A stretch of 47,499 nucleotides of DNA from an uncultured Candidatus Saccharibacteria bacterium (GTDB taxonomy: Bacteria > Patescibacteriota > Minisyncoccia > Phycocordibacterales > CAIZLB01). A model generated the notes under the pieces. It did not search any database, was not told the DNA's origin, and saw only the letters and a list, made by a program, of their open reading frames with translations. The stretch covers positions 1-47,499 of the forward strand of contig CAZVIP010000006.1 of the NCBI GenBank assembly GCA_964627085.1, given 5' to 3'. Of this stretch, positions 1 through 47,499 are shown in pieces (position 1 is the first letter of the stretch; each line of letters begins with the position of its first letter). The position numbers and the translations under genes are program-made.

Positions 1-267
1 ACAAAAAAAGAAAACAAAAACATCAAAAAAAGCTGAGAGAAACACCAGGGACCCAAAGTCTGAATAGGGTATTTGTGTAAAACTCACCACTTGCCGGGCC
101 TGATCGAACTGGTAAAAGGGGTTAAATCTGGTATGTGTCCCAATCGACAATCGTAACAAAAAAACTACACAATAGTAGCGTTCAGGTGTAAAGGGTTATA
201 AATGAATAATAACCTTATTTATAGCCATCTAATCCATGTTCTTTATCCACATTTAGGCCGAATTTCA

Positions 268-296
268 TTGACAAAAGGACCCCTTGGTGCTAAGAT
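268..296 (+). promoter_or_regulatory. sigma70 promoter for the lysozyme-like gene
   Basis: TTGACA (268-273), 17-nt spacer, TGc-TAAGAT extended -10 (291-296). Confidence 0.75.
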
Positions 297-420
297 TATA
301 GACGTAAACACATATTGATGTGTTTTTTAATTTGAGTGCAAGCGCATAAATTTCGGTACATGGACATGCGCATTACAAAATAAATTTCGGCTTATTTTAC
401 AACTCACTATCGGACTAGCG

Positions 421-1092
421 ATGCTTGTCTCAGGAACAATGGGTAATTCCAGTTTTGTGAAGCAAGATATTCAAAATTCAGTCGCTAATCCAACTCAGAT
501 TGTCGCTTCTGTCTCGTCAAACACCACAACAAAAGACGGGTCGGTCGCTAAGCAGTCTGTCGGTTCTTCAAAACAAAATCAGAAGATAAACAACAACATT
601 GGTGTTGAAGATGCCGTTAGGGAGTACTTCGCTGATATTCCTTTAATGGTTGAGATCTCTAAGTGTGAATCAAGGTATCGTCAGTTTGAACCAAACGGTG
701 ATATCTTCCGCGGAAAGATCAACGCTAATGACGTTGGAGCTCTTCAGATTAATGAAACATATCACCTTAAGCGTGCTCAGAAGCTGGGTTACGATGTTCA
801 TTCTTTGCAAGGTAATATGGCATATGCCAGATTGCTCTACGAAGAACAAGGACCACAGCCGTGGTCGTCATCGTATCCATGTTGGGGTAAGTCACCACTT
901 GCTGCGAACTTTAAACCAAAGTCTCGAACAGTAATTGTGACTACTTCACCAAGGGTTGAGACAGCAGTTATTTCTAATGCCGACGATGCAGCCACTTCGA
1001 CTCCGGTCAAAGTAGCACCAGAAATATCAGCAGCTCTCAATACTACATCTGCGCCAGTTTCTGGCGAAACTTCAGTTTTGGCAGAACGATAA
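421..1092 (+). CDS. Secreted lysozyme-like / lytic transglycosylase (SLT-like) domain protein with T/A/S-rich tail; true start may be slightly upstream (ATT at 394)
   Basis: ISKCES (catalytic Glu), DVGALQIN and GN...A..LY...G..PW motifs typical of the lysozyme-like superfamily. Confidence 0.75.
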   Translation: MLVSGTMGNSSFVKQDIQNSVANPTQIVASVSSNTTTKDGSVAKQSVGSSKQNQKINNNIGVEDAVREYFADIPLMVEISKCESRYRQFEPNGDIFRGKINANDVGALQINETYHLKRAQKLGYDVHSLQGNMAYARLLYEEQGPQPWSSSYPCWGKSPLAANFKPKSRTVIVTTSPRVETAVISNADDAATSTPVKVAPEISAALNTTSAPVSGETSVLAER

Positions 1093-1100
1093 TTCTAATT

Positions 1101-1138
1101 AACAAAACCACCCTCGTAAAACAGGGTGGTTTTGTTTT
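1101..1138 (+). terminator. Intrinsic terminator (possibly bidirectional)
   Basis: 14-bp inverted repeat aacaaaaccaccct / agggtggttttgtt with T-rich tail just after the stop at 1092. Confidence 0.8.
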
Positions 1139-1172
1139 GGGTGTATTTTTGATATGTAGCATATGTGTAGTA

Positions 1173-1201
1173 TTTACATAAATGCATATATATTGTATAG
1201 T
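1173..1201 (+). promoter_or_regulatory. sigma70 promoter for the structured leader and ABC gene
   Basis: TTTACA (1173-1178), 17-nt spacer, TATAGT (1196-1201). Confidence 0.65.
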
Positions 1202-1219
1202 CAGGGCGGAAAAATCTAT

Positions 1220-1401
1220 CACTGAGTCAGGTCATTGGCCGGGCTCAGTGCTGATGTAAGTAAAACCATGCTCTGGGGCTAGACTAGAGGCTAGGAACAG
1301 GTGAAAGGGTGGGGTGTGTAATACATTCCGCCTTACGCCGTCTAGGATTATAGTATTGCTCCAAAGTATTGGAGAGGGGTTCACCTCCCGACTTAGTTCC
1401 T
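1220..1401 (+). ncRNA. Unassigned structured RNA / 5' leader
   Basis: GC-rich island with several stems rich in G-U pairs, a closing helix aggaac/gttcct and a possible pseudoknot; no family recognised. Confidence 0.45.
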
Positions 1402-1520
1402 CACTTTTCGCTCATTGAAATAAATCTCAATAAAATCTCAAACAAACTCAAGTCGCTCCAAACAATTGGCTGTGCTTGTAAAAACTCAAAACAAACAATA
1501 AAAAGAAAGGGAAAAAGAAA

Positions 1521-3482
1521 ATGAAAAAAATTGTCGGCACACTCTCAAAAATGGGAGGTGCGATTTCAATTTTGTGGACCTCAACCAAATCGGTCTACCA
1601 AATCTGTATGAGGGCGACAAAGGGGCAAACAATTGCTTTGATGTTATTCTCACTCGGATCCGCATTCTTCTTGGCTTGGGTATCTTGGGTAAACGCCCAG
1701 GTTGTCACAAGCGCAAGTGCACACATCTCCAATGAAAATTTTGGATTTAGTGATAGTCAGAGCAGTGGTTTACTCGATATTCTGCAAAAGTTAATGAGAG
1801 TAAACCTACTTTCACTGGCTGTTGCATATGGAATATTAGCAAGTGCGAATGCTTTCGTTGGTCTGTTTCAGTATTTAATAACAAGTAGTTGGGGCACAAA
1901 GATGCGCCATGAGGTAGATGCAATGCTTCGCCAACAGCGAACAAGGCTCGACATTGGATGTCTCCATTCTGCAAAGTATGAGGATATGAAGATTAGGATT
2001 CAAGAGCAAGCACATGGGTGGGGTGCAATTACTGATTACGCAAATCTTTTGGCGCAACTTGCTGGAAAATTTGCTAATCTGATCATCTTTGGTCTCGGTC
2101 TATTCTACTTTAATCCTTCCTATGCTGGAATACTTTTTATTGGAATTCTCCCACGTGCAATCAGTGAGTTCTACTGGAATAGTCGGTTTTGGAAATTCAA
2201 TGATGACGAAATGGTCTACACAAAGCGCAGAGGTGTCTTTGCGCAGCTTTTTTTCATGGTCATCTCATTGCATGAATTAAAGCTCTTTGGTAAAGCCGAG
2301 GTTGCCGATAGAGCAATCCGCAGAAACCAGAGGGACCAAATTGTCCGAAAAGAAAAGTTGGTTCGCGGAGATTTCATTTCATCAACGGTAACTGAATTCA
2401 TTTCGGCAATAACTCTGGTTCTAGTTGTGATTCAAGCAATCTATACTGCAGTCTTGAAAAGAGATGTGGCACTGCTCATCATCACACTTGATTTTTCAGT
2501 TCGATTTGCTGCAAACTTGAAGCAGATCTTACTTGAATTTTCTAGTGTGTGGAATGCGGCTCGCTCCGTCAACGTCATTACTGGTGAGTTTTTTGGTCTC
2601 GAACCACTCATTCCGCAGACCGGAAACCCTGTCCTGGATGGATTTAAACGAATCTCATTTAGGGACCTGAAGTTTCGATATCCAGACACGGAAAACCTTG
2701 TGTTAAATGGTGTGAATCTCGATATACCTGTTGGTGCAAAACTTGCACTGGTTGGAGAGAGTGGTGGTGGTAAGAGCACAATCGCATTGCTCCTAGCAAG
2801 GCAGTATGATCCGATACGTGAGGGTGATGACGATAAGAGTGGGGTATTCTTAGATGATATTCCGCTTACTTCTATTCATCCTCAAGACTGGTTTAATCAC
2901 TGTCTCTGCATGGGGCAAGACTATGCAATCCCGCACGTCACAATCCTTGAAGCCATTTGCTATGGCATATGGAACCACGACGACGATGCACCTATTCCTG
3001 CTGACAAGCACGGAATTTGCCTTGGTCTTCAGGGTGTTGATATGGATGCAGTTCGACGTGCATGCAAGCGTGCGAATATTCTACATGTCATCGAGTCAAA
3101 GACGAAAGGATTTGATACGGTTATAGGAACAGAATATGGCGGTGTAGACTTCTCGAAAGGGGAGAAACAACGCATAGCTCTTGCTGCTCGACTTTTTGCT
3201 GAGCGCCCGTTCATGGTTTTTGATGAACCAGACGCGGCACTCGATCCAAAAAGCAAGGAGTTGGTTGTTCGAGGCATCCTCGACACAAATTCAACTGTCG
3301 TTCTTGTAATTCACAACCTTCGAGCCTGCGAGCTTTGCGACCTTGTCGCATTTGTCAAAGACGGAAAAGTTGTTGAGTTTGGCAGTCACAGAGATCTACT
3401 AGCAAAAGGCGGTCTATATGCAGAAATGTATAACTACCAAGTTGTGACAACGGGTCAGGGACCCAGCATTATTGCTGAGTAA
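1521..3482 (+). CDS. ABC exporter, fused TMD-NBD half transporter (MsbA/multidrug-like)
   Basis: N-terminal TM helices; Walker A GESGGGKST, signature FSKGEKQR, Walker B FMVFDEP, H-loop VIHNL. Confidence 0.9.
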   Translation: MKKIVGTLSKMGGAISILWTSTKSVYQICMRATKGQTIALMLFSLGSAFFLAWVSWVNAQVVTSASAHISNENFGFSDSQSSGLLDILQKLMRVNLLSLAVAYGILASANAFVGLFQYLITSSWGTKMRHEVDAMLRQQRTRLDIGCLHSAKYEDMKIRIQEQAHGWGAITDYANLLAQLAGKFANLIIFGLGLFYFNPSYAGILFIGILPRAISEFYWNSRFWKFNDDEMVYTKRRGVFAQLFFMVISLHELKLFGKAEVADRAIRRNQRDQIVRKEKLVRGDFISSTVTEFISAITLVLVVIQAIYTAVLKRDVALLIITLDFSVRFAANLKQILLEFSSVWNAARSVNVITGEFFGLEPLIPQTGNPVLDGFKRISFRDLKFRYPDTENLVLNGVNLDIPVGAKLALVGESGGGKSTIALLLARQYDPIREGDDDKSGVFLDDIPLTSIHPQDWFNHCLCMGQDYAIPHVTILEAICYGIWNHDDDAPIPADKHGICLGLQGVDMDAVRRACKRANILHVIESKTKGFDTVIGTEYGGVDFSKGEKQRIALAARLFAERPFMVFDEPDAALDPKSKELVVRGILDTNSTVVLVIHNLRACELCDLVAFVKDGKVVEFGSHRDLLAKGGLYAEMYNYQVVTTGQGPSIIAE

Positions 3483-3540
3483 GTGAACAAATAGGTAATC
3501 CAAGGGAAGTGTAAACCCAAAGATAAGCCATCAAATAAAC

Positions 3541-3587
3541 AGTCCGCGCCAGAGTAGAAATACTTTGTGCGCGGATTTATTTTTTTT
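3541..3587 (+). terminator. Intrinsic terminator
   Basis: agtccgcgc-cagagta-gaaa-tactttg-t-gcgcggatt hairpin followed by a T run. Confidence 0.8.
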
Positions 3588-4037
3588 AAAATATAAATAA
3601 ATCAGCAATTGATTAATCTATGACTGATAAGATTCAATAATTCATTTGGATTTAAATCACAGAAAGAGGATGGAACAAAAACTGAAACTCTTGAGACGAT
3701 TCGTATCTTAAGGGAACAAAAGGGCTCTCTACTATACATGTCGCACAATATATCTTTTGCGACAGTCTATATAGGCAAATAGGGCCTGTGTGGCTGTTTG
3801 AGCTTAGCTGGCCTTGGCTGATATTGTCTCTCAGTAGTCCATTGCGGCTAAGAATTCTATTGTTATTATTGTTTTTATTGTTGTTTGTTAGCCAGGTTCT
3901 TAAGCTTTGGCTTGTACAGATTCTTTACCTTAACTAACTAGTTGTCAGATTGAATTCATAAATATTTGAACAAATTTAACAAAAAAGACGTCATATTTTG
4001 ACGTCTAAGCGATTTGAATTTTTGGGTTGGTAGTTTG

Positions 4038-4280
4038 CTAAGCCTTGATAAAGAAGTTAAAAATTTGTTTGAGGTCTACAGTGACCTGTGCGAGCATGTC
4101 TTTGACATAGATGGCGAATTCTTTGACTGCGGGCTTATTTAGGATTGTAACGACGTCTATGCCTGCAACTCTTAAAAAGATAAGCCCAAGGATGATGATA
4201 AGAATAATCTGGATAAAGCCATTTTTCTTTTTCTCAGGTTTTTTATCGTCTTTGTTGTGTTGGTTATGTTTAGTTTGCAT
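4038..4280 (-). CDS. Small single-pass membrane protein
   Basis: Basic N-terminus then hydrophobic GFIQIILIIILGLIFL; overlaps the asnB stop (translational coupling). Confidence 0.7.
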   Translation of the reverse strand: MQTKHNQHNKDDKKPEKKKNGFIQIILIIILGLIFLRVAGIDVVTILNKPAVKEFAIYVKDMLAQVTVDLKQIFNFFIKA

Positions 4281-6309
4281 GTTGAGTGCTTTTGGTTTGA
4301 TCTATAAATTGATTATACCATAGCGCCAACATCAACAAGAGATAAATCTTTCTGGCATGGTCGGCTTTGCCTGATAAGTGCTCAGTGAGTAAGGTTTCGA
4401 TATACCCTGTATTAAAGTTTTCTTGAATATATGGGTTAATGCGAATAAGTCGCATTACGTCCTCTGGTCTCTTCTTGAGCCAGTGTTTGATTGGTGTTGG
4501 AAATCCGAGTTTCTTTCGATTTGCTGTTGTTTGTGGAAGTATGCTCTCGAATGCTTTTCTGAGGATATACTTTGTATTCCCTTCTTTGTACTTGAGGTTA
4601 TCTGGTATTGTCATTGAAAGCTCCGCTACTTCCCTGTCCAGGTATGGTACACGTAATTCAAGTGAGTGAGCCATCGTCATTTTGTCTGCTTTGGCCAAAA
4701 TATCTCCAGGTAACCAGTAATTCATATCAACTAACTGCATCTTTCTTGATTCAGGTAAATCAGCAAATCCCTTTATTTTTGATTCTAAAACAAGGCCTGG
4801 TAAGACCGCGGCTGTCGCTGATGCAACTGTCGTAGGATTGTCAGTTGTATTACTTGCAATATCTTTTTGCCAGAGTTTCTTCGCCTCATCTGGTTTGAAG
4901 ATGTAGGCATTGCCGATATATCTGTGGTTGAAATCTGTGAGTGCGCGTCTAAGATAATTTTTTCCAAAGAAGTTAAATGGAAGTTTTGTGAGTGGTTTTA
5001 TGATTCCTGTTTTGATAAAGCCTGGGAGCATGCTAACAGTGTGAAGTGCAAAAGGTTCTCGGTAGATATTGTAACCACCAAAAAGCTCGTCTGCACCTTC
5101 ACCAGATAAGACTACTTTGACATGTTTTCTGGCCTCTTTGGCCAAAAAATAAAGCGCTACAGCCGACGGATCAGCTACAGGTTCATCGAAATGCCATGCA
5201 ATTTTTGGGAGCTCATCGAAGTATTCATCAAATGAAACTTTGATTTCGTGGTGGTCGGTACCAAGAGTGTCTGATACTTCACGTGCCGCTGTGTGCTCAC
5301 TTACTTCTTCGAAGCCGATGGTAAAAGTTTTGACTGGATCGAGACCGAGTCTTTGTCGCTCTTGTTGCATGAGGGTTACAGTGATGGCACTATCGATACC
5401 ACCTGACAAAAATGCTCCGACTGGCACATCACTAATCATGTGATGTGCAACAGAATCTTTTACTGTTTCTTTGATATTTGTTTTGAAAAATAATTCTATA
5501 TCCTCGGCACTGTCAATATTGTCTTGAGTTCCTGCTGATACATCAATTGATGTGATGGTATTTGCTGTGGTAGCACTCACCGCTGTCTCTGCAGTGATTT
5601 TATCTTTGAATTCATATGTCCAGTAAGAATTGATGGTAAACTCTTGAGTCTTTGTATCAACTACCATGTATGAACCTGGGTCTAGTTTAAAAATATCCTT
5701 GAAGCAAGTTTCGTTTAGTGGATTGAATTGAAATGCGAGATAGTTTTGTATTGCTTCATTGTTGACCTTTGGTGTATAGGCGGGGTCTTTGAGGAGGCTT
5801 TTTATTTCTGATCCAAAAGCCACAATTTTTTTTGCTGTGCCTTCCTGCGTAATTGCGTGGTAATATATTGGCTTAATTCCGAAATAATCCCTTGCGATGA
5901 GCATATTGCCATTTGTTTTGTCATAGATTGCAAAACCAAACATGCCTCGTAATTTTGTGAGCATGTCCGGGATTGATTTTTTGCCATATTCCTCGTAGAG
6001 GTGGACGATGGTTTCGGTGTCGCTCTTTGTCTTGAATGTGTGGCCTTTTTCTACAAGATCTTCATATAATTCTAGATAATTATAAATTTCACCATTAAAA
6101 ACAATGACAACAGTTTCGTCTTCATTCCAGATCGGCTGATGTCCACCAGATAAATCGATGATGGAAAGTCTACGCATGCCATAAGAAAAGTCTTGTTCTG
6201 TGAGTGTACCTTGATCATCTGGACCGCGATGAATGATTTCAGCAAGCATCTTTTCGATTGCTGATTTTGTCATTTCTTCTTTTCCGAAAATTCCTGCAAT
6301 TCCACACAT
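4270..6309 (-). CDS. asnB: Asparagine synthase (glutamine-hydrolysing) family amidotransferase
   Basis: MCGIAG Ntn nucleophile, HRGPD, RRLSIID, FNGEIYN, LSGGIDS, SGEGADELFGGY, SLELRVPYLD. Confidence 0.95.
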   Translation of the reverse strand: MCGIAGIFGKEEMTKSAIEKMLAEIIHRGPDDQGTLTEQDFSYGMRRLSIIDLSGGHQPIWNEDETVVIVFNGEIYNYLELYEDLVEKGHTFKTKSDTETIVHLYEEYGKKSIPDMLTKLRGMFGFAIYDKTNGNMLIARDYFGIKPIYYHAITQEGTAKKIVAFGSEIKSLLKDPAYTPKVNNEAIQNYLAFQFNPLNETCFKDIFKLDPGSYMVVDTKTQEFTINSYWTYEFKDKITAETAVSATTANTITSIDVSAGTQDNIDSAEDIELFFKTNIKETVKDSVAHHMISDVPVGAFLSGGIDSAITVTLMQQERQRLGLDPVKTFTIGFEEVSEHTAAREVSDTLGTDHHEIKVSFDEYFDELPKIAWHFDEPVADPSAVALYFLAKEARKHVKVVLSGEGADELFGGYNIYREPFALHTVSMLPGFIKTGIIKPLTKLPFNFFGKNYLRRALTDFNHRYIGNAYIFKPDEAKKLWQKDIASNTTDNPTTVASATAAVLPGLVLESKIKGFADLPESRKMQLVDMNYWLPGDILAKADKMTMAHSLELRVPYLDREVAELSMTIPDNLKYKEGNTKYILRKAFESILPQTTANRKKLGFPTPIKHWLKKRPEDVMRLIRINPYIQENFNTGYIETLLTEHLSGKADHARKIYLLLMLALWYNQFIDQTKSTQHAN

Positions 6310-6429
6310 GGTTGTTGTTTGTTAATTAATGAATAATGTATCTGTTGCTCTTTGTCCCAAATAAAATCTCACCAACTCATCAGCTCGCAGACTTGCAAAC
6401 TTCGCAAGAATGTCTAGACTGCCTTGGGT

Positions 6430-7776
6430 CTATATTGTTGGTAAGTATACCATAGGGTCAAGGTAGGCCTCGATAGGTGCGATTGGCATTCTATATACCT
6501 TGCCATTACAGCTCACACTTGGCCTGTTCTGGACCTCGACTGCATTTGAGGCATATACGCCGAAATGGAGGTGTGGACCAGTTGAATAGCCTGTGTTTCC
6601 ACTATAACCAATTGTTTGCCCTGTGGTCACTGTATCCCCTTCAGAGACGCTGATAACAGATAAATGGGCATATATAGTAGCGAGGCCATTTGAGTGTTTA
6701 ATCATAATCCAGCGACCAAATGATGCCCCTTTACAGGTCAAATCAGTGTCACCGGCTCCTATAACTGTACCGCTGAGTGCTGCTTTGACTTTGGTTCCTA
6801 GACTTGCGCCGAAGTCCACGCCGTTATGTGAGCCTGAGACATAGAGTCTTTTTGCAGCAACTGTCTTGCCGAATCTTTGTGTGATACGAACATTATCAAG
6901 TGGCCATGACAAAACTGCAGAGCCATCCTTTGGGATGCTTTTTGGATCGAGCGTATACTTGAGAGCTGATTCATAGGCAAAGAGTTCCTTTTCAAATGAT
7001 GCCTTGAGAGCTGTTTTGTCTGCGACGAGTTGCTGATATGTCTTCTCTTGGTTTTTTGTTTCTGCGAGAACTTTACTTCGCTCGCTCTTGTTGTATTCAA
7101 CGACTTTCTTTTTGTCGTTCAGTTCGGTTTGGAATTGGCTGAGCTCGGTCTTTTTTGTTTCTTTTTGTTGTTTTGCTGATTCGAGATCTTTCTTTTCCTG
7201 CCTTAGGTTTGAGAGTTGTTCTTGGATTTTTTCATTAAAAGATGTTCGGTCATTAATCTCAACTAGTGTGTCGGAGAGGTTCTTTTTTGCAAGCACAGCT
7301 TGGATGAAATTCACATCTTCCATCCCATTAATTTCTCGGAGGTTTATAAGGATTGAGTTTTTGAATTCAGAAACTTTTTGTTCTGTGGTTTTGATTGTTT
7401 GACCAATTTGAGTGATTTCGAGACTGGCTCTTTCGATTTGGGTTTTTGTTTTTTTGATATCGAGATCGAGAACTTTGGCATTTTTGTCGAGCTCCTTGAT
7501 GAGTGATTGAAGTGATTTTGCTTCGGCTGTGGTTTTGTCCTTGAGTTCTGAATATGCTTGAATCTCGCGATTGAGTGCCTCAATGTTTTTTGATTGCTGC
7601 TCGATTTTTTGTCTGAGCTCCTCGGCGGTTGCTGTGGTGTTTAGAGTTGCAGTCTGTGCAGCTACCTGTGCTTCAGCAATTTTTTGGCCAACAAAAAAGT
7701 GTATGAAAAATGCTTGAGCGATGAGTGCAAATGAGCAAAAAATAAATAAAACTGAGGATTTTTTATAACCTTGCAT
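6430..7776 (-). CDS. Coiled-coil M23 family peptidoglycan endopeptidase
   Basis: Signal/TM segment, long coiled coil, HNGVD and GYSGNTGYSTGPHLHF zinc motifs. Confidence 0.9.
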   Translation of the reverse strand: MQGYKKSSVLFIFCSFALIAQAFFIHFFVGQKIAEAQVAAQTATLNTTATAEELRQKIEQQSKNIEALNREIQAYSELKDKTTAEAKSLQSLIKELDKNAKVLDLDIKKTKTQIERASLEITQIGQTIKTTEQKVSEFKNSILINLREINGMEDVNFIQAVLAKKNLSDTLVEINDRTSFNEKIQEQLSNLRQEKKDLESAKQQKETKKTELSQFQTELNDKKKVVEYNKSERSKVLAETKNQEKTYQQLVADKTALKASFEKELFAYESALKYTLDPKSIPKDGSAVLSWPLDNVRITQRFGKTVAAKRLYVSGSHNGVDFGASLGTKVKAALSGTVIGAGDTDLTCKGASFGRWIMIKHSNGLATIYAHLSVISVSEGDTVTTGQTIGYSGNTGYSTGPHLHFGVYASNAVEVQNRPSVSCNGKVYRMPIAPIEAYLDPMVYLPTI

Positions 7777-7788
7777 TACCTGTCTATT

Positions 7789-9207
7789 CTACAGTATTTC
7801 GATGACATTCGTAAGTCTCTGGAGTGCGTCTTCTTTACCAATTATTTCGGCTATGCTAAATGGATCTGGAGATTTCTCTTTGCCAGAAAGAGCTACACGC
7901 ATAGGCCAAAGGACCACTCCTCTACCCTCATGTTCTGCGAAGGGCCATAAAGTATCTTTGATAATTTGTTGTGTCCAGTTAGCTTCATCGATACTGATAA
8001 GGATTTCTCGGACCTGCGACAAAATGTTTTTTGTTGTTTCTGCTGTAACTGTGATTTTTTCACCTTGGCCGTTTTTGGACATTTTTTCACTACAAATAAG
8101 TACTTGTACATTTTCGGCATTAAATTTTGGTGCAGAAAAGATAAAATCAATTTCATCATTTTCTATAATAGTTTTTAATTCACCAAAATAATTGATTCTG
8201 TCTCTTGTGATTCCGATTAGCTTGTCGATATCAATTGAATTTATTTTCTCCTGTGAACGTGCGTCAAAATAACTCTCAACATATTTAAGAAGCTCAGTCT
8301 TGTATTCATCTGCAGAGAGCTTGTTTAAATGCTCTTTGTTAATGTGATTTAATTTGTCGCCATAGAAAATAGCAGGATGATGTTGTACTTTTTGCAAAGA
8401 GAAAGCCTCAATAAGTTCATCTTTTGAAAAGATTTCCTGATCTGTGCCAGGGTTCCAACCAAGTAGTGAAATGGCGTTTAGGAGTGCGTCGGGTGCATAG
8501 CCTTTCTCAATGTATTCACGCACTGGGACCGCACCGTTTCTTTTGCCAAGCTTCTTTTTATTTTCACCTAGGATTGTTGGGAAATGGCCATACTGTGGCA
8601 CATTGGCGCCAAGTGCTTCGAGAATGATAATTTGTCTCGGTGTTGATGTGACATGGTCTTCTCCACGAAGTACATGTGTGATATTCATGAGCCAGTCATC
8701 AACAACTACTGCAAAGTGATACAGAGGATCATTGATTGATCTTGCAATAATAAAATCACTATTCCCTTTGTCGTCTTTGAATGAATGTGAAGAAATTTTT
8801 GTTGTGCCTTTAATCAAATCTTCCCAAATAATATTTCTCTCGGTGTTTTTGATTCTGATAATTTTTCCAGTACCAGCTTGGTTTTCCTCAGCTTCATATA
8901 CTTTACCCTCGTCCAATAGTCGTTTGAGCTCTTTTTTATAAATTTCACCCCGTGCAGACTGATAGTAAGGACCTTCATCGAAATGGAGTCCGAGTTTATT
9001 CAAAATTTCTATCTGAGCTAAATCAGCACCTGGCTTATTTCGTGCTGTGTCAGTGTCCTCAAATCGAAGCACAATCTCACCGCCTATTTTCTTGGTAAAT
9101 AAGTAGTTAAAGACAAAGGTTCGGACATTACCAAAATGCCACTCCCCTGTAGGAGATGGAGGAAAGCGCACCTTTATTTTCTGGTTTTTTGCTGGTGTAT
9201 CTGACAT
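7789..9207 (-). CDS. gltX: Glutamate--tRNA ligase
   Basis: RFPPSPTG, HFGN (HIGH-like), LRFEDTD, ITHVLRGEDH, KLGKR (KMSKS-like). Confidence 0.95.
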   Translation of the reverse strand: MSDTPAKNQKIKVRFPPSPTGEWHFGNVRTFVFNYLFTKKIGGEIVLRFEDTDTARNKPGADLAQIEILNKLGLHFDEGPYYQSARGEIYKKELKRLLDEGKVYEAEENQAGTGKIIRIKNTERNIIWEDLIKGTTKISSHSFKDDKGNSDFIIARSINDPLYHFAVVVDDWLMNITHVLRGEDHVTSTPRQIIILEALGANVPQYGHFPTILGENKKKLGKRNGAVPVREYIEKGYAPDALLNAISLLGWNPGTDQEIFSKDELIEAFSLQKVQHHPAIFYGDKLNHINKEHLNKLSADEYKTELLKYVESYFDARSQEKINSIDIDKLIGITRDRINYFGELKTIIENDEIDFIFSAPKFNAENVQVLICSEKMSKNGQGEKITVTAETTKNILSQVREILISIDEANWTQQIIKDTLWPFAEHEGRGVVLWPMRVALSGKEKSPDPFSIAEIIGKEDALQRLTNVIEIL

Positions 9208-9247
9208 ATATATTGGATAGGATTATAGCAAAATAGCCTTAAAATCG

Positions 9248-10387
9248 CTATTTCTCGTGTGTGAGGGCGATCTTGAGTATCTCTCTTGCGATTAGCTCTG
9301 CAGAGTCTGTGCGGGCGAAGTTTTTTGCCCCTTCTGACATCTTAATGGTGAGCGCCTTGTTTGTGATAATGCGCTGTATTTCATTTACCAAAATTTCTGG
9401 TGTGAGATTTGTCTCTTCGATAACAACTGCCCCACTTTCTCTCGCATAGTTATATGAATTTTTGCGCTGATGGTCACCATTTGTATCTGTGATAGGAATC
9501 AGAATACTTGGAACTCCCCAAAGTGCGATTTCGAAAATTGTTGAACCTCCTCTTGAAATGATAAGCGATGATGCGCCTGCTGCCATTCGCATTGAGAGAG
9601 TGTTCAGATAATCGTATACGTGATAACGAGACTCGTACTGATTGTTTTCGAGGATGACATGCGCTGTGCGCTTTACTTCAATTAAATTATTTTTACCTGT
9701 CTGATGGATAATCTGATATTTATCCAAAAGTGATGGAAGTGCGGTGAGGATTGCATCATTGATAATCTTGCCTCCTTGTGAGCCTCCGAGGATGAGAAGT
9801 ACTGGCACATCTTTTTCGAGTTGTAGATATTCGAATGCTCCACTTGTGAGCGGTTCACGAATGTCTTTTCGTACAGGATTTCCGGTGTATGCAACTTTAT
9901 CTTTTGGGAAAAAGAGCGCTGCTTCTTTATATGAAAGCGCTATCTTATTTGCAAATTTCCCTGCCCAAACATTTACTCTCCCAGGCACACTGTCGGACTC
10001 GTGTACTACAACTGGTATTTTGAAAAATCTCGCAGCTACAAGTGCTGGAAAACTTCCAAATCCACCCTTTGAAAAAATGACATCGGGCATAATGAAATAC
10101 ATTTTAATTACTGCAGAAAGTATACCTATCCCCATCTTGAACAAATCAATGAAATTTCTGATTTTTGAAATACCTTTTGGATTAACCCTTCTTTTCCCTG
10201 CCATAGCACTGATATATTCGATATCGTGATCAAAAAGCTCTTGCTTATTGTATGGATCAGGTGCCATAAAATATAATTTTGGCGCTAGGATTTTTTCATG
10301 TATTGAGACTTCATTTAGTGCCTCTGCTACGGCTATGATTGGGTAAAAATGCCCACCAGTCATACCTCCTGTCATTAGAATTTTCAT
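9248..10387 (-). CDS. murG: Lipid II GlcNAc transferase MurG
   Basis: GGMTGGHFYP, KGGFGS, HESD, TGNPVR, GGSQG, SRGGSTIFE motifs. Confidence 0.95.
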   Translation of the reverse strand: MKILMTGGMTGGHFYPIIAVAEALNEVSIHEKILAPKLYFMAPDPYNKQELFDHDIEYISAMAGKRRVNPKGISKIRNFIDLFKMGIGILSAVIKMYFIMPDVIFSKGGFGSFPALVAARFFKIPVVVHESDSVPGRVNVWAGKFANKIALSYKEAALFFPKDKVAYTGNPVRKDIREPLTSGAFEYLQLEKDVPVLLILGGSQGGKIINDAILTALPSLLDKYQIIHQTGKNNLIEVKRTAHVILENNQYESRYHVYDYLNTLSMRMAAGASSLIISRGGSTIFEIALWGVPSILIPITDTNGDHQRKNSYNYARESGAVVIEETNLTPEILVNEIQRIITNKALTIKMSEGAKNFARTDSAELIAREILKIALTHEK

Positions 10388-10436
10388 ATGGTTTATTTTA
10401 TCAGGCTTATGCCTATATTCAAATGAACAAAGGATA

Positions 10437-10465
10437 TTGACAAGTTAGATAATTAAATGTACTCT
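10437..10465 (+). promoter_or_regulatory. sigma70 promoter for the counter-oriented accessory gene
   Basis: TTGACA (10437-10442), 17-nt spacer, TACTCT (10460-10465). Confidence 0.7.
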
Positions 10466-10560
10466 ATTTTTGGAAAAGAAACACTTTCTTGCTCCGAAGT
10501 TCAAAACATTCAGATAAACCGGGCTGCAAATGCCCACAACAATAGAAGGAAAAATAAAAA

Positions 10561-11169
10561 ATGAAACTATTTTTAAGTCCCGCGGATCTAAAACTCTGTC
10601 GCGACTATATTGCAGAAGTTCTCAGGCAATACACCGGGCAAGGGTCCGGGTGTGGTCTGATTAAGCTTTTTGCGCAACGAGACTCCGATACTGTTTCGAC
10701 AGGGCGCTGTGTCGTATATGCTTTAAGTGGCAATGCAGATCGGGGTGCGCATGAAATTGCACAAGCGGTAATGTTTGCAGCAAGGGCATTAGTTGATGCA
10801 GTTGGTATCAAATTTGAGTTTACCGACAAAGATGAGCAGTTAGTGATTAGTCTTCATGGAATAACTTTGACGATAGCTGATTCGAAAACCACTAGTCAAC
10901 AAGGTGTTCCTATCAAGGTTATCAAGACTGATGTAAGGTTTAACAAGGCACTTGCCGACACGTTCGCATTCTTGATCGATACAGTTGATGTGATGATATT
11001 TAAACCATCCTCTCTTATCGGCTTGTTAACAAAAGGTGTCTGCCGCGATGCTAATTCACTCGTCCTTGGTCCTGGAGACGTCGGTCCACTCAATCTGCTC
11101 GGCGCAGAGCAGCCCTCTGCTGAACCACCAAAACCTGGCGGATGGAATCCGCTTCAAGGCTCGCATTAG
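10561..11169 (+). CDS. Hypothetical protein inserted between ftsW and murG
   Basis: 202-aa ORF with its own promoter, AGAAGG upstream and a terminator downstream; no motif recognised. Confidence 0.7.
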   Translation: MKLFLSPADLKLCRDYIAEVLRQYTGQGSGCGLIKLFAQRDSDTVSTGRCVVYALSGNADRGAHEIAQAVMFAARALVDAVGIKFEFTDKDEQLVISLHGITLTIADSKTTSQQGVPIKVIKTDVRFNKALADTFAFLIDTVDVMIFKPSSLIGLLTKGVCRDANSLVLGPGDVGPLNLLGAEQPSAEPPKPGGWNPLQGSH

Positions 11170-11212
11170 TTACCTTCCTGGCACCTAGGTGCAAGTGTGA
11201 TAAAAAAGAATC

Positions 11213-11258
11213 GACCCCTCTTCCTGCCTCGCGCGTGGAAGAGGGGTTCTTTGTTTTT
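11213..11258 (+). terminator. Intrinsic terminator
   Basis: acccctcttcc / ggaagaggggt stem followed by tctttgttttt. Confidence 0.8.
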
Positions 11259-11330
11259 GGGTTGATTAAATAATCGCCAAATAGTTAAGTGGTGAAAAAA
11301 CCTTGTTAAGGTTTGGTCGAGCTACAAATA

Positions 11331-12440
11331 CTAGCTACTCTTTTTCTTAACTTGGAATTTAGAAACATTCAAAATAATTCCGACAGATGCAAGTGTGAAG
11401 AACATCGCAGTTCCTCCATGACTGATAAACAAAAGTGGTGTGCCGGATAGTGGAATAATGGCAAGCATGGCGGCAATATTTAAAAATGATTGAGTGATGA
11501 TGAGGGTTATAATTCCGACTACAAGTAACATACTAAAAATATCTGGCGAGTACTTTGCAATTTTTAATCCTCTAAATGCAAAAAGTAAAAAGAGAGTAAT
11601 GATAACGAGTGAACCAACAAAACCGAACTCTTCTGCCGCTACTGCAAAAATTGAGTCACCGATTGGCTCTGGGAGGAAATTAAATTTTTGAATACTTTGT
11701 CCAAACCCTCTACCAGTAAGACCCCCTGATCCAATCGCAATAAGTGACTGTTGAATTTGATAACTACTACCAGTCGGGTCCTTTGATGGGTCTATGAATG
11801 ACTGAATACGATTCATTAGATATGGTCTCTGGAATACAAGCGCTGTGAGGCCAAGGATACCGATGAGGCCCATGATAAGCATGTCCCTCCACTTTCCGCC
11901 CGCGGTAATGTAAACTGCAATTCCTGCGAGTACAACCACCATGAATGTGTCGGTGTCAGGTTGTTTGAGGATCAAGGCTGCTGATAATCCAACGAGAATG
12001 ATAAAAGGCAAAGTGCCTAATTTCCATGTGATTACTTTATTCTTGATACCTGCATACCAACATGCGAGATACATGATAAAACCAAGCTTATAAAATTCAG
12101 CTGGTTGTAAACTGAAACCACCAAGGCTGAGCCATCTGCATGCGCCTTTTGTACAAATACCAAGCGGTGTCCATACAAGTGTCATCAGGACAAAAGATGC
12201 AATAAGAATGTAGAAAGCATTCTTTCTCCAAAATGCATATGGAATACGTGAGGTGATAAACATGGCTGTGAGACCTCCTCCAAGACCCAGGACAATTTGA
12301 TTGAAAAGCACAGCCTGGTACTTCCCTTCGCCGTATACTTTCGCCAATAAACCAAGTGATGCAGAAGAAAAGATAAAAAATCCCAATATAATGAGCGCAA
12401 ACGTTAATATGAGGAATGTTTTATCGACTTTCTTTTTCAT
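11331..12440 (-). CDS. ftsW: SEDS family peptidoglycan glycosyltransferase FtsW
   Basis: GACRWL..GGFSLQPAEF, QPD, YQIQQSLIAIGSGG, LPE..DSIFA...EEFG, PLLFISHGG; lies between mraY and murG. Confidence 0.9.
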   Translation of the reverse strand: MKKKVDKTFLILTFALIILGFFIFSSASLGLLAKVYGEGKYQAVLFNQIVLGLGGGLTAMFITSRIPYAFWRKNAFYILIASFVLMTLVWTPLGICTKGACRWLSLGGFSLQPAEFYKLGFIMYLACWYAGIKNKVITWKLGTLPFIILVGLSAALILKQPDTDTFMVVVLAGIAVYITAGGKWRDMLIMGLIGILGLTALVFQRPYLMNRIQSFIDPSKDPTGSSYQIQQSLIAIGSGGLTGRGFGQSIQKFNFLPEPIGDSIFAVAAEEFGFVGSLVIITLFLLFAFRGLKIAKYSPDIFSMLLVVGIITLIITQSFLNIAAMLAIIPLSGTPLLFISHGGTAMFFTLASVGIILNVSKFQVKKKSS

Positions 12441-12453
12441 TGTGCAAATGTAT

Positions 12454-13521
12454 CTATCCTAGTATAGCAATAACTGTCCCGAGTACACCGCAAATAACTG
12501 ATAATACCCAATATCGCATTGTTACTTTATATGATGGCCAGCCAAGTGCTTCGAAGTGGTGATGAAGTGGCGCGATTTTGAATACTTTTTTTCCAAAATA
12601 TTTTTTCGAAAACATTTGTATACTGGATGAAAGAGACGTCAGCACAAGCGGTAATGCAATAATTGGAAGGACCAAAACCTGTCCGGTCAAAAAGGCCACA
12701 ATAGACAGCGTAACTGTGAGTCCAAGCATACCTGTCTCAGACAAATAATATCTTGCCGGTGGAATATTAAACCAAAGAAAAGCCAGTGTCCCACCAATAA
12801 TAGTTGCGCAGAGTGCAGCAATATCGTATTGCTGTTGTTCAAACGCAATCATGGCATATGCACCAAAGGCTGATGCCATTACACCTGCAGCCAAGCCATC
12901 AATACCATCAATGACTGAACCCGAAAAAGTCCCAAGCATGACAAGTATAAAGAAAGGTACAAAGAATAAGCCGAGCCAAATATCGCCATAGAATGGTACA
13001 TGTATATTAAGATATTCGAGTTTGACATAAAACCACCATGCACCAATTGCACCAATTAGGACCACAACAAGAAGCCTCAGTCTTCGTGAGATCCCGTCAC
13101 TGTAATTTTGGTTTTTAAATTTACTACCATATATTTGCAATAGGTCATCTACAAGTCCAATTAGTGAAGCAAAAATAAGTGCAGCAAGGGGCAGTATTGT
13201 TTGGCTTCTACTTAAGAAATTCAATTTGAGTGTTGCATTGCTTGGGAATATAAATGAAAGGACCGCAAAAATCGCCACAGTTAGAATAACTGAAAACCAC
13301 ACTATAACACCGCCGACTCGAGGTGTATTTTTCTCACCGTGCTCATTGTGAATCTTTTTGAAAGCTTCAGACATCTGCTCTGTATTTTCTGTGCTACGAG
13401 AATTTCTTTTCCACATGCGGTATTTATACATGTACTTTGTGAGCCATGTCGTAAGTAAAAGCCCTACAATGAATGAAATTATTGCAGGTAGGAGTACTTT
13501 AATTGCGGTTGAGGTAATCAT
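12454..13521 (-). CDS. mraY: Phospho-MurNAc-pentapeptide transferase
   Basis: TPRVGG, GLVDD, DGIDGLA, FLWFNIPPA, APLHHHFE. Confidence 0.95.
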   Translation of the reverse strand: MITSTAIKVLLPAIISFIVGLLLTTWLTKYMYKYRMWKRNSRSTENTEQMSEAFKKIHNEHGEKNTPRVGGVIVWFSVILTVAIFAVLSFIFPSNATLKLNFLSRSQTILPLAALIFASLIGLVDDLLQIYGSKFKNQNYSDGISRRLRLLVVVLIGAIGAWWFYVKLEYLNIHVPFYGDIWLGLFFVPFFILVMLGTFSGSVIDGIDGLAAGVMASAFGAYAMIAFEQQQYDIAALCATIIGGTLAFLWFNIPPARYYLSETGMLGLTVTLSIVAFLTGQVLVLPIIALPLVLTSLSSSIQMFSKKYFGKKVFKIAPLHHHFEALGWPSYKVTMRYWVLSVICGVLGTVIAILG

Positions 13522-13538
13522 ATCTTTACTATATCAAA

Positions 13539-14681
13539 CTAAATCTCGGTTGCTAAGTAGAGTGCATCATCAAATCTACCATCTATTGTCGAACCGAGCA
13601 CGATGACACTGTAGTACGCGCCATTTTTGTTAATAACTAGGGCCAAATTTCCTCCAGCGTCATCTGTAAATCCAGTTTTACCAAGGACTATGCCGTCGAT
13701 TTTAGATAGCAAAATATTTGTATTTTTAATTTCAATCTTTTCATTTTTATCCACAGTGATATATGCGGTATCGGCTTGTGTAGCTACGGCCAGTTTTGGA
13801 TATACAGTCAGGATTGTCTCCATAATTTTTGAAACATCTTTTGCACTTGCCTCAGAGTTTTTTGCTGTACTAGAGGTGTTTGAGATTGCGGATTTTGTTG
13901 CAGGGCTTACGACTGTACTTGCAATAGTTTGCTTGTTATTTTGATTTGTTTTTTTCTTTGTTTCCTCCCCGACTGGTAGTCCAACACTATCAACGAAGTT
14001 TGCATTTTCGAGGCCGATTTTCTTTGCACTAAAATTCATATAGGCGATGAAACTTGGATATGGAATCATTTCATGAGAAAGCGAATGTGCGGCAAAATTT
14101 GAAGAAGAAAGTAGCATATATGACACAAGGTCGGATATATTCATATAACCACCTGCAGCGACTGATCTGTCGGCTTTGGTCAAAGTCTCGCCATTTGAAG
14201 TCAGCTTAATTTTACTAGGAATTGATTTCCAGTTTTTCTGAATTTCGGCGACAGTGACTGCTGTCATTAGTTTTGTGAGTGATGCGAGTGGTGCTTTTTT
14301 GTCGGCCTCTTTCTCAAAAAGAATTTCTCCTGTAGAAATATTTTTAACCAAAACACTTCTCGCCTTGATTCTGGCCGGGTCAACAATATATGTGAGTTTC
14401 TCTTGTGCGATCACATTTCCGGTTTGCAAATAATTACTGAAACTAAAACTATTCAGTGCAAAAGATAGGATATTGTTTTTGTCTACCTGTGGAAGTATGG
14501 CGGATATTTTCTTTGCTCCCGTATTCTGGCTTGAACCTGCGATCTGCGCTGCTGAAGTTCCACTATTGAATGGCGCAAAAAATAGTACAGATAAAAATGA
14601 AGCACAAAATACGAGTGCCCCAAGCGCGATTACTATTTTTTTGTTTTGGATATTATTCATCTTGTTGTTTTTCTTCCTCAT
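13539..14681 (-). CDS. D-alanyl-D-alanine carboxypeptidase (peptidase S11); start may be ATG at 14660
   Basis: N-terminal TM; SxxK (ASLTKLMT), SxN (SSN), KTG (GKTGFT). Confidence 0.9.
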   Translation of the reverse strand: MRKKNNKMNNIQNKKIVIALGALVFCASFLSVLFFAPFNSGTSAAQIAGSSQNTGAKKISAILPQVDKNNILSFALNSFSFSNYLQTGNVIAQEKLTYIVDPARIKARSVLVKNISTGEILFEKEADKKAPLASLTKLMTAVTVAEIQKNWKSIPSKIKLTSNGETLTKADRSVAAGGYMNISDLVSYMLLSSSNFAAHSLSHEMIPYPSFIAYMNFSAKKIGLENANFVDSVGLPVGEETKKKTNQNNKQTIASTVVSPATKSAISNTSSTAKNSEASAKDVSKIMETILTVYPKLAVATQADTAYITVDKNEKIEIKNTNILLSKIDGIVLGKTGFTDDAGGNLALVINKNGAYYSVIVLGSTIDGRFDDALYLATEI

Positions 14682-15429
14682 CAGTAGCCACTACGGTAGC
14701 TTCCATGAGATCTGATTCACTCGCAGTTTGATTCAAGGGCTCTATCTCAGTATCAGCGTCTGCTTGTATGATATCTGCATGAGCAATATTATCACTTGTG
14801 TTCTTGGTCTCTTCCTCGGTAACTACACTAGCTTCGGCTACGGCACCAACTGTACCCTCCTCTACACTATCATTTGATTTAAATTCTAGAATTGCGTTTT
14901 TAACATGTTCAAAATCTTCAAGTTCTGATACATGTGTAATACCAAGGAAACGCAATAGTTCAAGTGATGGTGTATACACTGAAGTTCTGCTGTCTGTTTT
15001 GTCTGCTTTTCTTTCGACCAAGCCTCTAATCAATAAATTTCGAAGAATGAAATTTGAGTTCACTCCACGGATATAATCAATCTCTGTTCTGCGGATTGGT
15101 CCCTGGTATAAAATAATGGCCAAAGTTTCGAGACTTGCTTTACCAAGATCTTTTGACAATTCTTCGGTGCGAACTTTTTCGATTAACTTTGCAGATTCTG
15201 GGTTTGTGCCAAGTGTATATTCATTGTCATGTTCAATAAGTACGATGCCACGACTGCCCAATTTGGTTTTCAGAGATTTAAGCGCTGTCTCAATTTCTGG
15301 TTTTTCTGCCCCTGTAATTTTGGCAATTGCAGAAATAGACATCGGATCACCTCGCCAAAACAAAACAGCCTCTATATGTTCCTCAAGGCCATATGACCAC
15401 GTATTTTGGTTGTTGGGGTTTGTGTCCAT
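14653..15429 (-). CDS. scpB: SMC-Scp complex subunit ScpB with acidic tail
   Basis: IEAVLF, ASLETLAIILY.GP, EIDYIRGVNS. Confidence 0.95.
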   Translation of the reverse strand: MDTNPNNQNTWSYGLEEHIEAVLFWRGDPMSISAIAKITGAEKPEIETALKSLKTKLGSRGIVLIEHDNEYTLGTNPESAKLIEKVRTEELSKDLGKASLETLAIILYQGPIRRTEIDYIRGVNSNFILRNLLIRGLVERKADKTDSRTSVYTPSLELLRFLGITHVSELEDFEHVKNAILEFKSNDSVEEGTVGAVAEASVVTEEETKNTSDNIAHADIIQADADTEIEPLNQTASESDLMEATVVATDEEEKQQDE

Positions 15430-15443
15430 TTGTCTTTATTATA

Positions 15444-16337
15444 CTAATTATAATGAGGTACGCCTAGCTCATATTTTTCCATTTCAATCTCATCAAATAG
15501 AGCGTCTTGCTTCACATCAATCGATCCTTGTTTTACAAGTTCGAGCATCGCAAGGAAACTGACAATAACAAGAACACGCTCCTCACGAGTAGGTACATTT
15601 AATCTAGAGCCATTACCGATTCCGCCCGAAGTTCTCGATTTGCTGAAATCTCGAAATGACATCTTCATTGCATCCTGTATTCTGCCAGCAAGTCGGTCCA
15701 TCATTTCCTCGAGACTGATGACTTTTTTGACAATAGCTTTTTGTTCGATAGTCTTTTTGGGCAAAGCGTTCAAGACATGTAAGATAGATTCCTTGAGTGA
15801 TGCGGAGTTAATGTCTTTGCTCGGTGCGAAGATTTTAATGACCTCATCTAGGTCACCTCTTTCAAATATTTTTTGTGTACCGAATCTCTGCTTCACCACA
15901 ACAGACTGCTTGCGCATAAGCTCAAGAATTTTCAATCTAGATTCGAGGTCTTTGATATCGCCTTCTTCGTCTTTGGTGAGTTCGAGTGTTGGAAGAAGTG
16001 ATTTCGCTTTTATCAATAAAAGCGTAGAAGCAATCAAAATAAATTGAGCGCGGTGTTTCAGTGAATATTCAGGCAAGCTATTGATATGCTCTATGTATTC
16101 ATCAGTCACCTTCGAGAGTGCGATATCGTTTACGAGGAGTTTTCTTTTTTCAATCAAATTCAAAAGCAGATCAAGTGGACCTTCAAATACAGGCGTTTTG
16201 AACTGCAATTGACCATCGACATGCATGGCGCGATATTCCTCCCTCTCAGAAAAAGTAGGAAGTGTATTGTCGTCCCCTATATTTGTGTGGGTAGGGTCGA
16301 TTTGTGTTTGGTCTTGATTCGAGTGAGTACCTGACAT
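15444..16337 (-). CDS. scpA: Segregation and condensation protein A (kleisin)
   Basis: FEGPLDLLLNLI, ASTLLLIKAKSLLP, VSFLAMLELVK. Confidence 0.95.
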   Translation of the reverse strand: MSGTHSNQDQTQIDPTHTNIGDDNTLPTFSEREEYRAMHVDGQLQFKTPVFEGPLDLLLNLIEKRKLLVNDIALSKVTDEYIEHINSLPEYSLKHRAQFILIASTLLLIKAKSLLPTLELTKDEEGDIKDLESRLKILELMRKQSVVVKQRFGTQKIFERGDLDEVIKIFAPSKDINSASLKESILHVLNALPKKTIEQKAIVKKVISLEEMMDRLAGRIQDAMKMSFRDFSKSRTSGGIGNGSRLNVPTREERVLVIVSFLAMLELVKQGSIDVKQDALFDEIEMEKYELGVPHYN

Positions 16338-16438
16338 AGGTTCTATTATATGATTTTTAACGGGTAAATGACAGTGTTTATATCTGTGAATTGGGGTCTA
16401 TTTAGTGTTTAAATCTACCCCGTAAAATAACGACAAAA

Positions 16439-16467
16439 TTGACAGACTACACTATTAATGTTACCGT
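16439..16467 (+). promoter_or_regulatory. sigma70 promoter for the counter-oriented accessory gene
   Basis: TTGACA (16439-16444), 17-nt spacer, TGt-TACCGT. Confidence 0.65.
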
Positions 16468-16601
16468 TTTAAACGGAAAATACGTCAACAAAAGTTGAAC
16501 ACTGATAAACGCATGTCGACACATGCAGATGTAGTTTGAGATAAATATCATGTGCACGTTTGCATATGTATCGAAAAACACGTATTACCAAAATCTGTTC
16601 T

Positions 16602-17096
16602 ATGAAAGTTAATATTTTATTCAATGTATCAATTGCCACCGATGAAACCGGCGGTTTACGTGAAGAAAAAGAGCGTGGCAATATCAAATTTGTGATGGAA
16701 ACATCTATGAATGCCCTGCCCTCTGTTGGTGGGTATCTGTTGGTTCCTGCTTGTAGTGGCGATAGAGAATATTTTGAAAGATTTGGGTGGGCCGAAGGTT
16801 CGCCTGAATTTTCACATTTTCAGGTATTGGCTATTCACTCCAAGCTAGTCTCGCCAGGTCTGTTTATACCAGTCGTTGAAATTGATTATTTTGTTGTCAA
16901 CTTTGGTGTCTGGACTGAATTCATCTGGCGAATGCGAACGATGGCCTTGCCGGGCACTCTCCATGTTGGATGTTATTTCGCATACCTTCTTGGCCTGACG
17001 GAAGAACATGAAAAGAAGCTGCTCCAAGTTGATACAACTGAAGGTGACCCAATTATCCATGCAATTGAATCAACGATTTACGATGAAGCTGCTTAA
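16602..17096 (+). CDS. Hypothetical protein (start uncertain, 16560-16602)
   Basis: Open frame between a promoter and a strong terminator; no motif recognised. Confidence 0.65.
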   Translation: MKVNILFNVSIATDETGGLREEKERGNIKFVMETSMNALPSVGGYLLVPACSGDREYFERFGWAEGSPEFSHFQVLAIHSKLVSPGLFIPVVEIDYFVVNFGVWTEFIWRMRTMALPGTLHVGCYFAYLLGLTEEHEKKLLQVDTTEGDPIIHAIESTIYDEAA

Positions 17097-17151
17097 CCAT
17101 ATCTCAAACTAGTTTCTCGTCAGGCTACAGCAAATCATCAAAACAGTTACA

Positions 17152-17189
17152 ACACCCTGTTCTCTTCGGAGGACAGGGTGTAACTTTTT
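17152..17189 (+). terminator. Intrinsic terminator between convergent genes
   Basis: acaccctgttctc-TTCG-gaggacagggtgt with C(UUCG)G loop, then aacttttt. Confidence 0.85.
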
Positions 17190-17214
17190 ACTTATTTTGT
17201 TTTAAATCAGCTTT

Positions 17215-17751
17215 CTACTTAGAAACCACGCTTTCCGCTTTTGGTTCTGCGTCAATGAATTTCTTTGTGACATGCCAAAATACATAGATTGAGATAAGTC
17301 CTCCGATGAGTGTATATGCGTAAATTGACTGGTTACCCATAGCATTTGTCGTGGTAACCAAAAAGTCTTCTTGTTCTGGGCCGGGTATATTTGAGACTTT
17401 GCCCATAGTTGTAATTACAGATAGTAGCAGTAATGCAATTCTGGTATAAAGAGAATTCTGCACAATCACTGCATTACTCTTTGCTACATATTTTTTTGAT
17501 AGATCAATAACTGACCATTTTGCGCCTAGATATGTAGAGACTGGTCCAACTATCAACAAAGAGAAAATCAAGAATGTATAGAAGCCCCCTGGAAGCAAAG
17601 GTGATAAACCAGTAAATGTGGCGCCAAGCACGAGGATAAACGAAAATACAGCACTGAGGATATATGAAAGTATTGCAGAAACAATTATATGTCTGATAAT
17701 GAATCCCCAATCTGAAGTCACTTTTTTAACTTTAATTGTATTTGTTGTCAT
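17215..17751 (-). CDS. Hypothetical multi-pass membrane protein
   Basis: About 4 hydrophobic segments; starts 10 nt after the aspS stop. Confidence 0.75.
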   Translation of the reverse strand: MTTNTIKVKKVTSDWGFIIRHIIVSAILSYILSAVFSFILVLGATFTGLSPLLPGGFYTFLIFSLLIVGPVSTYLGAKWSVIDLSKKYVAKSNAVIVQNSLYTRIALLLLSVITTMGKVSNIPGPEQEDFLVTTTNAMGNQSIYAYTLIGGLISIYVFWHVTKKFIDAEPKAESVVSK

Positions 17752-17761
17752 ATGGTTTTTT

Positions 17762-19216
17762 TTACTCAGCTTTCTTCTGAACAGAGATACCGAGCTCGAA
17801 TAGTTGTTCTGTACTTACTTCAGATGGCGAAACCATCATTGGATCACGTCCCTCACCTGTTTTTGGGAATGGCATCACTTCTCGGATATTTGGTTCATTC
17901 TCGAGGAGCATGATGAGTCGGTCAAAACCCCAAGCAATCCCGCCGTGTGGAGGTGTACCAGATTTGAATGCATGGAGCATGTGGCTAAAGTTTTTTTCTA
18001 CAGCCTCTTTCTCATATCCAAGAATTTCAAAAACTTTGAGTAATGATTCAGGTTGGTGGTTTCGAATACTTCCGCCTCCAATTTCAAAGCCATTGAGTAC
18101 AATGTCGTATTGTGCCGCGAGGATTTTCTCTAGGTCTTTGTCAGTTCGATTTGCAGATGCAAGTGTTTCTCTGTGTGCTGGTTGTGCCGCTGAAAATGGA
18201 TTATGTGTAAATGTCCATCCAGATTGTGGAAGTCCGTCTGCACCCTTTACTACCTGTTTATCATCTTTTTCAAAGAATGGAAAATCGACAACCCAGCAAA
18301 ATGCGAGGAGGTCTGGATTGTTTTTGTCTTCACCTTCTCTGATATCGGGTCTATCATTGCCGTATTTTGACATTGCTTCTGCATATGGGATTCGTGGGAA
18401 TGGTATTTGAGCGATTTTTTTATGTGGGTAAAGAGTTGCCACTGTCTCAATCAAAAGTTTCTCAGTGAGAGCCATGATGTCTTCTTGTTCAACGAAACTC
18501 ATTTCCATGTCGAGCTGAGTGAATTCCGGCTGTCTGTCCCCACGTGTGTCCTCATCTCGCATACATTTTGCAAACTGGAAATATTTTTCAAAACCCGCAG
18601 TCATGAGAAGTTGTTTGTACTGCTGTGGTGATTGTGGAAGTGCATAAAAAGCACCTCTCTCAAGTCTTGATGGAACGATGAAATCTCTCGCGCCTTCCGG
18701 TGTTGATTTTGTAAGGAGAGGTGTTTCGATTTCGGTGAAGCCCTCTTTATCCAAAAGATCACGTACAAGTTTTGTTACCCTGTATCTGTTCTTGATGTTT
18801 TTGTTTAGTCGTGCATTTCGTAAATCAAGATATCGGTACTTGAGTCTAGTCTCTTCTCCGACTTCGCGTGTATCGCTATGTAATTCATATGGAGGTGTTT
18901 CTGATTCATTGAGGACTTTGATATCGAGCACTTCGAGCTCGATTGCGCCATTTTGTTTATCAGCTTGCACATTTCTCTCTGGGCGCGCATTAACCTTACC
19001 TTTCACTTCAACAACCCATTCATCGCGAAGTGATTTAACAGTTTCTTTGAGCTCATCGCTGACGCCCGGGAGTACGACACCTTGTACGAGTCCTGTCTTG
19101 TCTCTAAATTCAAAAAACACAAGTTTACCTTGATCACGTCTAACATGTATCCAGCCTTTGATCAATACTTCGTTCCCTGTCTCTGTGTTTAAATTTTCGA
19201 TATATATTCTTTTCAT
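17762..19216 (-). CDS. aspS: Aspartate--tRNA ligase, short bacterial type lacking the GAD insertion domain
   Basis: RRDQG, RLKYRYLDLR, STPEGARDF, LPQSPQ, RDED.R.DRQPEFTQLD, GGGSIR, PPHGGIA.G.DR. Confidence 0.95.
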   Translation of the reverse strand: MKRIYIENLNTETGNEVLIKGWIHVRRDQGKLVFFEFRDKTGLVQGVVLPGVSDELKETVKSLRDEWVVEVKGKVNARPERNVQADKQNGAIELEVLDIKVLNESETPPYELHSDTREVGEETRLKYRYLDLRNARLNKNIKNRYRVTKLVRDLLDKEGFTEIETPLLTKSTPEGARDFIVPSRLERGAFYALPQSPQQYKQLLMTAGFEKYFQFAKCMRDEDTRGDRQPEFTQLDMEMSFVEQEDIMALTEKLLIETVATLYPHKKIAQIPFPRIPYAEAMSKYGNDRPDIREGEDKNNPDLLAFCWVVDFPFFEKDDKQVVKGADGLPQSGWTFTHNPFSAAQPAHRETLASANRTDKDLEKILAAQYDIVLNGFEIGGGSIRNHQPESLLKVFEILGYEKEAVEKNFSHMLHAFKSGTPPHGGIAWGFDRLIMLLENEPNIREVMPFPKTGEGRDPMMVSPSEVSTEQLFELGISVQKKAE

Positions 19217-19231
19217 ATTTGTAAAAATTTT

Positions 19232-19453
19232 ATAAATAAAATCGCCCCTGCGAACCTGTTTGAATAATCAAAAGTTGATTAGTCTATAGATTCGCAGGGG
19301 CGATTGTGGTCGCGGTGCCACCCTGTTTTTTGCTTATGTATGCATGTCGGAGCATATGCAGGATATCGGGTCCGGAGGGTTCTACTTGTACGGCTTTGTA
19401 GGGCCATATTTTCTTCCCTCTACCTCGCCAGTGTCAGCTGGGTTGTTGGTATG
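19232..19453 (-). promoter_or_regulatory. T-box riboswitch (Asp, GAC specifier) with intrinsic terminator
   Basis: CAGGG-UGGCACC-GCG T-box (19325-19311) pairing with CGC-CCCUG (19302-19295); competing 15-bp terminator stem with U-rich tail; GAC in a short 5' hairpin; upstream of aspS. Confidence 0.88.
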
Positions 19454-19459
19454 TATACA

Positions 19460-19468
19460 AGTATAACA
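19460..19468 (-). promoter_or_regulatory. Extended -10 promoter for the T-box/aspS leader
   Basis: TGtTATACT on the minus strand about 19 nt upstream of Stem I. Confidence 0.65.
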
Positions 19469-19490
19469 GATGTTTTTAGGATGTCTTCTA

Positions 19491-19519
19491 TTGACAATAT
19501 CACATATATGGTGTATTAT
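19491..19519 (+). promoter_or_regulatory. sigma70 promoter, divergent from the aspS promoter
   Basis: TTGACA (19491-19496), 17-nt spacer, TATTAT (19514-19519). Confidence 0.75.
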
Positions 19520-19624
19520 ATATATGTAAAGTTCTTTGACTTCTGCATCGTTACACATGGCTCAAAGTAATCATAATTTGATTATTTCGAGCCATGTGTA
19601 ACTACCCTCGTGGCACCCACAACC

Positions 19625-20005
19625 ATGAAAAAAACAGAAAAGGAATATGGATTTTACAAGTCAAAAGGCCAGAAATTGTCGATGAGACTTGACCGTCTCA
19701 GGAGCAAACTCCAAGCATTAGAGTATTATGTTGATGCATCAGAGCTGTCTCTCCCATCAGATTTGAAATGGTATTCAGATCAAAAAAGATGGTTCAGGAC
19801 TGCAAAAGACTCAAGTGATCGTGAGACAATGGTTGGCCTCTTCTCATCAGTTCGAGAAGAAGCAAATGGCTTATTCATCTATCAAGGTGAGATAAGCAAG
19901 GCCAAAGAGCAAATCAAAATGCTCAAAATCATAATTCCCAGATTGATGCTTAAGAGAGCATTGATTAAACAAGAGGCGAAATACTTCGCAGATCTTGGTT
20001 GGTAA
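19625..20005 (+). CDS. Hypothetical basic, helical protein
   Basis: ATG at 19625 (alternative GTG 19610); flanked by a promoter and a terminator. Confidence 0.7.
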   Translation: MKKTEKEYGFYKSKGQKLSMRLDRLRSKLQALEYYVDASELSLPSDLKWYSDQKRWFRTAKDSSDRETMVGLFSSVREEANGLFIYQGEISKAKEQIKMLKIIIPRLMLKRALIKQEAKYFADLGW

Positions 20006-20137
20006 TTAGGTTAGTTTTGGTAAATTGTAAAAGATTTACTCAGGTTTAGTTTCAAGAGAATGGTTAGTCAAAAGGAGTGATGCAGAATCACAGTAATTAG
20101 TTAGTACCCCATTTGTTTCAAGCGATTGAAACAAAAT

Positions 20138-20176
20138 GACCGGCGCGTGTTAATTCACAGAGCTGGTCTTTTTTTT
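20138..20176 (+). terminator. Intrinsic terminator
   Basis: gaccggc...gctggtc stem followed by T8; preceded by a second hairpin tttgtttcaa/ttgaaacaaa (20112-20135). Confidence 0.7.
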
Positions 20177-20236
20177 GTCTGCTATATTCTAGAACTGCAT
20201 CTAATTCTTCGGGTATTAGGTAGAACAAAATGTCTA

Positions 20237-20710
20237 CTATTTACTCATATCCGCGATAGATTTTGGAATGACAGTCATGTGATCTTTACCTTTAATGGTT
20301 TTATGTTTTGAGCCTTTGATCGTTTTGGCAATAATCTGCGCGCCAACTTTCATAAAAGGATCCTCGTCTCCGCCAGTGTAGATGAAAACTGGACATTTCA
20401 CATTTGGAATTGGAACAAACTCCACAAACCTAGCCTTCATGTTCTTGGTCGGGTATTTCTTGTATAACTCGAGAAACTCAAAAAAGATTGGAGTTGGTGA
20501 ATACAAATGCAATTCTTTTGGTGGTGTCTTGCTCGCAACCATAAGTGCGACTGCTCCACCTATTGAGTGTCCAATAAGAATGTCGTCTTTTGAAACTTGC
20601 ACAAGGTCACACCAACCTTGAATAGTCTTAGTTTTCCACGACAAAGGAATGGCTTGAATATTCTTTTTTAATTTGTATTTGTCTGCACTTAGTGCAATGA
20701 ATTTTTTCAT
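20237..20710 (-). CDS. Small alpha/beta hydrolase
   Basis: GHSIGG nucleophile elbow, GGDED acid, KDH histidine; ATG at 20710 lies 10 nt after the trpS stop. Confidence 0.8.
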   Translation of the reverse strand: MKKFIALSADKYKLKKNIQAIPLSWKTKTIQGWCDLVQVSKDDILIGHSIGGAVALMVASKTPPKELHLYSPTPIFFEFLELYKKYPTKNMKARFVEFVPIPNVKCPVFIYTGGDEDPFMKVGAQIIAKTIKGSKHKTIKGKDHMTVIPKSIADMSK

Positions 20711-20720
20711 AGTAGTGCAA

Positions 20721-21737
20721 TTACACCACCAACCCACACTTCTCACGGAATTTTTGCATAGTGTCTGCGGTGAGGTTGCGGACGCGCTCTGCATTGTCGC
20801 GAAGCATTTGGCGAACTGTTTCTGGGTCCTTTGCGATTTCTTCTCTTCGGTCACGCATTGGTTTGATGAATTCAATCAAGTCTTCAATCAATGTTTCCTT
20901 GAGCATTTTATACTTCCCTTTATTTGCATTGTAGAGTTCATCGAGAGAGTTTTTGTCTCGTACAAGTTTGTGAATATTGTATACATTTTCTGGTATACCT
21001 GTGATTTTTCCAGATGCAATGTCAGCTGCAGAGCCTGAGTCTGTTGTGATAGACATGACGAGTCTGCGGATATCTTCATCACTGGAGAAAAGAGGAATGT
21101 GATTATTGTAACTCTTGCTCATCTTTTGCCCGTCAACACCTGGGACCGTTTCTACTTCTTCGAGTATCATGGCAACCGGTTCGATGAAGACTCCCTGTCC
21201 CCTCTTTTCGGTTTCGGTTGCATTTGCGTGTACGCCACAAAATTGTCTATTGAATTTTTCTGCTATATCGCGAGCCATCTCAACGTGCTGACGCTGGTCC
21301 TTGCCTACGGGCACGATGTCTGTACCGTGAATCAATATGTCAGCTGCCATAAGTATTGGATATGTGAAAAGCCCTACATTTGCCTCTTTGCCCCGTGCGA
21401 CTTTGTCCTTATATGCATGTGCTTGTGAAAGATATGGCATAGTCGTAATGCAACTCAAAACCCAAGCCATCTCCGTTACCTCAGGAAGATCTGATTGTTT
21501 AAAGATAAGTACTTCTTTTGGGTCAAGGCCGATTGCAAGATAATCAATTGCAAGATCGAGTGTATTTTGTGCAAGCTCTGGTCCGTTTTGAATTGATGTG
21601 AGTGCGTGCAAATCTACAATGACAGCTCTGGTGTCATATTCTGTTTGTTTGTCCACGAGTTGCTTCATGGTTCCAAAATAGTTACCAAGGTGTGGTCTGC
21701 CTGTTGGTTGTATGCCGGTGAGAAATATCTTTTTCAT
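20721..21737 (-). CDS. trpS: Tryptophan--tRNA ligase
   Basis: TGIQPTG.PHLGNY, YPILMAADIL, VPVGKDQRQH, KMSKS; start corrected to MKKIF. Confidence 0.96.
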   Translation of the reverse strand: MKKIFLTGIQPTGRPHLGNYFGTMKQLVDKQTEYDTRAVIVDLHALTSIQNGPELAQNTLDLAIDYLAIGLDPKEVLIFKQSDLPEVTEMAWVLSCITTMPYLSQAHAYKDKVARGKEANVGLFTYPILMAADILIHGTDIVPVGKDQRQHVEMARDIAEKFNRQFCGVHANATETEKRGQGVFIEPVAMILEEVETVPGVDGQKMSKSYNNHIPLFSSDEDIRRLVMSITTDSGSAADIASGKITGIPENVYNIHKLVRDKNSLDELYNANKGKYKMLKETLIEDLIEFIKPMRDRREEIAKDPETVRQMLRDNAERVRNLTADTMQKFREKCGLVV

Positions 21738-21844
21738 ATATATGTTTAAATTTAATCTAATATAGCACAAGGAAACACAGAATAAAATGCCCAGTATGGG
21801 CTATGTGGTCAAAATCTGGCTATATAGCGCCCTAAAATAGAGGT

Positions 21845-23437
21845 CTATACCAAATCGAGTTCGATAAAGAATGTCGCACCCTTGCCCTGACCTGGTGATT
21901 CCGCCCAAATTTTACCGTTATGGGCTTCAATCATTTTCTTTGCAACATAGAGACCGAGTCCTGTTCCCAGGATATTTGTCTTTGATGCATCAGGTGCACG
22001 CGTGAACTTAGCAAAAAGTTTTGGAAGTACGTCCTGGTGAATTCCCACGCCAGTATCTGATATTGAGACCAATACTTTATTTCCTTGTTTAGGAGAAAGC
22101 CAAATGTGGATTCCTCCCGTCGGCGTATATTTGATTGAGTTGTCTACAAGGTTGCTGATCACTTGTTTGATTTTGCCTTTATCCGCATTGATGCTAAATG
22201 GCTTATTGTCATTGCTTGCTGTAATGTCGAAATCAAGTGTGAGGTGAGCGTTTTCAACATTTGGCTTTAGTTCATTAACAACAGATTGTACGAGTTCTTT
22301 GAGGTCAAAAGTAGAAAAATCATATTGCATTCTTCCTTGTTCAATTCGTGATACATCAAGATAGTCACCCACTACAACCACGAGGTCCTGTGTGGACTTA
22401 TATATTTTCTCTACAGCGTCTTTAACTGTGTCACTCATTTCTCCAAAGTCTCCCTCGAGAAGCATAGAACCATACCCTTTAATTGCAGTAAGTGGTCCAC
22501 GAAGCTGGTGACTCGCCAAGGATACGAATTCTGTTTTTTGCGCATCAAGTTCTTTGAGGCGGTCGTTGGCGACGGCGAGATCGCGTGCGAGTGTCTCAAC
22601 TTCTTGTCTGATTTTAACCTCTTTGTTTACACTTCTAATCAAGAAATATGTAATAAATCCGGCTAGTACAAACACTGCGAAGCTAGTTGTCCATTCTGCG
22701 AGCTGTGTCGAACGAAGGAGGTTAAATAACAATACGAGCAACAATCCAGTTGAGAAAAGCTGGGCAGAAATAACTTTTGTACTTAATAATTTGTATTTAA
22801 GCACGCCGTATACCATGAAAATGATATAGATGATGATGAGGTAGTTACCAAACGGATAGATATTGAAAATTTGTGGAAAGAAGTCCGTAAACCCACCAAT
22901 GTATCCAATCATTCCACTTAAGATTGTGTTTCGAATTTGTGCATGCTGAAGAATGCTGTTTCTTGACTTTACATATCCATATAACAAATAACCAAAAGAA
23001 ATAAGTACACCCACTGCAAAGTAAGCCGGAAATACCCAGTAATATGGACCTGGATTAATCCAGTAGAAATCAAACTGCTGTGTGACTCCGTGTTTGAATA
23101 GTGGTGTTGCGGAAAAAATAATCATCCCGATCGCCACGGCCCAGGACGCTCTTAGTAAATAATCATTTTTAATATTTAAGAGTGCAAATGTAAATCGTAG
23201 ATATAGAAGCGGAATGAAAATTGCAGAGATATCGAGCGTATATTGCCAAACCGTTGCTACGCTCGCAGAGGCGGTAGATGTTACAGCAAAAAGACTAAGT
23301 GCCCAAGCAGAAAATGCTAGAGAAAAAGCAAACCACGATCTGTTGATATTGTTCTTACTATCAGACCGGTAAACGATTGTACTAAATACAATACTACTAA
23401 GACATAGTATGAGACTTGAAAGACTAAATGCACTCAT
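21845..23437 (-). CDS. Membrane sensor histidine kinase (7TM-type input, HisKA + HATPase)
   Basis: Multiple N-terminal TMs; H-box ASHQLRGPL, N-box NLVDNSIKYT, DTGVGI, GTGLGL. Confidence 0.93.
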   Translation of the reverse strand: MSAFSLSSLILCLSSIVFSTIVYRSDSKNNINRSWFAFSLAFSAWALSLFAVTSTASASVATVWQYTLDISAIFIPLLYLRFTFALLNIKNDYLLRASWAVAIGMIIFSATPLFKHGVTQQFDFYWINPGPYYWVFPAYFAVGVLISFGYLLYGYVKSRNSILQHAQIRNTILSGMIGYIGGFTDFFPQIFNIYPFGNYLIIIYIIFMVYGVLKYKLLSTKVISAQLFSTGLLLVLLFNLLRSTQLAEWTTSFAVFVLAGFITYFLIRSVNKEVKIRQEVETLARDLAVANDRLKELDAQKTEFVSLASHQLRGPLTAIKGYGSMLLEGDFGEMSDTVKDAVEKIYKSTQDLVVVVGDYLDVSRIEQGRMQYDFSTFDLKELVQSVVNELKPNVENAHLTLDFDITASNDNKPFSINADKGKIKQVISNLVDNSIKYTPTGGIHIWLSPKQGNKVLVSISDTGVGIHQDVLPKLFAKFTRAPDASKTNILGTGLGLYVAKKMIEAHNGKIWAESPGQGKGATFFIELDLV

Positions 23438-23440
23438 GTA

Positions 23441-24169
23441 TTAAAAGTATATCACAGGCCAATTCGCTTCATGTGCAAATTCCTCTAAAAGTATACGAGG
23501 CTTAACCGCAACCGGCTCCCCTACAAGTTGTAGCATTGCAACATCTGAGTAGTGATCTGATAGTGCTGTTGATTTAGACAAATCAATTGACTCATCTTTT
23601 GCAAGTTTGATAAGTGTGTCAGCCTTCACTTGGCCATACATTAATTCTCCATCAATTTTTCCTGTACACACCGCATCTGCATCGACAGATAACTTCGTGC
23701 AAAAATATCTTGAAATATCATTATTTTTAGCCACAGCTTGCACAACTGGCTCAACTGAGTTTGAAATGAGTATAAGCTCATATCCTCTTTGTTTTAGATT
23801 CTTTATATAATCCTTTGCCTTGTCCGTGATTCTGTCATTGAGTTCTGTTTGATAAAACTCATCCGCTAATTCATTTAATCTCGCAAGCGGTATTTTTTTG
23901 GAAAAAGAGACAGCTTTTACATAAACACTTTCTACGCTATTTGTGATATTGGTTTTATATAAAATAAACCACACAAAGACTTTCACCATAAAGAAAAAAG
24001 GGATAATTTTTTTCTTGTTCAAATATTGAACAAATAATTGTCCTGATTGTCCATCAAGTAGACAGTCATCCAAATCTATGGCTGCAATTTTTTTAACCGC
24101 CACCTCTTCTGGTGCGATAATGTTATCAGTACTATTCTCCTGTGTTTCTTGTGTATTAGTTTGATTCAT
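23441..24169 (-). CDS. HAD-IB family phosphatase (SerB-like)
   Basis: DLDDCL motif I, LISNS motif II, K in GQVK, SDHYSD motif IV. Confidence 0.88.
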   Translation of the reverse strand: MNQTNTQETQENSTDNIIAPEEVAVKKIAAIDLDDCLLDGQSGQLFVQYLNKKKIIPFFFMVKVFVWFILYKTNITNSVESVYVKAVSFSKKIPLARLNELADEFYQTELNDRITDKAKDYIKNLKQRGYELILISNSVEPVVQAVAKNNDISRYFCTKLSVDADAVCTGKIDGELMYGQVKADTLIKLAKDESIDLSKSTALSDHYSDVAMLQLVGEPVAVKPRILLEEFAHEANWPVIYF

Positions 24170-24890
24170 TTGTGATTATCTTTTTAAGCTCACCAGTTCT
24201 AGCCGTCTCTAGGTGATCAAATTGATAGTGTGGATATTTTTTGTTTGAAAGAGTTTCAATCTCCTGAATAATTTTTTCTGTGATAAATCTGCAGATATCC
24301 CTGTCATCATGCTTACCGTGATATTCAGTGAAATCAATCGGCTCACCAATATATAGTCCAATTTGCTTTTTAAATGAAAGCTTTCCGCCTTTTGGCATAA
24401 CATCGTATGCTCCAATAATACCAACTGGTACGACAGGTACCTTATGTTCGAGTGCATATTTGGCTACGCCAGTATATGCCTTAACCATTTCATCTTTGTG
24501 AGGTGATCTTGTTCCTTCTGGAAAAATACCTATAGTCTTCTCTTGTTCAAGTAGTTTGCGCACACTTTGGTGCACAGCATCTTTGTTTTGCTCTGTGCGA
24601 GGCACTTTAATCTGACCAGTTGAAATCATTAGTATTCGCCACAATTTATGAGAAAAGAATTTCTCCGCAGACAAAAAATGGATATTCTTCGGAAAAACAG
24701 ATGACAATGACAAGAAGTCAAAAAAGCTCTGATGATTCGCAGCTACGATAAAAGGCTTTTTAGGTAAATTCTTGTTTTTATATGCAACCTCTTTTACCCA
24801 AATAAACCTGATTAGTCTTCCGACTGTGTTTCTAATAAGTGAGTATGTAAAAGAGATAAATCTGCTTTGTGGCTCTAGGTATTTTTTCAT
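24156..24890 (-). CDS. Lysophospholipid acyltransferase (PlsC family)
   Basis: NHQSFFD (HX4D), FPEGTRS, VPVVPVGI. Confidence 0.92.
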   Translation of the reverse strand: MKKYLEPQSRFISFTYSLIRNTVGRLIRFIWVKEVAYKNKNLPKKPFIVAANHQSFFDFLSLSSVFPKNIHFLSAEKFFSHKLWRILMISTGQIKVPRTEQNKDAVHQSVRKLLEQEKTIGIFPEGTRSPHKDEMVKAYTGVAKYALEHKVPVVPVGIIGAYDVMPKGGKLSFKKQIGLYIGEPIDFTEYHGKHDDRDICRFITEKIIQEIETLSNKKYPHYQFDHLETARTGELKKIITNESN

Positions 24891-24986
24891 TTCTGTATTA
24901 CTGCTTTGTGAAATTTATTAAATGTATTTACATAATAACATTAAAAATTTCATTTTGTTTAAATTGATAAAATTTAAGTATTAGTA

Positions 24987-25012
24987 ATGGCCCAGCGCGA
25001 ACGCTGGGCCAT
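24987..25012 (-). terminator. Terminator-like hairpin after the hydrolase gene
   Basis: 11-bp perfect stem atggcccagcg/cgctgggccat with UUCG loop on the minus strand; weak U tract. Confidence 0.6.
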
Positions 25013-25066
25013 GTTCCCTGAATACGGTCAGGTGCCTCGAATTTCGAATCGTGCCTGTCGGACCTC

Positions 25067-25765
25067 TTATGCTTTGGCCTTAAGCCAGCGAATGATCCGT
25101 TCAGCTACACCTACGTGTTGATTGATGCCTGCAGGATTGTCCAGTGGTGGCAACATTGGATAGTGGTCCGTGCACGGGAGTGCCCAGTGCATGAACCCTT
25201 GAAATGTTGCCCACTTTTGGGTAGCGGGACCACACGAAGGGTCATCCATTCCTGTGATGAGGAGCCGACGATCTGTTTGTGGCTTCGAAATCCGGTGGAA
25301 TTGGAAGATTGACCGGACCAAGCTCCCGGGACTTGTTGCGATACACTCTACGGGCAGTTTCCTCCCGAATAGTGCTTCACAATCCGCAGGGCTGGGCACA
25401 AACTCCTCCTTGCCTTTCTTTCCCAAAATCATTTTCAGATATTCAGGGCGAAGGGTTTTGATGGCTGACTTGAATGGAACCCGGAGCGGGTTTGCCGCCG
25501 CAGGAGCAATTAGAGCGAGGTGTGTAACCCTGCTGCTGAATGCACTGGCTTCTCTTGCGAGTAGGCCGCCGAATGAATGGCCGATGAGGGCGCATTCGCT
25601 CAGCTCTGCAATCATTCCGGTCAGACGAAGCGTTGCCTCATGAAATGAGGTGCACTTGGCTGGGTCGAAGTTTACGACCCGGTGCCCAGCGCCCTCAAAT
25701 ACAGGTTTCCATTGGTTGAAGATTGCGGGTGTTGACCACAATCCGTTAACAAGCAATACGTTCAT
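25067..25765 (-). CDS. Alpha/beta fold hydrolase (esterase/lipase-like), GC-richer than its neighbours
   Basis: VNGLW oxyanion region, GHSFGG, GMDD, DHYPM. Confidence 0.88.
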   Translation of the reverse strand: MNVLLVNGLWSTPAIFNQWKPVFEGAGHRVVNFDPAKCTSFHEATLRLTGMIAELSECALIGHSFGGLLAREASAFSSRVTHLALIAPAAANPLRVPFKSAIKTLRPEYLKMILGKKGKEEFVPSPADCEALFGRKLPVECIATSPGSLVRSIFQFHRISKPQTDRRLLITGMDDPSCGPATQKWATFQGFMHWALPCTDHYPMLPPLDNPAGINQHVGVAERIIRWLKAKA

Positions 25766-25842
25766 TTTTTCAAAGGTCCTTTCTGTACCTCTGGGTTTGT
25801 TGTTGTGTTTTGTGTCAGGTGTATATCCTAACTCCGTTATAT

Positions 25843-25871
25843 ATTATAGTACAAAAGTGTTCAAAAGTCAA
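25843..25871 (-). promoter_or_regulatory. sigma70 promoter for the hydrolase
   Basis: TTGACT, 17-nt spacer, TATAAT on the minus strand. Confidence 0.75.
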
Positions 25872-25974
25872 TATACGATGCCGAATGGTGGAGGGTAGGT
25901 ATTTTTGCTATGTAATTTACCTCTAATATTAGCCATGCGCTAATCGCAGTGATTTAAGTGATATAATTTTATAT

Positions 25975-26556
25975 ATGATTCAATTCAATCAAGTTACATG
26001 GTATTCAAAATTAGCATCACTAATAGTTCTCTTAATCGCATTGCCTATAATTACTTTTTTTATCGGTGCGAAATATCAAGATAATAAAAACTTTTTTAAA
26101 GCTGAGGTTCAAAAAGAACAGGATCTTATAGCAAGAAATGAAATGCTCGCGAGAGATATGAGACAGCAGATGGAAGATGGTGTCACCTCTCCTGCCCTCG
26201 AAGGAAGTCATAGTCTTATTGTTGGTGATGCAAATTATATTCTTGTATTACCTAATACTGAGTTTTCCGTATGCCCGGTATTAGTTACGGTTATGGATTC
26301 AGCTAAACTTGCAAGTCAAAAGACAAATAAAAATCAGGTCACAAGCAAGGCGCTTTGCGATTTTAATTTAGATGGTAAGGATTTCAAGCTTGCTCAAGAT
26401 AGTGTGACTGATATCTCTTTTTCCAATATAAAGTATTCTGAAAAAAGCATAGTCTTCGACACTGAGATTGACTTGTTGTCTCCTACCATTACTGCATATA
26501 CATGTACTCTCACAGACTTTGCTACAGCAAAACCTGTCTGTATTGCAAGTAAATAA
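25975..26556 (+). CDS. Hypothetical membrane-anchored exported protein
   Basis: N-terminal TM (SKLASLIVLLIALPIITFFIG); four Cys in the C-terminal domain; TGaTATAAT just upstream. Confidence 0.75.
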   Translation: MIQFNQVTWYSKLASLIVLLIALPIITFFIGAKYQDNKNFFKAEVQKEQDLIARNEMLARDMRQQMEDGVTSPALEGSHSLIVGDANYILVLPNTEFSVCPVLVTVMDSAKLASQKTNKNQVTSKALCDFNLDGKDFKLAQDSVTDISFSNIKYSEKSIVFDTEIDLLSPTITAYTCTLTDFATAKPVCIASK

Positions 26557-26633
26557 GCTTGTAGTTTTAGACAAGTCAGATAAAAAATTAGCTCAAATAG
26601 CTCAAAGAATTCAATGGTTGGCTGGCAGAAAAA

Positions 26634-27515
26634 CTAGTTTAAATTATAGAGTCCAACAACAGCGCTTCGCATATCCTCGGCAATTTGCTCCGGGGATTTT
26701 GTTTTGTCTGTGCTCAAAGGTTTTCCGATTTGGATTTCAATTTTTGGACGTAGCATGCCAAATTTTGCTGTGCGCTTAAATGCGACTGGTATGACTGTTA
26801 CATCTGTATTCTTGGCTAAAATAGCTGCACCCCATTTAAATGGTCCAATTGGATCTGGGTTTACACTGTTTGGTCGCCAAATTCTGCCTTCTGGATACAT
26901 AGAGACAGTTCCGCCGTGCTTGATTATTTCATAAGCTTTCTTGAGTGATTTTTCTGCACCTTCGCCTGGTGTAATTCGGAATACCCCGAAGAAAAGATAG
27001 ATGATGTCGACAATACCAATTTTCTTGAGGACTTTTAGAACCGGTACTCGAAATACTCTTGTTCCCATAAATCTAAATGGAAGTATTTTTGAAAAAGGAG
27101 GGACAAACAAATCGAATAAGAACGCATCGTACATGCCTATATGGTTTGAAATAAAAAGAAGTGGTCCTTTTTTGTCTTTTAGATGTTCTTTGCCTGATAT
27201 GTTAATCGTGAAGTAAGTTCTGAAAAAAATATTGAATATTGGTGAGAAGAAACTCTGTGTAAAATATGCAAATGTATCTTCAAAGAATAAGCCAAGATTT
27301 TTCTTTTTTGAAAAAGTGATTGACTTGAATTTTTCTAGAGAAAAATCGACAACCATAGAGTCATCGATTCCGTGTGAGAGTGTATTTTGTTGTGGGACAG
27401 TTTTAGGCTCAAGGCTGTAATCATTGTCTTGAGTGGCTGTTTCGGGGTTTATTGTAGTTTTTGTAATGTCTACATCCGTTATGGGTTCTGGCTGTGCTTT
27501 TGTTTCTGTAGGCAT
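26634..27515 (-). CDS. Second PlsC-family acyltransferase with N-terminal extension
   Basis: NHIGMYD (HX4D), YPEGR, FKWGAA, VIPVAF. Confidence 0.9.
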   Translation of the reverse strand: MPTETKAQPEPITDVDITKTTINPETATQDNDYSLEPKTVPQQNTLSHGIDDSMVVDFSLEKFKSITFSKKKNLGLFFEDTFAYFTQSFFSPIFNIFFRTYFTINISGKEHLKDKKGPLLFISNHIGMYDAFLFDLFVPPFSKILPFRFMGTRVFRVPVLKVLKKIGIVDIIYLFFGVFRITPGEGAEKSLKKAYEIIKHGGTVSMYPEGRIWRPNSVNPDPIGPFKWGAAILAKNTDVTVIPVAFKRTAKFGMLRPKIEIQIGKPLSTDKTKSPEQIAEDMRSAVVGLYNLN

Positions 27516-27621
27516 CTTGCTTTCGTATTTCTGTTTTACTTTAAATATCCTAAAAATGTATTAGTGCCTCAATTATGTATTAGTTTGGGCTTTTTCGCAA
27601 ATTAGGCGAAAAAGCAGCTGC

Positions 27622-28095
27622 CTATGCCCTACTAACTTTCCAGATAACCAATATTGGAGCAATGAGTGAAATGAGATATCCGGTATTTGATGTCCAGAAG
27701 TTTTGTGCCTTTGTACCAAGTTCAAAAATATCATATGTCGGTAGGACATGAAGTGAAAGTGCGACAAGTAAAATAACAAATGACGTGCTAATCAAAATAG
27801 CATTCACCCAACGTTGGATTCCGAAATGAAGGCTTTCATTCTGCATGATTTTCACAATGGAGAAAAAGACCAAAATAAAAATAACACCATACACAAGCGC
27901 ATGAGAATAAAATAATCCCGCACCCTTTGTCCCAAGAAAAAGAATATTTGCTTTGTTTGGTATTGCAGCGTATATCATTGACGCTGGATAGAAACTTACG
28001 ATAGATGTAAGTGTGATACGTGCACCTTTGAGGTGGCTAAGGAGCGTGAAGATGATAATTAAAACAACAACTATGATATTAATTAAACTAAGCAT
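27622..28095 (-). CDS. Hypothetical multi-pass membrane protein
   Basis: About 5 hydrophobic segments; TATAAT just upstream of the ATG. Confidence 0.75.
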   Translation of the reverse strand: MLSLINIIVVVLIIIFTLLSHLKGARITLTSIVSFYPASMIYAAIPNKANILFLGTKGAGLFYSHALVYGVIFILVFFSIVKIMQNESLHFGIQRWVNAILISTSFVILLVALSLHVLPTYDIFELGTKAQNFWTSNTGYLISLIAPILVIWKVSRA

Positions 28096-28182
28096 AAAGA
28101 AATTATATATCCTTATGCAATATTGTGAAAGGAATATCTTGTCCTATTCTTATTCTGTTTAGCATGTCGGTCTATTTTCTAT

Positions 28183-29754
28183 CTATTTGTTTGATTCGCT
28201 ATCAGTATCTGATTGGTTTTCTGACTGATGATCAGATTGATTGTCTTCTTTTTTTCGCATCAATGGGAAAATCTGTGCCTCACGAACTGGCTTGCCTTCG
28301 AGGAAACTAAATAGTCTCTCTGAAATACCAAAACCAAATGCTGGTGGCATACCATATTCCATTGCTTCGACATAATCCATATCAGCCATCTGTGCTTCAT
28401 CGTCCCCTGCATCACGGAGTGCCTGCTGTCTCTCGAATCTTTCTTTCTGATCGATTGGATCATTGAGCTCACTGAAGCCTTTACCAACCTCACTACCTGC
28501 GAGGATAATCTGAAAACGCTCCACAACCTCTGGGTTCGTGCGAGATTTCTTGGCAAGAGGTTCGAGATATACTGGGATACCTACTAGAAATCCTGGTCCA
28601 GCGAGTGTCTTGCGAGTTTTTTTCCAGAGTAAATCAACACCACGCTCGACGCTGATTGTTGCTTTGTCATATTCTATCTCGGCATTTTTGAGTGATGCTT
28701 CTACTTCAGCTACAGTTGTGTGCAGTGGATCGACATTGTATGACTCTTTGAGGATTTTGCAGAAATCATATATTGCCCAGTCATCATTCAAGTCGAAAGT
28801 GTGTTCTTTCATTTCGAACTTTGTTTTGCCGTATGTTTTGTGGGCAATAGTTTTGTAGAGGTCTTTAATCATGACCATACCTTTCTCATAATCACTATAT
28901 GCTTCGTAGAATTCCATCTGTGTATAGTCCTGGAGGTGTTCGGCTGACATACCTTCATTTCGGAAAATTCGTCCAATTTCAAAAACCTTTGGAAGGCCGG
29001 CGACGAGGAGTCTCTTTTGCCATAATTCTCCAGCTGAAATTCGAAGATATACATCAATATCGAGTGCATTGTGGTGCGTGATAAAAGGCCGTGCATCTGC
29101 CCCACCTGTTGTGTTCTCAATGACAGGAGTTTCAACTTCGATGAAATCTCTCTCGAGAAGATAGTTTCGGATTGTATTCCAAAAGATTGATCGACGTTTA
29201 ATCATCTCGCGCAATTCTGGATTGAGAATAAGGTCAAGATATCGCTTACGGTATCGCTCGTCTTCGTCTTTGAGACCGAACCATGCATCTGGAACCGGTC
29301 GCAAACTTTTTGATAATAGTCTCCACGATGTTGCCTCGAGACTATTGTGTCCACGCTTAGTGATATATGCGGTACCTGTAAATTCGATGAAGTCACTACT
29401 ATCTACAGCTGAAAAAAGTTCCTCATGCAGACTCTCGCCTTTTACGACATCACCTGCTCCGAGTGATTCAGCGGATACGAATATCTGAACTTTTGCTTGC
29501 GGATTATTTTCTGTTGGAGAAAGAGTACCATCCACGACATCAATGAACCCAGCCTTGCCCTGCTTGCGCATAGACATAATTCGGCCACCAATAGTGACCA
29601 CCTTGCGGTCCTTGTCTAAATCTGCAAAATCAGCCAAAAAGGCTTTGTTTGTGAGTGTTAGATTTGATTCAACTGGAAAAGGAGCAATGCCTTTCGCACT
29701 TAATTCTTGGGCTTTTTTTGCTCGTTCATCGCGTATTTCTTCAATGGATGTCAT
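28183..29754 (-). CDS. lysS: Lysine--tRNA ligase (class II)
   Basis: GRIMSMR..GK, RYRKRYLDL, GGADARPF.THHN, IFRNEG, ELNDP..Q..RF, EYGMPP. Confidence 0.96.
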   Translation of the reverse strand: MTSIEEIRDERAKKAQELSAKGIAPFPVESNLTLTNKAFLADFADLDKDRKVVTIGGRIMSMRKQGKAGFIDVVDGTLSPTENNPQAKVQIFVSAESLGAGDVVKGESLHEELFSAVDSSDFIEFTGTAYITKRGHNSLEATSWRLLSKSLRPVPDAWFGLKDEDERYRKRYLDLILNPELREMIKRRSIFWNTIRNYLLERDFIEVETPVIENTTGGADARPFITHHNALDIDVYLRISAGELWQKRLLVAGLPKVFEIGRIFRNEGMSAEHLQDYTQMEFYEAYSDYEKGMVMIKDLYKTIAHKTYGKTKFEMKEHTFDLNDDWAIYDFCKILKESYNVDPLHTTVAEVEASLKNAEIEYDKATISVERGVDLLWKKTRKTLAGPGFLVGIPVYLEPLAKKSRTNPEVVERFQIILAGSEVGKGFSELNDPIDQKERFERQQALRDAGDDEAQMADMDYVEAMEYGMPPAFGFGISERLFSFLEGKPVREAQIFPLMRKKEDNQSDHQSENQSDTDSESNK

Positions 29755-29814
29755 ATATTGACATGATACTTGAAAAAGCGAAGTTATTCAATGTGGGATT
29801 TCGGCGTGGTCGGT

Positions 29815-30303
29815 TTATTTTCCTTTAGCAAATTTTTTGTAATCCTCCAGACTCTGCATACCTAATTCCCCTCTTAGTTCATCTACATTTTCTACATTCA
29901 GAATTTCTTTGAAAACAATTGTCCCATCTTCGTTTCGGTCGAACTGGGTGCCATATATTTGTGGCTCACCTTTAGACAGTTGTACTTTGTCAATAAAGTA
30001 CGCTTTGTGTTCAAGATCAATTAATTCCTCGCTATCAATATCTTTAAATGACGCCTCAAATTTTTCTAAGTTATCAGGCGATGTGTGCAGTGCCAATGTA
30101 ACCGCTTTTTTATACAGATCATGCGGTACTTTATTTTTATATGGAAAACCATATGCCTCGACCATACTTAGAAATTCCTGGGTGTTTTCTTCTTGTCTTT
30201 TGATAAGTTCAGTGATATCGATCTTTTTTTCTTTGAAAAGACCAATTGTTTTTTGGTCTTGTTCAAAAAGGGCTTGGAGTTTGGTTATTAGTTCGGGTTG
30301 CAT
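29815..30303 (-). CDS. DUF6624-like protein
   Basis: DQ...N, AYFIDK, PQIYGTQF and VDELRGELGM..LEDY patterns recalled for this family. Confidence 0.65.
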   Translation of the reverse strand: MQPELITKLQALFEQDQKTIGLFKEKKIDITELIKRQEENTQEFLSMVEAYGFPYKNKVPHDLYKKAVTLALHTSPDNLEKFEASFKDIDSEELIDLEHKAYFIDKVQLSKGEPQIYGTQFDRNEDGTIVFKEILNVENVDELRGELGMQSLEDYKKFAKGK

Positions 30304-30340
30304 TAGATATTTCGATATGTTCGTAAGACGTAGTGCCTAG

Positions 30341-31462
30341 CTATATATTTCTGAGCTGTTCGTACAACTTCCTCTGATCTTTTGAAAGTTTATGTGGAAT
30401 ATTGATATTAATTTTGAGCATTAGGTCACCTCTTGAGACGTGCTTATTTGTCTGATAGTTGTTTTGATGTGGTACACCCTTGCCTTTTATGCGGAGTATT
30501 TCTCCATGGCTAATTCCCTCTGGAATTTTGACTGTGAAGTTTTCATCGAGGTGTTCGAACTTTGCTTCACCACCAAGTACTGCATCGGGGATTGATATGT
30601 TTATATCAGCATACAGATCATGTCCTTGCTTCTTGAATTTATTATCTTTTTTGACATAAATTTTGATATACAAATCGCCGTTTTCACCACCAACAATAGC
30701 TTCGCCTTTTGCGCGGACGCGGAGGGTCTCACCTGACTCGATTCCGGCAGGGATAACTACTTGTATGTCTTCTCTTTTTTCATGAATACCTTTGCCTTTG
30801 CAAGTCTTACATTTTGTTTTTGGAATTTTCCCTGTACCGTGACAATTATCACATGTGACAACATTCTCCACGACGCCGAGTATTGTGCGCTGTTGTTTAA
30901 TTGTTTGACCTTTACCATTACATGTCCCACAAGTATTTAGTTCAGTGCCTGGCTCGGCCATTGTTCCATTGCAATGTGTACAGGTAGAATTTTTGGTCAA
31001 AGAGATTTCCTTATCCACACCAAAAACCGAATCTTTAAATGAGAGCTCAATATCAACTTGGATATCCCTACCTTTTTTTGGTCCACGAGATTGTCCTCTA
31101 CGTCCCCCACCTCCGAACACTGAACCGAATATATCCCCCAGGTCAAATTCAAATCCACCTTGCTGACCACCTTGTCCACCGAAACCAAAACCACTAAAGT
31201 CAAAGCCTTCAAACCCACCGAAACCACCCTGTCCACCACCAAACCCTGCTCCTGGTCCCGCACTGCCGAATTGGTCATACTGTGCGCGTTTTTTTTCATC
31301 ACTCAAAACTCCATAGGCCTCATTTGCCTCTTTGAATTTTGCTTCATTGCCTCCTTGTTTGTCGGGATGGTGTTGGTGTGCGAGTTTTCGGAATGCTTTT
31401 TTGATTTCATCTTGTGATGCGGTTTTTTCGACTCCAAGAATTTTATAATAGTCTTTGCTCAT
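30341..31462 (-). CDS. dnaJ: Chaperone DnaJ
   Basis: J domain with HPD, G/F-rich region, four CxxCxGxG-type repeats. Confidence 0.97.
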
Positions 31463-31519
31463 GCTTGTTTTGGTTATGTGGGGTTATAAATTTATTTGTT
31501 TGATATTGCGAGCACGTTC

Positions 31520-31584
31520 TGCAATTGAGTATCTGCCAAGTTTGGTGCTTTTGCCAAGCTTAGTACTTGGCGGTACTCAATTGC
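31520..31584. repeat. Long inverted repeat between dnaK and dnaJ
   Basis: tgcaattgagta..tgccaagt / acttggcg.tactcaattgca, about 20 bp paired. Confidence 0.75.
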
Positions 31585-31656
31585 ATTCCTACTCACAGAT
31601 TATTGGTCGATTTTGTCGACGGGTCTGATACCGTGGCTGGCTCAAAATGCTTCTAA

Positions 31657-33576
31657 CTATTTTGTTTCAGCGTCACGAACATTTCCTTCGGCACTAGCGT
31701 CTCCTGTTGGAGCGTCGCCGTTTGGTGCACTCTCAGTATTTGCTGTTCCGGCATTTGCGGCCTGAGCAGCTTTCATTGCAGCTTCACCAAATTTCATGAG
31801 GTCTGCTGAGACTTCCTCAGTTGCCTTTTTGATTGCTTCTACATCTGTGCCGTCTTTTGCGGTTTTGAGCGCTGCGATTTTGGCCTCGAGATTTGTAGCG
31901 AGCTCTGGCTGTGTGGCTGTAAGTTTTTCTTTGTGATCCTTGAGTTCTTTTTCTGCTGAATATATTGCATGGTCCGCTGTGTTTCGAACTTCAATTTCTT
32001 CTTTTTTGAGTTTGTCTGAGGCTTCATTTGCTTCAGCGTCTTTTTTCATTCGCTCGATATCAGCATCAGTTAGACCTGAGCTTGCTTCGATACGGATTGA
32101 TTGCTCTTTGTTTGTAGCTTTGTCCTTCGCTTTTACATTGAGAATACCGTTCGCATCAACATCAAATGTTACCTCGATCTGTGGAAGGCCTCGTGGTGCA
32201 GTTGGAATTCCATCTAGGATAAAGCGCCCGAGAGACTTATTGTCTGCTGCCATTGCGCGCTCACCTTGTACGATATGAATTTCTACAGATGTTTGACCGT
32301 CTGCTGCAGTTGAGAATACCTGAGATTTTGATGATGGAATTGTTGTGTTTTTCTCAACAAGTTTAGTTGCAACACCTCCCATTGTTTCGATACCAAGAGA
32401 AAGTGGGATTACATCGAGGAGCAAGATATCTTTTACGTCTCCGGCGATAATACCTCCCTGGATAGCAGCACCGAGCGCCACTACTTCGTCTGGGTTAATA
32501 GACTTGTTTGGCTCACGATTAAAGAATGCTTTTACCTTTTCATGGATAAGTGGCATTCTAGTCTGACCTCCGACGAGAACTACTTCATTGATATCAGTAG
32601 CCTTAAATGGTGAGGCTTCGAGTGCGCGCTTAGTGATCTGCATTGCTCGCTCTACGAATTCATCAGCAAGTTCTTCGAGCTTTGATCGTGTAATTTTCAT
32701 TACCAAGTGTTTTGGACCATTTGCGTCAGAAGTGATGAATGGAATATTGATTTCGGTTTCAGCTGATGTTGAAAGCTCAATCTTTGCTTTTTCAGCAGCT
32801 TCATCGAGTCTTTGCATTGCAAGTGCATCATTTCGTACATTGATGCCACTTTCCTTTTTAAACTCTTCTGCAATCCAATTAAGGACCTTGTAGTCGATGT
32901 CTCGACCTCCAAGTCTGTGGTCACCGTCTGTTGATTTCACTTCTACGACTTCATCTCCGACTTCGAGGATAGAGATATCGAAAGTACCTCCACCAAAGTC
33001 AAATACTGCAATTTTTTCATCTTTCTTTTTATTGAACCCGTATGCAAGAGCTGCGGCTGTTGGTTCATTAATGATTCTTTTCACATCAAGACCTGCGATT
33101 TTACCGGCATCTTTTGTCGCCTGTCTTTGTGCATCGTTAAAATATGCAGGTACTGTGATGATTGCCTCTGTAACTTTCTCACCAAGCTTTGCTTCTGCGT
33201 CATTTTTGATTTTAGTCAAAATCATCGCTGAGACTTCTTCAGGGCTATATTCTTTGTCACCGAGTTTAATCATGACGCCTCCATTTGATGCTTTTGTGAC
33301 ATCGTATGGAACTGTCTTTTTGTCTTCCTGTACACCTGATTCGTCAAAACTATGTCCGATGAATCGCTTGATTCCATAGACTGTGTTTTTTGGATTTGTA
33401 ACTGCCTGTCTTTTTGCAAGAAGACCTACAAGTCTTTCGTTTGTTTTTGAGATTGCAACAATAGAAGGGGTTGTGCGTGATCCCTCTGTGTTTTCGAGGA
33501 TTCGTGGGTCACCTGCTTCCATTACAGCCACTGCTGAGTTTGTTGTACCTAAGTCGATACCGATTATTTTTGCCAT
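31657..33576 (-). CDS. dnaK: Chaperone DnaK (Hsp70)
   Basis: [32 protein letters not shown]. Confidence 0.98.
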
Positions 33577-33651
33577 ATATGTTTGTATTATGCATTTTCT
33601 CTTTATCTAAAATAATAAGAGAAAATACGTGGTTAATTAATAGTTTGAATA

Positions 33652-34194
33652 TTAACCTAATACAGACGGCGCTCTTGGACTAGTACCTGTTATATATATT
33701 GAAAAAGAGATTCTCCCTACAGACCTCGCGACAATTGATGATTCAACTGAGTGAGGTTGATCGATTGGATTTGCTACTGTGCGAGATGCAATAGCGGACA
33801 CGACTGATGTTTCTGTCGCCTCACCTAAGGCAGATAATTGTACTGTTGGTCTACCTGTGATTTTTGCAACAAATTGATCCGCGATTGTATTTTCAATCAC
33901 AAGACGATCTGAAGAACTGATTGATGAAATAGCTCTGTCTTGGTTATTGACTGAGTCTATGTGGCCTGTCTCTGTAAGTTTAGCTTCGAGCTTGAGTGTT
34001 GTTGACTCAATCTGTGAGGAGAAATTTGTAGCTGTGCCTGTGCGAGCTTCTGCAACTTTTTGGACACTGAGGACAACCGGACGTACCCTGCCGTCTGCCT
34101 GTGGAGCCAAGAATAAGACGATAACAAAGAGCACCAGACCAATCTGGACAAAAATCATCGTTATGCATCCATATTGTTTTCGCTCTACAATCAT
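33652..34194 (-). CDS. Membrane-anchored S/T/A-rich hypothetical protein ending ...SPRAPSVLG
   Basis: N-terminal TM (IFVQIGLVLFVIVLFLA); TGgTATAAT upstream; lies between grpE and dnaK. Confidence 0.7.
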   Translation of the reverse strand: MIVERKQYGCITMIFVQIGLVLFVIVLFLAPQADGRVRPVVLSVQKVAEARTGTATNFSSQIESTTLKLEAKLTETGHIDSVNNQDRAISSISSSDRLVIENTIADQFVAKITGRPTVQLSALGEATETSVVSAIASRTVANPIDQPHSVESSIVARSVGRISFSIYITGTSPRAPSVLG

Positions 34195-34300
34195 GTTTAT
34201 TTTATAAATTAATTATACCATTTCTGTCAAGATTTACGTGGGTTCTTGGGCGGATCTTGAGACAGGTGGGGTTGGATAGTCTGCTGTATATTAATACGTA

Positions 34301-34969
34301 CTAAGCCTGAAAAACTTTCACCATGGCAGGTCTAATGACCTTGTCCCCTGACTTATATCCAAGCTGCATAATGTCTGAAACGGTGTGGTCTTTGGCATCC
34401 CCCGTTAAAGGTGTACTTCCGATAGCTTGGTGTAGATTTGGATTAAAGTCCTCACCTATAGTTCCTATGGCTTCAACATTGTATTTTTTGAGAACTGATT
34501 TGAATTGGTTGTAGATGAGAGACATTCCTGTTGTGTCTTTGTCCTCTGTAGTAGGTTGACCTGCAGTGTGCCTTAGCGCAGATTCAAAACTATCGATAAC
34601 AGGGAGCATATCCTCTACAAAGTTGACGTGTGCAAATTTAATATAATCAGCTTTTGCTTCCTCGTCGCGCTTACGTGCATTGATGAATTCCGCCTTGTCC
34701 CTCTGCCAGTTATCGAGGTATTGCTGTTTTTCTGATTTTAATTTTTCAATCTCTGACTTGAGTTTTGCAACCTTGGCTGCTGCATCAGGAGCATTGTTCT
34801 CTCTAGTCTCAGCATCTTGCTCAAAAGTGATATCATCCTCAGCGTCCTGGTCTGCATCATCCAAATCCAAGACCTGCTCAGTTGCAGTGTCTGAATTTAT
34901 GTCGTCAGCTGTTGTCATATCATCTGTTGGATTTTGATTGCTTTGTAGATTTTGATCGTCTTGTACCAT
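34301..34969 (-). CDS. grpE: Nucleotide exchange factor GrpE
   Basis: QRDKAEFINARKR, LPVIDSF, FNPNLHQAI, GY..GDKVIRPAMVKV. Confidence 0.96.
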   Translation of the reverse strand: MVQDDQNLQSNQNPTDDMTTADDINSDTATEQVLDLDDADQDAEDDITFEQDAETRENNAPDAAAKVAKLKSEIEKLKSEKQQYLDNWQRDKAEFINARKRDEEAKADYIKFAHVNFVEDMLPVIDSFESALRHTAGQPTTEDKDTTGMSLIYNQFKSVLKKYNVEAIGTIGEDFNPNLHQAIGSTPLTGDAKDHTVSDIMQLGYKSGDKVIRPAMVKVFQA

Positions 34970-35083
34970 AGTGTGTTGTATTTTAATTGATAGTTCGAAT
35001 TATGCAAGTATTAGGTTAATTTCCCATAAACTAAAGATAAAATCGCACAGCAGACAACCAGAAAGCACACCGACATCACTAAA

Positions 35084-35113
35084 ACAAAAACACCCCTTGC
35101 GGAGTGTTTTTGT
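35084..35113 (-). terminator. Terminator of the ribosomal protein operon
   Basis: Minus strand acaaaaacactcc-GCAA-ggggtgtttttgttt. Confidence 0.75.
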
Positions 35114-35134
35114 AAAAACAATGTGATTTTGCGT

Positions 35135-35297
35135 AAAAGCAGTTTTGTTACTTTAACGCTTAGGTCACAGATAATTTCTTCGCCGTCGCTCAGAAATTTC
35201 TGCGACCCCGCCTCACGTGTTTTGCCTGCTGGCAAAACATCGCTCCGGCTGTCTCAGCTGATAAAGTAACAAAAGCAGTTTTGTTACTTTATCGCTT
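35135..35297. repeat. 27-nt direct repeat (1 mismatch) including the rpsI 3' end, enclosing a multi-hairpin segment
   Basis: aaaagcagttttgttactttaNcgctt at 35135-35161 and 35271-35297. Confidence 0.8.
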
Positions 35298-35690
35298 CGA
35301 CCACTGTGGAGCCTTTCGGGCTTTCTTGAGACCGAACTTTCTTCGTTCTTTTGCTCGCTGGTCTCGTGTAAGGAAACCTGCTTTTTTGAGCTCAGCTCGA
35401 AGTGTAGGATCGAATTTTTCGAGAGCACGAGCGATGCCGTGTCGTACAGCTTCAGACTGTGAACTTGTACCTGAGCCATTTACATGGACTGTGATATCAA
35501 ATTTTTGGTCTTTTGCAAATTCTGTTGCTACAGATTCAATTGCTTTCTTCTGTAGGTCTTCAGTTTTGAAATATCCTGCAAGTTCGAGATCATTGATCTT
35601 GATTGATGACTTAGTTGAAGGTGTGATACGAACTCTCGCGACTGCTGTTTTTCGTCTTCCGATACCTTCAAAATATGTTGATGTTGACAT
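35289..35690 (-). CDS. rpsI: 30S ribosomal protein S9
   Basis: GRRKTAVARV, LTRD.RAKERRKFGLKKARKAPQWSKR. Confidence 0.98.
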   Translation of the reverse strand: MSTSTYFEGIGRRKTAVARVRITPSTKSSIKINDLELAGYFKTEDLQKKAIESVATEFAKDQKFDITVHVNGSGTSSQSEAVRHGIARALEKFDPTLRAELKKAGFLTRDQRAKERRKFGLKKARKAPQWSKR

Positions 35691-35693
35691 ATA

Positions 35694-36041
35694 TTATGCA
35701 GTAATTTTTAGATGAGTAAGCATTCGAGCCTTGAGTTTGTTGTCTGGGAGCATACCTTTGACCGCTCGTTTGAGGGCTTCAGTGTGTCCTTTTCTGTCAA
35801 TCAATGCATCGAGAGTTTCGACCCTTTGTCCACCTGGATAACCAGAGTATGTGCGGTATGTTTTTCCAGATTTTCGAACTGGTGACAGTTCCATCTTTGA
35901 AGCGTTGATAACTTCAACTTCAACATCAGCAACATCGTTTCTCTGAAACGCAGGTGTGTTTTTGCCCATAAGTATGATAGCAATTTCAGTTGCTACTCTA
36001 CCTAGTTTTTTATTTTGAGCGTCAATTACTTGTTTTGTCAT
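35694..36041 (-). CDS. rplM: 50S ribosomal protein L13 (short form)
   Basis: IDA...LGRVAT, SGYPGG, AVKGMLP. Confidence 0.95.
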   Translation of the reverse strand: MTKQVIDAQNKKLGRVATEIAIILMGKNTPAFQRNDVADVEVEVINASKMELSPVRKSGKTYRTYSGYPGGQRVETLDALIDRKGHTEALKRAVKGMLPDNKLKARMLTHLKITA

Positions 36042-36064
36042 GATAGTACTTTATTGATGAAATG

Positions 36065-36415
36065 TTATACGAGTTCAATCGCAGCCATTTTGCTACCATC
36101 AGATGGTCGCCTATCTAGCTTGATGATTCGTGTATAGCCACCTGCTCGACCTTCATACTTAGGTGCAACAATTTTGATAAGTTTTGGAACGATTGGGTTA
36201 TTACCAAGCTTGGCAGTTACAGTTCGTGTCGCTGCTACTGATTGTTCTCTTGCGATAGTAATCAATTCTTCAGCGAACGGTCTTACTTCCTTTGCCTTTG
36301 CTTCGGTAGTGACGATTCTTCCGTGTAAGAAGAGTTCACGAGCCAAAGAGCGCAAAAGAGCACGTCTTTGATTTCTTTCTCGTCCGAATTTTCGGTTTGA
36401 ATTATGGTGTCTCAT
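36065..36415 (-). CDS. rplQ: 50S ribosomal protein L17
   Basis: MRH...RKFGR, TTEAKAKE, GGYTRIIK. Confidence 0.98.
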   Translation of the reverse strand: MRHHNSNRKFGRERNQRRALLRSLARELFLHGRIVTTEAKAKEVRPFAEELITIAREQSVAATRTVTAKLGNNPIVPKLIKIVAPKYEGRAGGYTRIIKLDRRPSDGSKMAAIELV

Positions 36416-36441
36416 AGTAATTTCTTTATTTGGCTATAGTG

Positions 36442-37413
36442 CTATGCCTTGAGTGATAAGCCAAGCGTTTCTAAAATCGACTTTATTTCATCGAGTCCTT
36501 TCTGGCCGAGACCAGCAAGATCAAGGATGTCCTCTTCTTTTTTTCGAATAAGACCTCCAACAGTTCGAATGTTTGCATTTACGAGAGCATTTGCAGTTCT
36601 CTGTGACATATCAAGTGACTCGATTCTTGTCTTGAGGACATCATCGAGAGCTTCTTTGTCTGCATGGTTTTCTTCTGTAGGGATTGAATTGATTTCTGAT
36701 TTAACTGAAATAATTTCCTCTTCCTTAAAGCCGATAATTGCTTTGAGCTGAGTAATCATGATTTCAATTGATTTTTCAAGAGCATCCTTTGGTGAGATAG
36801 TACCGTCAGTTTGAATCATAAGCTTGAGCTTATTGAAATCTGTTCGGTCGCCAACTCGCATCTGTTCTACATCGTAGTTTGCCTGGAGTATTGGAGAGAA
36901 GATAGCATCAAGACTGATTGCGCCAATTTCAACTCGGTCCTTGTGGATGAGTTCTTTTGGAACAAAGCCGATACCTTTCTCAATTGTGATTTCCATCTCA
37001 ATTTCAGTACTCGCATTTGTGATAGTAAAGAGGTGCTGTTCTGGGTTTGCAACAGTAACTTGTCCAGGGACTTTGATATCCGCAGCTGTTACTGACTGTG
37101 CACCCTTGATCTTGATTGTCGCTGTCTGATTTTCATCAGATGAAACAAGAAATCGAACTTTTTTAAGGTTCAAAAGGATTGTTAATACATCCTCTTTTAC
37201 ACCGTTGATAGTTGTAAATTCATGACCTACGCCTTCAATTTTTACTACTGTGATAGCTGCACCCGGTAGTGAAGAAAGAATGATTCTTCGGAGTGAGTTA
37301 CCAAGAGTGTGGCCATAGCCTGGGTAAAGACCGTCAATTTCAAAATGTCCAAGAGTTGGTGTCTCTTTGATAACTTTTGGCTTTGATGGTAATAGGATTG
37401 ATGTTTCTGACAT
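36442..37413 (-). CDS. rpoA: RNA polymerase subunit alpha
   Basis: GYGHTLGNSLRRIILSSLPGAA, DAIFSP, alpha-CTD. Confidence 0.98.
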   Translation of the reverse strand: MSETSILLPSKPKVIKETPTLGHFEIDGLYPGYGHTLGNSLRRIILSSLPGAAITVVKIEGVGHEFTTINGVKEDVLTILLNLKKVRFLVSSDENQTATIKIKGAQSVTAADIKVPGQVTVANPEQHLFTITNASTEIEMEITIEKGIGFVPKELIHKDRVEIGAISLDAIFSPILQANYDVEQMRVGDRTDFNKLKLMIQTDGTISPKDALEKSIEIMITQLKAIIGFKEEEIISVKSEINSIPTEENHADKEALDDVLKTRIESLDMSQRTANALVNANIRTVGGLIRKKEEDILDLAGLGQKGLDEIKSILETLGLSLKA

Positions 37414-37431
37414 GGAGTGTACGTTAAATTA

Positions 37432-38037
37432 TTATCGTTTATAAAATTCCAACACTGCACCTAAATCGAACAGCAATTCCTGACCTTCAAGAGTAGGCAA
37501 TCGGAGGAGTGATCCTGATTTTCGTTCATTGTTCCAAGTAACCCAAGATGGGATCTGGACATCCTTGAGCTTCTGCTCAATAACGTCGAAGATCTTGTTT
37601 CCGGCACTTCCTGCACGGATACCAACCTGGTCTCCTGGCTTAACCATAAATGATGGAATAGTTACCTTTCTACCATTCACAGTAATGTGACCGTGAGCTA
37701 CAACCTGACGAGCAAATCTACGAGTAGATACGAGACCTAATCTCCAGACCATGTTATCAAGTCTTGTCTCAAGTCTTTCAAATAATTTAAGAGTTGGCTG
37801 ATGTGACCTACTTTCAATTACTTCATTTACATATCGGCTGAACTGTTTTTCAGAAATACCGTACATAAATCTAACTTTCTGTTTTTCGAGGAGCTGTTTT
37901 GCAAACTCACTCTTTGGACCGCCTCTTCGTCCTCCTTTCTTTTCCCCGATCTGGGCCTTAAACTTTGCAGTTTGAGTTTTTTCGAAAATTGGAGCTCCGA
38001 GTCGTCGCGCAATTTTATACTTTGGACCTAATTTCAT
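37432..38037 (-). CDS. rpsD: 30S ribosomal protein S4
   Basis: GPKYKIARRLG, EKQK, LETRLDN, ARQ.V.HGH. Confidence 0.98.
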   Translation of the reverse strand: MKLGPKYKIARRLGAPIFEKTQTAKFKAQIGEKKGGRRGGPKSEFAKQLLEKQKVRFMYGISEKQFSRYVNEVIESRSHQPTLKLFERLETRLDNMVWRLGLVSTRRFARQVVAHGHITVNGRKVTIPSFMVKPGDQVGIRAGSAGNKIFDVIEQKLKDVQIPSWVTWNNERKSGSLLRLPTLEGQELLFDLGAVLEFYKR

Positions 38038-38102
38038 AATATTTTTATAATGCTGTGGTAAGACTTTTTTTCTATTGATGATCTAAAATCCCCAAGGGGC
38101 TT

Positions 38103-38528
38103 TTAGACGCGTCTTGGCTTCTTTGGCTTTGGACCATTGTGAGGAACACCAGTAGTGTCCTTAATTGATGTAAGACCGAAACCTTTTGCAATAAATGCAC
38201 GAGCTACTGATTCTCGACCAGAACCAACACCTTTGATAACGACTGAAATTTCTTTGACACCCATGGCTGCTGCTTTTTCGGCGAGAACCTCACCTACTTT
38301 AGCGGCTGCATATGGAGTACCCTTTTTTGCACCCTTAAAACCAAGTGATCCTGTAGAAGACCAAGCAACTACATTACCTTTTGAGTCTGTAAGGACTGCC
38401 TTTGTGTTGTTGTATGTTGACTGAATATTCAAAATAGCAACATCAAGCTTTCTTTTTGAACTTGATGAAGATCCTTTTTTACTACCCGAGTCAGCGTTTC
38501 CGCCTGAGGCGATTCTTTTCTTTCCCAT
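38103..38528 (-). CDS. rpsK: 30S ribosomal protein S11
   Basis: STYNNT, GFKGAKKGTPYAA, PHNGPKPKKPRRV. Confidence 0.98.
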   Translation of the reverse strand: MGKKRIASGGNADSGSKKGSSSSSKRKLDVAILNIQSTYNNTKAVLTDSKGNVVAWSSTGSLGFKGAKKGTPYAAAKVGEVLAEKAAAMGVKEISVVIKGVGSGRESVARAFIAKGFGLTSIKDTTGVPHNGPKPKKPRRV

Positions 38529-38539
38529 AATATTACGGA

Positions 38540-38914
38540 TTATTTCTTAGTTTCCTTCTTTCGTCCTGAACCCATAGTCTTTTTAGGACCCTTGAGAGTA
38601 CGAGAGTTGGTTTTAGTTCGCTGACCTCGAGCCGGGAGTCTGCGCGCATGGCGCATACCGCGGTAGCTTTTGATATCTTTTAGGCGCTTGATGTTACCTG
38701 AAGTTTCTCGCTTAAGGTCTGCTTCTAGCTTAAAAGATTCAACTATGTTTCTAATTTTATTCTCTTCATCACTTGTTAGTTCTGAAGTTTTCTTACTGAA
38801 CTCTACACCTGCCTGCTGAAGGATTGTTTGTGATCGCTTTCTACCGATGCCATAAAGAGCAGTCAAAGCCATCTCAAGTCTCCTATCAGGGATGTTTATA
38901 CCAAGTATACGCAT
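38540..38914 (-). CDS. rpsM: 30S ribosomal protein S13
   Basis: MRILGINIP, YGIG, YRGMRH...LPARGQRTKTNSRT. Confidence 0.98.
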   Translation of the reverse strand: MRILGINIPDRRLEMALTALYGIGRKRSQTILQQAGVEFSKKTSELTSDEENKIRNIVESFKLEADLKRETSGNIKRLKDIKSYRGMRHARRLPARGQRTKTNSRTLKGPKKTMGSGRKKETKK

Positions 38915-38935
38915 GTGTTTTATTTTTGACTTGAA

Positions 38936-39052
38936 TTAACCTTGTCGCTGTTTGTGGCGAGGGTTAGCCTTACATATAACGAACAAAACCCCTCCTCTTC
39001 GGACGGCTTTGCAGTGTGAGCATTTTTTATTCACTGAGGCTCTAACTCGCAT
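38936..39052 (-). CDS. rpmJ: 50S ribosomal protein L36 (zinc-binding form; not in the ORF track)
   Basis: Manual translation [38 protein letters not shown]. Confidence 0.97.
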
Positions 39053-39088
39053 AAACGACAAAATTTAATAATTAATAATGCAAAGGTG

Positions 39089-39117
39089 ATATTACTATAA
39101 ACAAACCTTAATGTAAA
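39089..39117 (-). promoter_or_regulatory. Promoter for the rpmJ-alpha operon
   Basis: TTTACA, 17-nt spacer, TAATAT on the minus strand. Confidence 0.6.
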
Positions 39118-39255
39118 GCCCGTTTTCGGCCTATTTTGGGGACATCTATGGAAAAAGGCCGAAAAATGGCTATTTTGACACTCCGACGAGACACCGACCA
39201 GCTTTTCGGGTGAAATACTGGTCAAAAGTAGCTTAACAATAGAGAAACGGGTGTT

Positions 39256-39480
39256 TTATCCTCTCCTGACGATTTTACCCTTTCCGCCGTATGGGTCGAT
39301 TTCTACACTAACTCTGTCTCCGATGAGTACACGGATACGGTTATAGACCATTTTACCTGCTAGGTATGTGAGCAATTCCTTTGCTTCACCTTCCGGACTC
39401 TCAAATCTAACTTTGAACATAGCGTTCGGGAGTGATTCAATAACAATACCTTGGATTATTTGCTTTGGGGGGTTTGACAT
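39256..39480 (-). CDS. infA: Translation initiation factor IF-1
   Basis: G.VIESLPNAMFKV, YLAGKM..NRIRVLIGDRV.VE; start set at MSNPP. Confidence 0.96.
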   Translation of the reverse strand: MSNPPKQIIQGIVIESLPNAMFKVRFESPEGEAKELLTYLAGKMVYNRIRVLIGDRVSVEIDPYGGKGKIVRRG

Positions 39481-39522
39481 ATTTTTATACAGATTAACAG
39501 ATTTTATGACTATATACAATAT

Positions 39523-41178
39523 TTATTCTAAAGTAATTGAGATTTTATCTTTATTTGACGGCAAAGACTTCTTCCAAAAAGGCCAAACTGATATCTCGAC
39601 TTGTGCACCTGGTACTTGCATATTTAGTTCACTATATACGTCAGCAGTGCTTTTGCCGACAAAGCTATCTTTCAAGACTTCAGTGTCAACACTTCTTCTG
39701 CCTGAGACTGTTCCATTTGCCTCAATACCAAATACTCCACTTAGAATAGATGCGCTAGGGGTTTCTTTTACTTTGAATGTTAGAGTTTCGATGCTTGTCA
39801 CGTCCGGTTGAATATTTTGTGTACTCAAGATTGATGAAATATTTTTGAGCAAAGCATCTCTGTCCAAACCAATGGCTTTAGTGGTTAGGTTGATTGTTAC
39901 TTTTGACTGACCGTTATCCTGTTTGATACTTGCAATTGTACTTGCGGATTTGATGCTGTCTTTGAGTAAAAGCAGGTTTGCATTGTCTTGTGTGATGTTT
40001 GATACTGCACTTGCCTCAGCATCTGCTTTTTCTTTCTGTATTTGTGATTGTATTTCTGGTGCGCCTGTGTCTGGTGCTGTACCTTTTGATCCCCCAGTGA
40101 AATTACTTGATGTTTTAGCGTAAATCTTTACGTATTTTTGTGTACCAGCGATGAGGCCAGGGAGTCTGAGCTCGAGACCTCCCGCTGCATTGTACTCAGA
40201 TCCTGCTTGATCAGCTTCCACTTTTGCAGAAATAGTACCCGGGGTATTTTTTCCATTTGTGGTAGTCATGCCGGGTATATTCACATCAGCCAAGAGTCTA
40301 AAGACAGATCCATTAGCTGTTTGTAGTCGTGTTGATTTAACGAGCTCGTATGGTTTTGTACTCCAGTTATTATAGAGGACTACTTCCCCTGTCGCCTTCT
40401 TATTTATAGAAATTGTTTTTACATTTCCTACTACAAATGTCTTCTCAGAATTTTTTGTGAATGATTGGTATGGGATTTTTTCAGGTAATACTTGACTATC
40501 AATTACGATGTCTTCAGTTGTAGTATGGATGCGAACTGAGGCACTTGCAAAAACTGTTTGTGCGAGAGTTATTCCAGTAATTGCAAGTAGTATAACTGCC
40601 AAAGAAGTGTTTCTAAGGGTATGTGTTTTGCTGCCTGGTTTTCTGATTGGTGCAAAAGATGAATTATCGTCATAATCTTCATCTATTTGTTTTGAATCTG
40701 TTTTTTGCTCGAGTACAGAATCACTAAAGCCTTCATCGTTGGTTTCAAAAATTGGCTCTCTTTTTATTTTTGTGGTTTTGGTTTTGATGCCGCTTATATT
40801 TTGTTTGCTGTTAGCGGATACAGATTTTCTAGGTGATTTGGCTGTGTCTTGTTCAAGGCCATGGTTTGAGCTAAGGGAAACAGTTGGTGCTGGGTATTCC
40901 TGGTTAGCGCTTTCTCCGTCAAAAGAATGTGAAATTGAACGCTTGTTGCCCAATTTGATATGTTTTACATCGTGTGCGCTTTGGCTGTCATCAGTGTCAG
41001 TACTAGCCACATTGTTTGCCTCAGCAACTGATGCTGAATCTATGTCATTAAATGAACTTCCTTCATTCTCTACTCGTCTGTGAATAGGAATGTTTCGAAT
41101 CGAACGTTTGGGTGCAGACTTTGGTGTGATGTCGTCTGGATTCTCTTTTTCAAATGTGTTTTTTGAATGTAAATTCAT
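39523..41178 (-). CDS. Single-pass membrane protein with disordered N-terminus and a baseplate-J-like beta domain
   Basis: TM SLAVILLAITGITLA; KATGEVVLYN...TRLQTANG..FRL...V.IPG...VEADQAGSEYN pattern recalled from baseplate J/gp47-like proteins. Confidence 0.65.
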   Translation of the reverse strand: MNLHSKNTFEKENPDDITPKSAPKRSIRNIPIHRRVENEGSSFNDIDSASVAEANNVASTDTDDSQSAHDVKHIKLGNKRSISHSFDGESANQEYPAPTVSLSSNHGLEQDTAKSPRKSVSANSKQNISGIKTKTTKIKREPIFETNDEGFSDSVLEQKTDSKQIDEDYDDNSSFAPIRKPGSKTHTLRNTSLAVILLAITGITLAQTVFASASVRIHTTTEDIVIDSQVLPEKIPYQSFTKNSEKTFVVGNVKTISINKKATGEVVLYNNWSTKPYELVKSTRLQTANGSVFRLLADVNIPGMTTTNGKNTPGTISAKVEADQAGSEYNAAGGLELRLPGLIAGTQKYVKIYAKTSSNFTGGSKGTAPDTGAPEIQSQIQKEKADAEASAVSNITQDNANLLLLKDSIKSASTIASIKQDNGQSKVTINLTTKAIGLDRDALLKNISSILSTQNIQPDVTSIETLTFKVKETPSASILSGVFGIEANGTVSGRRSVDTEVLKDSFVGKSTADVYSELNMQVPGAQVEISVWPFWKKSLPSNKDKISITLE

Positions 41179-41222
41179 AGGTGTAATATAATCAAATACT
41201 TCTGTTATTGTATCACAGGATT

Positions 41223-42401
41223 TTATTCAAGCGCGCTTAGCTTTGTGAGAAAACCTGGCTCCTGCTTGACCTCTACTCCGATATCAACAAAATCATTAAG
41301 GGATGCTCTGTCGAGGACTTCAATAGTTAATTTTTCTTCTGACATTGTGAGATCAAGGTAGTTATCATTTAGCAAATAATCTTTGAGGACATGAGAAATG
41401 ACGCTTGGTGAAGACAGAAATACATTTGAAGGAAAGCGCCCCGACACAAGCGCGATACTAGAAAATTCCTTGATAGCATTTCGCCATTTTTCAAATGAGC
41501 TTTTGATTACTTTGCCTAAATTTTCCTCAAAGTCAGGCTGTAGTTTTTTCTCCACATATAATTTCAATAGATTTAATGCCACATCTGAGGTGATATTATT
41601 TGTGGTCGACATTTCTTTGAGTAAATGGTTGAGGCCAATTGGAATTGTGCCGAGCTCGCGAATATGTTCGTCTTTGATAATCTGGATATGAGTCAAGATT
41701 TCATTGACACGAATTATTGCATAATTGTTCTCGAAATTTTTGAGCTTCGCTTCCTTGATTGCCGCTTTGAGCAATATTGTTGGCTCGCTCTTTATCACTA
41801 TATTTTTGACTTCATGGAAAAAAGAGTCACAAAGACCCAAAATCATTTGCTTGGTGCTCATTTTTACATAGCTCACATATCCATGTAGGGTCAAAGACTT
41901 TGCAGTTTTGCCCATAGGATCTGTAATTGTATAGCCGTTGAGTGTCGAGCTGAGGATATTACTCTCGAGGATAGCAATTTCTAATTTGTCTTGACCAGAA
42001 ATTGATTTAATCTCTGTATCAAAAGATTGTTTGATGATTGCTGGGGTCACTTTGAATTCCTTTGCTTCATTAAAATGACTTGTTACGGCCTTTCCTTCAA
42101 ACCACGGTGCAGAAAGTGAAATAGAAATATGTTCAATATCTCCGACATTATAACCAGCGGTTAGTACATCCTGATGTCTGGTGTCGTTTAGGATTGTGCG
42201 AAGCAAAACCTCTAGTCTTTGCTCTAGGTATTCTTGCGTAATGTCTTTGTGCTCTGGATTAATTGACTTGAATCTATATGTTTTGATTATGGGTTTCTGG
42301 AATGTTTTGTCGTCCTTTTTTTTAGGCAAAGAGCGCTCCACTAAAGATGTGGAAATAGATGTGTCTGATATTGCAATAGACAAAGAGACGAGCTTCTTCA
42401 T
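41223..42401 (-). CDS. Degenerate FtsA/PilM-like actin-fold protein
   Basis: N-terminal beta hairpin, LNGY...P.G, beta strands then IPIG.NHL, size about 390 aa; nucleotide-binding glycines absent. Confidence 0.55.
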   Translation of the reverse strand: MKKLVSLSIAISDTSISTSLVERSLPKKKDDKTFQKPIIKTYRFKSINPEHKDITQEYLEQRLEVLLRTILNDTRHQDVLTAGYNVGDIEHISISLSAPWFEGKAVTSHFNEAKEFKVTPAIIKQSFDTEIKSISGQDKLEIAILESNILSSTLNGYTITDPMGKTAKSLTLHGYVSYVKMSTKQMILGLCDSFFHEVKNIVIKSEPTILLKAAIKEAKLKNFENNYAIIRVNEILTHIQIIKDEHIRELGTIPIGLNHLLKEMSTTNNITSDVALNLLKLYVEKKLQPDFEENLGKVIKSSFEKWRNAIKEFSSIALVSGRFPSNVFLSSPSVISHVLKDYLLNDNYLDLTMSEEKLTIEVLDRASLNDFVDIGVEVKQEPGFLTKLSALE

Positions 42402-42467
42402 TACTCATTAGTATATCATTTGCATTGAAGTCCAGATACGTCAGGTTGTGAACAGCGCTCTTACAAT

Positions 42468-43181
42468 CTATGAAGATTGATTTATATTCCCAATTATTGC
42501 CAAGCAATTTTTTTGGTCGAAGGTATCAATGCCTTTTTGTCTCACCGCAAGTCCACTATCATCGTTTACATCCTGTATTAGACCGTCGTTATTGTTGATT
42601 GTAGATAAATCACAAACCAAAGTAACAGCTGATTCTGCCGCATCACCACTTATCTCCTTTTGCAAACCCACCTGAGTTTGATAAAAATCACTTGTCCAAT
42701 ATAACTCAGGCTTCGGGTCTGTGCCTGGCTGTGTCTTTCTGTAAAAAAGCACTTTTGTTGGGTCGATATTTTGTGAAGACAGATATTCAACATTAATTTC
42801 ATAACCCTCCTCTGTGCGGCGAGGCTTTCCGTTTGCATGAGTTCCGTGACTTAGGGTAATCACTGGACCAAAAAGACCTCTGGTCTCACCTTCAAAGTTT
42901 TTTCTTTGCTCATTCGTTAGGATTTCATAAAAACGAGATGAATTAACTAGGTATGCACCAAATAATTCAGCATTTTCACGTATAGCAATTGGCAGGGCAT
43001 TAAAAAGTCTTGAATCCGAAAAAACCTTCGTCATGATTTGAGGTATATCCTCACCTTCTTGACTTATTTGATGAACAATATCTGCTACAAGTTTTTCTGC
43101 AACAGGATCTGTGGCATATAGGTGCTCTATGTCACCGAAATTGGCATCTAAAAGTGGATTTTTACTTGATTCGAATGACAT
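42468..43181 (-). CDS. Hypothetical protein
   Basis: 237-aa ORF starting 11 nt after the alaS stop; no motif recognised. Confidence 0.7.
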   Translation of the reverse strand: MSFESSKNPLLDANFGDIEHLYATDPVAEKLVADIVHQISQEGEDIPQIMTKVFSDSRLFNALPIAIRENAELFGAYLVNSSRFYEILTNEQRKNFEGETRGLFGPVITLSHGTHANGKPRRTEEGYEINVEYLSSQNIDPTKVLFYRKTQPGTDPKPELYWTSDFYQTQVGLQKEISGDAAESAVTLVCDLSTINNNDGLIQDVNDDSGLAVRQKGIDTFDQKNCLAIIGNINQSS

Positions 43182-43192
43182 TAAATTAAGTA

Positions 43193-45016
43193 TTATTCTA
43201 AGACCGCTTTGATACGTCTGATTCCTTGTGCCACGGCTTCTTCTTTTTGGATTTTGAATACACCTAAGTCACCTGTGTTTTTGACATGTGGTCCACCACA
43301 GAATTCTTTTGAAAAAGCATTATCTATTGATTCGCCAATATAGTATACGGTCACTGAGTCGCCATATTTATCACCGAAGAAATGTAATGCTCCTGTTTTT
43401 TCAGCTTCTTCTTTTGGTAATGTAACAACTTCAACTGGGAGTTTGGCTTTGATTTGTTCATTTACAATATCCTCAACCTTTTGTTTTTCTTCATCTGTCA
43501 TTTTTTGTGAATGAGTGAAGTCGAATCGAAGTCGCTCAGGAGTGATATTACTTCCCTTTTGTGAGACATGATCGCCGAGTACTGTGCGGAGTGCTTGATG
43601 CAAAAGGTGTGTCGCTGTGTGGTATTTGACTGACATTTCACTTGTGTCACCTAGGCCTCCCTTGAATTTCTGTGCGGCACCAGCACGTGAGAGTTCCTGG
43701 TGTTTTTTGAGTGCGTCAGCAAAACCTGACATATCAACATTTACTCCATGTTCTTTGCAGATTTCCTGAGTGAGCTCAATTGGAAAACCATATGATTCGT
43801 ATAGGAGAAAAGCCTCATCGCTCGCAAGTACTGTTTTACCTTCGATGATTGAATTCAGTTCCTTCAGACCGCGACTGAGTGTATTTCGGAATTTCTGCTC
43901 TTCTTTTTCAATAGTGATTTTGATTGTTTCTTTTTGTTTGCCTGTAGCTTCGTATACGTCTTTGTATAGTTCACATGCGGCATCTGCAATTCTAAATAGT
44001 GCCTTTGGTTTGAGACCGAGTGTATCAGCGAAACGAACTGCACGTCTGATAAGGCGTCGCAAAATATAACCCTGATCGCTGTTTGCAGGCAAAACACCAT
44101 CTGAAATCAAAAGTACCGATGTTCGGATATGGTCTGCGATGATTCTGACAGCTCTTTTTTCCAAAACTGCATCTATATTGAGACTCGCAAAATTATCAGG
44201 ATACGAAGCCTTAATTTCAGCAATTATATTTTCAAAAATATCTGTATCAAAAATATTGTCTTTGCCCTGGAGTACCATGGTGACTCGCTCAAATCCAGAT
44301 CCTGTGTCTACATTTTGAGCTGTGAGTTTACCTGTAACTGCCCCATCTTTTTTCTGGTATTCCATGAATACATCGTTCCAGATTTCTACAACCTGTTGTT
44401 TATCGTCCGCCGCGAGGAATTCTTCATGTGTGAGGCCGTCTGCACCTCCGTGAAGACCAGAGACATCATAAAACATCTCAGTATCAGGTCCGCAAGGTCC
44501 ATTGTCGCCAGGACTCCACCAGTTATTCTTTGCAGGGAGGAAAAAGATACGATTTCCAGTAACATTGTTTTTCTCAAAAATTTCTCGCCAAATTGCGGCA
44601 GACTCTTCGTCTCGTGGTGCATTTTCATCACCTTCGAAACATGTGACGTAGAGGCGCTGTGGGTCGAGAGCAAAACCATCATCTTTTGAAGTAAGGAGTT
44701 CAAAACTCCACTGTATTGCATCGCGCTTGAAATAATCACCAAGTGACCAATTCCCCATCATTTCAAAAAATGTCGCATGGGTATTGTCGCCGATATCCTC
44801 GATATCAACTGTACGCACACATTTTTGGAAGTTGGCGAGTCTTGTGCCAAGCGGGTGCTTCTCGCCGAGTAGATATGGTACGAGTGGTTGCATACCGGCA
44901 GTATTAAATAATACTGAAGGGTCATTTTCAGGTACGAGTGGAGCTGAGGCTATGATTGCATGGCCTCTTTTTTCAAAAAAAGATAAAAAACGCTTACGAA
45001 TTTCTGAAGATTTCAT
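43193..45016 (-). CDS. alaS: Alanine--tRNA ligase, short form without C-Ala domain
   Basis: LFNTAGMQP, FFEMMGNWS.GDYFK, GPCGP, EIWN, DTG.G.ER, editing HTATH and CGGPH. Confidence 0.96.
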   Translation of the reverse strand: MKSSEIRKRFLSFFEKRGHAIIASAPLVPENDPSVLFNTAGMQPLVPYLLGEKHPLGTRLANFQKCVRTVDIEDIGDNTHATFFEMMGNWSLGDYFKRDAIQWSFELLTSKDDGFALDPQRLYVTCFEGDENAPRDEESAAIWREIFEKNNVTGNRIFFLPAKNNWWSPGDNGPCGPDTEMFYDVSGLHGGADGLTHEEFLAADDKQQVVEIWNDVFMEYQKKDGAVTGKLTAQNVDTGSGFERVTMVLQGKDNIFDTDIFENIIAEIKASYPDNFASLNIDAVLEKRAVRIIADHIRTSVLLISDGVLPANSDQGYILRRLIRRAVRFADTLGLKPKALFRIADAACELYKDVYEATGKQKETIKITIEKEEQKFRNTLSRGLKELNSIIEGKTVLASDEAFLLYESYGFPIELTQEICKEHGVNVDMSGFADALKKHQELSRAGAAQKFKGGLGDTSEMSVKYHTATHLLHQALRTVLGDHVSQKGSNITPERLRFDFTHSQKMTDEEKQKVEDIVNEQIKAKLPVEVVTLPKEEAEKTGALHFFGDKYGDSVTVYYIGESIDNAFSKEFCGGPHVKNTGDLGVFKIQKEEAVAQGIRRIKAVLE

Positions 45017-45109
45017 AGTTAGGGATTATAGCAGGTTTTGAGGGGTTTTTAAAGTTGAACACTAGTTTAAAATCGGCGTTTATTATTAAAATTTTGTGTT
45101 TTTACAGGA

Positions 45110-45140
45110 AAGCCCTCGCGAAAAAAATCCGCGAGGGCTT
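45110..45140 (-). terminator. GC-rich hairpin (terminator-like) downstream of the accessory gene
   Basis: 11-bp stem aagccctcgcg/cgcgagggctt. Confidence 0.65.
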
Positions 45141-45171
45141 GGGTGTTTAAAGGAAACGAGTCATCGAGACA

Positions 45172-45801
45172 TCAAGCCTCAGCCTTCCTCTTGGCAGAAA
45201 CCCTAAGATCTTTATGGTGACAATCATCGTGGAGTAAATTTACCGAAAGCTCTTGGGTTTTGAATTCTCCAGTTTCAGTATGGCTGCCTTCTGATGGCGA
45301 GCTGGAGGTCCGAACAAAACCGTCTTCAAAAAGCCGAATATCCCTAACCTTGAGGTAGGTAAATATAAGCCAACTGAGCTCCACGGTATTCGGCACTACT
45401 TCGACCTCGGAGAGCAGTCTATTCTGATCGTCCCATGTTTTTGATTCCGAGCTCAACACTGGGGTTTTCTTGATCATAAGCCAGCCTGATCCTGTCTTTT
45501 CTTCGCGACAAAGTGGTCGATCAAAATAATACCATGCGCCATTGTTCGTGGTTAAGCAGATAAATTTAATTTTCCAAAGGTCAATGAGCGACATTGCTGT
45601 TGGTGGTGCAGGAATAAGAGCGTAATCATTTTCTCGGCACCACCTGAGTGTGTCTACTGGTGGTAGACTTTCAGCCAGTGCCAGGATCTGATCTTGTGTA
45701 TAACTGATTTTACTTACTGCCATAATTTCTTCGCAAGTAACGAAATCAGCACCAAGAATTTCGGATGCATTTTGCACCGTAGATTCATTCAATAGTTTCA
45801 T
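45172..45801 (-). CDS. Hypothetical protein, possibly with a C-type-lectin-like C-terminus
   Basis: 209-aa ORF with its own leader and downstream hairpin. Confidence 0.72.
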   Translation of the reverse strand: MKLLNESTVQNASEILGADFVTCEEIMAVSKISYTQDQILALAESLPPVDTLRWCRENDYALIPAPPTAMSLIDLWKIKFICLTTNNGAWYYFDRPLCREEKTGSGWLMIKKTPVLSSESKTWDDQNRLLSEVEVVPNTVELSWLIFTYLKVRDIRLFEDGFVRTSSSPSEGSHTETGEFKTQELSVNLLHDDCHHKDLRVSAKRKAEA

Positions 45802-46032
45802 TGGTTATAATGGTTTTGGGTTCCGAAACGCTCGGTGACGTCTTGCCCTTGATTGAGACCAGACTTTTAAGTCATGGTGCACAAGCCTTAAAAGTCTGGT
45901 CTCAAGGGTGACTCATAATTTGAAAGAACAAAATATTTGTACTATAAATACATGAATTTAACAACCAATTTCATAAAGATTGAGAACCATAAGCAAGGAA
46001 TATGGCGTTATGTATGACTAACTCAAGCTTTC

Positions 46033-47499
46033 TTACTTATTCCCCTTACTCGCAACCCTCAAAAACTCCGTAAACAATGGATGTGGAGTGAGTGGTCTTG
46101 CTAAAAATTCTGGATGGTACTGTGTACCCAGGAAGAATGGATGAACCTTCGCTGGGAGCTCGGCAATTTCTGCGAGTGTGCCATCTGGTGATGTACCAGA
46201 GAACACAAGCCCAGCGTCTTCGATTGCATTTTTGTATTCAGGATTGACCTCATATCGATGTCGGTGTCTTTCTGTGATAACTTTTTTGCCATATGCCTTT
46301 TCTGCAATAGTACCTGGTTTAAGGTGTGCAAGGTATGCACCAAGACGCATAGAACCTCCAAAATTGCCCTCAGAGAGCTTCTTTTTCTGGTCTGGCATGA
46401 TGTCGATAATCAAATGTTTAGCTTTTGGATTAATTTCAGCAGTATTTGCATCTGCTAGTTTCAAGACATTTCGTGCGTATTCGATAGTCATCAACTGCAT
46501 ACCATAGCAGAGTCCAAAGTATGGAATTTTGTTTTCTCGTGCATATTTGATAACTGCGAGCTTTCCCTCAATGCCCTTTTCGCCGAATCCACCAGGGACC
46601 AAGACACCGTCAAAATCCTTTAGCTCCTGCAATTTTTTGAGGCTGCCTTCTTTTTCATATTCTTTTGAGTTGATCCAAGTGATTTTTGGTTTGAGGCCGA
46701 GGTGGTATCCAGAGAACTTGATTGCCTCGATAACAGATAGATATGAATCTGACAAAGTAAAATCACCTGAATCAAAATATTTACCAATGATTGCAATTTT
46801 CACTTCTTTTGTTGCGCTCTTTGTTTTTTTGACAAAAGAGTCCCAGGCCGCCATGCTGCCGCTTTTTTCTTTGAGATTGAGTAGCTTGAGAATTAATTTA
46901 CTAAGGTTTCCCTTCTCAAAGTTTCGTGGAATATCGTAGATACTATCTACATCAGGTGCTGAAATGACAGCTTCGGGTCGGAGTCCGCATGAGACCGCAA
47001 TCTTTTCTCGGCGCTTATCGTCCATCGGTTGTTCACTTCGAGCCACGATAATGTCAGCTGAAATTCCAGATGAGTTGAGCTGTCGCAAAGCATTTTGCGT
47101 TGGCTTACTTTTCATTTCTCCGAGTTTACCTGGTACAGGTAGATAAGAAACCATAACAAACATCACATTGTTTGGCTCCCAAATTTTCATCACACGCGCA
47201 GCTTCGAGGAACATGATATTTTCATAGTCACCAATTGTCCCTCCAATTTCGATCAGCGTGACATCTGATCCTGTATTCATGGCAGATTTTTTGATTCTGC
47301 CAATGATTTCATCACGAAGATCAGGGATAACCTGCACACAGCGTCCACCAAATGCCAGTGCACGCTCTTTGTCGATAACAGATTTATACACAAGACCACT
47401 CGTCATATAACCCGATTCATCGATATCATTTCCCATGAATCGCTCATAGTTACCCATATCCTGATCTGTCTCGAGTCCACTATTTAAAACAAAAACCTA
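46033..47499 (-). CDS. pyrG: CTP synthase, 5'-partial at the window edge
   Basis: VFVL..GLETDQDMGNYERF, EIGGTIGD, KSKPTQ, VPGGFG, GLCYGMQ, ERHRHRYEVN, QYHPEF. Confidence 0.97.

Follow-up and report, generated by a model that had tools for sequence, protein, structure and literature searches.

The window analysed here, that is, the whole stretch of 47,499 nucleotides, carries on its minus strand an aspS gene that is preceded by a highly structured leader. The identity of the gene is given by NF001750, for which it scored 614 bits (cut-off 443) over two stretches of the 590-position profile, and it was the only gene for an aspartyl-tRNA synthetase (AspRS) found in the genome. The elements of the leader lie between 19468 and 19233 of the minus strand, 17 nt upstream of aspS, and the leader has a minimum free energy of -72.2 kcal/mol (z = -5.4), an equal stability being reached by none of 200 shuffled sequences. 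An earlier note, made from the sequence alone, had proposed that the DNA comes from a CPR genome and that the leader is a T-box riboswitch that controls aspS, its ultra-short Stem I being coupled to a transcriptional terminator. The first proposal agrees with the genome size of 0.9 Mb and with the names Parcubacteria, Paceibacterota or Patescibacteria borne by the relatives; the second is sustained by homologous leaders, which keep the hairpin with compensatory changes. The features of the locus are as follows.

17762-19216, minus strand: aspS, 484 amino acids, bacterial-type AspRS without the insertion domain
19460-19487, minus strand: promoter, with -35-like AAGACA (19487-19482), TG (19468-19467) and -10 TATACT (19465-19460)
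19422-19450, minus strand: Stem I, supported by covariation of both helices and by the K-turn consensus
19450-19448 with 19424-19422, minus strand: C-stem of the Stem I K-turn, ACC with GGU
19447-19445, minus strand: K-turn bulge, AAC
19444-19443, minus strand: K-turn AA (GA in the family), opposite GA at 19426-19425
19441-19438 with 19431-19428, minus strand: inner helix of Stem I, CCAG/CUGG, 4 bp
19437-19432, minus strand: apical specifier loop, CUGACA, 6 nt
19433-19435, minus strand: specifier GAC (Asp), with the conserved A next to it at 19432
19375-19420, minus strand: Stem II, aligned with Stem II of RF00230 by cmscan
19420-19416 with 19379-19375, minus strand: proximal helix of Stem II, GAGGG with CCCUC
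19413-19411 opposite 19386-19383, minus strand: S-turn of Stem II, GAA opposite AGUA
19408-19403 with 19394-19389, minus strand: distal helix of Stem II
19361-19374, minus strand: linker CGGACCCGAUAUCC between Stem II and Stem III
19341-19360, minus strand: Stem III, UGCAU/AUGCA with a 10-nt loop
19340-19326, minus strand: A-rich linker after Stem III
19295-19325, minus strand: antiterminator, from the RF00230 alignment and covariation
19325-19321 with 19299-19295, minus strand: helix A1
19320-19314, minus strand: T-box bulge UGGCACC, 7 nt, with UGGC at 19320-19317
19313-19310 with 19303-19300, minus strand: helix A2
19233-19305, minus strand: intrinsic terminator, hairpin 19305-19240 and U-run 19241-19233

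The leader begins close behind its promoter. AAGACA stands 16 nt upstream of the extended -10 element TG-n-TATACT (19468-19460), which was found at the place where it had been proposed, and from these elements the transcription start is inferred at about 19454-19452. A -10-like hexamer was also detected within 45 nt upstream of 39 of the 48 homologous leaders compared, ending 3-8 nt ahead of the model start in 26 of those 39. The -10 box lies directly upstream and leaves no space in which a longer conventional Stem I, named earlier as a refuting find, could fit. The hairpin of 4 bp with GAC and then A in its loop is present as proposed. Apical loops measure 5-8 nt in nearly all leaders, and the distal Stem I of RF00230 is deleted, 74 model positions being reduced to 4 nt, which does not qualify as an elbow platform. 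The absence of a visible K-turn, as had been stated, was not confirmed: the K-turn of the family is canonical (of 48 leaders, 40 carry GA on its 5' strand and 42 on its 3' strand), and the copy in the window keeps the geometry and the 3' GA, with AA instead of GA on the 5' strand (an A, not a G, at position 1b).

Stem II follows directly and showed compensatory changes in all five pairs of its proximal helix, and an AGUAGA-like motif occurs in 39 of 48 leaders. The S-turn suspected from GGUA and GAA ends does exist, formed by GAA and AGUA, but GGUA (19424-19421) is a piece of the K-turn, forming the 3' side of its C-stem. The linker at 19361-19374 had been compared with the IIA/B pseudoknot and the CCGUUA box. 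Although the sequence is present, the pseudoknot was ruled out, both on visual inspection and from the cmscan alignment, because only 14 nt are available and the CGG and CCG arms stand 1-2 nt apart; at most, the linker might preserve a remnant of the region with IIA/B and the F-box. In close relatives, only 6-14 nt were found at this position, without a pseudoknot. Distant CPR leaders, inspected by eye, show a full pseudoknot with CCGUUA. Stem III, in turn, was recovered as predicted, and a hairpin of differing sequence was seen by eye at the same position in relatives.

The pairing of the T-box itself, CAGGG-UGGCACC-GCGA (19325-19310) with UCGC-CCCUG (19303-19295), is as had been read before, and across the aligned leaders the pairing of A1 and A2 amounts to 97-99%, with compensatory changes. 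The segment 19305-19295 is common to the antiterminator and the terminator, which makes the two mutually exclusive, with computed stabilities of -9.1 and -37.8 kcal/mol, respectively. A mutually exclusive terminator of 15 bp had been described; its existence and overlap stand, but it is longer, with an outer stem of 18 bp and 27 pairs in total. Short Stem I elements with an apical specifier have been assigned to, and described solely in, translational T-boxes (PMC7583486; PMC7778990), which leaves room for translational or dual control, with a 3' hairpin that mainly hides the ribosome-binding site instead of terminating transcription. Nevertheless, the hairpin ends 24 nt ahead of the ATG with the U-run, UUUUAUUU, directly 3' of it, inspection of the sequence revealed no purine-rich Shine-Dalgarno in or beside the 3' strand of the hairpin, and an automated test recognized a hairpin and U-run after 20 of 22 aspS leaders (2 failed) and, at the level of class and phylum, after 27 of 33 (6 failed). 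Such control of aspS is therefore hardly credible to us.

The affiliation of the leader with the T-box family could not be taken from standard annotation. A scan of the whole window with Rfam at gathering thresholds gave no match, and the T-box surfaces only at relaxed E-values, scoring 23.4 bits with cmscan against a gathering cut-off of 93 for RF00230. The Infernal search suggested earlier thus succeeded in part: the score remained below the cut-off, but the RF00230 alignment runs from end to end (E = 0.0039 in a 601-nt region), the core AGGGUGGCACCGCG...CGCCCCU agrees with the consensus of that model, the posterior probability being high, and the match is the single one in the genome of 0.9 Mb (E = 0.0014). 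With only one T-box found in the whole genome, the other synthetase genes lack such a leader, in agreement with the earlier note. Despite the score far under the cut-off, the question of T-box identity is settled by the homologous leaders. Of the 151 genomes sampled from the phylum, 24 were recovered with a leader model (R1) built from 12 of them; this model missed L035 and L061, both of which have the T-box 12-mer. In 22 Stem I modules aligned with MAFFT, 80.4% of the cells were paired against 65.2% after shuffling, and 6 of 7 pairs were compensatory, a level reached in none of 500 shuffles. The model-fitted alignment of 24 distinct leaders gave compensatory changes in 16 of 21 pairs. For 37 leaders at the level of class and phylum, pairing was 95.3% against 66.7% in shuffled alignments, 20 of 21 modelled pairs were compensatory and the covariation score was 0.708 against 0.205 (0 of 500 shuffles), slid controls reaching no more than 53.6%. 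Stem III and the distal part of Stem II, which MAFFT left unaligned, are excluded from these counts. The covariation proposed as a check is therefore present. None of 20 related CPR leaders reached the RF00230 gathering cut-off, and 13 of them match at E <= 0.001.

A second line of evidence comes from the specifiers. In 54 leaders, GAC was read 16 times, AAC 12, AUC 11, GUC 6 and UGG 2; in the remaining 7 the automated parse of the loop failed or was misaligned. The variable base of UGGN is U in all 17 leaders for Ile and Val, C in both leaders for Trp and, in the 26 readable leaders for Asp and Asn, 20 times C and 6 times U. The specifier also matches the gene downstream: AUC precedes ileS in 8 of 8 cases, GUC precedes valS in 5 of 5, GAC or AAC precedes the AspRS gene in 5 of 5 phylum-level loci, and UGG precedes trpB. 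In the genome studied here, tRNA-Asp has the anticodon GUC and the discriminator G73, so that the agreement of UGGC with GAC and with aspS, as had been argued, is upheld by the organism's own tRNA. The other in-frame triplets of the loop, CUG (Leu, A73), UGA (stop) and ACA (tRNA-Thr UGU, discriminator U), do not fit UGGC. What is demonstrated, besides the anatomy of the leader and its conservation and covariation, is that the specifier, the discriminator base and the gene behind the leader all agree with one another.

Loss of GAC from homologous leaders had been named as a refutation, and in form this condition is fulfilled, since AAC replaces GAC in some genera. In the sister genus g2 and in other lineages, it is AAC that stands at this position of the loop, again upstream of the aspS orthologue. 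No asnS was found above the cut-off in any of five genomes and gatB was above it in all five; because the genomes with AAC leaders have no AsnRS, these leaders support the specifier reading and do not refute it. The AspRS is probably non-discriminating, and for this reason the leader in the window might sense tRNA-Asn, or both tRNA-Asp and tRNA-Asn, instead of tRNA-Asp alone, the more so as tRNA-Asn likewise has G73. We regard this as very unlikely. The loop reads GAC, with which the anticodon GUU could pair only through a G-U pair between the first base of the codon and anticodon position 36, and T-box specifiers are not known to depend on such a pair; moreover, the clean alternation of G and A at one position among the leaders argues that each reads one tRNA. 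Work of Saad et al. in J Biol Chem (2012) and PNAS (2013) reportedly dealt with an Asn-responsive T-box and tRNA-dependent asparagine formation in Clostridium acetobutylicum, which would be a precedent for an Asn specifier over a non-discriminating AspRS pathway, as the AAC leaders imply. Those T-boxes are said to have a canonical long Stem I and belong to a Firmicute, whereas in CPR the choice between Asp and Asn alternates among orthologous leaders of a sole aspS.

Taken with this evidence, it is very likely, in our judgement, that the aspS leader is a T-box riboswitch that acts by transcription attenuation and senses tRNA-Asp(GUC). Against this reading stand the A at position 1b of the K-turn, the absence of the IIA/B pseudoknot, the low RF00230 score and a search of the genome (91% complete) for a K-turn-binding protein of the L7Ae family, which yielded none. 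All of these but the score are also what would be expected of a decaying T-box, which would have lost its response to tRNA through the change of the K-turn G to A and the loss of the pseudoknot and would now be a constitutive, partly leaky terminator before aspS. Both elements matter for T-boxes with a short Stem I, and in an actinobacterial T-box, deletion of the IIA/B pseudoknot lowered tRNA binding about 1,200-fold, of which a substitute hairpin recovered 200-fold (PMC7583486). However, the specifier with its A, the S-turn, the UGGC bulge, A1 and A2 are all intact and canonical, and three other leaders (L105, L108 and L132) share the AA variant, which makes four among the 48. The A is also present in contigs of three further runs, with no other letters across 19414-19481. 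In addition, close relatives all lack the pseudoknot while the remainder of the leader is still under covariation, and an unresponsive copy would throttle an essential gene, since the sole AspRS gene found sits behind a terminator of -37.8 kcal/mol. Decay of the T-box is therefore unlikely.

Under the preferred reading of a responsive T-box, we hypothesize the following mechanism. The transcript would begin a few bases ahead of the K-turn, on which the 4-bp helix would stand, its apical loop exposing GAC and then A for pairing with the anticodon GUC. The S-turn of Stem II is presumed to dock on the codon-anticodon helix, by inference from the solved actinobacterial ileS T-boxes. When the tRNA is uncharged, its 3' GCCA could pair with UGGC in the T-box bulge and stabilize the weak antiterminator, so that RNA polymerase would read into aspS. 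When it is charged or absent, the stronger terminator would be expected to capture the 3' strand of the antiterminator, and transcription would then end short of aspS, at the U-run that lies 17 nt from its start codon. Binding of the tRNA, docking of Stem II and readthrough are all inferred, there being no expression or binding data.

Compared with the canonical transcriptional T-box (RF00230; Bacillus tyrS and glyQS), the aspS leader shares the geometry of a K-turn at the base of Stem I, though with AA for GA on the 5' strand, a specifier codon followed by a purine, the AGUA/GAA S-turn of Stem II, Stem III, the UGGN bulge between A1 and A2, a competing intrinsic terminator and an aminoacyl-tRNA synthetase gene downstream. 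It differs from it in that the specifier lies in a 6-nt apical loop that ends Stem I and not in an internal loop, in the lack of the distal platform (AG bulge and distal loop, double T-loop) and of the IIA/B pseudoknot, and in its host, one of the Patescibacteria (CPR). The translational ileS T-boxes of actinobacteria, with their short or "ultrashort" Stem I, share the apical-loop specifier and the lack of an elbow platform, and in them the K-turn and the S-turn of Stem II are expected to clamp the codon-anticodon helix (PMC7583486). Work on these elements includes Sherwood et al. 2015 and the structures 6UFG and 6UFM, as far as they are represented in PMC7583486. A Stem I even more minimal than the actinobacterial one had been inferred earlier; this could not be shown, the K-turn, short helix, apical specifier and Stem II S-turn all matching the description in that review. 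The CPR leader differs, in turn, by ending in an intrinsic terminator, where the actinobacterial ones sequester the Shine-Dalgarno, by controlling aspS with GAC in a different lineage, and by the pseudoknot, absent in the window copy and present by eye in distant CPR members. The comparison with actinobacteria rests on the description in the review and not on a direct alignment of the two groups.

Transcriptional T-boxes are stated to depend, in general, on the platform of a long Stem I if they are to capture the tRNA fast enough (PMC7583486), which also counts against the preferred reading. The terminator platform, the spread across Patescibacteria and the AAC (Asn) before the same aspS in sister genera are apparently undescribed; no literature on T-boxes in CPR was found, although the sequence tables of TBDB, a possible source of such leaders, were not covered. 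We are evenly divided on whether these leaders constitute a phylum-wide, so far unannotated T-box class of Patescibacteria that terminates transcription without a tRNA-elbow platform. If such a class is real, transcriptional T-boxes can do without the platform, and conserved, covarying leaders that join a short Stem I with an intrinsic terminator would contradict the long-platform rule (PMC7583486; PMC7778990). The class might even link the transcriptional T-boxes with the translational ones of actinobacteria, as a form missing so far between the two. It would control aspS, ileS, valS and trp genes, and on aspS it would flip between Asp and Asn specifiers in genomes that depend on one AspRS for charging both tRNAs. 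The leaders of L048 and L027, about 87 nt long and without Stem II and Stem III, would then be the smallest T-boxes known, and the leaders of 90-160 nt would provide natural minimal templates for asking how much of a T-box a kinetic decision needs. Standard Rfam annotation, at its cut-off, misses these CPR leaders. For the bacteria themselves, the finding would mean that genome-reduced CPR lineages retain RNA-based control of aminoacyl-tRNA synthetase genes, and the alternation of GAC and AAC on a sole aspS would offer a handle on how the supply of Asp-tRNA and Asn-tRNA is balanced without an AsnRS.

Every element listed in the earlier note was found on the minus strand, and its proposal of a short-Stem-I, terminator-coupled T-box controlling aspS in a member of the CPR (Patescibacteria) proved essentially right; the element is real. 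By each functional criterion testable in sequence it is a T-box, and there are no binding or expression data. The CPR assignment is itself sound, since the 80 closest public aspS loci are titled Candidatus Parcubacteria, Paceibacterota, Nomurabacteria or Patescibacteria group. The leader falls within the 393 nt that separate aspS from a divergent ORF:

19468-19460, minus strand: promoter, TG-n-TATACT, with AAGACA 16 nt upstream
19441-19428, minus strand: Stem I hairpin, CCAG-CUGACA-CUGG
19360-19341, minus strand: Stem III, 5-bp helix
19325-19310, minus strand: T-box core, CAGGG-UGGCACC-GCGA, closed by UCGC-CCCUG at 19303-19295
19305-19240, minus strand: terminator, 66-nt hairpin with an 18-bp outer stem and 27 pairs, then UUUUAUUU
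17762-19216, minus strand: aspS, 484-aa product
19610-20005, plus strand: divergent ORF without Pfam or NCBIfam family

The aspS product is an aspartate--tRNA ligase (NF001750, 614 bits against a cut-off of 443; TIGR00459, 545 bits) that matches the 590-position bacterial profile as two separate stretches, and therefore the insertion (GAD) domain of bacterial AspRS is missing; orthologues in relatives have 464-470 aa. The stretch separating the aspS promoter from the divergent ORF holds a near-perfect inverted repeat (19550-19602, about 22 bp); with no U-run after it on either strand, it may be an operator. At 19491-19519 the plus strand has a strong promoter match, TTGACA-17-TATTAT.

The leader folds at -72.2 kcal/mol (z = -5.4), with no equally stable fold among 200 shuffles. 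Evaluated alone, the antiterminator reaches -9.1 and the terminator -37.8 kcal/mol, and the two are mutually exclusive because 19305-19295 is common to both. The two 18-nt strands of the terminator enclose an internally structured loop of about 30 nt. From the end of the hairpin to the ATG there are 24 nt, and the hairpin contains no Shine-Dalgarno sequence. A hairpin on the antiterminator 3' strand followed by a U-run recurs in 20 of 22 aspS leaders; at class and phylum level, an automated test detected it in 27 of 33. Upstream there would be no room for a long conventional Stem I: -10-like hexamers (at least 5 of 6 positions) lie within 45 nt in 39 of 48 leaders; 26 of these 39 end 3-8 nt before the start of the covariance model described below and 21 carry TG, all counts without a chance baseline. 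From this position we infer that the transcript would start at the K-turn.

What speaks most strongly for the apical-loop triplet as specifier is the agreement of triplet, downstream gene and discriminator complement. Among the 33 tRNA genes of the genome (ARAGORN), tRNA-Asp has the anticodon GUC and the 3' end ...CGGCCGC-G, hence the discriminator G, so that GAC pairs with the anticodon GUC and UGGC with GCCA. Other frames of the loop were rejected: the tRNA-Leu genes end in A and tRNA-Thr(UGU) in U, which are unfit for UGGC (CUG and ACA, respectively), and UGA is a stop codon. After removal of eight rows (duplicates and partial matches), 54 distinct leaders were parsed for their apical loop and for the UGGN base, which pairs with the tRNA discriminator.

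Specifier triplet and UGGN base in 54 distinct leaders
GAC: 16 leaders; 13 C, 3 U
AAC: 12 leaders; 7 C, 3 U, 2 unread
AUC: 11 leaders; U in all
GUC: 6 leaders; U in all
UGG: 2 leaders; C in both
Unparsed or misaligned: 7 leaders; base not used

An A directly follows the triplet in every parsed Asp, Asn, Ile and Val leader. The usual discriminators are A73 in tRNA-Ile and tRNA-Val and G73 in tRNA-Asp, tRNA-Asn and tRNA-Trp (confirmed in this analysis for Asp and Asn alone), which accounts for U in the Ile and Val leaders and for C or wobble U in the others. Downstream of AUC leaders ileS was the best family in all eight cases, with scores below the full-length cut-off since these ORFs are truncated by the locus ends, and GUC leaders precede valS (5/5). 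The gene behind GAC leaders is an aspartate--tRNA(Asn) ligase (2/2), and that behind AAC leaders is either this ligase or bacterial aspS (3/3), all above cut-off. By eye, two class-level loci pair UGG with trpB and AUC with ileS. Two GUC (Val) T-boxes (L114:1501-1645 and L129:1501-1658) stand before small ORFs of 179 and 214 aa, for which no NCBIfam family was found.

In a BLAST search of 61 related genomes the leader turned up in 11, including that of the window; leaving the latter out, 9 of 36 genomes from the same family had it, as did 1 of 24 from other families of the order. The exact T-box 12-mer occurs upstream in 18 of the 80 named aspS loci, and 22 distinct aspS leaders were collected in all. 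Compensatory variants fill both the inner Stem I helix (CCAG/CUGG, CCGG/CCGG, GUGG/CCAC, UCGA/UCGA, GCC/GGC, GUC/GAC) and the outer one (ACC/GGU, GCC/GGC, UUCC/GGAA, AGC/GCU, GAC/GUC). When the 22 modules were aligned by MAFFT without structural information, 80.4% of cells were paired against 65.2% when shuffled and six of seven pairs changed on both sides; none of 500 shuffles attained the observed values, and slid controls gave 28-56%.

Twelve full leaders, aligned with MAFFT, and a hand-written structure of 21 pairs (C-stem, inner Stem I, proximal Stem II and the antiterminator helices A1 and A2) gave the covariance model R1. Searched against the window and 88 loci, it returned 26 matches, 24 of them distinct. 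The other aspS loci gave no match, and L035 and L061 went undetected. Even samples yielded matches in 8 of 151 genomes of the class and 24 of 151 of the phylum, with one to three matches each in the latter. When 37 class- and phylum-level leaders were aligned to the model, 95.3% of cells were paired (66.7% shuffled), 20 of 21 pairs were compensatory and the covariation score was 0.708 against 0.205, with none of 500 shuffles as high and slid controls at 53.6% or less; the aspS set gave 95.8% and 16 of 21 pairs. Such model-fitted alignments are biased to the model structure, and the blind alignment and slid controls serve as guards.

The architecture departs from the earlier note in several details. 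An asymmetric loop splits the inner and outer Stem I helices as (C-stem)-NNN-GA-N ... N-GA-(C-stem), a predicted K-turn layout oriented as in the Rfam T-box model RF00230, so the statement that no K-turn is visible does not hold for the family: the 5' GA is present in 40 and the 3' GA in 42 of 48 leaders (14 duplicate, partial or misaligned rows left out). The window carries AA on the 5' strand, as do L105, L108 and L132; contigs from three other runs have identical letters there, which rules out an assembly error. A search of the genome (0.896 Mb, 23 contigs, 91% complete) for an L7Ae-family protein yielded none. The GGUA taken for an S-turn end falls in the K-turn C-stem, and the S-turn is formed by GAA opposite AGUA, an AGUAGA-like motif being found in 39 of 48 leaders. 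At 19374-19361, where a IIA/B pseudoknot had been suggested, none can form; in close relatives this stretch is only 6-14 nt long, and distant CPR leaders show by eye a full pseudoknot with CCGUUA. A Stem I smaller than the actinobacterial form was not demonstrated either; according to a review, short Stem I's carry a specifier "mounted in an apical loop" (PMC7583486).

At curated thresholds Rfam gave no match in the whole window. Relaxed thresholds produced an end-to-end RF00230 alignment at 19455-19293 (23.4 bits, E = 0.0039, 601 nt searched; cut-off 93 bits) in which 4 nt stand for 74 distal Stem I positions, and this leader was the only RF00230 candidate in the genome. None of 20 related CPR leaders reached the cut-off, 13 of them scoring 36-66 bits, and routine annotation would therefore miss such leaders. 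The window leader differs from the canonical family in its distal platform, pseudoknot and Rfam score, and from the translational class in lacking the expression platform that defines it. That review describes short or ultrashort Stem I as belonging to translational T-boxes and connects this with the brief time available for a transcriptional decision (PMC7583486); the TBDB paper agrees on Stem I length, and its class II model was searched only in Actinobacteria and truncated class I hits (PMC7778990). No T-box description in Patescibacteria, the candidate phyla radiation, Parcubacteria or Saccharibacteria was found in full-text literature, subscription papers and supplements being outside the scope, and a prior description cannot be excluded.

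The leader would likely operate as a standard T-box switch read by tRNA-Asp. Because the elbow contact and the pseudoknot are absent, one expects tRNA to be captured more slowly and less tightly. We hold with considerable confidence that this is a working tRNA-Asp T-box, and consider a decayed copy improbable. Possible compensations are speculative: Stem III might stack immediately beneath Stem II where the pseudoknot would otherwise be (a hairpin in that place gives partial substitution, according to the review; PMC7583486), the long structured terminator loop might slow terminator completion, or transcription may be slow in these organisms.

Several unusual T-boxes were observed among the related loci. 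In leaders of about 87 nt (L048:1044-1129 and L027:777-863), a K-turn and a short Stem I with GAC are joined by a linker of only 30-32 nt, without Stem II or Stem III, to a T-box and a strong terminator; if functional, they would be the smallest T-boxes known. The UGGU T-box at L080:773-953, whose Stem I is longer and differently constructed, precedes an aspS orthologue by about 277 nt, with specifier and target unresolved. In another Patescibacteria genome, a c-di-GMP-II riboswitch (L115:2430-2513, minus strand; 62.6 bits against the Rfam cut-off of 53.5) lies about 0.9 kb from a valS T-box.

AAC takes the place of GAC before orthologous aspS in the sister genus g2 (6 genomes) and several other lineages. 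Loci with AAC before an AspRS gene are L005, L006, L008, L009 and L010 in g2, and L023, L037, L055, L061, L099, L106, L108 and L118; of these, L055, L106 and L108 combine AAC with UGGU, a wobble against G73. The AAC T-box at L099:1371-1681 begins 13 nt after the 5S rRNA gene ending an rRNA operon, so transcription from the rRNA promoter might run on into it. At L007 (G004, same genus as the window), a homologous GAC leader (1306-1535) precedes an archaeal-type aspartate--tRNA(Asn) ligase (1666-2958; 466 bits, cut-off 353) where the bacterial aspS would be expected, a replacement of the gene type behind a retained riboswitch. In the window's own genome, G004, G005, G020 and G051, no asnS scored above cut-off, gatB did in all five, and each has one AspRS gene; tRNA-Asn(GUU) has G73 in the window's own genome, three g2 genomes and the genome of L055. 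Our inference is a non-discriminating AspRS, of whose two tRNA substrates a lineage monitors one or the other. The window leader is one member of a phylum-wide class of predicted T-boxes.
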